Source of the DNA: Cyanobacteriota bacterium
GTDB taxonomy: Bacteria > Cyanobacteriota > Cyanobacteriia > Thermostichales > Thermostichaceae
Direction of reading: 5' to 3'
Assembly (NCBI GenBank): GCA_033764955.1
Contig: JANRIL010000005.1
Span: 1 to 64,000 of the forward strand
DNA length: 64,000 nt
The position numbers were made by a program, and so were the translations under genes. The notes under the pieces are model-generated. The model ran no database searches. It was not told where the DNA came from and saw only the letters and a program-made list of their open reading frames with translations. This document shows, piece by piece, positions 1 through 64,000 of the stretch; within the stretch, counting starts at the first letter, position 1; each line of letters opens with the position of its first letter.

Positions 1-66
1 CGACGCCCAACCCCACTTGGAAACACCACAGCAAAAGTTGGTCGGCTAGTCCAAATTGTGCGGAGT

Positions 67-135
67 ACGCTGACCCTGGCTATCATCCCGACACCGACCC
101 TATCGGTTAGGGTGCGGGGCTTCCCGCCGAGTAAG
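67..135 (-). repeat. GC-rich hairpin resembling an IS200/IS605-type element end
   Basis: Minus strand CGGCGGGAAGCCCCGCACCCTAACCGATAGGGTCGGTGTCGGGATGATAGCC forms a nested hairpin; the resemblance to cyanobacterial IS605-family ends is from recall only. Confidence 0.3.
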
Positions 136-489
136 CTAAAAACTTTCTTTTCAGGTTTTGTTGCTGTTTCATTGAAGGGAGGAGCCAGCACCCACCAAAT
201 AGAGGGAGAAAGGATCCCTAGGATGATGGGGTAACCGTCAGGAGTCGATCTGGGATCCCGTTCCATAAGCAAGGCGTTAGCCGCACTGCTCCCATCTTTA
301 GGGTTAAAAGCTTCGCAGCAGTTGGCGCTGAGTATGGTCTGCTAGGGTAGTCCTATGCAAGTAATAATGCATGGTAGTGATGCAAAAAATTGAAGATAAT
401 CCCAATAGGGTTCTCCAGTTTTTTGGAAAAGAATGGAGTTTTTCTGACTGGTCTTCCGATCTGCGGTCTAAGAGTATTGTTTAATCGTT

Positions 490-512
490 ATAGCTACGCC
501 AAGCTACGCGAA
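490..512. repeat. 23-nt dispersed micro-element, copy 1
   Basis: ATAGCTACGCCAAGCTACGCGAA; removing it restores the L-I-E-R-L-N-N-T-L reading of InsB. Confidence 0.7.
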
Positions 513-771
513 CAATCAGAGAGGTTTGCTCTGTTTCTTTGCCAACAGCTTCATGCTGATTTTTAGGAATAACTTTTTGATAAGCTTTCCAGAAATTCAG
601 CATAAAAATTACTATTATTTTCCCAAGCTTTTGGCAATCTCTTCCATAACCTTTTCACACTTTCTCTGGTTCTGGATCCGATATAAGCGGCTACAACCAT
701 TCGAGTCTCTTTCTCCATGACGATCCAGAGCCATTGTTGATTGTCTTTAGATCCTACAAACAACCATAGTA

Positions 772-794
772 ATGGCTATGCCAAGCTACGCAAA
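772..794. repeat. 23-nt dispersed micro-element, copy 2
   Basis: ATGGCTATGCCAAGCTACGCAAA, 20/23 identical to copy 1; removing it restores Q-C-D-V-L-W-L-F-V-G-S-K. Confidence 0.7.
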
Positions 795-867
795 CATCGC
801 ATTGCAGGAAAAGACGCTAACGCGAACAACGTGCCTTTTTTTGTTGGCGTCAGCCTTTTGAAACCAT

Positions 868-1641
868 TTAGCTGAGAAAAAGGACGGGAGAAAAAACCTC
901 ATAAATGAGGGTGAGGGGCTGCTGCTGGTGCCAGAGCAGATAGTATCTAGCCCAAAACGGACCCGGATGGGCAAATAGAGTTTGTAAGGTCAACGATTGT
1001 CCCCAATAAATTTGTCGCAAGTCCCGAAATATTTCGCGGCGGGCACTCCACAAGCTTTGCCCGATGGGAAGGCTGGGATCCGGCAAAAATTCCTGAATCC
1101 GCAGGGGATCCCACCAAGAGGCGGCGTAGAGGAGCGGCTGACCGGGTGGCTGACGAGGGGTTGGGTGCAGACAGACTCGGCGACACATCAGGGGATGCCC
1201 CAATTCAACCAACTCAGGAAAACATTGCCTAGGCAGACCTTCCCCTGCTACTTCCTGGCTGGACAAAACCTCGGCTGAGATCGTTTGCCCCGTGATCAAC
1301 TGCAAATGACGGGTGGTCAGACCATCCCCTAACAACAACAGCTGCCCTATCGGGGGAAGGGAGGGGTGGGAAATACCCTGGGGGTAATCGTGGGGATCCC
1401 CTTGCCAAAGAATGTCTAGAAGGATGTCTTGCTCCCCTGCCTCAGAGAGGCGTAGGGAATGGCTCTCACCACTGTGATCAGCAGCAGTAGCCCTACTAGA
1501 CGGTTGAAGATATCCCGACCAAGGCAACTCCGAGGCAGCGGATGAAGCCGGATTCCAGAAACTAGCCGTCCCAGTTTTGTCAGGGATGCCATACCGACAG
1601 TCAGCCGAAAAATCAGGAAGTGGAGGAGTGGTCAAGGCCAC
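868..1641 (-). CDS. Chorismate lyase-like (DUF98) 4-hydroxybenzoate synthetase
   Basis: LLLGDGLTTRHLQL and LYAASWW..PIGQSL..REIFRD motifs; start uncertain. Confidence 0.8.
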   Translation of the reverse strand: MALTTPPLPDFSADCRYGIPDKTGTASFWNPASSAASELPWSGYLQPSSRATAADHSGESHSLRLSEAGEQDILLDILWQGDPHDYPQGISHPSLPPIGQLLLLGDGLTTRHLQLITGQTISAEVLSSQEVAGEGLPRQCFPELVELGHPLMCRRVCLHPTPRQPPGQPLLYAASWWDPLRIQEFLPDPSLPIGQSLWSARREIFRDLRQIYWGQSLTLQTLFAHPGPFWARYYLLWHQQQPLTLIYEVFSPVLFLS

Positions 1642-1729
1642 GGCAAACGTATTAAGAAGTGTTAATAACAGCTTATCCTGTTGTGTCGCCTCCTGGCATA
1701 GTCCGTGGATAACCGCATGGGTTGTGGGA

Positions 1730-2326
1730 TCAATAGCGAGGGAGAAGGCGGGATTCTAGCGTGAACTCAGGGATCTCTGGTAACGCTTTGGCTTCTAACA
1801 GATATTGCTCACAAACCAAACTAAGACGGATCCCTTGGCTTTTGAGGGGGGTAACGGCATGAGTAAGGTTGCCCTGGAAATAGAGCAGTTGATTGACCTG
1901 GGGCAGAATGGATCCCACTTGTTTTTTGCCCGATTTGAGAATTAAGGATCCCCCTGCTAAGGGTGTAGGAAGATGCAGGTACAGCACACTCACCCAAGCC
2001 GGTGGATCAATGGTTTTGCAGTAAGAACGGAGGCTGCGATCGATGTGGGGATCGACACGGGATCCCTGTTTCAGCAGTAGCGGATTGAGATAAAAAGCGT
2101 TGCAGTCAGGCAATAGCACCCTTTGTAAATAGGGACTGAGAAAAGGAAATCTCTCCTCTACCTGAGGGATCCCTGCTCGTTGAAAGACAATAGAAAACCC
2201 CTGGGTATCCACAAAATCTCGATTCAAATTGTTGACCGACAAATAGGGAGAAGCTAGAATCTGCTTCTGAAGTTTTTCCAGATAACTCACCGGAAAAACA
2301 GACATATTATGATAAAAATAACTCAA
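1730..2326 (-). CDS. 2OG-Fe(II) oxygenase family protein
   Basis: HxD (PHID), VSVLYL, GGSL, H and RLS motifs. Confidence 0.8.
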   Translation of the reverse strand: MSYFYHNMSVFPVSYLEKLQKQILASPYLSVNNLNRDFVDTQGFSIVFQRAGIPQVEERFPFLSPYLQRVLLPDCNAFYLNPLLLKQGSRVDPHIDRSLRSYCKTIDPPAWVSVLYLHLPTPLAGGSLILKSGKKQVGSILPQVNQLLYFQGNLTHAVTPLKSQGIRLSLVCEQYLLEAKALPEIPEFTLESRLLPRY

Positions 2327-2463
2327 CCCTTCATCCTCCCTATCCCAGCTTTTCGGTTGAAAGCAGGTTAATCACAGACCCTCTCTGAAGCACTGGCTAC
2401 AACCCTCACCTTTTCTCAACCGCGGCCTCAATGCTAAAGGTTATATGCACTTCCCCATAAGCA

Positions 2464-2585
2464 ATATTGCCCTCGATTTCTATGATCGGTCTAATCAAAG
2501 CCACCCAGTTGGTTTTAGAGTCCGGTAGTTCTGTGCTGATGTAGTACCGCTTTCCAGCATAGTTGAACCCAAGCTGTAACCGACC
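2464..2585 (-). pseudogene. Remnant N-terminal arm-binding domain (DUF3596-like) of a tyrosine integrase
   Basis: Translates GRLQLGFNYAGKRYYISTELPDSKTNW; lies 3' of tRNA-Gly; no catalytic domain follows. Confidence 0.6.
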
Positions 2586-2899
2586 ACAAATACAGCAACG
2601 GATCCGCTGGAAGTCTTACGGGACTTATAGTCATTCCAAATAAGAATGCGACCACCTAAACCCTGATATCCAAGCTTTGAGAGATTTTGGGGTTCTCAAA
2701 CTAAATTGGAACGACTATATGATTAAGGTCTGAAGGCATTATGGTGTAACTAGCAGAGGTTTTACACCAATTACACCCGCAAACTCGTTCAAACTCAGTC
2801 AAACTTCGACTAGATGACCTAGCTTCTTCTCTAGCCGGAGATTGCTGAAGACCTTGCCAGCTATAAAAAATTTGCCTCTAGAGCGAATCGCGTTTTTTA

Positions 2900-2970
2900 A
2901 GCGGGTGGACGGAATCGAACCGACAACAACTGCTTGGAAGGCAGTGGTTTTACCACTAAACTACACCCGC
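2900..2970 (-). tRNA. tRNA-Gly(TCC)
   Basis: GCGGGTG acceptor stem, anticodon loop CT-TCC-AA, GGTTCGATTCC T-arm. Confidence 0.97.
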
Positions 2971-3043
2971 ACGGAGTCTTAGTTAACCCTGGGGAAGCCA
3001 TCTTAGCATGTATTTAGGGATGCCTAGAAGGCACTTACCCGAT

Positions 3044-3766
3044 TTAAGCCTGCCTTAGCTCCAGATATTTTTGGCGTACCTGCTGAATATCCTGCCACAT
3101 CAGCCACTTGGGGCTGCCGGGAGTGCGGCTGGGATTACGCAATAAATAGGCAGGGTGAAAAATCGGCATCACCCAGCGCTCCTGCCATTGCATCCATTCG
3201 CCGCGAATTTTGGTGATGCCCCGCTTGTCCCCCAAGAGGGAGCGCACGGAGGTTGCTCCTGTCAACAAAATAATTTGGGGATTGACCAAACGAATTTGCT
3301 CTAGCAGATAAGGGCGACAGGCATCCATTTCCGTCGGAGTGGGCACGCGATTTTGGGGGGGACGACATTTCACTACATTGCAGATATAAACATCCTGTTC
3401 CGGATCCAATTCCACCGATTGCAAAATTTTGTCCAACAGTTGCCCAGACTTGCCAACGAAAGGGATCCCTTGCAAATCTTCATTTTCTCCTGGGCCTTCC
3501 CCAATAATCAGAATGCCCGCCTCTGGGTTACCCCGTTGAATAACCGTATGGGTTCGTCCGCTGGCCAGGGAGCAGCGCTGACAGATTTGGCAGTGGGTGG
3601 CTAAATCCTGCAAGCTGGCATAGGTTCCGGGCGGAATAGCAGACTGGGCATCCGTAGGGATCCGGTCATAAGCGGTTACCCCATCCGCCGCAACGGGACT
3701 GACCGCCGCGCTCATTTCAAAGAGGCTTTGTTGAAATTCATGTTGACTCATAGGCGGAGAAATCAC
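3044..3766 (-). CDS. udg: Uracil-DNA glycosylase family 4
   Basis: CxxC Fe-S ligands, GEGPG, PFVG, KCRPP, HPAYLLR; true start perhaps 3751. Confidence 0.93.
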   Translation of the reverse strand: MISPPMSQHEFQQSLFEMSAAVSPVAADGVTAYDRIPTDAQSAIPPGTYASLQDLATHCQICQRCSLASGRTHTVIQRGNPEAGILIIGEGPGENEDLQGIPFVGKSGQLLDKILQSVELDPEQDVYICNVVKCRPPQNRVPTPTEMDACRPYLLEQIRLVNPQIILLTGATSVRSLLGDKRGITKIRGEWMQWQERWVMPIFHPAYLLRNPSRTPGSPKWLMWQDIQQVRQKYLELRQA

Positions 3767-3821
3767 CCATCAAAGGGGAGAAGACAGAAGCAAAGCAGAA
3801 GCCGGATCTCTAACAGTGATT

Positions 3822-4592
3822 TTATTGGGGAACCGGAATGCCGCTCACACTCAGTTGATGCTGACGACTGGGATAGTCGGCCAAATTGAGGGAAACCGAG
3901 CGGGATCCGGTCAAACTGGCCAAGGGGATCCGCACCGTACCTTGAAACACCTGTCCGTTGGCGGGCAACTCCCCCGGTAACCCCTGGGTGCTGGCGGCCA
4001 CGGAACGCCCTCGTTCATCGGTGACTTTCATAAAACTATAGAGAAAGCGCACCCCTTGAGAGGAGTTATTTTGCATAGCCACATTTAAGACCAACTGCCC
4101 AGCCTCTTGGCGAGCCGATAATACCTGCAAAGACACCTGCCCAGAGGCGGTTTGGGGATTAGCAGCCACTACTGGGGGGGGAGGGGCGATGGGAGGGGCT
4201 GTCGGGGTAGCCAACTCAGGAGATAAGGCCAGAGGGGTGGCCGTCGGGGTGGGCGTGGGGCTGGGGGCAATGGGTTCTGGGGTGGGCGTAGCCAGGATAA
4301 GAGGGGTGGGGGTGGGGGTAGGGGTGGGATTGGGAGTGAGGGCTTTTTTGGCGGCCACAATCACCTCCTGCTCATTCACTAAGGGAATCGTGCGGGGATC
4401 CCGAAATTCCACAGCACTGGTTCCGCCTGGTCTTGAGGTGGTTGCCCTGCCGACGGGAGAAGAGACCCCGGAAAGTGCCCGTTGCCCAAAAACGAATCCG
4501 AGGGAGGCACTAAACACAGCCGTCGAGATAAAGATACTCAGCCACAGCAAAGCCCCCGATAGACTAGAAGATGGTTCACGTAAAGCAGACAT
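3822..4592 (-). CDS. Membrane-anchored protein with Pro/Thr-rich linker
   Basis: N-terminal TM helix, PT repeats, C-terminal beta-rich domain. Confidence 0.7.
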   Translation of the reverse strand: MSALREPSSSLSGALLWLSIFISTAVFSASLGFVFGQRALSGVSSPVGRATTSRPGGTSAVEFRDPRTIPLVNEQEVIVAAKKALTPNPTPTPTPTPLILATPTPEPIAPSPTPTPTATPLALSPELATPTAPPIAPPPPVVAANPQTASGQVSLQVLSARQEAGQLVLNVAMQNNSSQGVRFLYSFMKVTDERGRSVAASTQGLPGELPANGQVFQGTVRIPLASLTGSRSVSLNLADYPSRQHQLSVSGIPVPQ

Positions 4593-4758
4593 GGGGATCC
4601 CTCAACACAGGTTGGCAACCAGCAACTCTTGAACCGTTTTTCGACACCAACGGTTCACAGGCCTGACACACGCTTTATCCAGTTGTAGCTCGAAGCGGGG
4701 GAGTTGATGCCCTATTCCACCATAGAGAGGGATCCCTGAGCTTGCCATTAGATCAACC

Positions 4759-5031
4759 CTAGGAGGAAACCGACTTTTCTCTGGCTTGGAGCGTGTTGGG
4801 ATCGAGGATGGGCAAATGGGATAAGAACCAGGGAGCAGTTGCTTCCAACGACATCTGCCTCAGCCAGTCCGAGAGGGTTTTGCTCAGCACCAATCCGGCT
4901 AAAACAGGCAAAGTCAATACACTCAGTCCCCAAGCAAGGCAGGAATGATCAAGGGAGGACGAGTAGGTTGCCTGGGGAGTGGGCAAGGGCTGGGAAGGGG
5001 ATCCCTGATCATCCGGAAAGTTGTTAATCAT
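4759..5031 (-). CDS. Hypothetical protein
   Basis: 90-aa ATG ORF with a hydrophobic segment. Confidence 0.5.
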   Translation of the reverse strand: MINNFPDDQGSPSQPLPTPQATYSSSLDHSCLAWGLSVLTLPVLAGLVLSKTLSDWLRQMSLEATAPWFLSHLPILDPNTLQAREKSVSS

Positions 5032-5226
5032 ACTTAAAGTTTATGAAAATTTGCTGGAGTGTGAGGTAGATTACCACTATTTGCTGATGGAAGTCATCAT
5101 TAGAAATGCCCACACCTGCCTACACTAGCAGCTAGTTGAATTTCCACCACTCCCCAACCTCTATTCCAGTGATTCCAGGTTGAGCCTTGCTATTCCCAAG
5201 CGTGCCCATCACAAGGAGATCTTTAC

Positions 5227-6456
5227 ATGTTAGACACCCAAATGACGGCAGCCACTGCCCAAGCGACTTCTCAAGAGACAACTCAGGCCAAACCCTTGCA
5301 CGGCTACAAAAACCTCAAGCTGATTGAGAATAACTATCGGCGCAACATTAGCAGTGACTATACCGAGCGGATGGAACACCTCGCTGCCGATTTTTCCTAC
5401 GCCGATCATGCGGATGTCAACTGGCTCGATCCTGAGTTTTCGTTGCTGTATGGCAGCCCGATCTATGAGCAAGCTTCCGATAGCCAGAAACGTGCCCTCA
5501 ATCATCTCTATTGGGTTTGTTTTTATAACTATTCGATTGGGGGTGAGGTGGCTACGATGGTCTTCAATCAGTTGACCTGTGGAGCCTTTTATCCCCTGGG
5601 TGGATACGAAACCCTCTGCCGCGAACTGGATGTAGAAACCTCTCAAGAACGCACCCATGTCGAAGCCTTTCGTCGCATTGGACAAGCCACGGAGATGGCG
5701 TTGTTGGGGGAACTGATTTTTGATCGACCGATCCCCAGTTTTATGGATTCGGCGATGGTGCATCCCCAGCAGGGCGGGCGAGCATTTTTCCAAAACATCC
5801 TACCCCAAGCCTACTATCAAGGGATCAGCCGTTCTCCCTTTATGGCTAGCCAGTATTACACCGTGCGCGGGATCCGCAATATTCAACTCAAGGTGAAAGA
5901 GTATCAACACTCTCAGTTTTTTCAAAAGCTAGAGCAATCCGACACCCCAGCGGCACTACCAGCCCCCTCGGCTATTTCCCACTACCACTATCTGGATGAA
6001 GCCTTCCACACCGCAACCTCTCAATTGGTTTCCCACCAACTCTACAAAGACTTTCCCAAGCCATCCTTGCTGGATCGCAGCTTGAGCAATATCGGAGTGC
6101 TGGGGGTGCAGCGCACTGTCCGTCATCTTTCTGCTGCGGTGCCGGGGATCTTTTCTGAAGATCGTACCTACCTCCCTTTGGTAGACAAAATGTTACAGTC
6201 GCCTCTGTTTGGTCTGTCAGCAAGCGAATCCCTGCGCTTGCTGCAAGCCTCCTTTTGTCAGGAACACGAGGGGTTTCATGTGGGGGCTAAATATCACCAA
6301 CGGGCGCTGTCCGATAACCGTAAATATGTGGATGGTCTCGATTATCTCTGGCCGATCAACCGTGACTTGCGGATTATGGCTTCCGCTTCGATTGAGAAAG
6401 CCCTCAAGCTCAATCAGCAAGCGTGGCAGGAATATACACAGACAAGGGCGGCCTAG
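5227..6456 (+). CDS. Ferritin-like dimetal-carboxylate enzyme, CylC halogenase/AurF-like
   Basis: EVAT, ETSQERTH and HYHYLDEAFH metal-ligand motifs; AGGAG RBS. Confidence 0.75.
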   Translation: MLDTQMTAATAQATSQETTQAKPLHGYKNLKLIENNYRRNISSDYTERMEHLAADFSYADHADVNWLDPEFSLLYGSPIYEQASDSQKRALNHLYWVCFYNYSIGGEVATMVFNQLTCGAFYPLGGYETLCRELDVETSQERTHVEAFRRIGQATEMALLGELIFDRPIPSFMDSAMVHPQQGGRAFFQNILPQAYYQGISRSPFMASQYYTVRGIRNIQLKVKEYQHSQFFQKLEQSDTPAALPAPSAISHYHYLDEAFHTATSQLVSHQLYKDFPKPSLLDRSLSNIGVLGVQRTVRHLSAAVPGIFSEDRTYLPLVDKMLQSPLFGLSASESLRLLQASFCQEHEGFHVGAKYHQRALSDNRKYVDGLDYLWPINRDLRIMASASIEKALKLNQQAWQEYTQTRAA

Positions 6457-6480
6457 GGTTAGCTAAAGGGATCCCTCTCG

Positions 6481-7170
6481 CTAGATCAACTCCAGCACCA
6501 GGTTATGGAGGGCGGCGTTGACATAGGTGGTGTTGCCGTGGGTTTCGACCTTGCCGCCATCTAGGTGCATGTGGCCGCAGAGATAGTAGCGGGGATCCAG
6601 CAAGCTGACGAGGGGGCGCAGGGTGGGGGTGCGCTTGTGATACCACTTGCCCCCTTCATCCAACACGCCCTGGGGAGGCGCATGGGTAATCAACAAATCC
6701 ACCCTGGGCAAAGGCTGTGGGGCTGAGTTCCGTTCATCGCTAAAGCTCTCAACCAATTCCTGAAGGCGGGTGGACGTGAGCGACCAATTCCAGCCACAGG
6801 GGGGAGTCCAGGGGATCGTGACCAGCTCTAGTCCGAGCAGTTGCAGGCGGCAGGCGGTGGTAGCGATCACGCCGTGGGATCCCTGAAAATTCTCCAGCAC
6901 TGGGGCGGCTGGGTCATGATTTCCTGGCAAAAAGAGCCAAGCTTTGCCCAGTTGATCCACCTCAGCCAAAAAGTCGCGCAACTGCTCCACTTCTGCCTTG
7001 CCGCGGGGATGATAGCCCAAGTGGGGATCCAGGGGTTGCGCGCCCGCCTGGGAACAAAAATCCCCGCAGTTGACATAGAAGTCTACCTCTGGAATCTGAT
7101 CGAGAGCAGCTTGCATCAGTTTTTCGCTACCGTGGTAGTCAGAACCAACCAGAATTTTCATACTGGGCAA
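6481..7170 (-). CDS. Metallophosphoesterase
   Basis: SDYHG, GDF, GNHD, THAPP, GHMH. Confidence 0.9.
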   Translation of the reverse strand: MPSMKILVGSDYHGSEKLMQAALDQIPEVDFYVNCGDFCSQAGAQPLDPHLGYHPRGKAEVEQLRDFLAEVDQLGKAWLFLPGNHDPAAPVLENFQGSHGVIATTACRLQLLGLELVTIPWTPPCGWNWSLTSTRLQELVESFSDERNSAPQPLPRVDLLITHAPPQGVLDEGGKWYHKRTPTLRPLVSLLDPRYYLCGHMHLDGGKVETHGNTTYVNAALHNLVLELI

Positions 7171-7175
7171 GCCGA

Positions 7176-7652
7176 TTAACGGGAACGATCGGAGGCACTG
7201 GAGAGAAGAATGCCCGCTTGCCGATAGATTTGCTCAAGCGTGCCTTTCACATCTTTGAAGACTCGGCGGTCAGCATCATATTCTGCCCAGACGGTGGGCA
7301 ATCCGTAGATATAGCGGCCCAAACCAAAGCAGGAGCAAGCCCGTTTGAAGGCGCGCGCCACCGCACTGGTAAATTTGTTGTCCCCGTCTTCTCCCACCTC
7401 CCCAATGTCTTCACGGGCTACCCCCAAGAGGGTCAACTGACAAATGACGGCGGCTTCTCCCCAGGGGCGATAGCTGACTTGCCAATCTTCTGGCCCCACA
7501 ATATCGTCGAGACACTGCTGATAAACGCGGATATCGGCGTAGGGCATGGCTAGGGCACGGGTTTTGTCACGGGTGGTGGCTCCCGGCTTGATTTCTAGCG
7601 CCTTGAGGGGAAAGGGCTGACAGAGGTGGGGGTAGATTTCACGCAGTGACAT
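7176..7652 (-). CDS. Rad52/Rad22-family ssDNA-annealing protein (DdrA-like)
   Basis: QPFP..EIKPG, ALAMPYADIR, LDDIVGPEDW, AFKRACSCFGLGRYIY; start reassigned to ATG 7652. Confidence 0.8.
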   Translation of the reverse strand: MSLREIYPHLCQPFPLKALEIKPGATTRDKTRALAMPYADIRVYQQCLDDIVGPEDWQVSYRPWGEAAVICQLTLLGVAREDIGEVGEDGDNKFTSAVARAFKRACSCFGLGRYIYGLPTVWAEYDADRRVFKDVKGTLEQIYRQAGILLSSASDRSR

Positions 7653-8093
7653 AACGAAGGATGGAAACTGTTTAGAATGTTTAGAAAAAGTTAAAAGCAA
7701 CAGGCAGCAGATGCCTTGAGGGAAAGGGATCCCTTCCTTTCTCCGTCCGAATGATAGCCTTTTGGGCGTAAAGTTGCCTGCTTTAGCTTGGCCTGTCTTC
7801 TGAATCTTTGCAGGCACCAGCCATGGGTCGAACCCATGGAGAACAAAGCAGAAGTATTGATTCATGGCGGTAAAGCCTTACAATTCTGGGTTCTTAGCGT
7901 ATCTTCTAGGGCTAATTATTGGGTATGAGTCAATAACCTAAAGTATTTGGTGTCTCCACAACTAAAATATATGATTTGGCAGTAGCTCACTAAATCTTAA
8001 GATTCAATACTTGTGAGCAAAATCCTGACAGGAAAAAGAAGGAAAGCCCAATATTACTGTCCTTTACCTCACAATATCTTAAGTAAAATGTTC

Positions 8094-8193
8094 TACAGCA
8101 ACCCTAAGTAAGATGTGAGAAGATTTTCCCCCTCTCCTTGCGGGAGAGGGGCTAGGGGTGAGGGCGGTTCACGGATCAAATAGGGTTGCTGTA
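8094..8193. mobile_element. ~100-bp MITE, copy 1
   Basis: Perfect 13-bp TIRs TACAGCAACCCTA/TAGGGTTGCTGTA with internal CCCCTCTCC-GGAGAGGGG hairpin. Confidence 0.8.
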
Positions 8194-8204
8194 AGATCGA
8201 AAGA

Positions 8205-8303
8205 CATAGTGACCCTAAAAAAGACATGAGAGGATGTATTCCCCTTTCCTTATGGGAGAGAAGCTAGAGGCGAAAGGGATACGGATCAAACAGGGTTACC
8301 ATA
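8205..8303. mobile_element. MITE, degenerate copy 2
   Basis: CATAGTGACCCTA...ACGGATCAAACAGGGTTACCATA, collinear with copy 1. Confidence 0.7.
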
Positions 8304-8408
8304 ACATCAACAGATCTGAATGAATCGTTCAGTCGGCAGTATTGATCGGAAGTTGGGTTAATACATCTCCAAACAAATTATTTTAACGTATAGGGACAAG
8401 GACACATC

Positions 8409-8678
8409 ATGGGCATCATTTCTTGGCTAGTTTTAGGCTTGTTATCTGGGGTGATTGCCAAAGCTATTGTGCCTGGCTATCAAGGTGGTGGGTGGCTAGG
8501 AACCCTATTACTTGGGGTGATCGGAGCCTTTTTGGGTGGCAGCTTATATGGATTTTTTCGCACGGGATCCCTACAATTAATCGCTACTCAATTAACTATT
8601 CCAGGAGTATTTGTGGCCGTTTTGGGTTCGATCCTTGCTATTTATCTTTATGGTGCATTCTCCCGTAGGAATCTATAG
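8409..8678 (+). CDS. GlsB/YeaQ/YmgE stress-response membrane protein
   Basis: MGIISWLVLGLLSGVIAKAIVPG..GG.LGT..LG.IGA signature. Confidence 0.9.
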   Translation: MGIISWLVLGLLSGVIAKAIVPGYQGGGWLGTLLLGVIGAFLGGSLYGFFRTGSLQLIATQLTIPGVFVAVLGSILAIYLYGAFSRRNL

Positions 8679-8973
8679 TACAGCGTATCGCTTTTGAAGT
8701 TATAGCAAATCAAAACTGGAAAGCCATGGCAGGAAGGAATTACAGACACTTCACCGTGCTTCTTTGATCCATAATCTGTTGCCTGGACATATTGAGAGTT
8801 GATCATACCCACGACAGCCTTTCCCTCTTGACCAAAATTGCCGAGTATTTGGCTCATTCAAGCGATTTAAACGGACATTCAACTAATGATTTGCTATACT
8901 TAAGATCCGATTCCTGAGTTACTCGAACTCAAGAAACTTGCAACTTGTTCCTTAGCTCAATGTGGAGAATATC

Positions 8974-9156
8974 ATGAGTATCAATGATCGTGCTCAGGCA
9001 ACCGCAAAAAATATTGAAGGCAAAGTCCAGGATGCCGTTGGTCAAGTGACCGGAGACACTAAAGCGCAAGCAGAAGGCAAAGCCAAGCAAGTTGAGGCCA
9101 AACTTCAGCACGCTATTGAAGATATTAAAGACGAGGTCAAAAAACTGGTTGACTAG
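8974..9156 (+). CDS. CsbD family stress protein
   Basis: AKNIEGKVQDAVGQVTGD..AEGKAKQ. Confidence 0.9.
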   Translation: MSINDRAQATAKNIEGKVQDAVGQVTGDTKAQAEGKAKQVEAKLQHAIEDIKDEVKKLVD

Positions 9157-9291
9157 TCTTTAATATCTACCGGACAGAAATGATTCCTAGCGGTTAATAG
9201 CTACTTCGAATCATGGTTTTAGTTTCAATGGATAGATAGGTCCCCATGCTTTCCCAGGGCAGACGGATCTATTTTCATGGAGAATATTTCA

Positions 9292-9376
9292 TATAGTAAC
9301 CCCGTTTGCTCTGTGCCCCCTCTCCCGCAAGGAAAGGCGAACAAATTCCCTACACATCACACTTAGGGTCACTATG
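9292..9376. mobile_element. MITE, inverted degenerate copy 3
   Basis: Reverse complement CATAGTGACCCTAAG...TCCTTGCGGGAGAGGGG...GGGGTTACTATA matches copies 1 and 2. Confidence 0.65.
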
Positions 9377-9412
9377 GTGTAAAGATTATTATCGGTAGAG
9401 AGAGGTTGAGCT

Positions 9413-9892
9413 ATGAGAACGAAGACGATGAACACATCAATGACCCGTGTCTGGTCAGTAGCATTAGCGGGAGTATTATCAACGGGGTTGGTCGGCTGCG
9501 GGAGTGATGACGATGGGGGGATTGTGATTAGTCCGACCCCTTCTACCTCAGCTCCAACGGTGACGATTGTCAATCCACCCAGCTCTGTTCGGTTTGGTCA
9601 GACTGCCTTTTTTACGGTGCAGGTCAACGCCCCAGGCGGGGTGCGGAGTAGCCAGTTTTTGCAGATTCGGATTGTGGATCCCAACGGGCAACAGTTTGGT
9701 TCCATTACTAGCCTTAATCCCAACCAATTTGGCAATAACTGTGTGGCGGGATCCACCTTTTGCACGAGCAGCGATCTCGGCTTTCAAGCCCCCAGCAATG
9801 GCCCATCGGGTTTCTGGACTTTGACATTTACAGCCTTTGATCAATCCAATCGTTCCGGTGCTAGCACAGTAGGCATCAACGTCGTTCCCTAA
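9413..9892 (+). CDS. Putative lipoprotein with Ig-like domain
   Basis: Signal peptide and lipobox LVGC followed by a beta-rich body. Confidence 0.7.
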   Translation: MRTKTMNTSMTRVWSVALAGVLSTGLVGCGSDDDGGIVISPTPSTSAPTVTIVNPPSSVRFGQTAFFTVQVNAPGGVRSSQFLQIRIVDPNGQQFGSITSLNPNQFGNNCVAGSTFCTSSDLGFQAPSNGPSGFWTLTFTAFDQSNRSGASTVGINVVP

Positions 9893-9932
9893 CCGCACTC
9901 CCCAATTAAGGGATCCGTCGATTACTCCTTTT

Positions 9933-10841
9933 TCAAGAGGCGGATCCGTCAGCATCCCCAGCTTCGATGTATTGATACGGCTCTAGGTGAATCGTGACCC
10001 GCACCGCCCCATACTGTTGGCGCAGCAATTGTTCAACCGCTTCGGTAATCTTGTGAGCCGTATCCACATCCATCGGTTCCACCACCATGTGCATCTCCAT
10101 AAAAACCATCTGTCCAATCACCCCCCGCGAGGTAATTTCGTGACAGTCCAACACCCCTTCAACCTGCATAGCCAATTTACGAATCGCTGTGGCTGGGATC
10201 GCCACGGTATCTGTTAAAAAAGGAATGTTTTCCCGCAGCACCTGCCAGCCGCTATAAAAGACAAGGATCCCAACCGGAAACGCCAGCAGTTGATCCACCC
10301 AAACCCAGCCCCACTGCACCCCCCACAAACCCAATAACACTGCCACCGTAATCCAGACATCGCTGAGGGTATGACGGGCATCTGCTAGGAGCAAGCGACT
10401 GGATAAGACTTTTCCCTGGTGGTGTTCATAAACCGTAACAGCAATATTCACGATCAAAACCCCCACCATTAACTTGAGGGTCAGGTCACTTACCTCGATC
10501 TGCGGATCTGTCTCAAAAAATCGTTCCACCGCCGAGCGAAGAATTTCTAGGCTAGCCATCCCCAGAAAAGCCGCTATTCCCAGTGCCCCGATCGCTTCAA
10601 ACTTGCTATGGCCATAGGGGTGATCTTCATCCGGTTCGGGTCGGGAAAAGCGTATAGCCAGCAGTCCCAAGATATTGCTAGCACTATCAGTCGACGAATG
10701 TAGAGCATCCGCAACCAAACTTAGGGATCCCGTCAACCCACCCAAAACTAGCTTCACCCCACAGACGGCAAGATTACCGATCAAGGTGAGCATCAGGACT
10801 CGTTGGACTTGGCGCTGGCGCTGAGCAGCAGTGGCAGTCAT
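9933..10841 (-). CDS. Cation diffusion facilitator (FieF-like)
   Basis: SLSLVADALHS, HPYGHSKFE, ADARHTLSD, VTIHLEP. Confidence 0.93.
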   Translation of the reverse strand: MTATAAQRQRQVQRVLMLTLIGNLAVCGVKLVLGGLTGSLSLVADALHSSTDSASNILGLLAIRFSRPEPDEDHPYGHSKFEAIGALGIAAFLGMASLEILRSAVERFFETDPQIEVSDLTLKLMVGVLIVNIAVTVYEHHQGKVLSSRLLLADARHTLSDVWITVAVLLGLWGVQWGWVWVDQLLAFPVGILVFYSGWQVLRENIPFLTDTVAIPATAIRKLAMQVEGVLDCHEITSRGVIGQMVFMEMHMVVEPMDVDTAHKITEAVEQLLRQQYGAVRVTIHLEPYQYIEAGDADGSAS

Positions 10842-10933
10842 CGGTAGTGGCTCCCTGGAGCAACAGTCATCAACGAGATGATCGTAATCCAGGGTCGCAA
10901 CCAGAATCGTAGCGATCGAAGGAGCCAGGAGGA

Positions 10934-11824
10934 CTAGACCAGGTTAAAGGCAGTTTTATCTTTGAGAAACTCCTGCATAGCCTCAGGATCCTTAATTTTG
11001 AGGGCAATATCGGGCAATGGGGATCCCTGCTCAATGTGATAGATAGATTCGGAGTTGACGGTACCAAACACATAATCCCAGAGGCAGGTGATATTGCCAT
11101 AGTTACCAGGGCTGGCAAAAGGCAGGTGGTGATACTGATGGTGCAGGGGGATCCAAGGCAACCATCCCCCCAGACGATGGTTAAGTCGGGTGAGCCACGG
11201 TAACGGATCAAAGCCGAGGTGAGAGCCAAAATTTCCCACCAGCTTAAAAATGTGGATCAAGAAAATGGAAAAATATAACCCCTGACTCAGATAAATCACA
11301 AACACAATCATGCCTGATATCGCTGTCAAATGGATAAACGGAGAAGCCGCCACCACCAACGGATTGAGAAAAACATAGTTGTGATGGACAAAATGCCCAA
11401 ACGGAAATTTGTTGTAGAGCAGCGAAACCATGTGGTTGAAGCGGTGCGCCCAGTAGTCGGTAAAATCTACCCAATAAAATCCGATGATCGCCAACCCAAT
11501 ATCTGTCCAACGATTGGCCGAATGAACAACCACCCATGACTCAGGAACCTGAAAAAGCAGGGTTGGATGACCGCTAAATTGGATCCCCAACAGATATTGC
11601 AGGAGGCTAGTTCCCATCCCCCACATAAACGGGATTTTCCAGTTCAGGAGAACGGTTTGGAAGTGCACCTCTGGTTCAGGGGTTTTGAAAAAGCCAAAGC
11701 GCTCATGGATCGGCAAATAATGCCATGTTGCATAAAAAACCAAGTATCCCCCTAGCCAGAAGATCCCTGATAAAAAGCAATGTTTGCTTAATTGCAGCAG
11801 TTCCAGAGTTAGGGAGGGGTTCAT
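10934..11824 (-). CDS. Sterol desaturase/fatty acid hydroxylase family
   Basis: His boxes HRFNH, HFVHH, HHQYHH; NYG..WD.VFGT. Confidence 0.85.
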   Translation of the reverse strand: MNPSLTLELLQLSKHCFLSGIFWLGGYLVFYATWHYLPIHERFGFFKTPEPEVHFQTVLLNWKIPFMWGMGTSLLQYLLGIQFSGHPTLLFQVPESWVVVHSANRWTDIGLAIIGFYWVDFTDYWAHRFNHMVSLLYNKFPFGHFVHHNYVFLNPLVVAASPFIHLTAISGMIVFVIYLSQGLYFSIFLIHIFKLVGNFGSHLGFDPLPWLTRLNHRLGGWLPWIPLHHQYHHLPFASPGNYGNITCLWDYVFGTVNSESIYHIEQGSPLPDIALKIKDPEAMQEFLKDKTAFNLV

Positions 11825-12190
11825 CTGCTTATCTCTGATATAGCGTTGGTGGAGGAAGTTAGGGCACTTCGACTCATTAGCTTGTTGCAAAACTTTGTTG
11901 CGAATAAAACTCTCCTGAGAGGCTTATTCTACGGTAGGCATTCTCAATAAAATCTAAATTTTTCGAGAGGTTCTTTACTGAGTCCGGTTATATGATACTT
12001 CGTGAATGTATATGTGAATGTATAGCTGTATGCTTCTGGATTCCTAAATTTTGGCACTTGCCGATCTCAAAGCAGCCATTGACGGTCTTTCACCCACCGC
12101 CTTACCCACAACCTGAGAAGGCTAACGTCGGGATCCGCTTTAACTCCGATTTTTGCGTAGCGGATCCCGGTTTCCCAATTGGTCAGATCA

Positions 12191-12541
12191 CTAATTTTGC
12201 CAATTCTCTAGGCTGCTCAGGCTGAGGGGGATCCATTCTCCGGTGTGAGTTAAGCCCAGAAGCATGTCGGATTGAGCCGCAATCACTTCACCCGTTAAAG
12301 CACAACATTCAGACTGACGGGCGGTGGCGGGTATGGTAGCGCGAATATCGGTTTGGCTGTGGCGGGCGGGCAAATCAAGGGAATGATGATAAACGTAATT
12401 CCACAAAACCTCTCTCACCAGGGCTTGATAGCCTTGATCTCCTGCTAGCACTTTCAGCCGATCCTTCAGTTCCCGTTCCAGGCGAATACTGGTTACTTCC
12501 ATCTCAGTAGTAGAAGTCTTGGGGGCGGTATAGGTCATCAT
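12191..12541 (-). CDS. Ribbon-helix-helix (CopG-like) protein
   Basis: TSIRLERELKDRLK..GYQALVREVLW; GGAG RBS. Confidence 0.7.
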   Translation of the reverse strand: MMTYTAPKTSTTEMEVTSIRLERELKDRLKVLAGDQGYQALVREVLWNYVYHHSLDLPARHSQTDIRATIPATARQSECCALTGEVIAAQSDMLLGLTHTGEWIPLSLSSLENWQN

Positions 12542-12678
12542 GACGAATCTCCTTAAAAAACAGTCGATACCTGTAGTATCAGTGTAGTATGTCCTGGGGA
12601 GATGTAAAGGCAGTCATGAGGATTTCTACGCCAAGCATGGATGGATCCCTGCTCATCCCCTGGCTCTCCGCCATTAGG

Positions 12679-12990
12679 TCAAGGGGTCTGGCCAAGGGAT
12701 TGATAGTGCAGCACCTGAGGGGGCTGGGCAAAATAGGAACCAATCAAACTCCGCCATTGCTCAAATTGAGGGGATTGTCGGAAATTGACCAAATGAGCTT
12801 CTAGAGAGTCCCAATAGATTAGTAAAGCATATTGATGGGGATCCTCTAGGCAACGGCGCAGATGGTGGCGACGATAGCCCTCAGTTTGGGTGAGATAAGG
12901 AAAAGCCTGAGCAATGGCGACCTCAAAGGCGGCTGTTGTCCCAGGCTTAATTTCAAGAATGGCAATTTCTAGTACTTCTAACCGGTTCAT
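12679..12990 (-). CDS. Antibiotic biosynthesis monooxygenase family
   Basis: LEIAILEIKPG..FE, WDSLEAH..FRQS; start reassigned to ATG 12990. Confidence 0.85.
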   Translation of the reverse strand: MNRLEVLEIAILEIKPGTTAAFEVAIAQAFPYLTQTEGYRRHHLRRCLEDPHQYALLIYWDSLEAHLVNFRQSPQFEQWRSLIGSYFAQPPQVLHYQSLGQTP

Positions 12991-13000
12991 GGGTGCCTGT

Positions 13001-13726
13001 TCATGTGTGCAGTCCACATTCGGTTTTGCCTTTGCCCTGCCAGCGACCCGAGCGGGGATCCTCACCGGCAGCAACGGCGGCGGTGCAATGAATGCAACCA
13101 ATGCTGGGATAATTTTGGTCGTGCAGAGGGTTGTAGGGAACTTGCTCCGCCACAATATAGTCCCAAATTTGTTGATGAGTCCAGTCGGCTAACGGATTGA
13201 TTTTGATCAGGTTGCGTTTGGCATCCCACTGCACTTTGCCGATGGCGGCACGAGTGGGGGCTTGTTCCCGCCTCATGCCCGTGATCCAAGCCTGGTAGCG
13301 TGCCAGGGTGCGGTTGAGGGGTTCGACTTTGCGAATACCGCAGCACAGGTCAGGGTTGCTCTTATAGAGTTCGGGCTGGTACTGAGCCGCCTGTTGGTCG
13401 GGGGTAAGGAGGGGAGAAACCGTCTCTAATTGCAGGCTAGGATAGCGCTCCTGAATGCGAGCTTTCAGGGCTAGAGTTTCGGGAAAGTGAAAGTCGGTAT
13501 CCAAAAAGAACGCTTGGGCTTTTGGCTGGATGCGGCTGAGCATGTCAATCAGCACCACATCCTCAGGGCCAAAGCTACAGGCTAACACCAGCTCCTGCCC
13601 AAAGGCTTGGCTGGCCCATGCCAGAACCTCAAGCGGACTGGCGGCTTCAAATTTTTCACTAAGGGCTTCGACTTGGGGCTGATAGTGTTGCGACAGAGAA
13701 CGAACAGTATTGAGTACGGCGGTCAT
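13001..13726 (-). CDS. cysH: Phosphoadenylyl-sulfate/APS reductase
   Basis: SFGPED, LDTDFHF, CCGIRKVEP, SIGC..CT, RSGRW, ECGLH. Confidence 0.95.
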   Translation of the reverse strand: MTAVLNTVRSLSQHYQPQVEALSEKFEAASPLEVLAWASQAFGQELVLACSFGPEDVVLIDMLSRIQPKAQAFFLDTDFHFPETLALKARIQERYPSLQLETVSPLLTPDQQAAQYQPELYKSNPDLCCGIRKVEPLNRTLARYQAWITGMRREQAPTRAAIGKVQWDAKRNLIKINPLADWTHQQIWDYIVAEQVPYNPLHDQNYPSIGCIHCTAAVAAGEDPRSGRWQGKGKTECGLHT

Positions 13727-13880
13727 GGTGATCGTTGAGTCGGTTTGTTAAGTCAGTATATTTAATCTACCTTATTTCGGTCGGGATTAAGGTGTTTAGA
13801 AAAATTTACAACTTTAGGCGCGGCGGGAGTGGCAACGGAGGGATCCCCTGCCGAGGACGGGAGCAAAATGCGCAGAAGGG

Positions 13881-14810
13881 CTAAGGCAACGAGATGAGGG
13901 GCAGGGGAGAAGTCCAAGCGGCGGGGATGCGGATCCGTTTCTCGCCCCGCCGATCCCACGGTTTGCCCATAACCAATCCATGCCAAAGGGGTTGTGGGGA
14001 AGCAGATAAGGCTTGAACGGGATGCCAATGGTAGCGCAACCAGCCGTAGTCTCCTCCCGAAGCGAGGGCTAGCTCGATGACCCGAAATGCTGAAACAGGG
14101 CCAATCAACGCCGGAGCCACCAGATAGGGAATGTGGTGATGCAGGGTTACCTTGGGAACATGCAAATGACCGGATAGCACTGCCGCGACACCGCCGTGGG
14201 ACTCTAACAAGCGCCGGAGGGAAAGGGCGATGTCTGGTAAAACCCGATACTTGCGATAGAGGAGGGGCGCGAGAGGGGGCTGATGGATCAACAAGAGGAT
14301 CCATTGGTGGGCATAGGTGGTGAGTTGTTCCGCCAGCCATTGCAATTGCCCAGGTCGCAGGAGACCCTGGGGATCCGGGAAGGTACCGATGCTGGCATCA
14401 AGCGCAATCAGCCGCAGACCGGGTGAAGGGGAGAGGGAATAGTCCACATATCCGGTGGGAGCCAGATCAAAAGCGAACTGCTGCCGACACCACTGCACAA
14501 ACTCGGAGCGATCAAACCGTTGCCGCCGCCGCAAGGTGTCGATGTCGTGGTTGCCGACGCTCAGGTAATAGGGCACGGATAACTGACTGACTATCTCCTG
14601 GAACTGCTCAAAGCTGGCGGGATCCGCTTGATCCACCAAATCTCCCGTAAACACCACAAAATCCAGATCGGGGATCCCTTGCAGTTCCGCAATCGCCTGC
14701 CGAAGTTGGGTGGCTGGAGCCTCCGACATCCACCAACAACGACAGCCCGTGGGGGGCATGAGGTGAATATCCGACAGGTGAGCAAACTTGATGGAACGGC
14801 CATTTAGCAT
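13881..14810 (-). CDS. Metallophosphoesterase (Icc/CpdA-like)
   Basis: SDIH, TGDL, GNHD, SGHLH. Confidence 0.88.
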   Translation of the reverse strand: MLNGRSIKFAHLSDIHLMPPTGCRCWWMSEAPATQLRQAIAELQGIPDLDFVVFTGDLVDQADPASFEQFQEIVSQLSVPYYLSVGNHDIDTLRRRQRFDRSEFVQWCRQQFAFDLAPTGYVDYSLSPSPGLRLIALDASIGTFPDPQGLLRPGQLQWLAEQLTTYAHQWILLLIHQPPLAPLLYRKYRVLPDIALSLRRLLESHGGVAAVLSGHLHVPKVTLHHHIPYLVAPALIGPVSAFRVIELALASGGDYGWLRYHWHPVQALSASPQPLWHGLVMGKPWDRRGEKRIRIPAAWTSPLPLISLP

Positions 14811-14925
14811 AAGTTAAGATCCTTCACACCTCACGAGCGCATCATAAACAAAACTTCACCCTTCGCCTAGCACACTTCTCTTAACCTGACAAACCCTCGG
14901 TTAAGTGGGGCAGGGATCCCCAGAC

Positions 14926-14984
14926 AAAAAAGCCCCAACTGGTGAGGAGCAGCGGGGCAGAGGAGGATGTTTATTTTCCCTACC
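14926..14984 (-). ncRNA. Putative small RNA with CU-rich motifs and intrinsic terminator
   Basis: -10-like TAGGCT, then CATCCTCCTCT, hairpin GCCCC..CTCCTCAC..GGGGC and a T-tract. Confidence 0.35.
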
Positions 14985-15152
14985 TGTTTAGCCTAGAGGG
15001 TAGATATGACAGCCGTGTGTCAGGGATGTGTGGATGAGGTGAGAACCTCAGGGATGAGGGACACCCAAGCCAACTGAAAAACTGGCACAGCTCACCACGC
15101 CTTCTCTCGGTCTTTTCTCTAAGGTTAAGGATGTCTGCTCTCCCCAAATGGC

Positions 15153-16586
15153 TTGGATTTGTTTATGTCGCGGCACACCTCCATGACTCCCCCTCCCCTC
15201 AACTTTTTGGATCCCTGTCTGGATCCTTGGGTGTTACGGCTATGTCAAGGGTTGGCTCCCCATTGGTTGCGCTGGCGGCGGGGGATCCCAGAGATGCAGG
15301 TGACCCATCTCTCCACTCTTTGGCAGCACTATCAGCAATTTCAAGCGGGCAAGATCCGGCTGATCTTGGCGTTTCGTCACCCCAGTTTGGATGATGCCTT
15401 TTGTTTGATGCAGGCGCTCAGTCACCTCGCTTCAGCCCACCAGCAGCGGATGCGATTGCACCGCCCCGTTCATGCTCATTTTGTCTATGACCGAGGCATC
15501 CCGCTCTGGGCAGGGGCTTGGGTGGGCTGGTTGTTGCCCCGTTTAGCCGGGATCCCGATTCATCGTGGCAAGTTAGATCGACAGGGGTTGAAGGTGGCGC
15601 GTCAACTCTTATCGGAGGGGGAATTTCCCCTGGCGATTGCTCCCGAAGGCACGATCAATGGATCCAGTTATTGGCTGAATCCTCTGGAACCGGGCTGTGC
15701 TCAACTGGCACTATGGGGCTGGGAGGATGGACAGGCACTCGGTCGAGAGGTGGTGATTTTGCCTCTGGGACTGAGCTACGGCTATCAACGGGATCCCTTA
15801 CCGGCTCTGTTCAGGCTGCTGGATGACCTAGAAAAGGAATGTGGTCTGACTGGGGATAGGATCCGGGATAGGGCTGGCGAACTCGACAGCAAACATGTGG
15901 TCGTGCAACGACTCCGCCGCGTTGAGGATCACCTCTTTCAACAGGTCAGCCACTTCTACCACAACTTTTATGCCGATTGGCAAGCGGATGATACACAGCC
16001 CAACGAATCAGGGACTCCGCTTCCCCAGCGATGGCAGGCTCTCCTACACCACGCTCTTACCACCCTCGAATCCACATGGAACTTGACCCATCAGGGTCGC
16101 TTGATCGAACGGCGGCATCGCCTGGAACAGGCTATCTGGGATCGCCTCTATCAGGGGATCCCTCCGGCCAGCCCCCTAGCTCGCGGCTTGACCCATCACT
16201 TGACCGCTGAAACCCGCCTGCATGAATGGCATCTGCGCTGGGCGGAAAGCGCGATGTCCTTGCAATCCCCTCAACCGGAGATGTCCTCTGACCGATTGAG
16301 TGAAATTGCCCTTCGTCTGCGGGATCTGACCAATCGCCTCCAGGGAAAGGATCCCGCCCGCACTCCTCTCCCTTTCCTAGGATCCCGCTGGGCGGAGCTG
16401 TACGTGGGAGAACCGATTGCCGTCTCCAGCTATGGATCCCTTTATCAGCGGCAGCGACGGCTTGCCGTCGAGCAGCTTACCCAGCAGTTGCAGACCCAGA
16501 TGGAAAAGCTCCTCCCCACAGCCAGAGCTAACTGGCCGGAGGCGGATAACTTATCCGCCAAATCTTGCCTGCCGGCTCATCCGTGA
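15153..16586 (+). CDS. Glycerolipid acyltransferase (PlsC-like domain)
   Basis: FRHPSLDD, YDRGIPLW, APEG motifs; start approximate. Confidence 0.85.
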   Translation: MDLFMSRHTSMTPPPLNFLDPCLDPWVLRLCQGLAPHWLRWRRGIPEMQVTHLSTLWQHYQQFQAGKIRLILAFRHPSLDDAFCLMQALSHLASAHQQRMRLHRPVHAHFVYDRGIPLWAGAWVGWLLPRLAGIPIHRGKLDRQGLKVARQLLSEGEFPLAIAPEGTINGSSYWLNPLEPGCAQLALWGWEDGQALGREVVILPLGLSYGYQRDPLPALFRLLDDLEKECGLTGDRIRDRAGELDSKHVVVQRLRRVEDHLFQQVSHFYHNFYADWQADDTQPNESGTPLPQRWQALLHHALTTLESTWNLTHQGRLIERRHRLEQAIWDRLYQGIPPASPLARGLTHHLTAETRLHEWHLRWAESAMSLQSPQPEMSSDRLSEIALRLRDLTNRLQGKDPARTPLPFLGSRWAELYVGEPIAVSSYGSLYQRQRRLAVEQLTQQLQTQMEKLLPTARANWPEADNLSAKSCLPAHP

Positions 16587-17832
16587 TCAACAGCGATCCA
16601 TCGGAGGCCACCGCCAACCCCACCGGACGCCCCCAAACCGAAGGAATCACTGGATCTACCAGCCAGCCCGTCACGAAATCTTCGTAATAGCCCTCAGGCC
16701 GTCCTTGAGCATCAAAAGGCACCCGCACCACCTTATAGCCCGTGCCCTGAGAACGGTTCCAGGATCCGCGAAAGGCAACAAAGGCGTGGTTCTGATAGCT
16801 GGCGGGAAATTGGGATCCCGTATAGAACACCAGCCCCAAAGCCGCCGAGTGAGCCTCAAACAATACATCCGGCACAATCGCCTGCTGCTCCAGTTGGGGT
16901 TGGCGCTCTAGGCGCGGGTCAGGATTGGATCCCAAGTAGGAAAACGGCCACCCATAAAATCCCCCCAACTGCACCGAGGTCAGATAGTCCGGCACCAAAT
17001 CATCCCCCAAGCCATCCCGTTCGTTGACGGTGGTAAACAGTTCTTGGGAGGTGGGGTGAAAAGCCAGACCCAGAGGATTACGCAGTCCATAGGCAAAAGT
17101 TTGTCGATCACTGCCGTCGGGGTTCATCACCTGAATCGAGGCACGGGGTAGGGGTTCAGGGCTGACATTGCTCTCGGATCCGACGGTGACATAGAGCTTC
17201 TCCCCATCGGGACTAAACACCAGATTGCGCGTCCAATGTTGACGATAGCCCTCCCCCGGCAGTGTGGTGATCACCTGTGGGGATCCCTGTAAACGGGTTT
17301 GCCCAGGCGCATAGGGAAACCGCACCACGGCATTGGTATTGGCGATATAAAAGTGCTGAGCATCGGGAGCAATCGCCATGCCGAGGGGCTGATTGAGTCC
17401 CTCCGCAAACACTCCCCGCTGATCGGCCACACCATCCCCATCGCTATCTTGCAAGCGGAGGATGCGATTATCATAGGACTCCGTCAAAAATACCTCTCCT
17501 GCCGGGCTGACCATCAACCAGCGGGGGCGCGACAGCCCTTCCGCAAATAGATTGACCTGAAATCCGGGTGGCACTTGCAACCCTGCTCCGGCGGGGGGTG
17601 GAATCACTTGGGGGGGCTGGCTAGCCGAGTCTGTGCTAAAGGGCTTGGGCAAATCCTCAAGGCGAATTTGATAGCGCTGAGGGGCGAATTCCGTTTGTGC
17701 CAGTAGGGGTTGAGCCGCGAAGATAGCGAGGAGGGTGGTTAGACTCAAAAGTCTTAACCCAAAAGCGTGAGAGGGAGTCATAGTCAACAGGGAGTCAAGG
17801 CAAGCCGTTATTCTAGCCTGTTGATTCGGCAA
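16528..17832 (-). CDS. PQQ-dependent sugar/sorbosone dehydrogenase family
   Basis: Signal peptide; HWTR, GLRNP, NERD.LGDD.VPDY, GSWNR, GRPV; start probably ~17781. Confidence 0.9.
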   Translation of the reverse strand: MPNQQARITACLDSLLTMTPSHAFGLRLLSLTTLLAIFAAQPLLAQTEFAPQRYQIRLEDLPKPFSTDSASQPPQVIPPPAGAGLQVPPGFQVNLFAEGLSRPRWLMVSPAGEVFLTESYDNRILRLQDSDGDGVADQRGVFAEGLNQPLGMAIAPDAQHFYIANTNAVVRFPYAPGQTRLQGSPQVITTLPGEGYRQHWTRNLVFSPDGEKLYVTVGSESNVSPEPLPRASIQVMNPDGSDRQTFAYGLRNPLGLAFHPTSQELFTTVNERDGLGDDLVPDYLTSVQLGGFYGWPFSYLGSNPDPRLERQPQLEQQAIVPDVLFEAHSAALGLVFYTGSQFPASYQNHAFVAFRGSWNRSQGTGYKVVRVPFDAQGRPEGYYEDFVTGWLVDPVIPSVWGRPVGLAVASDGSLLITDEPAGKIWRISYPPPAS

Positions 17833-18388
17833 CTACTGGCCGCCCTAGGGTGGCTAACCAGGGGGGAGCAGGCCGAGTAGCCGCCATCATCTCAGGAGAA
17901 ATCCCCACCATCTTGCCCAAAATCACATCGGGAATCGACTGCACTATCTCCATCGGCAAGATGTCCTGTAAAGCCTGCCAGAGTAGGGATCCCCGCTGTT
18001 GCAGGGGATAAGCTTCTGTTAAGCGTTGCTGCCACTCAATCCAATATTGGCGGCGGCGATAGGCCCACTGCTGCTCCAAAAAACTGCGGGGGCGATGCAG
18101 GCTAACCTCCCCCAGTGGGATGACCGCTTGACAATGGCGATCCAAGTTCATGCCGAGGGCAGCACCAAATCCCAAAAAATCGGCGGTGTGAGGTTTCTCC
18201 AGGATCAACGCCTGCGACTGCCCACCCTTGACCACCCATACCTCTCCGCTCGCCAATTGCTCTAACCAAGCTTGCGGATCTAATCGGGGGGGAAGGGTTA
18301 GGGGAAAGGAAGGGGGGATCCCTGCCCTGCTCTCACCCCTAGAGCTGTTGATGGGTATGGGGATGTTGTTTGACGTTATCTCCATCAC
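17813..18388 (-). CDS. Hypothetical protein (possible degenerate Crp-like fold)
   Basis: 191-aa ORF with C-terminal IPD..LGKMVGISP HTH-like segment. Confidence 0.5.
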   Translation of the reverse strand: MMEITSNNIPIPINSSRGESRAGIPPSFPLTLPPRLDPQAWLEQLASGEVWVVKGGQSQALILEKPHTADFLGFGAALGMNLDRHCQAVIPLGEVSLHRPRSFLEQQWAYRRRQYWIEWQQRLTEAYPLQQRGSLLWQALQDILPMEIVQSIPDVILGKMVGISPEMMAATRPAPPWLATLGRPVVAESTG

Positions 18389-18854
18389 TCACCTCATACA
18401 CAGCGTTGATCACTCGTCTGGGTTCCGCCTGATGTTTGAGGCGAAAAATCCCCGTTTCGGTTGTGCAGGATTCGTGCAAAGGAATATGGCGAAACTGAGG
18501 TTTGGCTCGGTAGGTACGGGTGGCCGCCTGCACCCGCTGCACAAAATTCTCCCCCGGCAGCGCTTCGGCTGGAATCACATCCTGGGGCAAAATTGGCTGA
18601 TTATCCTGGACAATCTCAGCATAGGTGGTGGCATACAACAACTGATAGGAGGTGGAACGGATCCCTTGCGCCAGACAATCTAGCTCCGCTGCCGGAACGG
18701 GTTCGGCAATTAGCACTGGATTGAGCCGGCCTTCTTCGTCCCGTTGAAAACAGGTTGCCACCCCCAAGACAACATACTCTAGCCCTTGCACTTCGTTAGC
18801 ACCGATAGAACTGGTACGGATAGGATTCGCACTCATGGAAGGGGTTTCCGGCAT
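18339..18854 (-). CDS. Conserved cyanobacterial hypothetical protein
   Basis: YVVLGVATCF..EPVP..DNVKQHPHTH. Confidence 0.7.
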   Translation of the reverse strand: MPETPSMSANPIRTSSIGANEVQGLEYVVLGVATCFQRDEEGRLNPVLIAEPVPAAELDCLAQGIRSTSYQLLYATTYAEIVQDNQPILPQDVIPAEALPGENFVQRVQAATRTYRAKPQFRHIPLHESCTTETGIFRLKHQAEPRRVINAVYEVSDGDNVKQHPHTHQQL

Positions 18855-19029
18855 GGGAATTGCTATGCACCTTTGCTATTTGATCATTTCTACATCGTTC
18901 CCTATGCAGAATAGCAACAATCGCTGCCAATCGCAGGGTCTTGCTCAAAAACACCCCAAAAAATCGGGAAGGGAGCACACCGCCGCGACGCTAATCCTGA
19001 TATGGTAGGCGTTAGCTTTTGATAGCCCC

Positions 19030-19569
19030 TTGCGAGTGGTAATCCCCTTGAGTGAACACTCCTCAGACTTTCTGGATCAAACTATTGGGCTGATGAATGT
19101 GCAGGAAGCCCTGGATCGGCTTGAGGACACGGTGGTCACCAGTCCCCGTTTTTTTTGGTCACGCACTCTGATCAACGAGGATCAATTGCTGGATCATCTG
19201 GATCTGATTCGCATCAGTTTGCCCTCCGCGTTTGAAGAAGCAGAAACGATTCTGTTGCAACGGGATCGCATTTTGCAAGATGCTCAGCGCTATGCGGAAG
19301 AAGTAGTGGCCTTGGCGAAGCGGCAGGCGGAGCAGTTGGTCAAAGAATCGGTGATTTTGCGGCAGGCGCAGGCACAGGCCGAGCAGATTCTCAGGCAAAC
19401 CTATCAGGAGCGGGAAGCCCTGCGGCGACAGGCGTTGCAAGAGGCAGAACGGCTGCGGCAAGACGCCGAGCACTATGTGGATCAGGTCTTGCAGGATCTA
19501 GAATATCGCCTGGTGGAATCCTTACAAGTGGTGCGACAGGGACGGCAACACCTGCATCCTCAACGATAA
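19030..19569 (+). CDS. DivIVA-like coiled-coil cell division protein (Cdv3-like)
   Basis: LDRLED..SPR..RTLINEDQLLDHLDLIRISLP followed by a long coiled coil. Confidence 0.75.
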   Translation: MRVVIPLSEHSSDFLDQTIGLMNVQEALDRLEDTVVTSPRFFWSRTLINEDQLLDHLDLIRISLPSAFEEAETILLQRDRILQDAQRYAEEVVALAKRQAEQLVKESVILRQAQAQAEQILRQTYQEREALRRQALQEAERLRQDAEHYVDQVLQDLEYRLVESLQVVRQGRQHLHPQR

Positions 19570-19859
19570 TTTCAAAGGATAATTTCGGGATCCCTACTAT
19601 TCAGATGGGGAGTTTTAGGTCAAGATATGTTTAGCATCCTGCCTTGACATCCCTCACCCTGCATGTCTAGTCGTTACGACGCAGATGCCCAACCGAGAAC
19701 GATCCTTGGCCTAGCTCATCGGGACAAACCGCTTGAACCCTGACAGACTGCTTTTTTCCCATCTCCCATCGGCAGCGCCAGAGCAAGGTCACCACTTGGC
19801 TCGGTTTTGTTTTCGCTACACCTGGTTATTTGACCAGTTCTTTATCGTCAGGAGAATCT

Positions 19860-20198
19860 ATGCCCAAAAAAAATCGAGATGTGCGACGTGAAAAACGGGA
19901 TCCCGAAAAAATCGCCTATGCCCCCCTGCATCCCCTGCCCAAGCTGATCCAAGAAAATGCCCTCTTGCAATCCCGCAGTCAACTGTTATTGATGTACAGC
20001 AGCTTTCAGACTGAGATGCCTTCCGACGGCAAAACGGGCATCGGTACCTGGATCAAATCCCGCCTCAACGAGCATGGGATGCCCAGTTTGATCCGCTTTG
20101 GCCCCCGCACCCGTCCCCAAGTCTTTCGCCGCGATGAATTTGTCACCTGGTTTCGAGACTCGACCCTAGACTCAACCGTGAAGAGTCAGCCGGAATAG
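19860..20198 (+). CDS. Hypothetical protein
   Basis: ATG after AGGAG; 112 aa. Confidence 0.6.
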   Translation: MPKKNRDVRREKRDPEKIAYAPLHPLPKLIQENALLQSRSQLLLMYSSFQTEMPSDGKTGIGTWIKSRLNEHGMPSLIRFGPRTRPQVFRRDEFVTWFRDSTLDSTVKSQPE

Positions 20199-20216
20199 GG
20201 ATTTTGGGATCCCAGC

Positions 20217-21218
20217 CTACTCGTCTTCCGCAAAGACAAAGCGATACAGTTCATCCACCGTCGGTTCGGGGCTATCCAGTGCAAAGGCAACGGCATCCTC
20301 CACGGTGGATTGAATTTCTGCCTGAATCGCCTGAAACTCACTTTCACTCATCAGATGATGGTGAAGGGCATGCCGCTCGAAGTGTTTAATGGGATCCCGT
20401 TGCCGCCATTGTTCTTTGTCTTCTGGATTGCGGAGTTCGTCGGGATCGGCGAGGGAGTGGCCACGAAAACGATAGGTAAGACACTCCAGTAGGGTGGGGC
20501 CTTCACCGGCGCGGGCGCGGGCTACCGCTTGTTGGGCTGCCTGCCATACTTCAATGACATTCATGCCATCAATTTGGTAACCCGGCATCCCAAAGGCTGC
20601 CGCTTTTTCGTAGATATCGACTTTGGAGGTGGCGCGATCGTGAGCCATGCCAATCGCCCAGAGGTTGTTTTCCACCACATAGATAATCGGTAAATCCCAG
20701 AGTGCCGCCATATTCAGACACTCAAAAAACTGACCGTTGTTGGAGGCTCCATCCCCAAAGAAACAGGCGGTCACCTGCTCGCTATGGCGATATTTGGCAG
20801 AAAAAGCCGCTCCCGTTGCCACCGGGATCCCTTCCGCCACAAAGGCATAGCCCCCCAAAAAGTTATGCTCCGCCGAAAAGAGGTGCATCGATCCGCCCCG
20901 TCCTTTGCTGCATCCGGTTGCTTTGCCGAATAGCTCCGCCATCACGGCACGGGCAGGTACTCCAGCACTCAGGGCATGAACGTGATCGCGGTAGGTGCTC
21001 GCTACATAGTCGGAGGAGCGCAACGACTTGATCACACCCGTAGAAACAGCCTCCTGGCCATTGTAGAGATGGACAAAGCCGAACATTTTGCCCTGGTAAT
21101 ACATCTGGGCACATTTGTCTTCAAAGGTACGCCCCAAAACCATGTCCCGATAGAGGGTGATGGCCTGCTCACGGGTGATCACAGTGCTGCTAGAAAGGGT
21201 GGGGGGAGCCTGAACCAT
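20217..21218 (-). CDS. pdhA: Pyruvate dehydrogenase E1 alpha
   Basis: [34 protein letters not shown]. Confidence 0.97.
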
Positions 21219-21301
21219 ACAAACATCCTTGCAAGGGGCGGTAATTTCTCAAATTACCATACCCCCACCCTTTTCGAGCCAAGTTTCGCTAGATTAAGGG
21301 G

Positions 21302-22126
21302 ATGCTTCGCGCTCGTTTGGCCAGTGGAATCATTGCTATTGCCTTCGCCCTCACGGTTACTTTTCTGGGGGGGTGGTATTTTGCGGCAGCTATCGGGTTG
21401 ATCATCTTTTTGGGACAACTGGAGTTTTTTCATTTGGTCAGAGCCACGGGCACAGCCCCCGCCATGCGAACCACGATTGCCCTCAGTCAAGGGATTGTGA
21501 TTTTGCAGCACCTCAAGCCGGACTGGGTGGCTCCCGCCTTCACGGTGGTGGGATCCGTAATCTGTTTTTATCTGCTTTTTAAGCCCCAGGTCGCCACAAT
21601 TGCCGATGTGGCCACCTCGGTTTTGGGCTTGTTTTATTGCGCCTATTTGCCCAGCTTTTGGATCCGCGTGCGCGCCTTGCCCGCCTTGGCGCAAAGTGGA
21701 GAGGGGCTACGAGTCACGCTCCTCGCCTATGGCTGTATTATTGCTGCCGATGTGGGAGCCTACATGTTTGGCAAGATGATCGGCAAAACCCGCCTCTCCA
21801 TCATTAGTCCCAAAAAAACGGTGGAAGGAGCCTTGGCGGGCATCCTGATGAGTATGGGACTAGCCATGAGCGGAGCCTATTATTTGCACTGGCCTCACTT
21901 TTGGCTAGCGGGAGCGATCATTGGCTTTTTGATCGGCTTGACCAGCTTGTTGGGAGATCTGACGGAATCACTGATGAAAAGGGACGCTGGTGTCAAAGAT
22001 TCTGGGGATCTGATCCCTGGTCACGGCGGGATCCTGGATCGAGGCGACAGCTATGTCTTTACGGCTCCCCTCGTCTATTACTTTATGGAATTACTGAGAA
22101 GTGTTACCCCCGATGTTGTTCAATAG
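21302..22126 (+). CDS. cdsA: Phosphatidate cytidylyltransferase
   Basis: SPKKTVEG, GDLTESLMKRDAGVKDSG..PGHGGILDR.DS. Confidence 0.96.
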   Translation: MLRARLASGIIAIAFALTVTFLGGWYFAAAIGLIIFLGQLEFFHLVRATGTAPAMRTTIALSQGIVILQHLKPDWVAPAFTVVGSVICFYLLFKPQVATIADVATSVLGLFYCAYLPSFWIRVRALPALAQSGEGLRVTLLAYGCIIAADVGAYMFGKMIGKTRLSIISPKKTVEGALAGILMSMGLAMSGAYYLHWPHFWLAGAIIGFLIGLTSLLGDLTESLMKRDAGVKDSGDLIPGHGGILDRGDSYVFTAPLVYYFMELLRSVTPDVVQ

Positions 22127-22250
22127 ATTTCTCACCATCCATGAAGACGAGGGTTGATGAGGGAAAACAGGGCATCTTCGCCAAGACAGCTCTGCCTCTG
22201 GAGATTTTTGTGGCTAAACATTGCCGTTAAACTAAGAAAAGGCATCCCGC

Positions 22251-22613
22251 TTGGAGCAAAGAATGAAGGATCCCGGTGCTGTATTTCGTGAAAGTACCAT
22301 AGGCTATCTCGTAACCTGGGGCATACTGCAATTTATCTGCTTTCGTCTTCTGCCTCAACTCAAGATTTTTGAAGCTTTTGATTTTCAAGAAATTCTGGTT
22401 CCCAGTATTTTGCTGGGCATGTTTGGCTCGATGATCGCAGGGTTAGCCTCATCGGTGGTGGCAGCGTCCAAAACGACCGCCAATCCGCAACGCCAAAAAC
22501 AGGGTCGCTTAGTGGGCTGGGTTTTGGGCACCATTGGGTTTCTGGGAGTTAGTTTCCCCCTCCTACTGGGAGGATGGATATTTTATCAATCCGTCAGGCA
22601 ATCGCTGGAATAG
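22251..22613 (+). CDS. Hypothetical membrane protein
   Basis: Three hydrophobic helices. Confidence 0.6.
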   Translation: MEQRMKDPGAVFRESTIGYLVTWGILQFICFRLLPQLKIFEAFDFQEILVPSILLGMFGSMIAGLASSVVAASKTTANPQRQKQGRLVGWVLGTIGFLGVSFPLLLGGWIFYQSVRQSLE

Positions 22614-22655
22614 GCGTGTTAGCTGCTCCCCTTGTGTGAGCTATTGGGGGATCCC

Positions 22656-25600
22656 TTAGCGCCGTAGTAATGGTTCACTCATCGCCTGAAATCCAGCTTG
22701 CTGCAAGGCTCCAATCGCAGCCTGAGCATTTTTCACCCGATACTGAGGTCCCAGGCGCACCCACTGTTGTTCTGCCCCTGCGGTAATGGCAGCAATGACG
22801 GGGATACGATTTTCCTCCTTATGTTCGGCTCGTTGTCGATTCAAAATATCCTGAAGGCGATAGCGTTGTTGGATATCATTAGCGATTGGCAAGGGCAAGA
22901 TCACCTTCACCAGTTGTACCGCTTCGATAGGCTCCACATCCTCAACAACAAGCTGCACCTGTTCATCCCGTTGATCGACTTTTGCCCAGATCATTAAGCG
23001 TTGATCGACTCCTAATTGGGGAGCCAACCGCTCGTAAGTTTTGGGAAAGACGACGGCTTCGCAACTGCCACTTAAATCCTCCAATTGCAGGATAGCCATG
23101 CGCTCCCCTTTTTTAGTGGTGACTGATTTGATCCCATTGATTAAAGCAATCACACTCACCACTACATCGCCACTCCATTCCGTGAGGTCAGAGAGATTGA
23201 CGGGAGCTAACAGTCTAGCTTGTTCCTGTACGGGTTTGAGGGGGTGATCAGAAACATAAAAGCCGAGCAGTTCTTTCTCTAGTTTTAGTTTTTCCTGAGG
23301 AAGGAAATCGTCAGTTGGCAAGCCAGAGGGAGCCGCAAAAAAGCTTTGATTTAGGGTAGTTGATCCCTCGGCTGAACCACCAAACAAGTCAAATAAACTA
23401 GCCTGCCCAATCGCCTTTGACTTGGCACGATCGGCTGCCCAAGATAACACCGGATCCAGGTCTGTAATCAACTGTTTACGGTTAGGTTGAATGCTATCAA
23501 AAGCACCCGCATAAATCAGAGCTTCCAACCCTCGTTTGTTAATAACCCGTAAATCAACCCGCTCGCAAAAATCGGCAAGTGAGGAAAATTTACCTGAACA
23601 AGAGCGAGTCTCTATAATATTGTGAATAGCAGATTCTCCAATATTTTTGACAGCTCCCAAGCCAAACACAATACTTTTATCTAGGGGGGTAAAGTCCAAC
23701 CCAGACTGATTAATGTTGGGTGGTTCGATCTGAATATCAATCGACAAACAATAAGCAATATAGCGCTGTAGTTTATCTTGATCGCCAGCTACCGATGATA
23801 AAAGAGCTGCCATATATTCAGTAGGGTAATTAGCTTTTAGATAAGCGGTTTGGTAGGTAACAAATCCGTAGGCAGTGGAGTGAGATTTATTAAAGCAATA
23901 CTCAGCAAACGCCACCATTTGATCAAACAGTTCACGAGAGACTTCCGATTTCACACCATTTTTAGCAGCTCCATCAATAAAGCGCTCTCGGTGTTGCTCC
24001 ATCTCGGAGACTTTCTTCTTGCCCATCGCCCGTCGCAGCAGATCAGCCTCTCCTAGGGTATAACCAGCTAAATCCTGGGCAATTCTCATAATTTGTTCTT
24101 GGTAAAGAATCGCCCCATAGGTATCTTGCAAAATGGGTTTGAGCAATTCATTGGCATAAGTAACCTGCTTGCGCCCATGCTTACGGCTAATAAAGTCAGG
24201 AATCATACCTGTATCCAACGGTCCAGGGCGGTAAAGGGCTAAAACTGACGAAATGTCTTCTAGATTGGAGGGCCGTAGTTCCCTCACCACCTGCTTCATC
24301 CCCGACGATTCCAGTTGAAAAATACCTTCCAGTTCTCCTCTTCCCAAAATTTGATAGGTTTTTGGATCATCAAGGGGCAGCTTATCCAAATCTAGAACAG
24401 CACCTCGATTGGCCTTGATTAGATCCACAGATCGCTGAATCATTGTTAGATTTCGCAGTCCCAAAAAGTCCATTTTTAAAAGGCCAAGAGATTCAATATC
24501 TTCCATCGAATATTGAGTAATGACCTGTCCTTCATTATTCTTTTGCAGAGGCACAATTTCATCCAAAGGGTCTTTAGCAATCACCACCCCTGCCGCATGA
24601 ACACCAAAAGTTTTGTTGGTGTTTTCTAGAAGTATTGCCAGATCAACCCAACGATGAGTAACCGGATCTTTTTCGTACCGTTCCCGAAATTCTGGTTCAG
24701 GGGATCCCTCGCTGATCATTTCTTTGAGTTTAGCTGGTTTTCCCCTTGAAACGGGGATCATTTTCGCCATTTTATCCGCCTCGTTATAGGGAATTTCTAA
24801 AACCCGCGCCACATCTTTGAGAATGGCCTTAGAAGTCATACGGTTGAATGTAATAATTTGTGCCACCCGCTCCTTCCCGTATTTTTGAGTAACATATTGA
24901 ATAATTTCCTCCCGTCGATCAATACAAAAATCGGTGTCAATATCGGGCATAGACTTACGTTCGGGATTGAGAAATCGCTCAAATAAAAGTCCGTAATGTA
25001 CGGGATCAATATTGGTGATTCGCAGGGCATAAGCCACAAGGGATCCAGCCGCTGACCCACGCCCAGGCCCAACAGGGATCCCTAGCTGACGGGCATGGCG
25101 AATATAGTCCCAAACCACCAAGAAATAGGTAGAAAACCCCTTTTGCTGAATGATATTAAGCTCAAAACGAATTCGCTCTTGATAGTTTTGAGGAATATCC
25201 TGAGGATGTCTCACCTCCAGTCGTTCACAGAGTCCTTCCCACGTTAGTTTCGTTAAATAGCTATCATGGGTATGATCGGAAGGCACTGGGTAGTCGGGCA
25301 TGCGCGACTCTCCCATAATGTCATAGCTACGAATTTTTTTCAAAACTTCTAGTGTGTTTTCGATAGCTTGCTGAATAACATTATCGGGAAGATGATCGCG
25401 GCATAATCGTTGCATTTCAGTCGTACTTTTTAGGTATTCTGTGCCGCTGTAGCGCAGTCTTTTTTCCTCCGAGATATTCTTCCCTGTTTGAATACATAAG
25501 AGAGCATCATGAGCCTCCACATCCAGACAAGAAACAAAGTGACTATCGTTAGTAAGAACTAGTTTAATATTTAATTCATGGGCAATTTCAACCAATTTGA

Positions 25601-26165
25601 CATTAACTAATCGATCTTCCTGGGATCCATGATCCTGAATTTCCAGATAATAATCTTCTCCAAATAAATCCTGATACCAAAGTGCAATCTCTCTCGCAAT
25701 CTCAGGTCTGCCTTGAAGAATAGCTTGGGGTACTTCACCCGCCAGACAACCTGAGGTAACAATCAATCCTTCTTTATACTGAGTCAGTAAATCTTTATTA
25801 ATGCAAGGGCGAGAGAAAATTCCTTTGCCTTGCATTCCCTCTAAATGGGAAATTGTTGTCAGTTTAACCAGGTTTTTGTAACCCTGTGTATCCTTTGCCA
25901 AAACAATTTGATGATAACGGGGGAATTTTTTCTGTTTGTCGTGAATGTCCCCGTTAATTACATACATTTCGTTCCCTATAATAGGAACTAAACCTTTACT
26001 TTTGCAAAGTTTAATTAGCTCGATTGCTCCATACATCACTCCATGATCGGTCAAGGCAATCCCCGGCATCCCCAGTTGCCCAACCTGCTCAATCAGTCGA
26101 GGTAGTTGGCTAGCACCATCTAACAGGCTATATTCACTGTGCATGTGTAAAGGGACAAAAGACAT
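22656..26165 (-). CDS. dnaE: DNA polymerase III alpha subunit, contiguous, no intein
   Basis: [14 protein letters not shown] domain, [26 protein letters not shown]. Confidence 0.98.
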
Positions 26166-26284
26166 AACCACCACAACCTCAACCAATATCGGTCAACACC
26201 TTAACTAAAATTGAGTATTCTGTCCAGGGATTCGGGCTGATTAGCTTTTATAATCAAATCAATCTATTTTTCAATTTGAGTCGT

Positions 26285-27076
26285 ATGGATTCTCATTTTC
26301 AAGTTGTTGTTCTCAATCAAACCCTTAATCCAGAGCAAGTTATTTATCAAGCCATGCATCAGGATTACAGCTCTCATTTTGTAACCCCTGATGGACGGAT
26401 CCCTGACAATCATGGTGAGATTATTGTTAAACAATTGCTAGAAGGGAATCGAGGTCACTATGGTCCTTTAGAGCATCCACAGATTTCCTTTGGGGCGGGC
26501 TATTTCCCCCACTCCGTTATGCAACAGGCCAGAACCCATCGAGTAGGAATTTCTTTTGATGTACAATCGTTTCGATATACAGGAGAGAAAATTGCCCAAC
26601 TTGGAGAAAAGTTGCTTCAGGAAAAGCATGGTGAGGTTCTTCCTTCTGAGACGGAGGGATCCCTTCACTCACCTTTAGCGGACGCATTGGAGAGCCTATT
26701 TTATATACCTCAAACGGTCATTGATGCCAAAGCTAAAACTCGCCAAGGAATCAAATCCATTGCGGCTGATGCACTGCCCATTATTTTAGAGCAGTACCGT
26801 CAGCAGGCCGTGGCCTATTATCGATTGGTGCATGAGTGCGGCTTACCCTATGAGGATGCCCGCAACGTGATTGGCTACGGGATCCGTCAGCATTTTGTCG
26901 TGTCATTTAATTGCCGTAGTCTAATGCATTTTTTAGATTTGAGAGCAAAAGATGACGCTCAATTGGAAATTCGTCAAATGTGTGACTTAATCCTTCCCCA
27001 TTTTCAAGAGTGGTGCCCCCATATTGCTCAATGGTATGTCAAAAATCGTTGGGCAAAAGCACGGCTTGCTCCTTAA
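26285..27076 (+). CDS. thyX: FAD-dependent thymidylate synthase
   Basis: GHYGPLEH, QARTHRVGISFDVQSFRY, DLRAK.DAQLEI. Confidence 0.95.
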   Translation: MDSHFQVVVLNQTLNPEQVIYQAMHQDYSSHFVTPDGRIPDNHGEIIVKQLLEGNRGHYGPLEHPQISFGAGYFPHSVMQQARTHRVGISFDVQSFRYTGEKIAQLGEKLLQEKHGEVLPSETEGSLHSPLADALESLFYIPQTVIDAKAKTRQGIKSIAADALPIILEQYRQQAVAYYRLVHECGLPYEDARNVIGYGIRQHFVVSFNCRSLMHFLDLRAKDDAQLEIRQMCDLILPHFQEWCPHIAQWYVKNRWAKARLAP

Positions 27077-28163
27077 TAATTGGTGGGGAAAAGTAGCTGA
27101 GGTCACACAGGGAGGTTTCGCCTTCAAGGATTAGATCCCTGACAATCTGAGCCGTAATCGGAGCCAGTAACACCCCATTTCGATAATGTCCTGTGGCAAC
27201 GATCAGGTTGTCATAGGGAGCGGCTAATCCTAGGATAGGTGCCCGTTGCTGTTGAGGGCGGGGGCGCAAACCAGCCCAAGCCTGCTGGAGGGTGGCAGTG
27301 GCTAGCCCAGGACAAATAGCAGTAGCCCGTTGAATGAGGGTTGCCAAATCCGTCAGCGTGGGAGAAGGGATCCCAAATTGAAACTCGACGGTGGCACCCA
27401 CCCAGATGGAACCATCCCCACGAGGAATCAAGTGGGTATCGGCGGCAGTGATCACCGGATTGAGGCAGACATGGGGGGACTCCACCGATAAGGCGACTCC
27501 TTTCACGGGTTGCAGGCGCAGACCAGCCAAACGGGCACTGCCCAATCCTGCCGCTAGAACGACCCAACGGCTTGAGAAGGTCTCTTGGGCAGTGTGAACG
27601 GAACGAACCTGCTGATGACCGGCCTGGAAATGAGTCACCGCCTGATAAAAATGAAACTGAGTGCCTCGTTGAGCCGCTGCCTGGATGAGGGCGCGGGTAA
27701 ATACCTGCGGTTCAATCTGTCGATCGTGGGGAGAGTAAATAGCGGCATCGTAGCCTTCCCCCAAACCCGCTTGCAGGCAGTTTATCTGCTGGGGATCCAG
27801 TACCTCTAGGCGATATCCTGCCGCTTGGCGGGCTTCCAGCGTGGCTTGCCAGTCCGAGAGGGATCCCGGTGGGAGGAGATGCAGCAATCCGTGGCGATTG
27901 ACCGGAATCACCTGCCGACAATCCGCCTCCAATTGAGCAATCAGGGGTTCAAAAGCTTGCCAACTTTTCAAACGGAGTTGTACCACTTCCCCGCTGACCT
28001 GCTGACTCGACACACCCATCAACACCCCCAAGGCGGCTCCTGTGCTGGCGGAGGCGGGGGCAGCGGCATCCAGACAGACAACCGATAATCCACTAGCCGC
28101 CAACTGATAGCTAATAGCGGCTCCCACCACTCCACAACCCACAACGATCACATCCCAAACCAT
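27039..28163 (-). CDS. FAD-dependent oxidoreductase (glycine oxidase ThiO/DAO family)
   Basis: GxGxxG, GLRP, ATGHYRNGVLLAPITA. Confidence 0.88.
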   Translation of the reverse strand: MVWDVIVVGCGVVGAAISYQLAASGLSVVCLDAAAPASASTGAALGVLMGVSSQQVSGEVVQLRLKSWQAFEPLIAQLEADCRQVIPVNRHGLLHLLPPGSLSDWQATLEARQAAGYRLEVLDPQQINCLQAGLGEGYDAAIYSPHDRQIEPQVFTRALIQAAAQRGTQFHFYQAVTHFQAGHQQVRSVHTAQETFSSRWVVLAAGLGSARLAGLRLQPVKGVALSVESPHVCLNPVITAADTHLIPRGDGSIWVGATVEFQFGIPSPTLTDLATLIQRATAICPGLATATLQQAWAGLRPRPQQQRAPILGLAAPYDNLIVATGHYRNGVLLAPITAQIVRDLILEGETSLCDLSYFSPPIIKEQAVLLPNDF

Positions 28164-28390
28164 ACTTTCGCCCTACCTTCAGCCCACTTTAACCCCTCTA
28201 GCTTTAGATCCTGAGGATTCCATAGGGATCCCTAAATGAGTGAAGTTGAGGAGATATTTAGTTGACTCATGCGGCAGCTCAGGTGGGGGAAGGGTGCCGA
28301 TTCCCCGGTTTGATGCGGCTTCAACGAATCGGGATCCCGATCGGTTGGGCTATCAAAAATGGGGCTTCTTGAAGACTGACGGGTTAAAGT

Positions 28391-29125
28391 CTATACCTCT
28401 TCGGGATCAACCCCAAGCTCCCGCAGCCTAGCCGCCAGTCGCTCAGCCCGTTGTTTCTCCTGTTCGGCTCGCTCTTCTCCAGTCAGCAAGAGATTGCCGG
28501 CATCGTCCCACCAGCGCAACCAGGGCAGGCGTTGGTTCATGTATTCCCCTTCCCAAATCCCTAGTTCGACTCCCAACGGCGGGATCGGATAATGTCCACG
28601 CTCGTTTGCCATACACCCAACGTAGCGTCCTCCTATTAACTCGTAAACCTCCACGGACGCTTTTTCCACTTCGTAGATCCCATAAAAAGGGATGTGAATG
28701 GCCTGTTCATAGACCCAAAACTTTCCCGCTTTGGATTCCGTGCTAATGGGAGTTGTATCCCGTTCTTCCGCTCCGTTACCTGAGACAAATTCGAGGGCAA
28801 GCAAGGGAGCAATGATCTCCTGCCACATCACATAGGAACGTCGCCGTTTGCCATTCAAAAGCGGAGGTACATTCGGCACATAAAACCAATCAAGAGCTTC
28901 CGCCCCGCGTTCGGGGGGATCCGTCAATCGCCAATAAATTCCCGAATCTTGTCCAATGGCGTATTGCCCATCGGGATGCAACCGATCCAGAACCGGATGG
29001 ATGGAGCTGGTGAGGAGAAGACTCTGGGGATGTTCCTGAAAATTCTTCACAAACGTTCCATCCGACTCCGGCAATTGCGTATGGTCGGGGAGAGAAAACG
29101 TGAGCGGCGGTTGAGCAAGGGTCAT
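28391..29125 (-). CDS. Uma2 family endonuclease (DUF820)
   Basis: LPDHTQLPESDG, GQDSGIYW, WLRWWD..G.LL. Confidence 0.92.
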   Translation of the reverse strand: MTLAQPPLTFSLPDHTQLPESDGTFVKNFQEHPQSLLLTSSIHPVLDRLHPDGQYAIGQDSGIYWRLTDPPERGAEALDWFYVPNVPPLLNGKRRRSYVMWQEIIAPLLALEFVSGNGAEERDTTPISTESKAGKFWVYEQAIHIPFYGIYEVEKASVEVYELIGGRYVGCMANERGHYPIPPLGVELGIWEGEYMNQRLPWLRWWDDAGNLLLTGEERAEQEKQRAERLAARLRELGVDPEEV

Positions 29126-29199
29126 GGGTTAGAGCAACCACAACAGGTGTATTTTAGCTTTCGGGTTGGAGGACTTTACCCAGAACACTCCCAGAATCC

Positions 29200-30237
29200 C
29201 TATGAGGAGTGGCGATGGTATTGCCGGAAGGAAAGGTAGGGGCGCACCGTGTCGTAGAGATGGCAAGTTTGCACAACTGAGCGGATCAGGGTCCAATTAA
29301 AGTGGGTTCGCGTCATGCGGTCAGCAAAGCGCGCTTGCAACGCACGGTCGGCACGCCGCAGATGATAACTGGGGATGGCGGTGGAAAGATGGTGGGGGAT
29401 ATGCACATTGATGTCATGGCACAGCCACTCCACCCAAAAGGGATATTGACAATGTACCGTACCCGATAATTGAGCCTGCACGGGATCCCAGGCTTCTGCC
29501 TCATGGAAGGGAATATGCGGATGGGTGTGGTGAAAAAGGGTAAAGGTACTCATCCAAAAGTGATAAACCAACCAAGGCATCACCCAAAACTTGACCAAGC
29601 CCCATATCCCCAAAAAATAAGTCAGACTGGGTAAGGCAATTAGCCCAAACCCCAAGACAAGCCCCACCGAAAATCGCCAAGCCTGCCGTTCATGAGCGGA
29701 CAAGTGAGACGGCACTGGAGACAAACCAAAATGGACAACAGCCCAGTGGGCGATGGAAGCTACCCACCAAAAGTAGCTTCGTAATCCTCGATAAAAGACT
29801 TGCATTCCCCTAGACGCACAGGTATATTCCGACGGACGAAAAGGTCTCCAGGCATTGTCCTCCTGCATCTGGTTGGTAAAACGGTGATGGTGATCATGCC
29901 CCAACCGCCAAGCATGAAACGGATAAAGCAGGGGTAGCATAAGCAGGGATCCCAGCCAGTTGTTGAGGCGGGTGGATTTGCTAAACGAACGATGTCCACA
30001 GTCATGGGCAATCACAAACCAGCCTGTTAACGAGGTTCCCGCGAAAACCCAGGCCAATGGAAGTAGCCAGCCTATCGGATTCCAAATTAACCAGGCATAG
30101 GCCAGGGCTGTCGTAGATAAACTCAAGGTAACCAGACCCAAGGCACGTCCAGGGTGGGGTTGAAAGCAATCTCGTGGGATGGTGCGAATTACGTCTTGTA
30201 AGGTCAAGCGGGAGGACATCGTTGTGGCATCAGCCAT
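29200..30237 (-). CDS. desA: Delta-12 fatty acid desaturase
   Basis: HDCGH, HDHHH, HIPHH boxes; DNAW; WMSTFT. Confidence 0.88.
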   Translation of the reverse strand: MADATTMSSRLTLQDVIRTIPRDCFQPHPGRALGLVTLSLSTTALAYAWLIWNPIGWLLPLAWVFAGTSLTGWFVIAHDCGHRSFSKSTRLNNWLGSLLMLPLLYPFHAWRLGHDHHHRFTNQMQEDNAWRPFRPSEYTCASRGMQVFYRGLRSYFWWVASIAHWAVVHFGLSPVPSHLSAHERQAWRFSVGLVLGFGLIALPSLTYFLGIWGLVKFWVMPWLVYHFWMSTFTLFHHTHPHIPFHEAEAWDPVQAQLSGTVHCQYPFWVEWLCHDINVHIPHHLSTAIPSYHLRRADRALQARFADRMTRTHFNWTLIRSVVQTCHLYDTVRPYLSFRQYHRHSS

Positions 30238-30471
30238 AAGGTTATTGACCGGTCATATTTCCAAGGTCTCATCCTATCGGGTTTTGGTCAGACCCCAGCA
30301 GCTTTCCAAACAGCAGATAGACAGAAATCAGTTGACTCCTAGCAGACTGCCTGGGTGGGGGTTCTATGCACCGTGACGAACCCAGGGTTGGGCGTTAACG
30401 TTCCCCTCTCTTTTCCTTTCTTGTGAAACACTGTAAGCAACCTACACCAACCCGATTGAGACGGCAAACAG

Positions 30472-30849
30472 ATGAGTGACCTTACCTTCGTTCAGGAAGC
30501 AACAACTCCCCAGGGGCAAAAACTAGCTGTCCTCAGTTTGCGAGGAAATCTCAATATTACCACCACCGCTGAGGTACGCAGAAAGCTCTATGAAATCATT
30601 CAACGGGGCTATCCCAATCTCTTGCTGGAGGTGAAAGGAGTGGGTATGGTGGATAGCTCAGGCTTAGGGGTTTTAGTCTCGGCTTTACATCGCTGCCGTA
30701 TTCAAGGGGGATCCATTGGTCTCTGTCAGTTACCCGAAAGCTTACGGATGCTTTTGGAGTTGACCTCGATGCACAAGGCTTTGCCCCATTTTGCCTCCGT
30801 GGAGGAGGGGATCCGTCAGTTTCCCAGCTCTACTTTATTTGAGGGATGA
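30472..30849 (+). CDS. STAS domain anti-sigma factor antagonist
   Basis: VDSSGLGVLV motif. Confidence 0.9.
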   Translation: MSDLTFVQEATTPQGQKLAVLSLRGNLNITTTAEVRRKLYEIIQRGYPNLLLEVKGVGMVDSSGLGVLVSALHRCRIQGGSIGLCQLPESLRMLLELTSMHKALPHFASVEEGIRQFPSSTLFEG

Positions 30850-31033
30850 TGCTACTTCAACACATGTCACTTGACAAGCTAACCAGCAACTCTGGTGAGC
30901 AACGATGTTAGGCCGCTTGAGCTATTGATCAGGTTTTGAGCCAACTTCTACCCATCTGTATCAAGAAGCAAGCAACCTGTGAATGGGATGACTGCGATCG
31001 CCAAACCCAGTATCTGAAATTCGATAATTAAGT

Positions 31034-31621
31034 TTAACTGCGGTGTCGCTCTAGTAATGTCTCCACTAAAGATTGTGCTATTTTCAGTTGATTAGGATCA
31101 TTCGACTGTGCAACCCAAGCCGCTAAATCATTCAGCGAACCATTAACCAGGTGAGCAAAACCCTCTGAATCGATCGTATTTAACTCACCCTCTATAACTG
31201 CGATCTGGATGGACTCATGAAGCAACGCAAAGCCATACTGATCCATCTCAGCCAGTTCATCTGCTGCCAAAACGGCAGGAGCTTCAACAAACACTAAACG
31301 CCGAAGGTCGTCTTGATGAGCAACTTCCAAAAACGCCTGACAGCCAACGATAAGCTGCTGCCAATTGGTATCTAAGGGCTGAATTTTAGCTTGGATGTAG
31401 GCTGTGATCTCACCATAGGCTTCAACAATGACCGCCTTAAATACGCCCAGCTTGTCGTTGAACTGGTGATACAAAGCTCCTCGTGTAATCCCTAATTCGC
31501 TGATGATCTCTTCGGTCCGCGTAGCGGCATACCCCTTGGTGGCAAATAAGTGACGCGCTCGATCCAGAATGGCGCGGCGCGTACGACGAGTTTGTTCCGC
31601 TTTGGTCAACTTGGCAGGCAT
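31034..31621 (-). CDS. TetR family regulator
   Basis: TRRAILDRARHLFATKGY..GITRGALYHQF HTH. Confidence 0.92.
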   Translation of the reverse strand: MPAKLTKAEQTRRTRRAILDRARHLFATKGYAATRTEEIISELGITRGALYHQFNDKLGVFKAVIVEAYGEITAYIQAKIQPLDTNWQQLIVGCQAFLEVAHQDDLRRLVFVEAPAVLAADELAEMDQYGFALLHESIQIAVIEGELNTIDSEGFAHLVNGSLNDLAAWVAQSNDPNQLKIAQSLVETLLERHRS

Positions 31622-31640
31622 GGTGAATCGCTTAGCTTTA

Positions 31641-31712
31641 ACATTCAGGCAGTATGTATCTTGACAAGAGGGGGATCCTCTCGCTATCTTAGGATACATA
31701 CAGATTGTATCT
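31641..31712. promoter_or_regulatory. Two TetR operator-like palindromes flanking a sigma70-type promoter
   Basis: ACATTCAGGCAGTATGT and ACATACAGATTGTATCT; TTGACA (31661) N18 TATCTT (31685). Confidence 0.55.
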
Positions 31713-31741
31713 TTATATAGGGATTTCCTCCAAGGGGTTTT

Positions 31742-32440
31742 ATGGTAGCTACCTTCCGCACTCGCCAAGCCACAACTGCTGATATTCCATTCCTCGCCCA
31801 AATTGAGTATGAAGCTTCTTTACCGCCATTCGATCACTGCTTTTGGGAAGATCTGTTAGAGGGGACTGGAACGACCGCCTTGCAATTTATCGAGGCAGAA
31901 CTAAAGACAGATGCGTCTAATTGGGGCAGCGTTGAAGATTTCCTGATCTTAGAGACTGAAGGGAAACCCGTTGCTGCCGCCGCAGGCTATGTGCCCAATC
32001 CAGAAGACTATTGCCCGTTGCGCCTTTCTCGTCTGGAGGCGATCGCCCAGGCTTTGAGTTGGTCTACGGCAACCTTAACCGTCTTTCGCGATCGCTATCT
32101 GGCACTTTGGGGAGGGGATGTGCGACCTTTTTTCCTCACACCCCAGGCACCCTGGATTATTGAAAATGTTGCGGTGTTGCCAGAAGCGCGGGGGCGAGGC
32201 TTTGGCAAAGCGTTACTCAAAGCGTTGCTGGAGGAGGGACGAGCGCAGCAGCATGACTTCGCCGGAATTATGGTGATCAATGGCAACGATGTTGCTCGCC
32301 ATACCTATGAGTCCATTGGGTTTAAGCCCTATCAAACCTTCCACGCCGATTACTTTTCAGAACAATTCAATATCGAGTTTCCGGGAGTGACGAAGTTTGG
32401 TCTGCGGCTTAATGAACAGGAGAATAGCCATGTCCTTTAA
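31742..32440 (+). CDS. GNAT acetyltransferase
   Basis: VAVLPEARGRGFGKALL, N..A...YESIGF. Confidence 0.9.
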   Translation: MVATFRTRQATTADIPFLAQIEYEASLPPFDHCFWEDLLEGTGTTALQFIEAELKTDASNWGSVEDFLILETEGKPVAAAAGYVPNPEDYCPLRLSRLEAIAQALSWSTATLTVFRDRYLALWGGDVRPFFLTPQAPWIIENVAVLPEARGRGFGKALLKALLEEGRAQQHDFAGIMVINGNDVARHTYESIGFKPYQTFHADYFSEQFNIEFPGVTKFGLRLNEQENSHVL

Positions 32441-33125
32441 AACCATTCTGGTGGCAGGTGCGAGTCGTGGCATTGGACTTGCGGTTGCAGACCATTTGAT
32501 AGGCCAGTGCGATCGCCTATTAGCGGTATCTCGAACCGTGGCTCCGGTAGGGGAATGGGTACAGGCCGATTTGTCTAACCTGACAGGGATAGAAACGGTA
32601 GTCAACGCGATCGGGGCGGATGCCTTAGATGCGTTGCTATATATGGGTGGAACCTGGGAAACCCACGCCTTTACCCCTCAGTATCGTTTTGAAACCTGTT
32701 CTGATGAGGACATAATGCGCGTGATTGCTGTCAACCTGGTTGCTCCTATTCGATTGGTGAAAGCATTACTACCGGCCCTACGACGGTCAGATAATCCCAA
32801 AATCATTTTTATGGGGGCGCTTTCTGGTCGAGATAATTTTCCAGCACGGGAAGTTGCCAATAGTGCCTCGAAGTTTGGACTGCGGGGAGTAGTGCATTCC
32901 TTACGGGAAGAATTGCGATCGCAGCAGATTGGTGTAACGGTGATTAACCCTGGTAATGTTGGCACACCCGAAGTTTTGTCAGACCTCGCAGCCGCCCATC
33001 TGACGGGCGGTGAAGCTATTCCTCTCAGCGATCTTCTTTCCATCGTTGATTGTGTTCTCTCTTTGTCACGGGCTACTTGTATTAAAGAGATTGATTTACC
33101 TGCAATGCTCGGTGAGGGAGCTTAA
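32430..33125 (+). CDS. SDR family oxidoreductase
   Basis: GASRGIG; NSASK (catalytic Tyr replaced by Asn); INPG. Confidence 0.85.
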   Translation: MSFKTILVAGASRGIGLAVADHLIGQCDRLLAVSRTVAPVGEWVQADLSNLTGIETVVNAIGADALDALLYMGGTWETHAFTPQYRFETCSDEDIMRVIAVNLVAPIRLVKALLPALRRSDNPKIIFMGALSGRDNFPAREVANSASKFGLRGVVHSLREELRSQQIGVTVINPGNVGTPEVLSDLAAAHLTGGEAIPLSDLLSIVDCVLSLSRATCIKEIDLPAMLGEGA

Positions 33126-33180
33126 TAGAGCTTAAATTTATGACACTGGCGATCATTGAATGAGTTGCTAGCTGCCAGCC

Positions 33181-33266
33181 ACCTAACACTGGGTTGGTAC
33201 GGACGGTAGAAAGGCTATCTGTGGGAGTTCAAGGTTATCTGCTGCTACACAACTTCGACCTTCTGC
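33181..33266 (+). other. attC site, degenerate R'
   Basis: ACCTAAC...GGACGGTAGAAAG...AAGGTTATCTGCTGC...CTTCTGC; clearly homologous to attC 57855-57941. Confidence 0.7.
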
Positions 33267-33680
33267 TACGACATCTACTTGCTCAAGAACCTTAAAGACG
33301 GCTTAGCAGTAAGTAGTGAGATCCGTAACGGGTAATTCACGAAAAGGCTGTAAATAACGGATCCTTTCCGAATCCATTCCTCTCCATGGGCAGTCTTGCC
33401 CCCAAAGCTCTGTACAACTGCGATCCTCTTGCCCGCTTTGAGCACTTGATGGAATGGAGATGCGTCTGCCCTTTCCCAACTATCGAAGAGCATGATTAGG
33501 GCTGACACTGGAGCCAACCGGAGGGGTTGATCGTCGTCCTCACCTTCGAGCGCTGGGGATCAAGGATGGCAACTCAGAATGGCTGAAGCATTGGCTGTAG
33601 GGTCAGCTAACTCTGTGGTCTTGCGTGATCCTGAGGAAGAGGGAGTGAGCTATTTCTAGAGAGCAGATTGGCTAATTGAA

Positions 33681-34469
33681 ATGGTTATGGGTGCTGGGCA
33701 GTCCTGGGATATGTGGGGAGTTTATTCGGTGTGGCGACGCCATGCGAAAGTTTATCAAAAAACCTGGCTGGTCAACTTTTTGCCGCCCGTCACCGAGCCG
33801 CTTGTCTACTTGTTGGCCTTTGGCTATGGTCTGACCCCGATGGTGGGATCCCTCACCTATTTGGGACAAGAGGTTTCCTATCTCTCCTTCATGGCTCCCG
33901 GCATGATTGCGGTGGCGGTTTTGTTTCAAGCTTTTTTTGAAGGAGCCTACGGCAGTTTTATCCGCCTGCATTATCAACGCACCTGGCACGCTTTATTGAC
34001 GGCTCCCATGGGTTATGCTCAGGTGTTTGTGGGGGATTGGCTGTGGGCAACCACACGAGGTCTGATTTCAGGGCTGATCACAGCCATGGTGACGGTGCTG
34101 CTGGGTCTCTATCCCTGGACAGGACTTTTGGGATCCCTGCCCTTCTTGTTGCTGGGCAGTTTATTGTTTGCGGCGATGGGTCTGCTCACCACAGGATTAG
34201 TGGAAACCATCGATCAGGTGAATGTGCCGATTTTTACGTTGGTAGTGCCGATGTTTGTCTTGTGTGGCACTTATTTTCCCCGCGATAACCTGCCCCTTTG
34301 GTTAAAAGGACTCACCGCCTGCCTGCCTCTATCTGGACTGGTGGATTGTTTGCGCTGGCCGCTGGGATTGGATGCCACCTGGCCGCTGCAATTATTCTGG
34401 CTGATTGGTTTAATGGCACTGTTGACGGGGTTGAGTTATCGACAAATTTTTCGCAAATTATTTCGCTAA
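33681..34469 (+). CDS. ABC-2 type permease (NodJ-like)
   Basis: EPLVYLLAFGYGL, YLSFMAPG, PMFVLCGTYFP. Confidence 0.88.
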   Translation: MVMGAGQSWDMWGVYSVWRRHAKVYQKTWLVNFLPPVTEPLVYLLAFGYGLTPMVGSLTYLGQEVSYLSFMAPGMIAVAVLFQAFFEGAYGSFIRLHYQRTWHALLTAPMGYAQVFVGDWLWATTRGLISGLITAMVTVLLGLYPWTGLLGSLPFLLLGSLLFAAMGLLTTGLVETIDQVNVPIFTLVVPMFVLCGTYFPRDNLPLWLKGLTACLPLSGLVDCLRWPLGLDATWPLQLFWLIGLMALLTGLSYRQIFRKLFR

Positions 34470-34482
34470 GGTTGCCGCACCA

Positions 34483-34653
34483 TTAGGAACCAAATTTCTG
34501 TTTGGCCTGTTCATAAACCGCTTCGGTAATTTCTTCAAACCCTGCTTCTTGGGCAAACTTTTCAATCTTTTTGCGAGCGGCAGGCCGCACAAAAAACGGA
34601 ATCTCTTTCAAACGAGCTTCGGCTTCAGGAGTCCAGGAGGGGAGAGGGTTCAT
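34483..34653 (-). CDS. PCP reductase C-terminal-domain small protein
   Basis: WTPEAEARLKEIPFFVRPAARKKIE. Confidence 0.85.
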   Translation of the reverse strand: MNPLPSWTPEAEARLKEIPFFVRPAARKKIEKFAQEAGFEEITEAVYEQAKQKFGS

Positions 34654-34789
34654 AGGAGATGACCAAAGGGATCCCATCGAGTCAGAACAAATTAAGCTTT
34701 TGTTTGGGTTTGATTCTAACGAATTTTCTCCGGTTTGCTGTGGATTGGCGGCAGATCATTGGGGATGCCCCCAACCGGGGTCTCCTGGC

Positions 34790-36802
34790 TTAGTCGGGGG
34801 TGTTGCTATCGCCAGGCACTTCCCGAAACTCTAAAACATCCGCCCGTGCATCGGCGTGATCCACTTCTAGATTGATCCATTCTCCTGGCTGCACATGTCG
34901 ATGAAACCGAACGGGCACGCGAAAGGCCACTTCATCAATCATCACTAAAGCTAAGTTTTCGTATTCTCGCAAGTGTCCCAAAATGAGTGCCCGCCAGATA
35001 TGGGGAGGATGTTGGCGAAAATACTCAATGCTCCAATACCGCTTGGATTTGCGCTCCACCTGCACAGCTTCACTGCTGCTGGGTTCAAGAGCCAGAATCA
35101 ACTGCTGCACCTGTTCAGCCGAAAAGGGCAAGGGATCCCCGGCCAAAAACGCCTTGATCTGAAAGTGAGCGATCAAGTCGGCATAGCGGCGAATCGGGGA
35201 GGTGACTTGTGAGTAGGCACTCAACCCCAATCCGGCATGGGGAGCGGCGGCGATACCCATTTCGGCCTTAGACATGCAGCGCATCAGGGCAAAGGAATAA
35301 ACAGGTCCAGGGGGCAGTTGCGCCAGTTCTTCAGGGGGAGGCAAATCGGGGGGGGCTTGATGGCGATAGGGCAGCGGGATCCCCTGTTGTCCAGCAAACT
35401 GAGCGGCGGCTTCTCCCGTCAAAATCATCATTTCCGCCACCATCTGACGTGCCGGGGTATCTTCGATCACCCGCATCTGGGGGATCCCGTCCACTATTTT
35501 GATGTCTTGTTCCGGTAGGCCGATGGTAATAGATCCTTGGGCGGTGCGCCAGCGAAAGCGCAGGTGGGCGGCAGTGGCAAGAGCGGTCAATTCTTTCTCA
35601 GCCCCCAGTTCCAACATCTCATCGGCATCTTCATAGGTGAGGCGGTAGGTGACCTTCACCCAACTGGGCACAATCTGGCACTCCCCTAACCCCCCGTTCT
35701 CGTCCAAAACCACGCCAAAACTGAGGGCTTCCCGCACCTCCCCCTGCACCAAACTCATTGGCCCCGTCGAGAGGCGCTCAGGAAACATCGGGATCACCTG
35801 TTCCGGCAGATAAACGCTGGTTCCCCGTCGGCGTGCCTCCAGATCCAGAGGATCCCCCACCACCAGCCAACGGCTGGGATCCGCGATATGCACCCAAACT
35901 CGACAGCCCTGATCCGCCAACCATTCCACACTTAAGGCATCATCGATATCACGAGTGCTGGCATCGTCGATGGTATAGGTGTGCAGATGGGTCAAATCCC
36001 GCCGTTGGGTTCTGTCGACAGGTGGATCTGCTAGCAACTCGCTCACCCACTGCTCCAGTTGGGGGCTAAAGCGGGTGGGAATGCCCGTCATTTTTAGGGC
36101 GATGTTTTCATGCTTGCTCCAAATTTGCAGATCGACCAGAGTCGCAAAAGCAGCTTCGGGGGTAGCGGAACGTTGTAGAAAACTCAGGAGCTTGTGGGCT
36201 TGTTCCCGATCTGAGGATGCCTCGCCATGCAGGGCAAACCGTTCTAAGCACTCTAGCCGTTGCCGTTGTGCGGCAGTCCAAGCCAGCGCTTGCTGAGGAT
36301 GGGTCAAGGCTTGGCGCAGGCGCTGCTCAAATTCCGTCTGTTCCTGGGCTTTTTGTTGAGCCAACAGCAACTGGTGTTGAATTTCCCTCACCTGCTGCGG
36401 GGGACGAGGTTCAAAACTCTCCGCTTTTTGTTTGAAATAAACGCGATCATCCGCCAGCAGCCGGTAGGTGGCATAGATGGAAATGGTGGAGGTGTCGGAG
36501 AACAAAATCTGAGCAATATCGGCTAATTCCACCGTGCGATGGCTCTCCTGCAGCAGTTCCCAGGCAATGCCTAGGGCTTCCGGATCTAAGCGCTTTTCCA
36601 CTTCCTGCCAAAATTCTGCGAGATCTTGGGGGCGAAACATATCGCGGCTGGGCAAGCTGAAGGAAATCTGCCGCGGATGAACACTATGGGTTTGTCCCGA
36701 AGCCACCGTGAGCAGCAAATTTTTCTTGCCTTCCATGCCCTGCACAACGGCTAGCTGGCGTTCATTATGGTGACGAAACTCGACCAGTGTGCCTTTTTCC
36801 AC
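34790..36802 (-). CDS. rnb: Ribonuclease II/R family exoribonuclease
   Basis: TIDD..TRDIDDALS, HIAD, TSPIRRYADL; GTG start. Confidence 0.92.
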   Translation of the reverse strand: MEKGTLVEFRHHNERQLAVVQGMEGKKNLLLTVASGQTHSVHPRQISFSLPSRDMFRPQDLAEFWQEVEKRLDPEALGIAWELLQESHRTVELADIAQILFSDTSTISIYATYRLLADDRVYFKQKAESFEPRPPQQVREIQHQLLLAQQKAQEQTEFEQRLRQALTHPQQALAWTAAQRQRLECLERFALHGEASSDREQAHKLLSFLQRSATPEAAFATLVDLQIWSKHENIALKMTGIPTRFSPQLEQWVSELLADPPVDRTQRRDLTHLHTYTIDDASTRDIDDALSVEWLADQGCRVWVHIADPSRWLVVGDPLDLEARRRGTSVYLPEQVIPMFPERLSTGPMSLVQGEVREALSFGVVLDENGGLGECQIVPSWVKVTYRLTYEDADEMLELGAEKELTALATAAHLRFRWRTAQGSITIGLPEQDIKIVDGIPQMRVIEDTPARQMVAEMMILTGEAAAQFAGQQGIPLPYRHQAPPDLPPPEELAQLPPGPVYSFALMRCMSKAEMGIAAAPHAGLGLSAYSQVTSPIRRYADLIAHFQIKAFLAGDPLPFSAEQVQQLILALEPSSSEAVQVERKSKRYWSIEYFRQHPPHIWRALILGHLREYENLALVMIDEVAFRVPVRFHRHVQPGEWINLEVDHADARADVLEFREVPGDSNTPD

Positions 36803-37064
36803 CCGTGGCTCCTTATCCGGTAATGCTGCCTGTGGCCATGTTGGGGACAAGAAGCAGCCATTGGGATCCCTAAAAACCGTAGATCCAACCGTCATCTGAA
36901 GTCCATGGGTTTATTCTCCCTCACCAGGGAGCTAGGGACAATTGGGCTGAGGCGGAAAAGGGCTAGTTACTTATCGTCTTCCATTGTTGCCCAGAATACA
37001 TTTGACCTGTGAGATCTCTCCTAGTCTGGATGAGCCACGTGGATGGGTTCTTGAGGAGCTGCTT

Positions 37065-38171
37065 ATGAAAGGATTGCGAGGGGTGTTGGCGGTTGGGGTG
37101 GCAGGGGGGTTATCCTCTCTGTTGGTCAGTTGTGGAGAAAGCTCTAGTTCGGCTCCTCCCCTGGACGCCCCTCCCATCAGCCGCCTGTTGGTGGGTAATA
37201 CCCGTGGCAATAACGTGGTGCAGTTTGACCCTACGACGGGAGTTTACCTAGGGGAATGGATTGCGCCTGAAACGGCTGGCCTATTTTCTCCTGACACCCT
37301 CCTGCTAGGACCTGATGGCAACGGGGACAATATTGCAGATCTTTACATTGCCAGTGGTAACTTACCGGGCACCACAGCCACCCTAGGAGCTTCGGCAGTG
37401 TTGCGTTTTGATGGGGAGACAGGAGCCTTTATCGATACTTTTGTGGGGGATGATCCGACAACAGCAGTGGACGAGACAGGGGGATTGATCCGACCCTATG
37501 GCATGGCCTTTGGTCCGGATGGCTTGCTCTATGTCAGTAGCTTTTTGAGTGATGAAATTTTGCGCTATGACAGCCTGACAGGGCAGTTTATTGATGTGTT
37601 TGCGGTGGGAAATCAACAGCCTGGAGGTTTGAATGGCCCGAATGGACTGCTATTTGATAGTGAGGATAATTTATATGTCACCACCCAGGGCAGTGTGGCA
37701 GTGGATGGAGAAGCCGATTTTTCGCTGGGTCTGCCCAGTCAACTACTGAAATTTGATATTGTTACCGCAACTTCCGAGGTTTTGGCGAGTCCGGATCCTT
37801 CTCCAGAAAGTTTTGGGTTTGTTAGTCTATTGGGCTTGGCTTTTGGCCCGGATGGGCTACTGTATGTGAGTGATTTTGCCAATGATATTCGGGTTTATGA
37901 TTCCAACACCGGAGTGTTGATCGACACCTATTCCACCAATTACACAGGCACATCCCCTAGCAGCAATTTTATAGGAAGTCTGGCTTTTGGCAGTGAAGGC
38001 ACTCTGTTTGTGGTGGGTTTTGACAATGAGGATGACAACAACCCAATCGGTACTATCCTCCGCTATGACAGCGCAACTGGATCCCCTTTTCCCTCTCAGG
38101 GCAACGGCGGTGCCATTTTTGTGCCTGCCAATGCTGAGTTGGTGCGCCCGATTGGTGTTTTATTCTATTAG
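37065..38171 (+). CDS. Lipoprotein with beta-propeller (NHL-like) repeats
   Basis: Lipobox LVSC; repeated AFGPDG.LYVS and RYD..TG.FI. Confidence 0.8.
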   Translation: MKGLRGVLAVGVAGGLSSLLVSCGESSSSAPPLDAPPISRLLVGNTRGNNVVQFDPTTGVYLGEWIAPETAGLFSPDTLLLGPDGNGDNIADLYIASGNLPGTTATLGASAVLRFDGETGAFIDTFVGDDPTTAVDETGGLIRPYGMAFGPDGLLYVSSFLSDEILRYDSLTGQFIDVFAVGNQQPGGLNGPNGLLFDSEDNLYVTTQGSVAVDGEADFSLGLPSQLLKFDIVTATSEVLASPDPSPESFGFVSLLGLAFGPDGLLYVSDFANDIRVYDSNTGVLIDTYSTNYTGTSPSSNFIGSLAFGSEGTLFVVGFDNEDDNNPIGTILRYDSATGSPFPSQGNGGAIFVPANAELVRPIGVLFY

Positions 38172-38779
38172 CCTGAATAGCTAGCCCCAAGCTTAGATAA
38201 GGATTGACCTCGAAAAGGTTGATTAAGCTATCAAAAAGACTCAAATACTCAGCTCTCCAGCTATGCTGGGTGAGCACGGCTATTCCCCAGTTTTATAGAA
38301 TAATTTCTCTGAGAAAGCGAATGGATAAGTATGGGGTCAACTCTTCAGAGGGAAAATAAAATCCTCTAATCAAAGTAGGCAATAAAAAATATCAGATACT
38401 TTACTTTTGATTAGGATTATTCTCGTTCAGCAATCTAGCAATCACAAAAAAACAAGAAAATTTTTGTATCTTCTTTATTTTAAGTAAAATACCCAAAGCA
38501 CTCCTCCCATAGCTCATTTAACCTTTTCGTTTTTATCTGGTCTGGGTTACTTTAACAAAACGAATTTAGGATATTTAAGCTAGGACGCACTTATTTTTTG
38601 AAAGAATATACTGCCTTGAATTTATTAGATGATTAGTTGTCTTCTATTTTACTGTCAACCAACACAGCTAGGTTTCTCTCCCATCACGATCGACTGAGGA
38701 TCTGGGAAGGTCAGGCGGAAATGAAGTTTGTATGATCGTGCCAGCAAGGGTGTTGCTCACGTCCTTTTTGGGATCCCGT

Positions 38780-39601
38780 ATGGCTGTTCTGCCCCATCAC
38801 TTGATTGATAAATCGCAGCCCATCATTGAGTTGCAAAACGTCTCGAAGCGGTTTGGCTCGACGGTGGTGCTCGATCAGGTCAACATCCAGGTTTATCAGG
38901 GAGAAGCTTTGGGCATTGTCGGGCCTTCCGGTACTGGCAAATCCACGCTGCTGCGGATGATCGCGGGGTTAACCGAGCCAGATACCGGCAGGATCCTCTG
39001 GCAAGGGATCCCGCTGACGGATATCCTCAATCACCAAAAAGCCAGTCCCCTACGGATCGGCATGGTGTTTCAACAGGCGGCTCTTTTTGATTCTCTGACG
39101 GTGGATGAAAATGTTGGTTTTTTGCTCTATCAGCACTCCCGCTTACCTCGTCCCCGCATTCGAGAATTGGTATCCCACAAGTTAGAGGCGGTGGGCTTGG
39201 CAGGCATTCAAGACCGCTTGCCGGAACAGCTATCGGGGGGGATGCGGAAGCGGGTCAGCTTTGCCCGCGCCATCATGGAGGATCCCTCTAGCCCGCAAAC
39301 GGATCCGCAGGTATTGCTCTACGATGAACCTACCGCCGGACTGGATCCGATTGCCTCCACGGTCATCGAAGATCTGATCCGCGAGCTACAGCAAATCAAG
39401 CGAGTCTGCAACAGCTACGTGGTGGTCACCCATCAAGACACCACCATTCGCCGCACCACCGATCGGGTGATTCTGTTAGCTCACGGGAAAGTGCAGTGGG
39501 AGGGAGAGGTTGCGGCAGTAGATCAAGAGACTAATCCCTATGTCCGACAGTTTTTTAGCGGCAGTGTGGATGGCCCAATTCAGATGGCGGGACAGATATG
39601 A
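38780..39601 (+). CDS. mlaF: ABC ATPase, MlaF/TGD3-like
   Basis: GPSGTGKS, LSGGMRKRV, YDEPTAGLDP; adjacent to MlaD. Confidence 0.85.
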   Translation: MAVLPHHLIDKSQPIIELQNVSKRFGSTVVLDQVNIQVYQGEALGIVGPSGTGKSTLLRMIAGLTEPDTGRILWQGIPLTDILNHQKASPLRIGMVFQQAALFDSLTVDENVGFLLYQHSRLPRPRIRELVSHKLEAVGLAGIQDRLPEQLSGGMRKRVSFARAIMEDPSSPQTDPQVLLYDEPTAGLDPIASTVIEDLIRELQQIKRVCNSYVVVTHQDTTIRRTTDRVILLAHGKVQWEGEVAAVDQETNPYVRQFFSGSVDGPIQMAGQI

Positions 39602-40773
39602 TGCGTTCACGAGCAGTGCGAGAAGGAGCCGTGGGGCTGTTGATTTTAGGAGGAGCAGTCACCTTTGCGGGACTGTTTATCTGGATTTATAACCTACGCC
39701 TACAAACGGCTGGCTATCGCTTTACCTTGACCTATGAGAATGTATCGGGTCTTGCCGAGGGTGCTGCCGTGCGGCTGCGGGGGGTGAGCATCGGACGGGT
39801 AGAACGAGTGGATCCCCGTCTGGAGGCGGTCTATGTCGATATTTTTGTGGATAACTTGCAGCCGATTCCCCGTAATGCCGATTTTTACACCAGTCAAACG
39901 GGGTTGGTAGGACAGACGGTGATTGATATTTTTCCCAAAGCCTCCGCCACACTGCCAGTGGGTGCGAAGATGGATCCGACCACAGCCAACTGTGACCCGC
40001 AGGTGATGGTCTGTGCTGGCTCCACCTTAGCGGGCATTGCCGGCGTCGACTATGCCCAATTGATTACTCAGTTAGATCAACTGGCGGATCGGATCAACAA
40101 CGATGAGTTTTTTGAGAATCTCAACAAAACCCTGACTGGGGTAACGGAGGTGAGCCAGAGTGTGGCGAAGCTGTCCACAACGGTGGACGAAAAAATCGCC
40201 GCCCTCCCCCTCGAAGATCTCGATCTGGCGCAATTCACCGCAGCAGCTCAATCGATCCAAACTACCGCTGCTGATCTGTCTGGAGTCATCCGCGACAACC
40301 AAGCCATCCTGACAACTTCCCTGACGAATGTAGCGGCAGTCAGTGAAAGCCTGAAGAGAATTTCTAGCGGCTTGGAACCTGTGCTGACGGATCCCGAATT
40401 GCCCGCCACCCTCAAGCAAACCCTAGCTGAAGCCAAACTGGCGGCGGAAAATGCGGCGCGCGCCACAGCCAATTTGGAGGAACTTTCGGCTAGCCTCAAT
40501 GATCCGGGCACCCTGGCAACCCTCCGGCAAACCCTCGACTCCGCCCGCATTACCTTTGAAAATGCTCAAAAAATTACTGCCGATCTGGATGAACTGACCG
40601 GGGATCCCCAATTTCGGGAGAGCTTGCGGAATTTGGTGAAGGGATTGAGCGGGTTGGTTTCCCTTGACTCCCCCTCCACGGCTCCCACGGCTTTGCAATC
40701 CCCGTCGGTGGATCTCAACGCCGCTTCTCAACCGGTAGGATTTGTGTTGGCTCCTGGAGCCTTAGACCGTTAG
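39598..40773 (+). CDS. mlaD: MlaD/MCE family protein (Ycf22-like)
   Basis: REGAVGL TM segment, GL..GA.V..RGV.IG MCE motif, coiled coil. Confidence 0.88.
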   Translation: MMRSRAVREGAVGLLILGGAVTFAGLFIWIYNLRLQTAGYRFTLTYENVSGLAEGAAVRLRGVSIGRVERVDPRLEAVYVDIFVDNLQPIPRNADFYTSQTGLVGQTVIDIFPKASATLPVGAKMDPTTANCDPQVMVCAGSTLAGIAGVDYAQLITQLDQLADRINNDEFFENLNKTLTGVTEVSQSVAKLSTTVDEKIAALPLEDLDLAQFTAAAQSIQTTAADLSGVIRDNQAILTTSLTNVAAVSESLKRISSGLEPVLTDPELPATLKQTLAEAKLAAENAARATANLEELSASLNDPGTLATLRQTLDSARITFENAQKITADLDELTGDPQFRESLRNLVKGLSGLVSLDSPSTAPTALQSPSVDLNAASQPVGFVLAPGALDR

Positions 40774-40972
40774 CCATAATTCGTTACAAAATCAGCCAGT
40801 CCCAAGAGCGGATGGGGTTTGCTCAGAAAGACAGCAAAAGTGAGATCCCCCTTCCCACAAGGGTTTTTATCTAGACAGCCAAAAACCCCATTTGGGGGAA
40901 TCGTTCGGGAACAAAGACACTTCGAGATGTGTCTTAAGATTTTGTAAACATTGCAACTTACATAGGTTTACA

Positions 40973-41515
40973 ATGACTCGTCAATTGTTAGCTTTGTCTC
41001 TGACCCTCCTCTCTGCCTTAGCAGTTTCCCCCGTGTTAGCCCAGACCGCCACGACCCAGCCTGCCCCTGCTCAAGCGGGAGATGCCATGGCGAAGCCTGG
41101 GGATATCGTGACCGTGGCTAGCGAAGCGGGATCCTTCAAAACATTAGCAGCGGCTCTGGAAGCGGCTGATCTGGTGGAAACCCTGAAAGGAGAAGGCCCC
41201 TTCACTGTTTTTGCCCCTACCGATGAAGCCTTTGCCGCTTTGCCCGAAGGCACCTTGGAGGAGTTGCTCAAGCCGGAAAACAAAGAAAAACTGGTGGAAA
41301 TTCTGACCTATCATGTGGTGGCAGGGGAAGCCCTCTCTACCTCCCTCAAGGATGGTGAAGTAGAAACCGTCGAGGGTGCGGCTGTGGAAGTGAAAATCAA
41401 CGCGGAAGCCAAAGAAGTGATGGTGAACGATGCCAAAGTGGTGCAAGCGGATGTGAAAGCTTCCAATGGCGTCATTCATGTCATCGATAAGGTGATTCTG
41501 CCCCCTGAGTCCTAA
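40973..41515 (+). CDS. Fasciclin (FAS1) domain protein
   Basis: [29 protein letters not shown]. Confidence 0.95.
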
Positions 41516-41591
41516 TATCCACTGTTAGCTCAGTCACCCAAGATCCCTTAATCCTGGGGATCCCAACCCATTCCTTCTAATCGTTGATGCC

Positions 41592-41615
41592 AGCCCTGTT
41601 CGCATGAGCAGGGCT
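41592..41615. terminator. Hairpin between convergent genes
   Basis: AGCCCTGTTC-GCAT-GAGCAGGGCT. Confidence 0.55.
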
Positions 41616-41657
41616 ATTTGATGGGGATCTGTAGGCAATACCCGATGAAAGCCCTGA

Positions 41658-42818
41658 CTAAAAATAGCGTCGCGGATTCACCGGTTGCCCCTTGACCCGT
41701 ACCTCAAAATGCACATGTGGTCCTGTGGATAGCCCGGTCGAACCGGAGGCCGCAATCGCCTGTCCCCGTTGCACGACCTGCCCCTTACCAACCACCAGCC
41801 GACTGTTGTGGGCATAGAGCGTGGTCAGCCCACCGCCGTGGTTGAGAATGACGGTGTTGCCATAGCCTCCATACCAGCCAGCATAAATAACGGTGCCACG
41901 ATCGGCGGCTCGCACAGTAGTGCCCGTAGCGACGCCAAAATCAATGCCGGCATGAAAACGCTGCGTGCGATAAACCGGATGAACCCGCCAACCAAAATTG
42001 CTGGTGACCGGTCCCCCGACGGGAGCCTGCAAGCGACCCGTTCCTTGCACGGGATCCCCCTTGGCGGTTTGCTGTGCAATCAACTGCTGAATCAACCCAC
42101 TCAGTTGGCGAGAATCCGCCTCCAGCCGTCCTTGAGCCGCTTCAAAGGCGGAGCGCTCAGTGGATAAGCGCCCGATCAATTGCTGCTGTTGAGCCGCCTG
42201 ATCTTCCAGTTGATCTTTTTGCTGAGCCAACTCCTGCAAGATCAGGGCAATCTCATTTTTTTGGCTTTCCAGGGCGATGCGTTGTTGCTGAACGGCTTGA
42301 GACGTGGTTTGCAATTGGCTAATCAGTTGCCGATCCGATTCGATCAACAATTGCAGTTGATGCCGTCGATCAAAAAATTGGTTGAGATCCTTGCTATTCA
42401 ACAGCAACGCCCACCAGTGTTCCGAGCCTTGTCGTTGCAGATAACGCAGTCGTGCCGCCGTCCCCGCCTGCTGCCGTTTTAGCTTGACCTCCAGAATATC
42501 CAGTTCCTTCTGGGCTTTTTCCAGGGCTTTCTGAGCCTGTTGCAGACGAAATTGTTGATCCTGGAGCTGCGTGTTGGTAACGCGGATATTATTTTGCAGG
42601 GATCCCATGCGCTGACGAGCCGCGTTTTCCTGCTGGCGCACCTGATCGAGACGGGTGGAGTTATCCTGGATTTGCCGTTGGATTTGCTGCTGTTGCTGCT
42701 TTAGGGTATCGACACTCTGAGCCTGGAGCGGCGGAGAAATCGCTAAAAACCAGGCTACCAGGACTCCCAAAAGCCACAGCCCTATCCTTCGGGTTCTCCA
42801 CAGCATGAACTTCCCCAC
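41658..42818 (-). CDS. M23 peptidase with coiled coil (EnvC-like)
   Basis: HAGIDF, GYGN, YAH, STGPHVHFEVR. Confidence 0.92.
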   Translation of the reverse strand: MGKFMLWRTRRIGLWLLGVLVAWFLAISPPLQAQSVDTLKQQQQQIQRQIQDNSTRLDQVRQQENAARQRMGSLQNNIRVTNTQLQDQQFRLQQAQKALEKAQKELDILEVKLKRQQAGTAARLRYLQRQGSEHWWALLLNSKDLNQFFDRRHQLQLLIESDRQLISQLQTTSQAVQQQRIALESQKNEIALILQELAQQKDQLEDQAAQQQQLIGRLSTERSAFEAAQGRLEADSRQLSGLIQQLIAQQTAKGDPVQGTGRLQAPVGGPVTSNFGWRVHPVYRTQRFHAGIDFGVATGTTVRAADRGTVIYAGWYGGYGNTVILNHGGGLTTLYAHNSRLVVGKGQVVQRGQAIAASGSTGLSTGPHVHFEVRVKGQPVNPRRYF

Positions 42819-43239
42819 TCACACCTTAGCTGGCGCTCATCCTACCACGCGATTTTAAGACTGGTGGCGGGGAGAGGCTTACGGGCAAGCAAAATTCCGA
42901 AAAAAGTAGGGTGACGATTGTGACCGAGAATTGCAAAATAGAAGGAAATCGTCCGTACCATAAGCAAAAGCATAGGTATAGATTAAGATGACTGGCTCCG
43001 GAGCTAAGGAGGATTTTTCAGGCAAAACTACGCCATTTGTACGATTTAACTCCCACCGCTTCAGGGTTACGATAGGTACTTAAGATAGGGGTTAACAACT
43101 TTTCCCCTGCTGGCAAGGTATCCGCCTAGTCACCCAATGATGGGCTAAGGGTCAGGCCACGTTCCTCAACCTTCTCCCATGGATCAACCTACTGTCATTC
43201 GGGTAAATTTCGGGTAGTGGTAGCTTTTCGGACTGAGTC

Positions 43240-44886
43240 ATGCAAACGCCCAATTGTTTCTGTCTCAACCCTGCATGTCTGCAACCGGAGAACTTACCGG
43301 ATGCTGAGATTTGCAGCTCCTGCGGATCCCGGCTCCAGATTCGCAACCGTTACCGAGCCTTCAAAAAAATTGGTCAAGGGGGGTTCGGCGCAACCTTCCT
43401 AGCCCAGGATGGCGATCTGCCCTCCAAGCCATGGCGGGTGATCAAGCAACTGCGACCCGCTGAAAATTCCCCACAAATTGCCCAACTATCCCTAGAGCTA
43501 TTTAACCGCGAAGCACAGGTTTTAGAAAAACTGGGGGAACACTCACAAATCCCTAAGCTGTTTGCCTATTTTGAAGAAAATAGCAAGTTTTATCTGGTGC
43601 AAGAGTATATCCAAGGCATTACCCTCTCCCAAGAACTGCACCGCAATGGCGGCCCGATGAACGAGGAGCAAGTCCGCCAAATCATGCAGGAAATGTTATT
43701 GATATTGAGTTATGTTCACAGTCACAATACGGTTCACCGCGATATTAAGCCTGCTAACTTAATTCGCCGCAAAGCGGATCAGCGCTTGGTGCTCATTGAT
43801 TTCGGAGCGGTTAAAGAGTTGGGTCCACCCGGCAAAGAGCAGGCTGTAGAAGTCACAGCGATTCGTTCCCTGGGCTTTTCTCCCCCCGAACAAATCAATG
43901 GGCAACCGGTAGGTCCCCCCAGCGATCTCTATGCCCTAGCCGCCACTTGCATCAACTTGCTCACAATGGAGTCACCCGCCAAGTTTATTGATCAGAACCA
44001 AAACCGCTGGGATTGGTCTAGCCGTCTGCAACTGAGTCCTGAGTTTGATGCCATTCTCTACAAGATGTTGCAACCCGCCATCAATCTGCGCTACGCCTCG
44101 GCCACAGAGGTATTACGGGCACTGCAGGGCATGGGAGAAGAGGCTATCTCTCAACCGATTATCCTGCCCAAAAGCTATGGGCCAGCACCAACGGCGGCTC
44201 CTCCTTCACCGCTGATTTCCGGTCACTGGGGATCCCGTCGATCCGAAGGCTTTCAGCCTGTCCCTACTGTGCGCCCTCCCATAACGGGCAGTAGTGGCGG
44301 CTTTACCAGCGGCGGGAGTGGCCTCTCGATGAGCGGAGGGCGCACCAGCACCACAGGGTTTAGTCGTACCCAGCCCACCACACCCAGGGTTGTCTCCATG
44401 GCGGGAGCCGATCTGCGGGGGAAATCTTTTACCAACCAAAACCTTTCTGGTCGAGATATGCGGCGGGCGGACATCCGCGGTACGGATTTCTCCGGTGCCA
44501 ACCTACAACGCTCGGATCTGCGGGGCATTATCTTTAACAAGCCCCAGCCCCCTTGGCTACGTACCCTCAGTTGGATTTTTGGGCAAGCCAAGACCCTAAC
44601 GGGCATTGCTGCTGGGTTAGCCGCCCTCATGGGGGCGGGGATTGTGGCCTTTTTAGTGGTGTTTAAGTTGGTAGGGTACTTTTGGGTAGCCATCGCGGCG
44701 GCGGTGATGGGGGCGGTGATGGCCTGGTCAGCCATCTGGTCGCTGACGGGACGAGTCAGCCTCACCCGCTATAACGAGGAACATAGCAAACGCCATACCT
44801 CCCTCCGCAAGACTGATTTGCGGGGTGCTCAAATGGAAGATAAACTCCGACAATTTGCCCGCCATCAGGGAGCTATCCTTGACTAA
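43240..44886 (+). CDS. Ser/Thr protein kinase with pentapeptide repeats and TM segments
   Basis: CLNP.C zinc motif, GQGGFG, HRDIKPAN, DFG, ADLRG repeats. Confidence 0.93.
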   Translation: MQTPNCFCLNPACLQPENLPDAEICSSCGSRLQIRNRYRAFKKIGQGGFGATFLAQDGDLPSKPWRVIKQLRPAENSPQIAQLSLELFNREAQVLEKLGEHSQIPKLFAYFEENSKFYLVQEYIQGITLSQELHRNGGPMNEEQVRQIMQEMLLILSYVHSHNTVHRDIKPANLIRRKADQRLVLIDFGAVKELGPPGKEQAVEVTAIRSLGFSPPEQINGQPVGPPSDLYALAATCINLLTMESPAKFIDQNQNRWDWSSRLQLSPEFDAILYKMLQPAINLRYASATEVLRALQGMGEEAISQPIILPKSYGPAPTAAPPSPLISGHWGSRRSEGFQPVPTVRPPITGSSGGFTSGGSGLSMSGGRTSTTGFSRTQPTTPRVVSMAGADLRGKSFTNQNLSGRDMRRADIRGTDFSGANLQRSDLRGIIFNKPQPPWLRTLSWIFGQAKTLTGIAAGLAALMGAGIVAFLVVFKLVGYFWVAIAAAVMGAVMAWSAIWSLTGRVSLTRYNEEHSKRHTSLRKTDLRGAQMEDKLRQFARHQGAILD

Positions 44887-45353
44887 GCTAAGCTCATATC
44901 CTCCGGGGGAAGCGGGATCCCTTGCAGGTAGCGGTTAACCTGGGCTTGCAGATCCGCCTGCATCACGCTTTTTCCCACCTGCCGCTCTCCCGCTTGGTCA
45001 TAAAACAACAACCCCTCCGCCTGCTGAAGCCCCAATCCCAAAAAGAGAATGGACAAAACCTCCAGGGGCACAACCTGTAAAGGGAGATTTTGCAGGGATA
45101 ACTCCTGCTGAGTAGTCTGGGCATCCGACTCATGACCATAGGCCAACAGCCAGCGCTGCCCTTCTTGGCTCCGCAGGGTTAGCCAACTTTCATCGGGATA
45201 TCGCAGCAAAAAATATTCCTGATAGTTCAGGGATCCCGCCACCTCCTGCAATACCATCACTACCTGTTCCATGACCGCCATCGGTAACTCCTGCTCATGA
45301 GCCGACTGCAAGAGGGTCTGAGCTTGCTCCGTCAAATCGCGCACCATTGACAA
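44883..45353 (-). CDS. Hypothetical protein
   Basis: 156-aa ORF, plausible composition. Confidence 0.6.
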   Translation of the reverse strand: MSMVRDLTEQAQTLLQSAHEQELPMAVMEQVVMVLQEVAGSLNYQEYFLLRYPDESWLTLRSQEGQRWLLAYGHESDAQTTQQELSLQNLPLQVVPLEVLSILFLGLGLQQAEGLLFYDQAGERQVGKSVMQADLQAQVNRYLQGIPLPPEDMSLA

Positions 45354-45388
45354 ACTTCCTTGCTTAAAGCCATAATGATTTTCCTGCT

Positions 45389-45462
45389 GGGGTTGTAGTT
45401 CAATTGGTTAGAGCACCGCCCTGTCACGGCGGAAGTTGCGGGTTCGAGCCCCGTCAACCCCG
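45389..45462 (+). tRNA. tRNA-Asp(GTC)
   Basis: GGGGTTG/CAACCCC acceptor, anticodon loop CT-GTC-AC, GGTTCGAGCC. Confidence 0.97.
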
Positions 45463-45539
45463 TAGATTCCACCAGCATCTTTCTTTTTAGCGAAAATCAG
45501 CTACCGTTAACGATATGCCTGATTCCAGGAGGGATCCTA

Positions 45540-46301
45540 GTGGCTATTATTGTGCTGAGAGCCTGGTATTTGGATTCTGTCTTATCCGTTGCTCAGGTAC
45601 AACATACCAACCCTGACTTGCGGCTAAGCCGAACGGGCTTGCTCAAGACGGCCATGCGAGCTGATTTTTTGGACGATGTAGAGCAGGTTAAACAGTCTCT
45701 CTGGTTTCAGCGATATCTGGAAGGGGAGTTGGTGGAGTTTTATATTGAAGGGAGTGGAGCCTATAGCATCTCTAACCTTGACCTGATCAGCCGAGAGATG
45801 TATTTCAACAAGCGTAACACCCTCACCACGATTGAACCGATGATTGTCTATTGTGGTCAGGCGGTTGATGACGAGTCGAGCCAAGCGATCAGCAGAGTAC
45901 TGACCACTTTGGTGGAAACCGTGAATCGCAAGCAATCCCCTTTGTTACCGTTGCAGCTAGAGGTGGTCATCGAAGATGGTGGCTTAACCCTTGATGCGGC
46001 TTTGGTTCGCAAACTCAAACATGCGCTGTTGGTGGTAGCAGATGTGACCCCCATCGCTGCACTACCGGATCAACGGCTCCTGCCCAGTCCCCACGTTTGT
46101 GTGGCGGTTGGCTACGCCCTGCAAAGCAAACGACCAGATCAGATCCTCCTGGTGCAACTGGAGCGGCAGGGCTATCAGGGGCGATTTCCCTTTGAGGTAG
46201 AAGGCAGTAGCTATCTCAGTCTCAAGGATGCCAAACAGTTGCAGGAACAGCTCACTACTACGGTGCTGCGCCAACTGCAACGAGCTAAGCTCATCTCCTA
46301 G
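45540..46301 (+). CDS. Conserved cyanobacterial hypothetical protein
   Basis: MAIIVLRAWYL..DLRLS..GLLK.AMRADFLD..YLEGE.VEFYIEGSG. Confidence 0.75.
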   Translation: MAIIVLRAWYLDSVLSVAQVQHTNPDLRLSRTGLLKTAMRADFLDDVEQVKQSLWFQRYLEGELVEFYIEGSGAYSISNLDLISREMYFNKRNTLTTIEPMIVYCGQAVDDESSQAISRVLTTLVETVNRKQSPLLPLQLEVVIEDGGLTLDAALVRKLKHALLVVADVTPIAALPDQRLLPSPHVCVAVGYALQSKRPDQILLVQLERQGYQGRFPFEVEGSSYLSLKDAKQLQEQLTTTVLRQLQRAKLIS

Positions 46302-46510
46302 CTAGGGGTTTGTCTGCCTGTTGGGTAGGGGATCCCTTGGGATTCTCGAACTGGGGGGATCTGTAAAGATGGGGATCTTTGATAAAAATAAAGTCTGGAT
46401 AAGATCTGGAAAAATTGAGGCTCGATTGGGTTCTCGCTTCCAACTTCTCTTCGCTCAACCTAACTTTCATCGTTCATGAACAACGACCATTGCATCACAA
46501 GGGGGATGGC

Positions 46511-47710
46511 ATGAGTGTGGCAGAATCATCATCGGTAGCACTGGAAAACAACACAGCGGCGGATCGGTTTCAAGATCTTCTCAACGGCTCGATCCTCGCT
46601 TTATTGGCCGGCATCCCTATCTCCTTTCTGGGGTTCTTTCTGCATTGGGATCCCACCCTGATCTTTTTGTCCTCAGCCCTCTCCTTGATTCCCCTGGCCA
46701 AATTTATGGGGCAGTTGACCGAAGAGATTGCCGCCGTGACCGGACCCACCATCGGGGGTTTGATGAATGCCACCTTTGGCAACACCACCGAATTGATCAT
46801 TGGCTTGATTGCCCTGAAAGCGGGCTTGGTGGATGTGGTGAAAGCCTCCCTAACGGGTTCGATTATCAGCAACCTGCTGCTGGTGGCAGGGTTTTCTATG
46901 TTTTTGGGGGGCATCAAGTTTAAGGAGCAAAGCTTTCAACCGGTGGTGGCGCGGGTGAATGCCTCCGTGATGAATCTGGCGGTGGTGGCGTTGCTCTTGC
47001 CCAGTGTGGTGAAACTGAGTGCCCAAGATTTGGGAGAACTTTCCATCCAAGAATTGTCCAGTGTGGTAGCGATTGTTTTGATTGCGGTCTATGGCCTGAC
47101 CCTCCTCTTCTCCCTCAAGACCCACAGCTATCTTTACGATATTCATGAGGCGGAAGTGGAAGCAGTAGAGGCAGCCGAATTGGCAGCACCGAATCCCGTC
47201 CTCCAGGCGGAGGGATCCATTCCCCAGGTATTAAAGGCTCCCGAACGGGTGGGGCTGTGGGTGTGGGTGTTGGGGTTGTTGGGGTTGACGGTGTTGGTGG
47301 CAATCGAGTCTGAACTGCTGGTGGATACTCTGGATGCTGCCCTTGAACAATTTGCTGTTACTCCCTTGTTTTTGGGGGTGATTTTTTTGCCGATCATTGG
47401 CAATGCCGCCGAACATGCCACCGCCGTCACCGTAGCCATGAAAAACAAAATGGACTTGTCCTTCTCGGTGTCCCTGGGATCCACCATGCAGATTGCCCTA
47501 TTTGTGGCTCCGGTGCTGGTGTTGGTGGGAGATCTGATTGGACAGCCGATGGATTTTAATTTCAGTATTGTCGAGTTGGTGGCGATTGCGGTTTCGGTCT
47601 TGTTGGTCAACTCGGTAAGCAGTGATGGACGCTCGAATTGGCTGGAGGGACTGTTATTGCTGGCTACCTATGTCATTTTAGGGACAGCATTCTTCTTTTT
47701 GCCTGCCTAG
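46511..47710 (+). CDS. cax: Ca2+/H+ antiporter (CAX/ChaA)
   Basis: NATFGNTTE, GSIISNLLL, GNAAEH, SNWLEG. Confidence 0.93.
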   Translation: MSVAESSSVALENNTAADRFQDLLNGSILALLAGIPISFLGFFLHWDPTLIFLSSALSLIPLAKFMGQLTEEIAAVTGPTIGGLMNATFGNTTELIIGLIALKAGLVDVVKASLTGSIISNLLLVAGFSMFLGGIKFKEQSFQPVVARVNASVMNLAVVALLLPSVVKLSAQDLGELSIQELSSVVAIVLIAVYGLTLLFSLKTHSYLYDIHEAEVEAVEAAELAAPNPVLQAEGSIPQVLKAPERVGLWVWVLGLLGLTVLVAIESELLVDTLDAALEQFAVTPLFLGVIFLPIIGNAAEHATAVTVAMKNKMDLSFSVSLGSTMQIALFVAPVLVLVGDLIGQPMDFNFSIVELVAIAVSVLLVNSVSSDGRSNWLEGLLLLATYVILGTAFFFLPA

Positions 47711-47763
47711 CCGACCCGCCTAGAATGGCAGGTGATTATGTTTTGCCACTGGAGTAAGCCGCT

Positions 47764-48318
47764 ATGGAGAGACTAGGGATGTGGGCAAGAGGGTGGATCT
47801 GGCCCCTGTTGCTGCTGCTCAGCTTGACCATCACTCCTGTGGCGGCTTTTGCCCAGTGGGGGACAACCTTGCTACCGGAGGTGGGATCCTTAGCGCCTGT
47901 TTTTGCCCTACCGGATCAAGAGGGACATCTCCGGCATCTGGAGGATTTTCGTGGGGAGTGGGTGGTGCTGTATTTTTATCCGAAAGACTTTACCTCCGGC
48001 TGCACCATCGAGGCGCGTCGCTTTCAGCAGGATCTCAAGCAATATCGGGCTTTGCACGCTCAAGTGGTGGGCATTAGCGCCGACTCGGTGGATTCCCACC
48101 GTGAATTTTGTTCCGCCGAAAGACTTCAGTTTCCCCTCTTATCCGACTCGGAAGGCTATGTCAGTCAGGTTTATGGCTCCTGGATGGGGGATGTCGCCCT
48201 CCGCAATACCTTCTTGATTGATCCCGAAGGGATCCTGCAAGCGATCTTTCCGATTGTCTATCCGGCTCAGCACAGCAGCGAGGTGTTAGCCGCCCTGAAA
48301 CAACAACAATCGGCCTAA
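47764..48318 (+). CDS. Peroxiredoxin BCP/PrxQ
   Basis: YFYPKDFTSGCTIEA. Confidence 0.92.
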   Translation: MERLGMWARGWIWPLLLLLSLTITPVAAFAQWGTTLLPEVGSLAPVFALPDQEGHLRHLEDFRGEWVVLYFYPKDFTSGCTIEARRFQQDLKQYRALHAQVVGISADSVDSHREFCSAERLQFPLLSDSEGYVSQVYGSWMGDVALRNTFLIDPEGILQAIFPIVYPAQHSSEVLAALKQQQSA

Positions 48319-48935
48319 ATTCTGCTTCCCCCCTGCCAACGTTGAATAAGATCCGTATCAATCCCCAATTGATCCAGGGCTTTTACCACCACAAAATCAA
48401 CTAAATCCAAAATCGTCTGAGGCTGATGATACCAAGCCGGAATAGCAGGCACAATTTTGACTCCGGCTTCCGCCAGCGCTGTCAAATTCCGCAGGTGAAT
48501 CAGACTGAAGGGGGTTTCCCGTGGTACGACAACCAGCGGTCGCCCCTCTTTGATCTGGACATCGGCGGCTCGTTCCAGCAGATCCGAACTGAGTCCGGTG
48601 GCGAGTTTGGCAACCGTGCTCATGCTACAGGGAATGACCATCATCCCCAGGGTGCGAAAGGAACCACTGGCAATAGTAGCGGCGACATCCCCCCAGCGAT
48701 GACAGGTGAGGGATCCCGCGCCTGGGGGAACCGCCGCTTGCTCTCGCCAAAAAGCGGCTTGGGCTTGCGGATCGATGGGAACGTGGGTTTGATGTTCTGC
48801 CTGCCACACCTGAAAAGAAGCCCTGGAGGCCACCAGCTCGACGGCGTATCCTTGAGAAAGTAGGGCGGAGAGGGTACGCACCGCGTAGAGCATACCGGAG
48901 GCTCCGGCAACCCCGACAATAATGGGCTGAGGCAA
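48315..48935 (-). CDS. ubiX: Flavin prenyltransferase
   Basis: GASG, IASGS, PCSM, RAADV.IKEGR, PRETP, PAWY. Confidence 0.95.
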   Translation of the reverse strand: MPQPIIVGVAGASGMLYAVRTLSALLSQGYAVELVASRASFQVWQAEHQTHVPIDPQAQAAFWREQAAVPPGAGSLTCHRWGDVAATIASGSFRTLGMMVIPCSMSTVAKLATGLSSDLLERAADVQIKEGRPLVVVPRETPFSLIHLRNLTALAEAGVKIVPAIPAWYHQPQTILDLVDFVVVKALDQLGIDTDLIQRWQGGSRI

Positions 48936-48967
48936 GGAAAACGCTCCGGCAGATGGGCTTCTTTAGC

Positions 48968-50185
48968 CTAGCTTGCGTTGGCAGGGTGAGTCGATCTCTC
49001 CCTACCTTGCCCCAAGTAGGTTTCCACGCAGCGCAAAAAGATTTCCACCCCCAGCCCCAGCGCGGTTTCATCAAAGTCAAAGCGGGGATGGTGGTGGGGA
49101 AAATCCAAGCCTTTGGCGGCATTGGCGGATCCCAAAAAGAAGTAGCAGCCTGGGACTTTTTCCAAAAAGAAAGATATGTCTTCTCCACCCATGGTCATTT
49201 CTGGATGGATCACAGAAGGGGATCCCAGTACCTGCTCAGCCACCGTTTTCACCAAAGCGGCGATGGTTGGATCGTTGACTACGGCTGGATAGTGCCGTTG
49301 ATAATCCAATTCAAAAGTAGCGGCATGAGCTTGACAAAGGCCAGCTACTACCTCCTCAATCCGGCGAGGCATTAACTCCGCCACCTCGGCATCAAACGTG
49401 CGAACAGTTCCCTTCAACTCAGCGGTGGGGGCAATCACATTAAACACATCTCCCGCCTTAAAACTGCCCACCGATAGGACAGCAGGCAAGAGGGGATTGA
49501 CATTGCGGGAAACAATCGTTTGTAGCGCCATCACCACTTGGGATCCCAGGACAATCGTGTCGATGGTCTGGTGGGGCATCGCACCATGTCCCCCGCGACC
49601 GTAGAGGGTGAGAGTAAAGTGATCGGCAAAGGCCATGGAAGGACCACTTTTTACCCCTACGCTTCCTAGGGGCAAGTTATTCCAAAGATGCAGCCCAATC
49701 ATCGCCTCCACATCGGGATCCCGTAACACCCCTGCCGCAATCATCGGCTTTGCCCCCCCTGGCTTTTCTTCGGCGGGCTGAAAGATCACCTTGACAGATC
49801 CGCTTAACTGCATTCGTTGTTCCTGCAAAAGCTTGACAGTTCCCAGCGCAATCGCGGTATGTCCGTCATGACCACAGGCGTGCATCACATGCTCATGTTG
49901 GGAGCGATAAGACACCTCGTTCATTTCTTGAATGGGTAAAGCATCCATGTCCGCCCGCAGTGCCAGGGTGCGCCCAGGTGAACCGCCCTCGATCAGAGCC
50001 ACAATGCCAGTTTGAGCAATCCCCGCTCGATAACTAACCCCCCAATGATCCAGCAACTTGCAAATATAGGCTGCCGTCTGCCGCTCCCCAAACCCTAACT
50101 CTGGATATTGATGGATACGCCGCCGCCAAGTCACCAAGTCTGGTTGTAATAATTGCACCGCAGGTCGCAGATCAGCAGCAAACAT
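48968..50185 (-). CDS. M20D family amidohydrolase
   Basis: RADMDALP, MHACGHDGH, QPAEE, GGHG, GGED, HHHP.F. Confidence 0.93.
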   Translation of the reverse strand: MFAADLRPAVQLLQPDLVTWRRRIHQYPELGFGERQTAAYICKLLDHWGVSYRAGIAQTGIVALIEGGSPGRTLALRADMDALPIQEMNEVSYRSQHEHVMHACGHDGHTAIALGTVKLLQEQRMQLSGSVKVIFQPAEEKPGGAKPMIAAGVLRDPDVEAMIGLHLWNNLPLGSVGVKSGPSMAFADHFTLTLYGRGGHGAMPHQTIDTIVLGSQVVMALQTIVSRNVNPLLPAVLSVGSFKAGDVFNVIAPTAELKGTVRTFDAEVAELMPRRIEEVVAGLCQAHAATFELDYQRHYPAVVNDPTIAALVKTVAEQVLGSPSVIHPEMTMGGEDISFFLEKVPGCYFFLGSANAAKGLDFPHHHPRFDFDETALGLGVEIFLRCVETYLGQGRERSTHPANAS

Positions 50186-50444
50186 GGCAAGAACATCCTC
50201 AAAACGAAACCAACAACGCAACCCATCAAGGGATCCCCCTTGGTAAGTGGGCTTTTATCCTGGCACGTCCCGTGGCCTCGTTGCATCTCTGTCCATCCCT
50301 CAAACCACTAGCCTGGGGGGATAGGGGAAGATACCCAACGGAATGTTATCTAGTTAAGAAGTTTTCCTTAAGAAACGGCATTGACACTGTAACGAAACAT
50401 GACAATAATTGGACTATATAAACAAAGCTTTTAGGAATGTATCG

Positions 50445-50549
50445 ATGGAAATCCTTCAATTAGGGTCGATGACCTGGGTTTATGTGGCTATCTTTGGGGC
50501 ACTGATTTGGAGCATCTGGGGACGCTCTGAGGATGACATCATGTTCTAA
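50445..50549 (+). CDS. PetN-like small membrane protein (34 aa)
   Basis: MEILQLGSMTWVYVAIFGALIWSIWGRSEDDIMF; AGGA RBS and TTGACA upstream; below the ORF-track cutoff. Confidence 0.55.
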   Translation: MEILQLGSMTWVYVAIFGALIWSIWGRSEDDIMF

Positions 50550-50713
50550 GCCGATCTGAGCGTGACTGGCTCTCAATTCTGAATATTCTCAGCTACAGCC
50601 AACCTTGCGATGGATTTGGCATTAGCCTGAAAATCCCTCAAGCCCTTTGGCTTATTTCAGGTCAGGCAGTGGGAATACAAATATTTCGGGAAATAAAGGG
50701 ATCCCTCTTACCT

Positions 50714-52462
50714 CTACTGGAATTGCCGCAGGTGAAACTGGGCGTAGCGTCCCTTGCTGGCGATGAGCTGGTCATGATTGCCGATTTCGACGATCCGCCC
50801 TTCCTCAATGACAAAGATGCGGTGAGCATTGCGAACTGTGGAGAGGCGGTGGGCGATCACAAACACCGTGCATTTCTGCATCAAACGCTGGAGAGCCTCT
50901 TGAACAAGCGCTTCCGACTCATTGTCGAGGGCAGAGGTGGCCTCATCCAGGATTAAAATCTTGGGGTTAAGCAGGACAGCTCTGGCAATGGCTAAACGTT
51001 GTCGTTGCCCACCGGAGAGATTGGTGCCCCGCTCCCCCACCACCGTGGCATATTGATCGGGAAAGGCGGAAATAAAGTCATGGGCGTTAGCAATTTGAGC
51101 AGCTCGTATGACTTCCTCTAGATCAAAAGTTTCTTGTCCATAGGCAATATTGCTGGCGATGGTGCCAGAAAATAAAGTGATTTCCTGGGGAACAATGCCA
51201 ATTTGGCGGCGCAAACTCTTCAAGTTGACCGTTTTGACATCCCGATCATCAATCAAAATCCGTCCCTGTTGTGGGTCATAAAAACGAGGAATTAAGCTGA
51301 CCAGAGTGGATTTTCCAGCCCCAGAGGATCCCACTAGAGCCACAATTTCCCCAGGCTGAACCTGAAAATCAATCTGCTTGAGTACGGAATAGTCTGGCTT
51401 ATAGGCAAAGGTTACCTGTTGAAAGGTTACATAGCCTTTGACAGGAGGCAGATCAGGTGCATCGGGAGCATCTTGTACCTGTGATTTAGCATCTAACAAT
51501 TCAAAGATCCGATCAACCGACGCCTCTCCTTGCTTCAATTCACTGTAGTTATGAGTAATGTGAACAATCGGATCAATCAACAGAGCAATACCAGCAACAA
51601 ATCCTAAAAACTGGTTGCCCGTCAAGTTTCCTTGACTGATTTGCCAGCCCCCCAACCAAAATACTAACAACACACTCATGGCATACAAAAAGCCAATCAC
51701 TGGATCTTGCACCGATTTGAGTTGTTCGGTTTGAAAACGAGCCGCTCGATTATATTCAGCAATCGAACTAAATCGCCTGATTTCATAGTCTTCCGCCGCA
51801 AAGGCACGAATCAGGCTAATACCACTAAATACTTCCGTAAGCAAAGCCGCTAAATCGGAGACACGCTCTTGACTGAGGCGGGATTGACTCAGTAACTTTT
51901 CCCCAAACCAACTGATCAAAACTCCCATCAACGGAGCAACAACTAGGGTGGCTACGGTGAGCGTGACATTCAGATAGAGCATGTAGGCCAAAACCGAGAC
52001 AATCGTTAGTACGCTCGGAATAAAGCGATGGAAGAAATTTTGGACGACTTCCCCCAGTCGATCTAAATCTTCCGTCAGGCGATAGACGAGATCCCCCGTG
52101 CGGGTGGCCGAAAAATAATCCAAATCCAGCAATTGCAGGTGGGCGTAAACCGCCTGCCGAAGTTCCAAGACCATTTGTAGGGTTGCCTTCGCCATGAGGG
52201 CGTCTTGCCCGTATTGAAAAGCGCCCCGAATAATAAAAAAGATGATGCCGACCAGGGCAAGCTGACCGATTTGCCGGAGATTACCTTGCCCAACCGAGCG
52301 AGCCACTTGCTCGATCAAGTAAGCCAATGTCGGCATGGTTAGAACAAACCCAACCGTACATCCCAATCCAGCAAGGAAGGTGTTGAGATGTCCCTGAATA
52401 TAAGGAATCAGACGGCGATAGTTGCGACCAAAAGGCACGTTGGAGGGGTCGAAATGCCTCAT
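50714..52462 (-). CDS. ABC transporter, fused permease/ATPase (MsbA-like)
   Basis: TM domain; GSSGAGKS, LSGGQRQR, DEATSALD. Confidence 0.92.
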   Translation of the reverse strand: MRHFDPSNVPFGRNYRRLIPYIQGHLNTFLAGLGCTVGFVLTMPTLAYLIEQVARSVGQGNLRQIGQLALVGIIFFIIRGAFQYGQDALMAKATLQMVLELRQAVYAHLQLLDLDYFSATRTGDLVYRLTEDLDRLGEVVQNFFHRFIPSVLTIVSVLAYMLYLNVTLTVATLVVAPLMGVLISWFGEKLLSQSRLSQERVSDLAALLTEVFSGISLIRAFAAEDYEIRRFSSIAEYNRAARFQTEQLKSVQDPVIGFLYAMSVLLVFWLGGWQISQGNLTGNQFLGFVAGIALLIDPIVHITHNYSELKQGEASVDRIFELLDAKSQVQDAPDAPDLPPVKGYVTFQQVTFAYKPDYSVLKQIDFQVQPGEIVALVGSSGAGKSTLVSLIPRFYDPQQGRILIDDRDVKTVNLKSLRRQIGIVPQEITLFSGTIASNIAYGQETFDLEEVIRAAQIANAHDFISAFPDQYATVVGERGTNLSGGQRQRLAIARAVLLNPKILILDEATSALDNESEALVQEALQRLMQKCTVFVIAHRLSTVRNAHRIFVIEEGRIVEIGNHDQLIASKGRYAQFHLRQFQ

Positions 52463-52666
52463 TATCATACACAATCTTGGACACCATCTTGGGTCGGCAG
52501 GGATCCCTGCGCGCCTCGCCTGACTAAGGGTGCTGCCAACCGTTACGAGGAGAGCGTGAATTTTATAGCATTGGCTTCCTTTGGTTTGGAAGGTCAGTAC
52601 TGTCAACCAAATCCCTAGCGTCAACAGCGCTAACTATCCAAACCAAGTCTCCAACCCCAGTAGCCA

Positions 52667-53200
52667 TCAACGGGACAACGGCAAAAAGTCATCAATCCAG
52701 TTTTTTAGCTTTTGGGCAATCGGGCGGGGATCCCCATCCTGAGCATAGGGTTTGCGGGGGCTGGTCAGATCAAACACAGGTAACTCCTCCCCCGACTGGA
52801 AGTGCAGATACACCTGGCAACGGTACAAAAAAGCATCCTCGGCATATTTATCAATGACTTCACGAGCCTCACGCCGTAGCCGTACCTCCCTAATCTGGGA
52901 GAGGGGACGGCGAAAGCGACGGCGTGGGATCCCTAGTCGGTGCTGCCAAAAAATCACCTGATCTCGCTGGCGATCTAAGATCAAGCTCTCCCCCCAATTC
53001 CAAGGGATCCCTAGCGGTAGAGCGATGATCAGGCAAAATCCCCCCAACAGCCAAGAGCGCCCTCCCCACTCCCACCCCACCCAAAGCAACAGCAATGCCC
53101 CTCCTAGCCGTAGCAAGAGTTGGCGGTGGCTGAAGGGCATGGTACGCAGCAAGAGTCGCTGAGGAGCAAGGACATGGCGAGAGAGATAGGCTATGGGCAT
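52667..53200 (-). CDS. Hypothetical membrane protein
   Basis: Two TM segments followed by a basic beta domain. Confidence 0.65.
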   Translation of the reverse strand: MPIAYLSRHVLAPQRLLLRTMPFSHRQLLLRLGGALLLLWVGWEWGGRSWLLGGFCLIIALPLGIPWNWGESLILDRQRDQVIFWQHRLGIPRRRFRRPLSQIREVRLRREAREVIDKYAEDAFLYRCQVYLHFQSGEELPVFDLTSPRKPYAQDGDPRPIAQKLKNWIDDFLPLSR

Positions 53201-53319
53201 GAGCCGAATCCGTCAGAAACTACTCTCATATTCCCTGATTCTTCGGGAGGCTTCTCCTATTTACCTGGGATGGTTGCGTTGGATCTAAACGGGATAGCTA
53301 GCACGTAGATAGGCTCGAA

Positions 53320-53367
53320 CTCAGCACCAGATGCTCTCAACCGTCCGCTGCCTTTGAATGGTTAGGC
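53320..53367 (-). other. Truncated attC (R''/L'' half only), distal array boundary
   Basis: TCAACCGTCCGCTGCCTTTGAATGGTTAGGC matches the corresponding half of attC 57855-57941; the other arm is absent. Confidence 0.7.
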
Positions 53368-53411
53368 TATGTCGCTTAATCGCTTGACTTTGTTCTGGTG
53401 CATTGGGATTG

Positions 53412-53891
53412 TTATGGGGAGGAATTTCCCAGTGCTTTCCGGAAAATGATTTTGTCGTCTCCAGCCTTGTAAAATTCTCGAATTCTCGCTTCCTCGTCAT
53501 AGCCACTTTTGCGGTAAAACCCACGAACGTACTCAAATTCCTCCAGTCCGGACGTTTCTACCAATAGCACACGCTCACCGTACTTAGTCAGCATTTGCTC
53601 AACATGGTTCAACAAAGCCGCTCCACGTCCCTGTCTTTGGTAGTTGGGATGAATAGCGATTAAATGGAGAGTCCACGTTCCCTCTGTCATACGTTCTGGT
53701 GCAACGTAGGCAACACCCACTAGCTCATTATCGTAGTCGCTAAACCACATACCTTGGCTGTCTGTTTCATCACTGAAATGCTGGTTTAGCATTTGAGCCA
53801 GTTCTTCAATTTGATTTGACTCGAAAAGTCCAGTCGCCTCTGCCAAAGCAAGTAATGCATTCGTGTCATCGGGCGTAGCCAGTCGAATCAT
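53412..53891 (-). CDS. GNAT acetyltransferase (cassette 7)
   Basis: IAIHPNYQRQGRG, LLVETSG, FY.K.GY. Confidence 0.9.
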   Translation of the reverse strand: MIRLATPDDTNALLALAEATGLFESNQIEELAQMLNQHFSDETDSQGMWFSDYDNELVGVAYVAPERMTEGTWTLHLIAIHPNYQRQGRGAALLNHVEQMLTKYGERVLLVETSGLEEFEYVRGFYRKSGYDEEARIREFYKAGDDKIIFRKALGNSSP

Positions 53892-54056
53892 AATGAGTTC
53901 TAGTCAAGGCTTATACTTTTGCTTTCATTATTCAAGCACCAACATTAAAATCCTCCATTGCCTCAATAAGAAATTCCTGAGATATTTGGAGCTAACAGAT
54001 AACCTTTTAGCTACCGCCCCAACCGTTGATTTAAGCCGGATAAGATATGTATTAAC

Positions 54057-54141
54057 AGCGTTGCCCATTACCCGCCGCAGAGAACCTCTGTCTGATAACT
54101 GACCAATTTTCAGCAGTCGGCATGCATGGGTATGGTTATGC
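54057..54141 (-). other. attC, degenerate
   Basis: R'' GCATAAC at 54135-54141, CCCAT/ATGGG arm pairing; R' corrupted. Confidence 0.55.
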
Positions 54142-54192
54142 ACCGATCGCCTACGGACGGCTACTACAACAATGGGATCCCATTCTCAATGC

Positions 54193-54636
54193 TCATGAAT
54201 TGGATCGCCCTAGATCGAATAAGAACATCACATGGTCGCTTGGTGGTTCTGGACTGCCAATAGTTGCATAAAGGCTCATCGCTGCCGTATTATCGCGATC
54301 GGTCAACACCCAAGCGAATTCACAATTTAACTCCCGTCCTACCATAAGTATTGCATTCATCAATTGCTTCCCGATACCTTGCCGCCGATAGTTTTCTGCA
54401 ACACCAATTTCATTAATCCACAGTTCTGGACAAGGCTTGTCAGGATGAACATAATGAACAGCTGATACAAACCCGATGACAAGATTGCCATCAGTTGCGA
54501 CACCTAAATGGTGGCGAGGATCGCCGAGAAACTCAATAGCTCGTGGGATATTGATTGGGTGATCGAATACATCCGGATCGACGTTTTTGAGAATATCCAC
54601 ATCGCTGTGGTTGAGAATTTTGATTGTGATCGCCAT
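54193..54636 (-). CDS. GNAT acetyltransferase (cassette 6)
   Basis: WINEIGV...RRQGIGK, N.AA..LY. Confidence 0.88.
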   Translation of the reverse strand: MAITIKILNHSDVDILKNVDPDVFDHPINIPRAIEFLGDPRHHLGVATDGNLVIGFVSAVHYVHPDKPCPELWINEIGVAENYRRQGIGKQLMNAILMVGRELNCEFAWVLTDRDNTAAMSLYATIGSPEPPSDHVMFLFDLGRSNS

Positions 54637-54713
54637 AGTATCTTCTATGTAGATTCCCCTCACTTTAATAGATTATGGCCGATTCCCTGGCTCAGTCATC
54701 CATTGGACGAGCT

Positions 54714-54801
54714 GCATAACGTTCCGGTTGAGCGGCTGCCGATAACCTTTGCCACCTTACTAATCAACTTTATTCAGTCCGCTCCAACCGGGCTGGCAGG
54801 C
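54714..54801 (-). other. attC with mutated R''
   Basis: R' GTTATGC intact; arms GGTTGGAGCGG/CCGCTCAACC pair; R'' reads GCCTGCC instead of GCCTAAC. Confidence 0.8.
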
Positions 54802-55181
54802 ACGCTTCGCCGCCAAGATATAAAAGTCAAAACCCAATACAAAAAGCCAACCAGACCGCCGCCATAAATAAGACCTAAAGATAGCACCGAGTTAAATGTA
54901 TAGTCTGGGTGATGTTCCAATAACTTGTGTAGCCCAGCATGAACTATAAGAAATGTAGTAAATGCAATCCGTGACCAGTGCCGAATACTTAGAGATTCGT
55001 TATTTGTTAACCACAGGAGTGCTGCAATCAATGGTATGTGAATAACCACAAAAGTAAATGATGCAATATGTTCAGGCAAGCTTCGTAGTATAAACAGCAA
55101 TCTCCATTCTGATTGCGTCATGGCATCAAGTTCGTGAGTGATGAGCGTCGCAAAGCCTAAGTGAAAAAGCAGGTTCCCCAT
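54774..55181 (-). CDS. Small membrane protein (DUF6713-like) (cassette 5)
   Basis: THELDAM..EWRLL, HIPL, HAGLH; four TM segments. Confidence 0.7.
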   Translation of the reverse strand: MGNLLFHLGFATLITHELDAMTQSEWRLLFILRSLPEHIASFTFVVIHIPLIAALLWLTNNESLSIRHWSRIAFTTFLIVHAGLHKLLEHHPDYTFNSVLSLGLIYGGGLVGFLYWVLTFISWRRSVPASPVGAD

Positions 55182-55272
55182 AAAATATTAGATTCCTCTG
55201 TTTGGACTTTACAACTGGGGGAGTGGCTAAGATTTTTACAAAGCATGATACTTCTCTATCATAAATTCTGCT

Positions 55273-55327
55273 GCCTAACGACCTAGCTCCCCACGCCCGC
55301 CAGATCAGGTGCAGCGCCTGGTTCGGC
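55273..55327 (-). other. Short GC-rich attC
   Basis: GCCGAAC CAGGC GCTGCAC...GGGAGC TAGGTC GTTAGGC. Confidence 0.65.
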
Positions 55328-55342
55328 ATGCCCACTACAACT

Positions 55343-55686
55343 CTAACTGCTTGGGCGATTGACGGGAATCAATTGTCCATGAAGATCAGGTATTGGCTGG
55401 ATTGTGTTGTGAATCCGTCTCGCCTGCCCTGTGAAGTCGGGATCAACGGTGCAGACAATAACGCGCCCGCATGCCTCGAATCCTGGTTATGCAGGCGGAT
55501 GAAGTCTCTCCGGTTGAGGGTCAGTACTGCTCGATCTCCCGAGATCGCGAGTTTAAGCACTTCAGGATCAGCAACTGCCTCGCTCGCTCTCCCTCGTTCT
55601 TGGATCGTGACCACGTCGTGTTCCAGAGACCGCAGCCCCTCAACAACCGGGATCGGAAAGTTCTCATTAGAGTACATGCGAGCCAA
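55343..55686 (-). pseudogene. DUF5615 PIN-like toxin, frameshifted (cassette 4)
   Basis: YSNENFP..HDV..LTLNRRDF..HAG; an extra GC at ~55464 shifts out VIVCTVDPDF..RIH..QLIPVNRP*. Confidence 0.8.
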
Positions 55687-55688
55687 GA

Positions 55689-55976
55689 CTACTCCTCTTC
55701 GTTCTCGCGGATCTCCTTCTCGATCTCAATCCGGTGCCTGGCAGCATACGACCATGCTTGGACAAGGTCAACAGCTCGCAGAGTGGGGTAGCTGCGAAGG
55801 ATGTCGATCTCAGAGGCTCCAAGTTGCCGCATTCGCTCAACCGTCCACACCGGGATTTGCGTGCGGATAAAGCGAGCCGCCCCACCACAGACGCTTGGAG
55901 TCGCAACGATCGAGGGGTGCTCTTGGGCGTGGTGCTGCGGAAGCCATCTGAACATGAACGGATGGAATGGGAGCAT
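55689..55976 (-). CDS. DUF433 antitoxin (cassette 4)
   Basis: TPSVCGG.A...TQIPVW..GAS..IL.SYPTL..L..AW.Y; N-terminus uncertain. Confidence 0.8.
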   Translation of the reverse strand: MLPFHPFMFRWLPQHHAQEHPSIVATPSVCGGAARFIRTQIPVWTVERMRQLGASEIDILRSYPTLRAVDLVQAWSYAARHRIEIEKEIRENEEE

Positions 55977-56121
55977 CTGCTACGAGAGAGCGAAGGTAAG
56001 TTCTTCGCTCTCAACTGGGTTCAGTTCAGCGATCTGAATCCATAATTCGGTTAAGCTTCAGCATAAATCTACCTGAGCTTCCGTGCTCTATTATCAGTCC
56101 GCCACAGATCAACGGAAAGCC

Positions 56122-56180
56122 ACCGAACGGTCGCGCTCACCCGCCGTGAGTCATCTATCACGCTCACAGGATTGTTATGC
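56122..56180 (-). other. attC, degenerate or chimeric
   Basis: R'' GCATAAC and R' GTTCGGT both match neighbouring cassette ends, but the arms do not pair well. Confidence 0.55.
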
Positions 56181-56209
56181 CGTTCGTAAGTGGATCTAAT
56201 TAGACGTTG

Positions 56210-56641
56210 CTAACTGAGAGCAGGTGGTGCAAGACTTGGTGCAACTTCTGGATTGGGCAAAGCAGGTAAAGGTTCTTCAGAAGTTGGCATATCAAGATGC
56301 TGTGTGTAAATCACTTGATAGAGTTGGGGTTCTGACTTAACCACAAGCCCTTGAAGACGCTGCAAATGATCAGCAAAACCAGGGCTATTTCGCATCGCAA
56401 CATAATCTTCCACAGAGGTGAAGTGAGCATAGTTAGCTGCCCGTGTGCGATCCAGACTAACGTGTAAATTAGCTGTGTAACCACCTGGGAATTGACCCTT
56501 TAATCGCTTATACTCACTAACCTGTGTAGCGACAAATTGTTCCGTCTTATCAGGATTAAGTGTAAATATATTGATCAGTACAATGCCATTGCCGACGTGA
56601 ATAAGGTTAACCGGAAATCCATTTTCTAACTGTATGTCCAT
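56210..56641 (-). CDS. ABM-like monooxygenase/dimeric barrel protein (cassette 3)
   Basis: LINIFT..P..Q, PG...ANLHVSLD..RAANYAHF. Confidence 0.75.
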   Translation of the reverse strand: MDIQLENGFPVNLIHVGNGIVLINIFTLNPDKTEQFVATQVSEYKRLKGQFPGGYTANLHVSLDRTRAANYAHFTSVEDYVAMRNSPGFADHLQRLQGLVVKSEPQLYQVIYTQHLDMPTSEEPLPALPNPEVAPSLAPPALS

Positions 56642-56664
56642 AAATCTACTCCTGCGATACTAGC

Positions 56665-57402
56665 TTATAGAATTCCGCCATTGACTTGAATTGTTTGACC
56701 ATTGACCCAACGAGCATCATCAGATGCCAGAAATGCAACCACATCTGCGATATCAGTAGGCTGTCCAAGCCGTCCTAGTGGAGTTGATTGGATCAACTGG
56801 TTTAAGGCATCAGCAGGCATAATTAATCCATCCGTTTCAGTAACGCCTGGTGATACCAAATTCACAGTGATACCCCGATGCCCTAACTCTTTAGACAGGG
56901 CAAAACTAAATTGTTCGATCGCAGCTTTACTAGCAGCGTAGACTCCTCCCATCGGAATACTTTGCTTGGTTGCACCACTAGACAGGCTAATGATGCGTCC
57001 ACCATCACTAAGATGCTTTGCCGCTTCTTGCAAGGCAAAAAATGTTCCCTTAGCATTGGTGTTGAAGACCCGATCGAAATCAGATTCAGTCATGTCAATT
57101 GTCGGTTTGTAAACAGATACGCCGACATTGTTGACTACGATATCAACTTGACCAAATATGTCGAGAATCTGAGCAAATAGATTTCGGGTATCTTCAATAC
57201 GACTGGTGTCTGATTGAATCGCGATCGCTTGCACTCCATTGCTCTGAATGCCAGCAACTACTGCTTCTGCTTTTTCTCGGTTGCCTGCATAGGTGATTGC
57301 AACTTTTGCACGCTCACGCCCCAATCGTTCGGCGATTGCTCGCCCAATCCCCCGCGATGCGCCCGTAACCAACGCTACTTTCCCTTGCAATGAAGACATC
57401 AC
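56665..57402 (-). CDS. SDR family oxidoreductase (cassette 3)
   Basis: TGASRGIG, VNNVG, YAASK, PG.TET. Confidence 0.93.
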   Translation of the reverse strand: MMSSLQGKVALVTGASRGIGRAIAERLGRERAKVAITYAGNREKAEAVVAGIQSNGVQAIAIQSDTSRIEDTRNLFAQILDIFGQVDIVVNNVGVSVYKPTIDMTESDFDRVFNTNAKGTFFALQEAAKHLSDGGRIISLSSGATKQSIPMGGVYAASKAAIEQFSFALSKELGHRGITVNLVSPGVTETDGLIMPADALNQLIQSTPLGRLGQPTDIADVVAFLASDDARWVNGQTIQVNGGIL

Positions 57403-57473
57403 TTTGTTTCCTTATTCTGAAACACTGAAATTGACCAATAACAAGGTATGCTTTTACTGATTTTTTGGGAAGT

Positions 57474-57491
57474 ACTTACTTTTTTGTAAGT
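57474..57491. promoter_or_regulatory. HxlR-type operator palindrome
   Basis: ACTTAC-TTTTTT-GTAAGT between the divergent sdr and hxlR-like genes. Confidence 0.6.
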
Positions 57492-57517
57492 CCCTATTGC
57501 TCATCAGGTATAAAATC

Positions 57518-57850
57518 ATGCAGCCAGAGCAAAACGACGGCACACTATTTGTACAGGCGACACTAAAAGTTCTGGGTGGAAAGTGGAAGCTTTTAATTTT
57601 GTGGCATCTAAAAGATTCAGCAAAGCGGTATAGCGAACTGAAGCGCTTAATTCCTGAAATCACTGAAAAAATGATGATCCAGCAACTTCGCGAACTAGAA
57701 CAAGATGGAATTATTAGCCGTAGAATGCTTTCAGATATGCCACCAAAAGTCGAATACGCTTTCACAGCCTATGGCATAACGCTCATACCCATCTTTAAGC
57801 CCTTGTGCGAGTGGGGGCAAGAGCATCTAAAACGTATCAGTACTGATTGA
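57518..57850 (+). CDS. HxlR family regulator (cassette 3)
   Basis: LGGKWKLLIL, RYSEL, QLRELE.DG, PPKVEY. Confidence 0.92.
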   Translation: MQPEQNDGTLFVQATLKVLGGKWKLLILWHLKDSAKRYSELKRLIPEITEKMMIQQLRELEQDGIISRRMLSDMPPKVEYAFTAYGITLIPIFKPLCEWGQEHLKRISTD

Positions 57851-57854
57851 GACA

Positions 57855-57941
57855 GCATAACGGCTCAAATCAGCGGCAGCAGACAACCTTTACGACTCTA
57901 CCAGGGGCTTTCAACCGTCCGCTGCATTTGAATTGTTAGAC
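57855..57941 (-). other. attC (intact, 87 bp)
   Basis: GTCTAAC...AAATGCAGCGG/CCGCTGATTT...GTTATGC with extrahelical bases. Confidence 0.9.
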
Positions 57942-57996
57942 ATCGTTTAACCTGTAGTATCTTTACAAGGGTTTGAATAACAACTCTCGTCAAACA

Positions 57997-60588
57997 TCAT
58001 ACTTGCACTTGCTGCTGCACCTGTAAAGATGCTTGAGCTTGGACAAATGAGTTGTAAATAGCAATTTCCGAGTTGACAATCTCAAAACTAATAGTTAAGG
58101 CGTAAGGTACTTGAGCAGTTAAATCATTATTCCAGCCTTTATGCGCTACAATCGCTATACAGAAGGTATCTCGCAAGTCGAAAGATTTGACTACTGCCCA
58201 ATCTTTTTGAATTGTTCCAACTCCTCTGGAGGTATCCTTAACTCGTCTACTATGATTTTTTTGCTGCCCAAGCGTCCAATCGAATAACCCCGATCCATCT
58301 TCTTGATCTTCAGAGGCTTCGTATTTTTCAAGAACCCTAGCTAGAAACTTATCTGGTGATTCTTCTTTTTGGCTACATTCCCAATGTAACCAAGTAGATA
58401 AATATTTACGTTTGTTGCGTCGTGTTCGACGTGGTTCAGCTTTGTAAGAAAGCGTAATCTCAACAAGAATATCAAAAGCTTCTGCCGGAGACTGTAGCTC
58501 CTCTGGAATAATTACTTGGTAGATATGTGCTTGCCGCGCTCGGATGAGACTGTCCCCATTAGTAATCAATGTCACACGGTTAGGTGCATTACCAAGTGCA
58601 CGTTCAAGATTGGGCAAACCATATCCCATCATACGAATGGCTGGTGAAAGATCGAGTTCATTATTTGTCCATGAAGGTAATCGTGCTGACTGCACAATCA
58701 AAGCTTTATAGAGCAAACAGCTTTCCTGAGGAAAATTAGATGCTAATGCTGCTGCAATATGAGTAACTTTAGGTGCTGCGAAGGAAGTCCCTATGCTATC
58801 TGCTGCGATCGCTGGTGCTCCCCCCATCGTTGTCCGTACTAACTCAGGGCAAACATCTTTAGGTGTAGAAAAGCTGGGTGGATTTCCTTCATCCTTAACC
58901 CAATCACCTCCATATTCAACGACTTCAGGTTTTATCGAATCCCAAATGCCGTAGCCTGTGCAAGAAAATGCTGAAGGATAATCTTGTGATGCTACAGAAG
59001 TGAGAGGTGGATTATTGTAGGTGCAGTGAGCAATTGATCCCACTGTTAAAGCTTGAAAACTTTGAGCAGGATTCGCGATACGAGACGAATCCTGCAACAG
59101 AAAGTTTGGATATGTACATCCTTTTTGGAAATATTCTGTGAGCGTTCCACGAGTGATACTAAGCCCTACACCTCGCCCTCTAGGAAGGTTTCCTGCTGAA
59201 ACAATAAATAGAATATCGTTTAGCCATGTAAGGTAATCTATTTCAGCCGCCCAAGCACTCATGTAAGTTCTTCGACAAGGTGCAGAACTATTAATTGAAT
59301 GATTAAAGATGCGAGTGCCTGTTTGACCATGATAGAAATCCACAATGTACTTTAAGACATCTGGCATGTATAGTTTGTCCGGAAGCAGGCAATTCTGCCC
59401 TAAAACTCTAGCGTTCTGAAGCCAACAAATTGCCCTCTGTCGTCCAGTACGTGGAACTCCTTGAGGATATAAAACTGCTCCAGCGACTCGGGTGCCATGA
59501 CCACCGTCTGATACACGGTCTATTGTTTGGTCAGTCTCATAAGGAATCCAAGATCGCGAGTTAATACTATCTATAGCAACATGCAATAAGCGGTGACTTT
59601 CTTGAATACCACTGTCAACGATGCAGATTTTTGGAGCCAATGGAGATGGTGGATCAAGGTTAAAAGAGGATTGGTCAGGTGTTTCTAAGGTGCGCTCGAT
59701 TAATGGCTCAGCGGCCTGTTCTCGCTCTATGACCTCAAAAACATAGGGATAGTTCGTAACTAAATCTTTCAAACCCTTGCCAGAAATTTCGATCCGGCTA
59801 GAGAAGCTGTCAGGCAGCAGTGCAAGATGCGAACGATCATCATGATCACCAAGCAGAAGAAAATTTCCACCAAGATCTCTTACAAAATGTTCAAAATCAT
59901 TTTCTCTATCAAGTTGCAGCCTTTCCCATTCCTGTAAGGTTTGGTCACGCCTATCAGTCCATCTAGCAATCCTATGAGCATACCTCTCAGGATCTTCATT
60001 CTCATCTTGACGAGGGTAGTCCGAAAACCTAGAATTTAGGCCGACACAGGCAATACTGACATCAACCGTGTAAGTTTGACCATCTAGAATCTGATCCCAC
60101 TTAGAAAGTAAATCTGGTGAAAGAATATATTCTAGACGCTCAAACTTACCTTCTAGAATTTCCCAGATCTCAGCGACCTTCCCTCCGCCATGTTCTTCAG
60201 CAATAAACTTCTCGATTTTTTCCTGAAGTTTAGTCAACTCAGCATCAGCCGAAGCACCAAGGATATAGCCATCCTCAAGCTCAAGAATAACTTCGATACC
60301 AAAGCTCTTGAGGGTGTCTGCATCAAATGATTTTGGATCTACTTGAAGCAGAAACGAAGGAAGATTTGGAATGTCTGGCATTCCTTCTTGCTGACGTTTC
60401 TCCAAGGTAGCCTTCCAATCAGAAATAATTGATGATACAGAAGACTTAAGCCTCCCACCATGTCCACCTGCATCTCCTCGATTGGCATTAGAGCGATCAG
60501 ATCGCCGGGGTGGCCTTCCAGGACGTGCAAAATCTGTTTTTGTGAGTCTTAGTGGAATGTGCTTGAATTGTTCCGATCGCTCAGGCAT
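57997..60588 (-). CDS. S8 subtilase-family serine protease, IetS-like (cassette 2)
   Basis: Triad IVDSG / HGT / GTSFAAP, SAGN oxyanion; 8-bp overlap with the ATPase. Confidence 0.9.
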   Translation of the reverse strand: MPERSEQFKHIPLRLTKTDFARPGRPPRRSDRSNANRGDAGGHGGRLKSSVSSIISDWKATLEKRQQEGMPDIPNLPSFLLQVDPKSFDADTLKSFGIEVILELEDGYILGASADAELTKLQEKIEKFIAEEHGGGKVAEIWEILEGKFERLEYILSPDLLSKWDQILDGQTYTVDVSIACVGLNSRFSDYPRQDENEDPERYAHRIARWTDRRDQTLQEWERLQLDRENDFEHFVRDLGGNFLLLGDHDDRSHLALLPDSFSSRIEISGKGLKDLVTNYPYVFEVIEREQAAEPLIERTLETPDQSSFNLDPPSPLAPKICIVDSGIQESHRLLHVAIDSINSRSWIPYETDQTIDRVSDGGHGTRVAGAVLYPQGVPRTGRQRAICWLQNARVLGQNCLLPDKLYMPDVLKYIVDFYHGQTGTRIFNHSINSSAPCRRTYMSAWAAEIDYLTWLNDILFIVSAGNLPRGRGVGLSITRGTLTEYFQKGCTYPNFLLQDSSRIANPAQSFQALTVGSIAHCTYNNPPLTSVASQDYPSAFSCTGYGIWDSIKPEVVEYGGDWVKDEGNPPSFSTPKDVCPELVRTTMGGAPAIAADSIGTSFAAPKVTHIAAALASNFPQESCLLYKALIVQSARLPSWTNNELDLSPAIRMMGYGLPNLERALGNAPNRVTLITNGDSLIRARQAHIYQVIIPEELQSPAEAFDILVEITLSYKAEPRRTRRNKRKYLSTWLHWECSQKEESPDKFLARVLEKYEASEDQEDGSGLFDWTLGQQKNHSRRVKDTSRGVGTIQKDWAVVKSFDLRDTFCIAIVAHKGWNNDLTAQVPYALTISFEIVNSEIAIYNSFVQAQASLQVQQQVQV

Positions 60589-61624
60589 GAGAAGCTAAAA
60601 CGTCTTGAATTGATTCTTCTAGATGCTCTTGGATGACTAACTCTTCTCGATCCAGAATGGCTCGTTTCGCAGCATCTTGGGCAACCCTGACAACCTGTGC
60701 AGCAGAGAAATTGATCATCTTCTGAATAATCGAGTTCCAATCGATTGAGCCAACTTCAACCGAAGAGAGTGTCTGCTTCAGGATAACCTCAATTTCTCGC
60801 TCTGTCGGTTTTGGCACTTCAATAGCATCATCAAATCTTCGCCATACAGCTTCGTCTAGAAATTTAGTTAGATTAGTTGCAGCAACAAGCAAACCATTTG
60901 AAACCTCGTACTCGTCAAGTAGTTGAAGGAACGTGTTGACTACACGTTTGATTTCACCAACTTCCTGGCTATCTTCACGGGACTTAGCAAGCGCGTCACA
61001 TTCATCAATAAAAAGCAAACAAGGCGATGCAGCAGCTGTTTCAAATACTTCACGCAGGTTGGTCGCAGTTTCTCCTAAGTATGAGGATACCATTGCATCA
61101 AAGCGAACCTTGATCAAGGTTAAACCTGTGTTCCAAGCAATCCGTTCGGCTCCCATCGTTTTGCCGCACCCTGGAGAACCATAAAGTAAAATCTTTTGGC
61201 GATACCGTAAACCATGATGAGCAAGCCGATCACGAGCAGCATATTCCCGTTCAATACGGCGGAACCGTACTTCCACAGCATCAGAAAGGATCATATGATG
61301 CCGCAAATTCTCACGGGGAATCGTAACAATAAACGGATGATTGAATCTATGCTTGCTCGATAAGAGGGTGAGAGAGCGTGTGTCAGACGCTTTTGCAGCT
61401 TTCTCTAAGGACGCTGAAGGATTTGCTCGTACAGAACCTGATGATGATTTTTCAGATTTGGCAAGATTGGTGTTTTTCCGCAGAATGCCTTCGAGTTGGC
61501 TAGCAAGATTGATATGCCCTAGCTTGCGTTCTTCCTCTACTACGATGGCCAGCATACTCTGTATCGCCCGTGAGTCGTCACTGGCAACAGCACGGAATAA
61601 ACGTTTTAGCACCTCTCCCTTCAT
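60581..61624 (-). CDS. AAA+ ATPase, IetA-like (cassette 2)
   Basis: GSPGCGKT, FIDECD, ATN..LD.AVWRRFD. Confidence 0.9.
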   Translation of the reverse strand: MKGEVLKRLFRAVASDDSRAIQSMLAIVVEEERKLGHINLASQLEGILRKNTNLAKSEKSSSGSVRANPSASLEKAAKASDTRSLTLLSSKHRFNHPFIVTIPRENLRHHMILSDAVEVRFRRIEREYAARDRLAHHGLRYRQKILLYGSPGCGKTMGAERIAWNTGLTLIKVRFDAMVSSYLGETATNLREVFETAAASPCLLFIDECDALAKSREDSQEVGEIKRVVNTFLQLLDEYEVSNGLLVAATNLTKFLDEAVWRRFDDAIEVPKPTEREIEVILKQTLSSVEVGSIDWNSIIQKMINFSAAQVVRVAQDAAKRAILDREELVIQEHLEESIQDVLASHA

Positions 61625-61744
61625 TCTTCGACCCGTCGCCCACAACCATACAGTTCCACTCTTACAATACCTAAACCTCCCGAAATCTTATGAAAACTTT
61701 ACAAAATTAAAATGTGTGCTCTTTGATTTGGTGTTGGCAATGAT

Positions 61745-61831
61745 GTCTAACGTTCCGGCTGAGCGGCTGCAAGTAACCTTTGCAACATAACCAGTATCTT
61801 TCAACAGTCCGCTCCAGCCGGGTTGTTAGCC
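61745..61831 (-). other. attC (intact, 87 bp)
   Basis: GGCTAAC AACCC GGCTGGAGCGGACTG...CAGCCGCTCAGCC GGAAC GTTAGAC. Confidence 0.92.
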
Positions 61832-61859
61832 CCTTGACTGGGCTTTGCTGAGCAGATCT

Positions 61860-62255
61860 TTAAGCAATATGCCTAAACTCAAATTCTCCATTTACAACCT
61901 CAACTAAGATGATTAATCCACGCCCTACTGATTTAGCAAATTTGAGAGCCAAGTAAGCTTCTACAACATTTTTACCAATACCTACAGAAAATGTGGCGAC
62001 TAATCCTGAATGGATTTTAATAAGCTTTTCGATAAAAGATTGGTAACTTTTCACTTCAACTAGAAGACTGTCACCTCCTTGTAAATATGTTTTCCCTCCA
62101 ACACTATCAGCGGCTAAGCGGATACTATCGACCGACTTATTAACGGAATGACTATATTCTATTAATTCATCCAGTTTATTAGATATGATCAGTTTTTCTA
62201 TCTTGCGACCTACCAGATCTCCATCAATAGCAACGAAAAAAGATTCTATAGTCAT
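61860..62255 (-). CDS. mCpol (minimal CRISPR polymerase, Cas10/GGDEF-like palm) (cassette 1)
   Basis: 131 aa; IDGD.VG, GGD, TFSVGIG..A.LAL..AK..G signature. Confidence 0.82.
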   Translation of the reverse strand: MTIESFFVAIDGDLVGRKIEKLIISNKLDELIEYSHSVNKSVDSIRLAADSVGGKTYLQGGDSLLVEVKSYQSFIEKLIKIHSGLVATFSVGIGKNVVEAYLALKFAKSVGRGLIILVEVVNGEFEFRHIA

Positions 62256-63268
62256 CGTCCTGAAAGCTTACTCCAAAATTCTTGACTAGCTCTTGCACAC
62301 CGGAAGCTTTCCAAAGCGAGATTAATACAAACTCGAACCTCATTAGCTTCAAACTTGTGAGATGAGATACCTGCATGAGCCGAAATATTTCTGAACATTC
62401 TCAAAGGTGTTAATAAGCCAGGAACCGTCAACACAGAATCTAAATTCTTATCAACGTAATCTCGGTTTCTGCTGCTTATCTCAGAGTATTTCCTGAAGAA
62501 GAAAGTGACTGCTCCCAGAGGGTCTTTTTGTTTCTTCAAATCAATATCGAAATCATTGGAAAATCTCTGTGCTGGCGGATAGTGCGTTAAAAAATCTAAA
62601 AGATCATTTATAAAAACCTCGCTTGAAGTTGTTGCATCCACTACTGCGCTGCGAAAATTGTCGCCTTGAAAAAAAGAGAATATACTTTTTCTCAAATCAT
62701 TACTTATTCTCTGAAGAAATGAACTTTCAGAAACCCCAGAAAATATTTTGTCAATTTCTTCAAGGTAAAAGATTAAGTCAAAATAGCTTAGCCGTGACAG
62801 ATCGGCAATTCCTGTAAATGGGGGTAGTTGAACATATTCATAATGTTCTCCCCAAACAGGTTCATCCGGTATTTCTCTTGGAGGAAACAATAGAGAGATG
62901 TAGTAAATATTTTCTATCTTTAGCAAACTTGCAGTGAGATAGAGTTGGGCAGTAACAGATTTTTGTCCATTGGTTAAGTCTACGTATTTAAGAGAATCTT
63001 CCTTGAAAACAGCAGTAAAATCTTCTGCCTTTCCAATTCCATCAGTGCTTAAGGGCACTTTTTCTATTCTTATTTGATTGCCTAAAAATGCTTCATATAA
63101 ATTGACCTGCTCAGTAAAAAGATTGTCCTTAAGAGCTTCAGACGAAGAGAAAAGGACAACTTTTAATATTGGAGTACTTCTATTTTTCTTTATCAAACTT
63201 TTTATAGTAATTGCTACAAGCCTAACTGTGTTAAGGTTTGTGTTTCCGCAAGTGTATAAAACAGACAT
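62252..63268 (-). CDS. CARF-HEPN effector (Csm6/Csx1-like architecture) (cassette 1)
   Basis: N-terminal VLYTCGNT and VDLTNGQK CARF motifs; C-terminal helical region with R-x4-H (RNISAH); ATGA overlap with mCpol. Confidence 0.78.
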   Translation of the reverse strand: MSVLYTCGNTNLNTVRLVAITIKSLIKKNRSTPILKVVLFSSSEALKDNLFTEQVNLYEAFLGNQIRIEKVPLSTDGIGKAEDFTAVFKEDSLKYVDLTNGQKSVTAQLYLTASLLKIENIYYISLLFPPREIPDEPVWGEHYEYVQLPPFTGIADLSRLSYFDLIFYLEEIDKIFSGVSESSFLQRISNDLRKSIFSFFQGDNFRSAVVDATTSSEVFINDLLDFLTHYPPAQRFSNDFDIDLKKQKDPLGAVTFFFRKYSEISSRNRDYVDKNLDSVLTVPGLLTPLRMFRNISAHAGISSHKFEANEVRVCINLALESFRCARASQEFWSKLSGR

Positions 63269-63345
63269 ACTATGCGCTCTGCACTCAATTTATGTTGATT
63301 CTGCCAATCATCTCTCAACTACGTCACAACAGACAAGGTGAAGGG

Positions 63346-63380
63346 GGCTAACTAGTTAGTATACGGAAATTTTCCGTATA
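63346..63380 (-). other. attI core with adjacent 21-bp palindrome
   Basis: GTTAGCC(CC) core complements the R'' of the first attC; TATACGGAAA-T-TTTCCGTATA at 63360-63380. Confidence 0.75.
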
Positions 63381-63398
63381 ACCTCCCATTTTAGGTTT

Positions 63399-63427
63399 AC
63401 TATACTGAAACTTTCTGGTTAACACAA
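63399..63427 (-). promoter_or_regulatory. Candidate Pc cassette promoter
   Basis: TTGTGT-N17-TATAGT pointing into attI. Confidence 0.35.
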
Positions 63428-63551
63428 CCATTGGGTCTAATATGCCGATTTATTCTGGGTAATATCCCCTAAAAGCGTGTTATGCCGAAATATGCATGGT
63501 TTTGTGGCAAGACTGATACTTAAGGCCAAAAAGAAGCAAGTAGAAATACTT

Positions 63552-64000
63552 ATGCCTTTGGGTGGAGAGATCCAGCCACCTAGAAAATTGCTTGATAGAG
63601 TCCGTGATGTGATTAGACTCAAGCACTACTCCTATCAGACTGAGAAAACTTATATACAATGGATTCGGCGTTTCATTTCGTTTCATAACATACGACATCC
63701 GACAGAGATGCGCGGTGCTGAGGTTAACTCATTTTTGACTCATCTTGCTGTCTCTGAGAATGTTGCAGCTTCCACTCAAAATCAGGCACTCTCGGCCATT
63801 CTGTTCCTTTATCGAGAGGTAGTCCACACTGAACTTGCTCTGAATTGGGATGCTGTTCGAGCTAAGCGTTCTCGATATCTACCCACGGTCTTGACTACTC
63901 AGGAAATTTTCTTGGTCTTACAACATATGTCGGGTGTTTACTCACTATTGACGAGATTGCTCTACGGTTGTGGTTTGCGTCTAAATGAAGCACTTCAGTT
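63552..64000 (+). CDS. intI: Integron integrase (partial, runs off the window)
   Basis: KLLDRVRDVIRLKHYSYQTEKTYIQWIRRF..FLTHLAV..VAASTQNQALSAILFLY..LPTVLT..LLYGCGLRL.E. Confidence 0.96.
   Translation, partial: MPLGGEIQPPRKLLDRVRDVIRLKHYSYQTEKTYIQWIRRFISFHNIRHPTEMRGAEVNSFLTHLAVSENVAASTQNQALSAILFLYREVVHTELALNWDAVRAKRSRYLPTVLTTQEIFLVLQHMSGVYSLLTRLLYGCGLRLNEALQ

Follow-up and report, generated by a model that had tools for sequence, protein, structure and literature searches.

The window analysed here, a stretch of 64,000 nucleotides of cyanobacterial DNA, contains a 1.6 kb cassette with two genes (469 aa of protein summed over both) which, we are nearly certain, encode a minimal CRISPR polymerase (mCpol) and a CARF-HEPN effector (Table 1). 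We hold with the same near certainty that this pair is a mobile integron cassette, the first one in a small chromosomal integron. Sequence comparison indicates that the pair is the split form of a fused family already catalogued as CARF_HEPN_mCpol, and a function in defence is probable. In what we consider the best reading of these data, although our opinion on it is evenly balanced, a cyclic nucleotide made constitutively would keep the RNase inactive, and depletion of this nucleotide by phage proteins would release the enzyme.

Table 1. Features of the cassette and of its surroundings (positions in the window)
Feature	Position	Strand	Description
attC of cassette 1	61745..61831	-	87 nt; R'' GGCTAAC ... 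R' GTTAGAC; the cassette ends at R'
mCpol gene	61860..62255	-	ORF, 131 aa; minimal CRISPR polymerase, Cas10-like palm nucleotide cyclase
CARF-HEPN effector gene	62252..63268	-	ORF, 338 aa; predicted Csm6/Csx1-like RNase
Cassette 1 5' boundary, attI/cassette junction	63346..63352	-	GTTAGCC, exact complement of its own attC R'' GGCTAAC
Putative attI	63353..63417	-	motif of ~22 nt, twice: CGGAAAATTTCCGTATACTAAC (63376..63355) and CAGAAAGTTTCAGTATAGTAAAC (63417..63395)
intI, integron integrase gene	63477..64000	+	divergent from the cassettes; extends to contig position 64532, 351 aa

A previous, sequence-only reading of this DNA had described two ORFs overlapping by ATGA, and both are indeed present with this arrangement, the ATG of mCpol occupying 62255-62253 and the TGA of the effector 62254-62252. 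The five motifs that it quoted are also all found in the expected proteins: TCGNT (aa 6-10), DLTNGQK (aa 97-103) and RNISAH (aa 293-298) in the effector, IDGDLVG (aa 10-16) and GGD (aa 60-62) in mCpol. The genes are real, since 31 homologues of the effector (E values down to 2e-196) and 21 of mCpol could be found, with the motif residues conserved. No Rfam match at E<=1 is present between 61600 and 63500, and a promoter/terminator scan of 61600-63700 gave 3 promoter-like sites versus 4.9 expected, so that a promoter internal to the cassette is without support.

That the smaller protein is a palm enzyme of the mCpol kind, as had been proposed, is borne out by matches well above the cut-offs of Pfam PF18182 (E 2.9e-20, 73.2 bits, cut-off 26.4) and NCBIfam NF033576 (59.6 bits, cut-off 40), by phmmer matches to solved mCpols (9mnr, E 5.8e-12; 9nwn, E 1.1e-11) and by its AF2 model (pLDDT 95.4), a single palm domain that Foldseek superposes on the solved Panoptes mCpols 9pd0, 9mnr and 9nwn with TM 0.77-0.87 and rmsd 1.6-1.8 A, the sequence identity to 9pd0 and 9mnr being 32-34%. 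The metal-binding acidic residues are in place (D11, D13 and the loop G60-G61-D62). In an alignment of 28 sequences, G61 is invariant and D11, G12, G16, G60 and D62 are near-invariant (D11, G12, G60 and D62 each conserved in at least 90%). The second Asp in the GGDD of Cas10 is a Ser in this mCpol (GGDS), and the corresponding stretch, QGGDS, reads QAADG in OptS, the mCpol of type I Panoptes (PMC12657218, PMC12657230). This latter cyclase is of the same family and fold as that of the cassette, whereas its partner effector (OptE/2TM-beta) has neither CARF nor HEPN. The products of OptS are cyclic dinucleotides, according to the relevant part of a review (PMC13434031).

The effector is supported, by its predicted structure, as a soluble two-domain protein of the Csm6/Csx1 type and a predicted RNase, with CARF at aa 1-150 and HEPN at about aa 155-337, the architecture originally read from the motifs. 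In its AF2 model (pLDDT 88.6), the best fold match of the CARF domain is Card1 (6wxw, with Z 13.6 and an rmsd of 2.5 A across 129 residues), followed by VC1899, Cdn1, Can1 and Can2, and Csx1 and Csm6 are also among the matches (Z 13.6-10 for aa 1-150); at full length, Foldseek retrieves Csm6 6tug (E 1.4e-6), Csm6' 8pe3 and Csx1-Crn2 8y6z. For the HEPN domain, the best match is 2hsb (Z 9.8 and an rmsd of 3.2 A across 115 residues), followed by the sacsin HEPN (Z 8.1) and LsoA, RnlA and HEPN toxins (Z 7-8), a range of Z that is weak by itself for helical bundles; the HEPN call is backed by the invariance of R293 and H298, the near-invariance of N294 and the alignment of RNxxxH in the fused family. 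In the underlying alignment of 29 sequences, D97, T99, N100, G101 and K103 are invariant as well. Profile searches with the effector gave no Pfam family at E<=1 and no Csm6/Csx1 match in NCBIfam, the PADLOC models for Csm6 and Csx1 reach only E 0.0047 and E 0.041, respectively, and a profile of the CARF-HEPN family has no match among PDB sequences. There is no hydrophobic segment (the maximal Kyte-Doolittle mean over 19 residues is 1.1). The protein has in common with Csm6/Csx1 the association of CARF with a HEPN R-x4-H motif, its DxTNG being a variant of DxTHG. It differs from them in lying outside any cas locus (Csm6/Csx1 sit in type III loci), in its predicted source of signal (a 131-aa mCpol instead of a Cas10 complex) and in being shorter than the matched Csm6/Csx1 chains (about 350-540 aa).

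The association of the two genes is conserved. In seven of eight genome loci and five of six metagenome loci, the gene that immediately follows CARF-HEPN is mCpol; the two loci without a visible mCpol are interrupted by contig ends, and all 12 relatives that can be judged have the gene at this place (L003 and L043 are identical in sequence, which leaves 11 distinct loci). Loci with the linked pair occur in both cyanobacteria and Firmicutes, and no relative was found on viral contigs or on plasmids. Of 12 loci, the window being counted, 5 have the ATGA overlap; elsewhere the junction varies between an overlap of 17 nt and an in-frame gap of 78 nt. The effector gene of L002 has a premature stop. 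In L003 both genes are in one frame with a single TAG between them, and judging from this arrangement L003 may be an intermediate between the split and fused forms.

The fused form (PADLOC-DB PDLC01967, 'CARF_HEPN_mCpol') has the three domains in the same order as the cassette pair. It is homologous to our effector over CARF and HEPN (hhalign 97.5%, E 6e-12, 300 columns), its mCpol part matches our mCpol (phmmer E 6e-9 to 1e-6), the motifs RN..(A/T)H and DGD/GDD are common to both, and like the split pair it is mainly cyanobacterial (among 401 cyanobacterial genomes sampled, 5 have the fused protein). However, it is one polypeptide and not two ORFs carried as an integron cassette, its identity to the cassette proteins is low (about 21%), and the latter reach only E 2e-6 and 2e-7 with the PADLOC model, versus E 1e-147 to 6e-219 for true members. 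The earlier view that this pairing had not been described has to be abandoned, since PADLOC-DB already contains the fused protein and two papers mention this type of association: Sullivan et al. (the 2025 Nature paper) for mCpol joined to HEPN RNases, and Gruschow et al. 2026 (PMC13577387) for mCpol fused to a Csx1-family RNase, both as a mention and not as an assay in the corresponding passages. The split family may also figure in the supplements or Extended Data of the Panoptes papers. The pairing is therefore less new than was first held: it is of a catalogued kind, here split and integron-borne.

The position as first cassette, between attI and an intact attC, stands as originally described. 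The integrase matches TIGR02249 over its full length (451 bits, cut-off 265; N-terminal part, E 1.1e-49), and the cassette ORFs point away from intI. When attC is folded as DNA (-16.8 and -20.1 kcal/mol), its + (bottom) strand forms a hairpin that is imperfect and has two bases bulged out, and the same repeat family is found again at 57858-57939 and 54717-54800; a relaxed attC scan recovers attC1 and attC2 of the window. The 5' end of each cassette pairs with its own R'' (TTAGCC/GGCTAA in cassette 1, TTAGAC/GTCTAA in cassette 2). The two repeats of attI are probably integrase-binding repeats, and the one adjoining the junction is also present beside the cassette in L042. The ends themselves recur identically in three other contexts. 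On the attC side, the homology shared with L002 and with contigs from runs X2 and X3 ends precisely at R', and that shared with L002 and L042 starts at the 5' heptamer, upstream of which the sequences diverge. Over 61745-63354, the X2 and X3 contigs align to the window with 75 differences and 1 gap, and past both ends they no longer resemble it (whether they are RNA or DNA is uncertain, which makes them uninformative on transcription). The GC content of the cassette is 37.5%, versus 51.5% in the rest of the window, and PADLOC identifies the neighbouring cassette as IetA-IetS (IetAS, a defence system). That integron cassettes can carry defence systems is already known from the sedentary chromosomal integrons of Vibrio (bioRxiv 10.1101/2024.07.02.601686), whose defence cassettes are, like cassette 1, compact, bounded by attC and next to intI, although the host is here a cyanobacterium and the array has four sites. 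In the text of that preprint, the terms CARF, Iet, Panoptes and cyanobacteria do not appear.

The presence of the module in an excisable cassette raises the question of whether it is rather an addiction element, similar to a toxin-antitoxin system, by which the cassette or the array would be stabilised; mechanistically the signalling would still be inverse, but post-segregational arrest would be the selected function, phage defence being secondary or absent. Passages of the same preprint describe toxin-antitoxin cassettes as the commonest 'defence' class in chromosomal integrons, where they stabilise arrays, and Panoptes has been likened to a toxin-antitoxin system in the review already cited (PMC13434031). 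We nevertheless think that this explanation is improbable. Most relatives are outside cassettes (of the 12 loci inspected, only 3 have an attC after mCpol), excision removes both genes and killing would need an RNase that outlives mCpol and its product, and the array is very small, two of its attC sites being intact and two decayed. Neither IntI nor IetA or IetS was found near relatives L001-L008.

How would such a pair work? In the inverse scheme that we prefer, mCpol, a palm cyclase without sensor and expected to be a homodimer, would constitutively make a cyclic di- or oligo-adenylate; the CARF domain of the effector would bind this nucleotide, and HEPN, predicted to be a competent RNase, would be off as long as the nucleotide is bound. 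The ATGA overlap would couple the synthesis of the protector to that of the effector. A phage equipped against cyclic-nucleotide immunity with a sponge, a ring nuclease or a phosphodiesterase (in this host, the immunity targeted would be type III-B CRISPR-Cas/Csx1) would make the pool fall, the CARF site would empty, and the HEPN dimer would cleave RNA and arrest the infected cell. Constitutive synthesis, ligand, polarity and guard role are what we infer here, and we favour the inverse polarity because, with a cyclase that is always on, an RNase activated by its product would be toxic to the very cell that makes it, and because neither protein has a further sensor domain (none in a Pfam scan and in the AF2 models). 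Known mCpol systems provide precedents in those parts of the literature that deal with signalling. The product of type I mCpol is made constitutively and keeps 2TM-beta off, cA3, made by mCpol, keeps the CARF-TM effector off in type II, and in vitro three mCpols linked to CARF-TM needed only ATP and Mg to produce cA3 (PMC13577387); for the E. coli system, a review agrees on constitutive product and effector repression (PMC13434031).

The main competing hypothesis is that signalling is canonical and positive: mCpol would remain silent until infection provides a trigger (a phage protein, a nucleic acid, or the lifting of an inhibition exerted by the effector), and its product would then activate the CARF-HEPN protein as cOA activates Csm6/Csx1, the module being a miniature, guide-free, type III-like abortive-infection system. 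The nearest structural relatives of the effector are precisely the ligand-binding Csm6/Csx1 RNases. To our knowledge, the characterised CARF-HEPN RNases among the fold matches (Csm6, Csx1) are all ligand-activated and none is inhibited; in the PDB titles of these matches only ligand-bound forms are evident. This ligand activation counts against the inverse polarity. Moreover, a C-terminal beta-hairpin (aa 115-129) that could serve in regulation or docking is present in the mCpol subfamily that accompanies CARF-HEPN; both CARF-TM-linked mCpols in the alignment are without it. The polarity is also regarded as undecided in the field, Sullivan et al. stating that it 'remains to be seen' if mCpol-linked HEPN effectors are regulated negatively or positively. 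We still consider positive signalling unlikely, if quite conceivable, because both proteins lack a sensor domain, because the mCpols assayed so far are reported to be active alone (PMC13577387, PMC13434031, in the sections on these assays) and because the logic is inverse in both characterised types of mCpol system.

Of these two types, type II Panoptes is the closer in layout, as it also combines mCpol with a CARF effector in a two-gene operon and is found in cyanobacteria (PMC13577387, in the part describing this type). Its effector is however a membrane protein, whereas that of the cassette is a soluble HEPN protein, and there is no detectable relation between the CARF of our effector and the cA3-binding CARF of type II (hhalign probability 0.2%). 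We considered deducing the ligand from type II Panoptes and rejected this, the CARF domains being unrelated by hhalign, so that neither ligand nor allostery can be transferred from one system to the other. On the profile comparison, this lack of relationship would also weigh against the inverse reading. The same is true for gene order, the effector coming first in the cassette, unlike the usual antitoxin-first order; in the two cyanobacterial examples of type II, mCpol comes first. The replacement of GGDD by GGDS in mCpol is a further point against the inverse reading. In terms of what defines Panoptes, the cassette is a two-gene operon of mCpol and effector but has no membrane effector (2TM-beta or CARF-TM).

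The module had been called CRISPR-free, and this is correct for the window, where a scan of 58 ORFs revealed no core cas gene (and a crude repeat scan detected no CRISPR array on the contig of the module), but not for the genome. Another contig carries a complete type III-B locus with Cas10 (GGDD intact), Cmr3-6 and Cas1, and with its own Csx1-like CARF-HEPN protein of 556 aa, and CRISPR arrays are present on other contigs. Type III CRISPR is enriched in genomes with Panoptes, and guarding of type III CRISPR by Panoptes has been proposed, according to excerpts of PMC13577387. This enrichment, together with the type III-B system of the host (GGDD Cas10, own Csx1, arrays), is what suggests a guard role for the cassette pair. 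On the other hand, the module occurs independently of type III CRISPR: Cas10 is clear in the genomes of only two out of five relatives, weak in one and absent in two. This counts against the inverse and guard reading; so does the absence of a CBASS cyclase (SMODS), not found in this genome, which is 89% complete.

The presence of type III-B also allows one to imagine that the module is an accessory of the host CRISPR system, its effector mainly sensing cOA made by Cas10 and its mCpol only tuning or priming the response. A signalling-competent Cas10 (GGDD) and CRISPR arrays in the same genome are in agreement with this idea, as is the proximity of the CARF fold to cA4 and cA6 sensors. But the module and the cas genes are on different contigs, the type III-B locus already has a Csx1 of its own, and the pair moves as a unit into genomes without clear Cas10, always keeping its own cyclase. 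We find this explanation very improbable.

Returning to the inverse reading, we tentatively suggest, with somewhat less than even confidence, that the cassette is a third type of Panoptes, in which a soluble Csm6/Csx1-like RNase with reversed CARF-to-HEPN allostery, carried between cyanobacteria as a cassette, would guard the cOA signalling of type III-B/Csx1. The 'antitoxin' would then be a metabolite, so that the cassette would also be addictive.

The concept of 'inverse' immune signalling was founded on mCpol systems, of which only membrane effectors have been studied. The cassette described here is a compact, natural two-gene test case with clear catalytic residues that can be mutated. It also extends the idea of integrons as biobanks of defence from Vibrio to cyanobacteria, with a cyclic-nucleotide system that is mobile as a cassette and sits beside an IetAS cassette. 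Finally, if it is true that this RNase is inhibited by its ligand, the CARF-HEPN scaffold of type III CRISPR would be wireable in both directions.

The two genes of the first cassette (see the table) overlap by ATGA, the start codon of the mCpol gene lying over the stop codon of the CARF-HEPN gene, as the sequence-only reading had described, and the five motifs that it quoted are all there: in the 338-aa protein at aa 6-10, 97-103 and 293-298, in the 131-aa protein at aa 10-16 and 60-62. That the short protein is an mCpol (a minimal palm cyclase) is borne out by Pfam PF18182 (73.2 bits, cut-off 26.4), by NCBIfam NF033576 (59.6 bits, cut-off 40) and by sequence matches to both solved mCpols (9mnr, E 5.8e-12; 9nwn, E 1.1e-11). 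Its AlphaFold model (pLDDT 95.4, 28-sequence alignment) superposes on OptS, the mCpol of type I Panoptes (9pd0, 9mnr), and on 9nwn at an rmsd of 1.6-1.8 A (TM 0.77-0.87; 32-34% identity); these structures rank far above adenylyl cyclases, GGDEF domains and Cas10. The acidic motifs DGD and GGD are conserved in the mCpol alignment; the GGD loop, QAADG in OptS, is QGGDS here. An extra beta-hairpin (aa 115-129, window 61860-61920), which may be a docking element, ends the CARF-HEPN-linked mCpols of cyanobacteria and Firmicutes and is missing from both CARF-TM-linked mCpols of the alignment. One homologue (P0119, 145 aa) has GGQ instead of GGD and an N-terminus that corresponds to the end of the upstream gene read in another frame; it is possibly a decaying copy.

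Coordinates of the two genes and of the integron features in the window
Feature	Position	Strand	Remarks
intI	starts 63477	+	351 aa, complete; TIGR02249 451 bits, cut-off 265
Cassette 1, 5' end	63352..63346		(G)TTAGCC, exact complement of own R'' GGCTAAC
CARF-HEPN gene	62252..63268	-	ORF, 338 aa
mCpol gene	61860..62255	-	ORF, 131 aa
attC of cassette 1	61745-61831		87 nt, imperfect hairpin, two bulged bases on + strand
Cassette 2	57942-61744		
IetA	60581-61645	-	AAA+ ATPase
IetS	57997-60588	-	S8 protease
attC2	57855-57941		
Decayed attC-like site	~54715-54800		R'' core lost
Decayed attC-like site	53326-53365		half-site

The long protein matches no Pfam family at E<=1, its family profile finds nothing among PDB sequences, and with PADLOC its Csm6/Csx1 matches are weak, the CARF_HEPN_mCpol model reaching E 2.3e-6. 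Its structural model (pLDDT 88.6, 29 sequences) has an alpha/beta domain (aa 1-150) and an all-helical one (~aa 155-337). The former resembles the CARF domain of Card1 (Z 13.6, rmsd 2.5 A, 129 residues) and, at lower rank, those of VC1899, Cdn1, Can1, Can2, Csx1 and Csm6; the latter resembles the HEPN protein AF_0298 (Z 9.8, rmsd 3.2 A, 115 residues), followed by sacsin, Roquin, LsoA, RnlA and HEPN toxins. These HEPN Z-scores are weak on their own and are backed by residues invariant in the family, R293 and H298 (HEPN, with N294 near-invariant) and D97, T99, N100, G101 and K103 of the CARF loop. At full length the best Foldseek matches are Csm6 (6tug, E 1.4e-6), Csm6' and Csx1-Crn2. The CARF and HEPN assignment first made from motifs is thus upheld for both domains, and the model points to a Csm6/Csx1-type CARF-HEPN protein, barely visible to sequence libraries; no hydrophobic segment was found in it. 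In two relatives, P0023 (497 aa) and P0094 (470 aa), a TIR domain (Pfam TIR_2, E 1.8e-25 and 1.1e-27) stands at the N-terminus.

A PF18182 search of 401 cyanobacterial genomes gave 8 strong matches (E below 1e-15). Five genomes have a fused single ORF of ~485-508 aa (one called at 348 aa, from a later start; PADLOC CARF_HEPN_mCpol, E 1e-147 to 6e-219), two have mCpol followed by a CARF-TM gene, the type II Panoptes architecture, and only the present genome has a split pair. Since the sole weaker match scanned (L019) is a Cas10, the remaining weak ones were taken as Cas10s. In profile-profile comparison the fused proteins align with the CARF-HEPN family of the split pairs (97.5% probability, E 6e-12, 300 columns, RNxxxH included), so that the pair in the window is a split version of the catalogued fusion, and a divergent one, with ~21% identity to it and two genes in place of one.

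The CARF-HEPN family is small, with 31 clusters in 5.8 billion sequences searched and 82 representatives at E<=1e-3 (42 of them at E<=1e-10) in 1.84 billion; its named members are cyanobacterial throughout, genome loci adding Clostridia and Bacillaceae. The pair is a conserved unit: an mCpol gene directly follows in 7/8 genome loci and 5/6 metagenome loci, the two loci without one both stopping at a contig edge (one Clostridiales MAG locus, L003, is identical in sequence to L043). The ATGA overlap recurs in 5/12 loci, the window included, the remaining junctions being mostly short gaps or overlaps. In L003 (4480-4600) both genes share a frame with one TAG between them, and no ATG, GTG or TTG precedes the DGD motif of its mCpol, which implies either that it is one substitution short of the fused architecture or that readthrough or re-initiation occurs. 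In L002 (3440-4460), the nearest genome relative, the effector stops 27 codons early, which may be a MAG assembly error, and mCpol is intact.

The module is a genuine, mobile integron cassette, and its place between the attI side and an intact attC, noted from the sequence, holds good. The integron is chromosomal, given that intI lies beside the housekeeping genes ilvD and lgt. Cassette 2 obeys the same end rule, (G)TTAGAC pairing with GTCTAAC. Homology to L002 (78% protein identity) runs from GTTAGCC to GTTAGAC of that locus's own attC, in otherwise unrelated DNA; L042, a metagenome contig (81% identity), shares that start as well as ~25 nt of the window's attI-proximal motif, and its mCpol is followed by an attC; and contigs from two other samples (X2, X3) align over 61745-63354 (75 differences, one gap) and are unlike the window beyond both ends. 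The cassette has 37.5% GC, against 51.5% in the first 53 kb. An attC follows mCpol in only 3/12 loci inspected, so the module also occurs outside integrons. That the module's role is mainly addictive seems quite improbable to us.

Short contigs of other samples (X1-X3, X12) match the attC of cassette 1 alone, with different flanks on both sides, so the same attC type bounds other cassettes in the environment. Cassette 2, limited by intact attC sites with cores true to the rule, is a complete IetA-IetS defence pair (PADLOC E 5.9e-79 and 4.8e-56; both under NCBIfam equivalog cut-offs); defence systems therefore fill the first two positions. Window 53326-57854, where an SDR, a weak DUF7347-like ORF, a DUF6713 protein and two GNAT acetyltransferases lie between decayed sites, looks like the fossil end of the array.

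The module had been called CRISPR-free, which is correct for the window (no core cas genes among 58 ORFs scanned) and its contig (no CRISPR array in a crude repeat scan) but not for the genome: on contig C30 there is a complete type III-B system with Cas10b (1046 aa, GGDD), Cmr3-6, Cas1, a 556-aa Csx1-like CARF-HEPN protein and a WYL protein, and arrays lie on C11 and C30. Neither Csm1 nor a SMODS cyclase was found in this genome (89% complete). In the type III-B locus (C30 1646-15020) two PDC-S03-family genes are interleaved with the cmr genes, and its WYL protein is a CARF/WYL protein. A 198-aa protein at window 1730-2326 (-) matches a 2OG family labelled CRISPR-associated by PADLOC (E 1.6e-76), with no cas genes nearby. 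Among the genomes of five relatives Cas10 is clear in 2, weak in 1 and absent in 2, so the module is autonomous; that it serves as an accessory of the host CRISPR system is very improbable indeed.

Beyond the folds, catalytic residues, gene coupling and mobility, which are observed, we infer how the module would work. We favour inverse, Panoptes-like signalling, giving it about an even chance, because neither protein has a sensor domain, because mCpols tested to date are reported to be constitutively active, and because in both characterised types of mCpol system the product is reported to keep the effector off (PMC13577387, PMC13434031). An always-on cyclase beside a ligand-activated RNase would make a self-toxic cell. 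The host type III-B/Csx1 system would give the module something to guard, a role already proposed for type II Panoptes (PMC13577387). On the other side, no relation is detectable between the CARF domain here and the cA3-binding CARF of the type II CARF-TM effector, and the module is present in genomes without Cas10, which weighs against inverse signalling and a guard role. To our knowledge, the characterised CARF-HEPN RNases are ligand-activated, which also counts against inverse signalling. Canonical activation of the RNase by the mCpol product is rather unlikely in our view. Sullivan et al. call the polarity of mCpol-linked HEPN effectors open, a further point against the inverse reading.

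The sequence-only reading knew of no functional description of this pairing in a cyanobacterial integron. We likewise found no functional study of any mCpol-HEPN system in the literature searched (mCpol/Panoptes with HEPN, Csx1, CARF or RNase), but the existence of mCpol-HEPN/Csx1 fusions or operons is stated, in passages that mention them only in passing, by Sullivan et al. and in PMC13577387. Integron cassettes are reported as defence stores in Vibrio (bioRxiv 10.1101/2024.07.02.601686), in a paper whose text contains neither CARF, Iet, Panoptes nor cyanobacteria. The module is a form of mCpol system that is split into two genes, borne by an integron and equipped with a soluble RNase, and the cassette, unsurprising as it may be to specialists, is yet a handy test case for the question of polarity.
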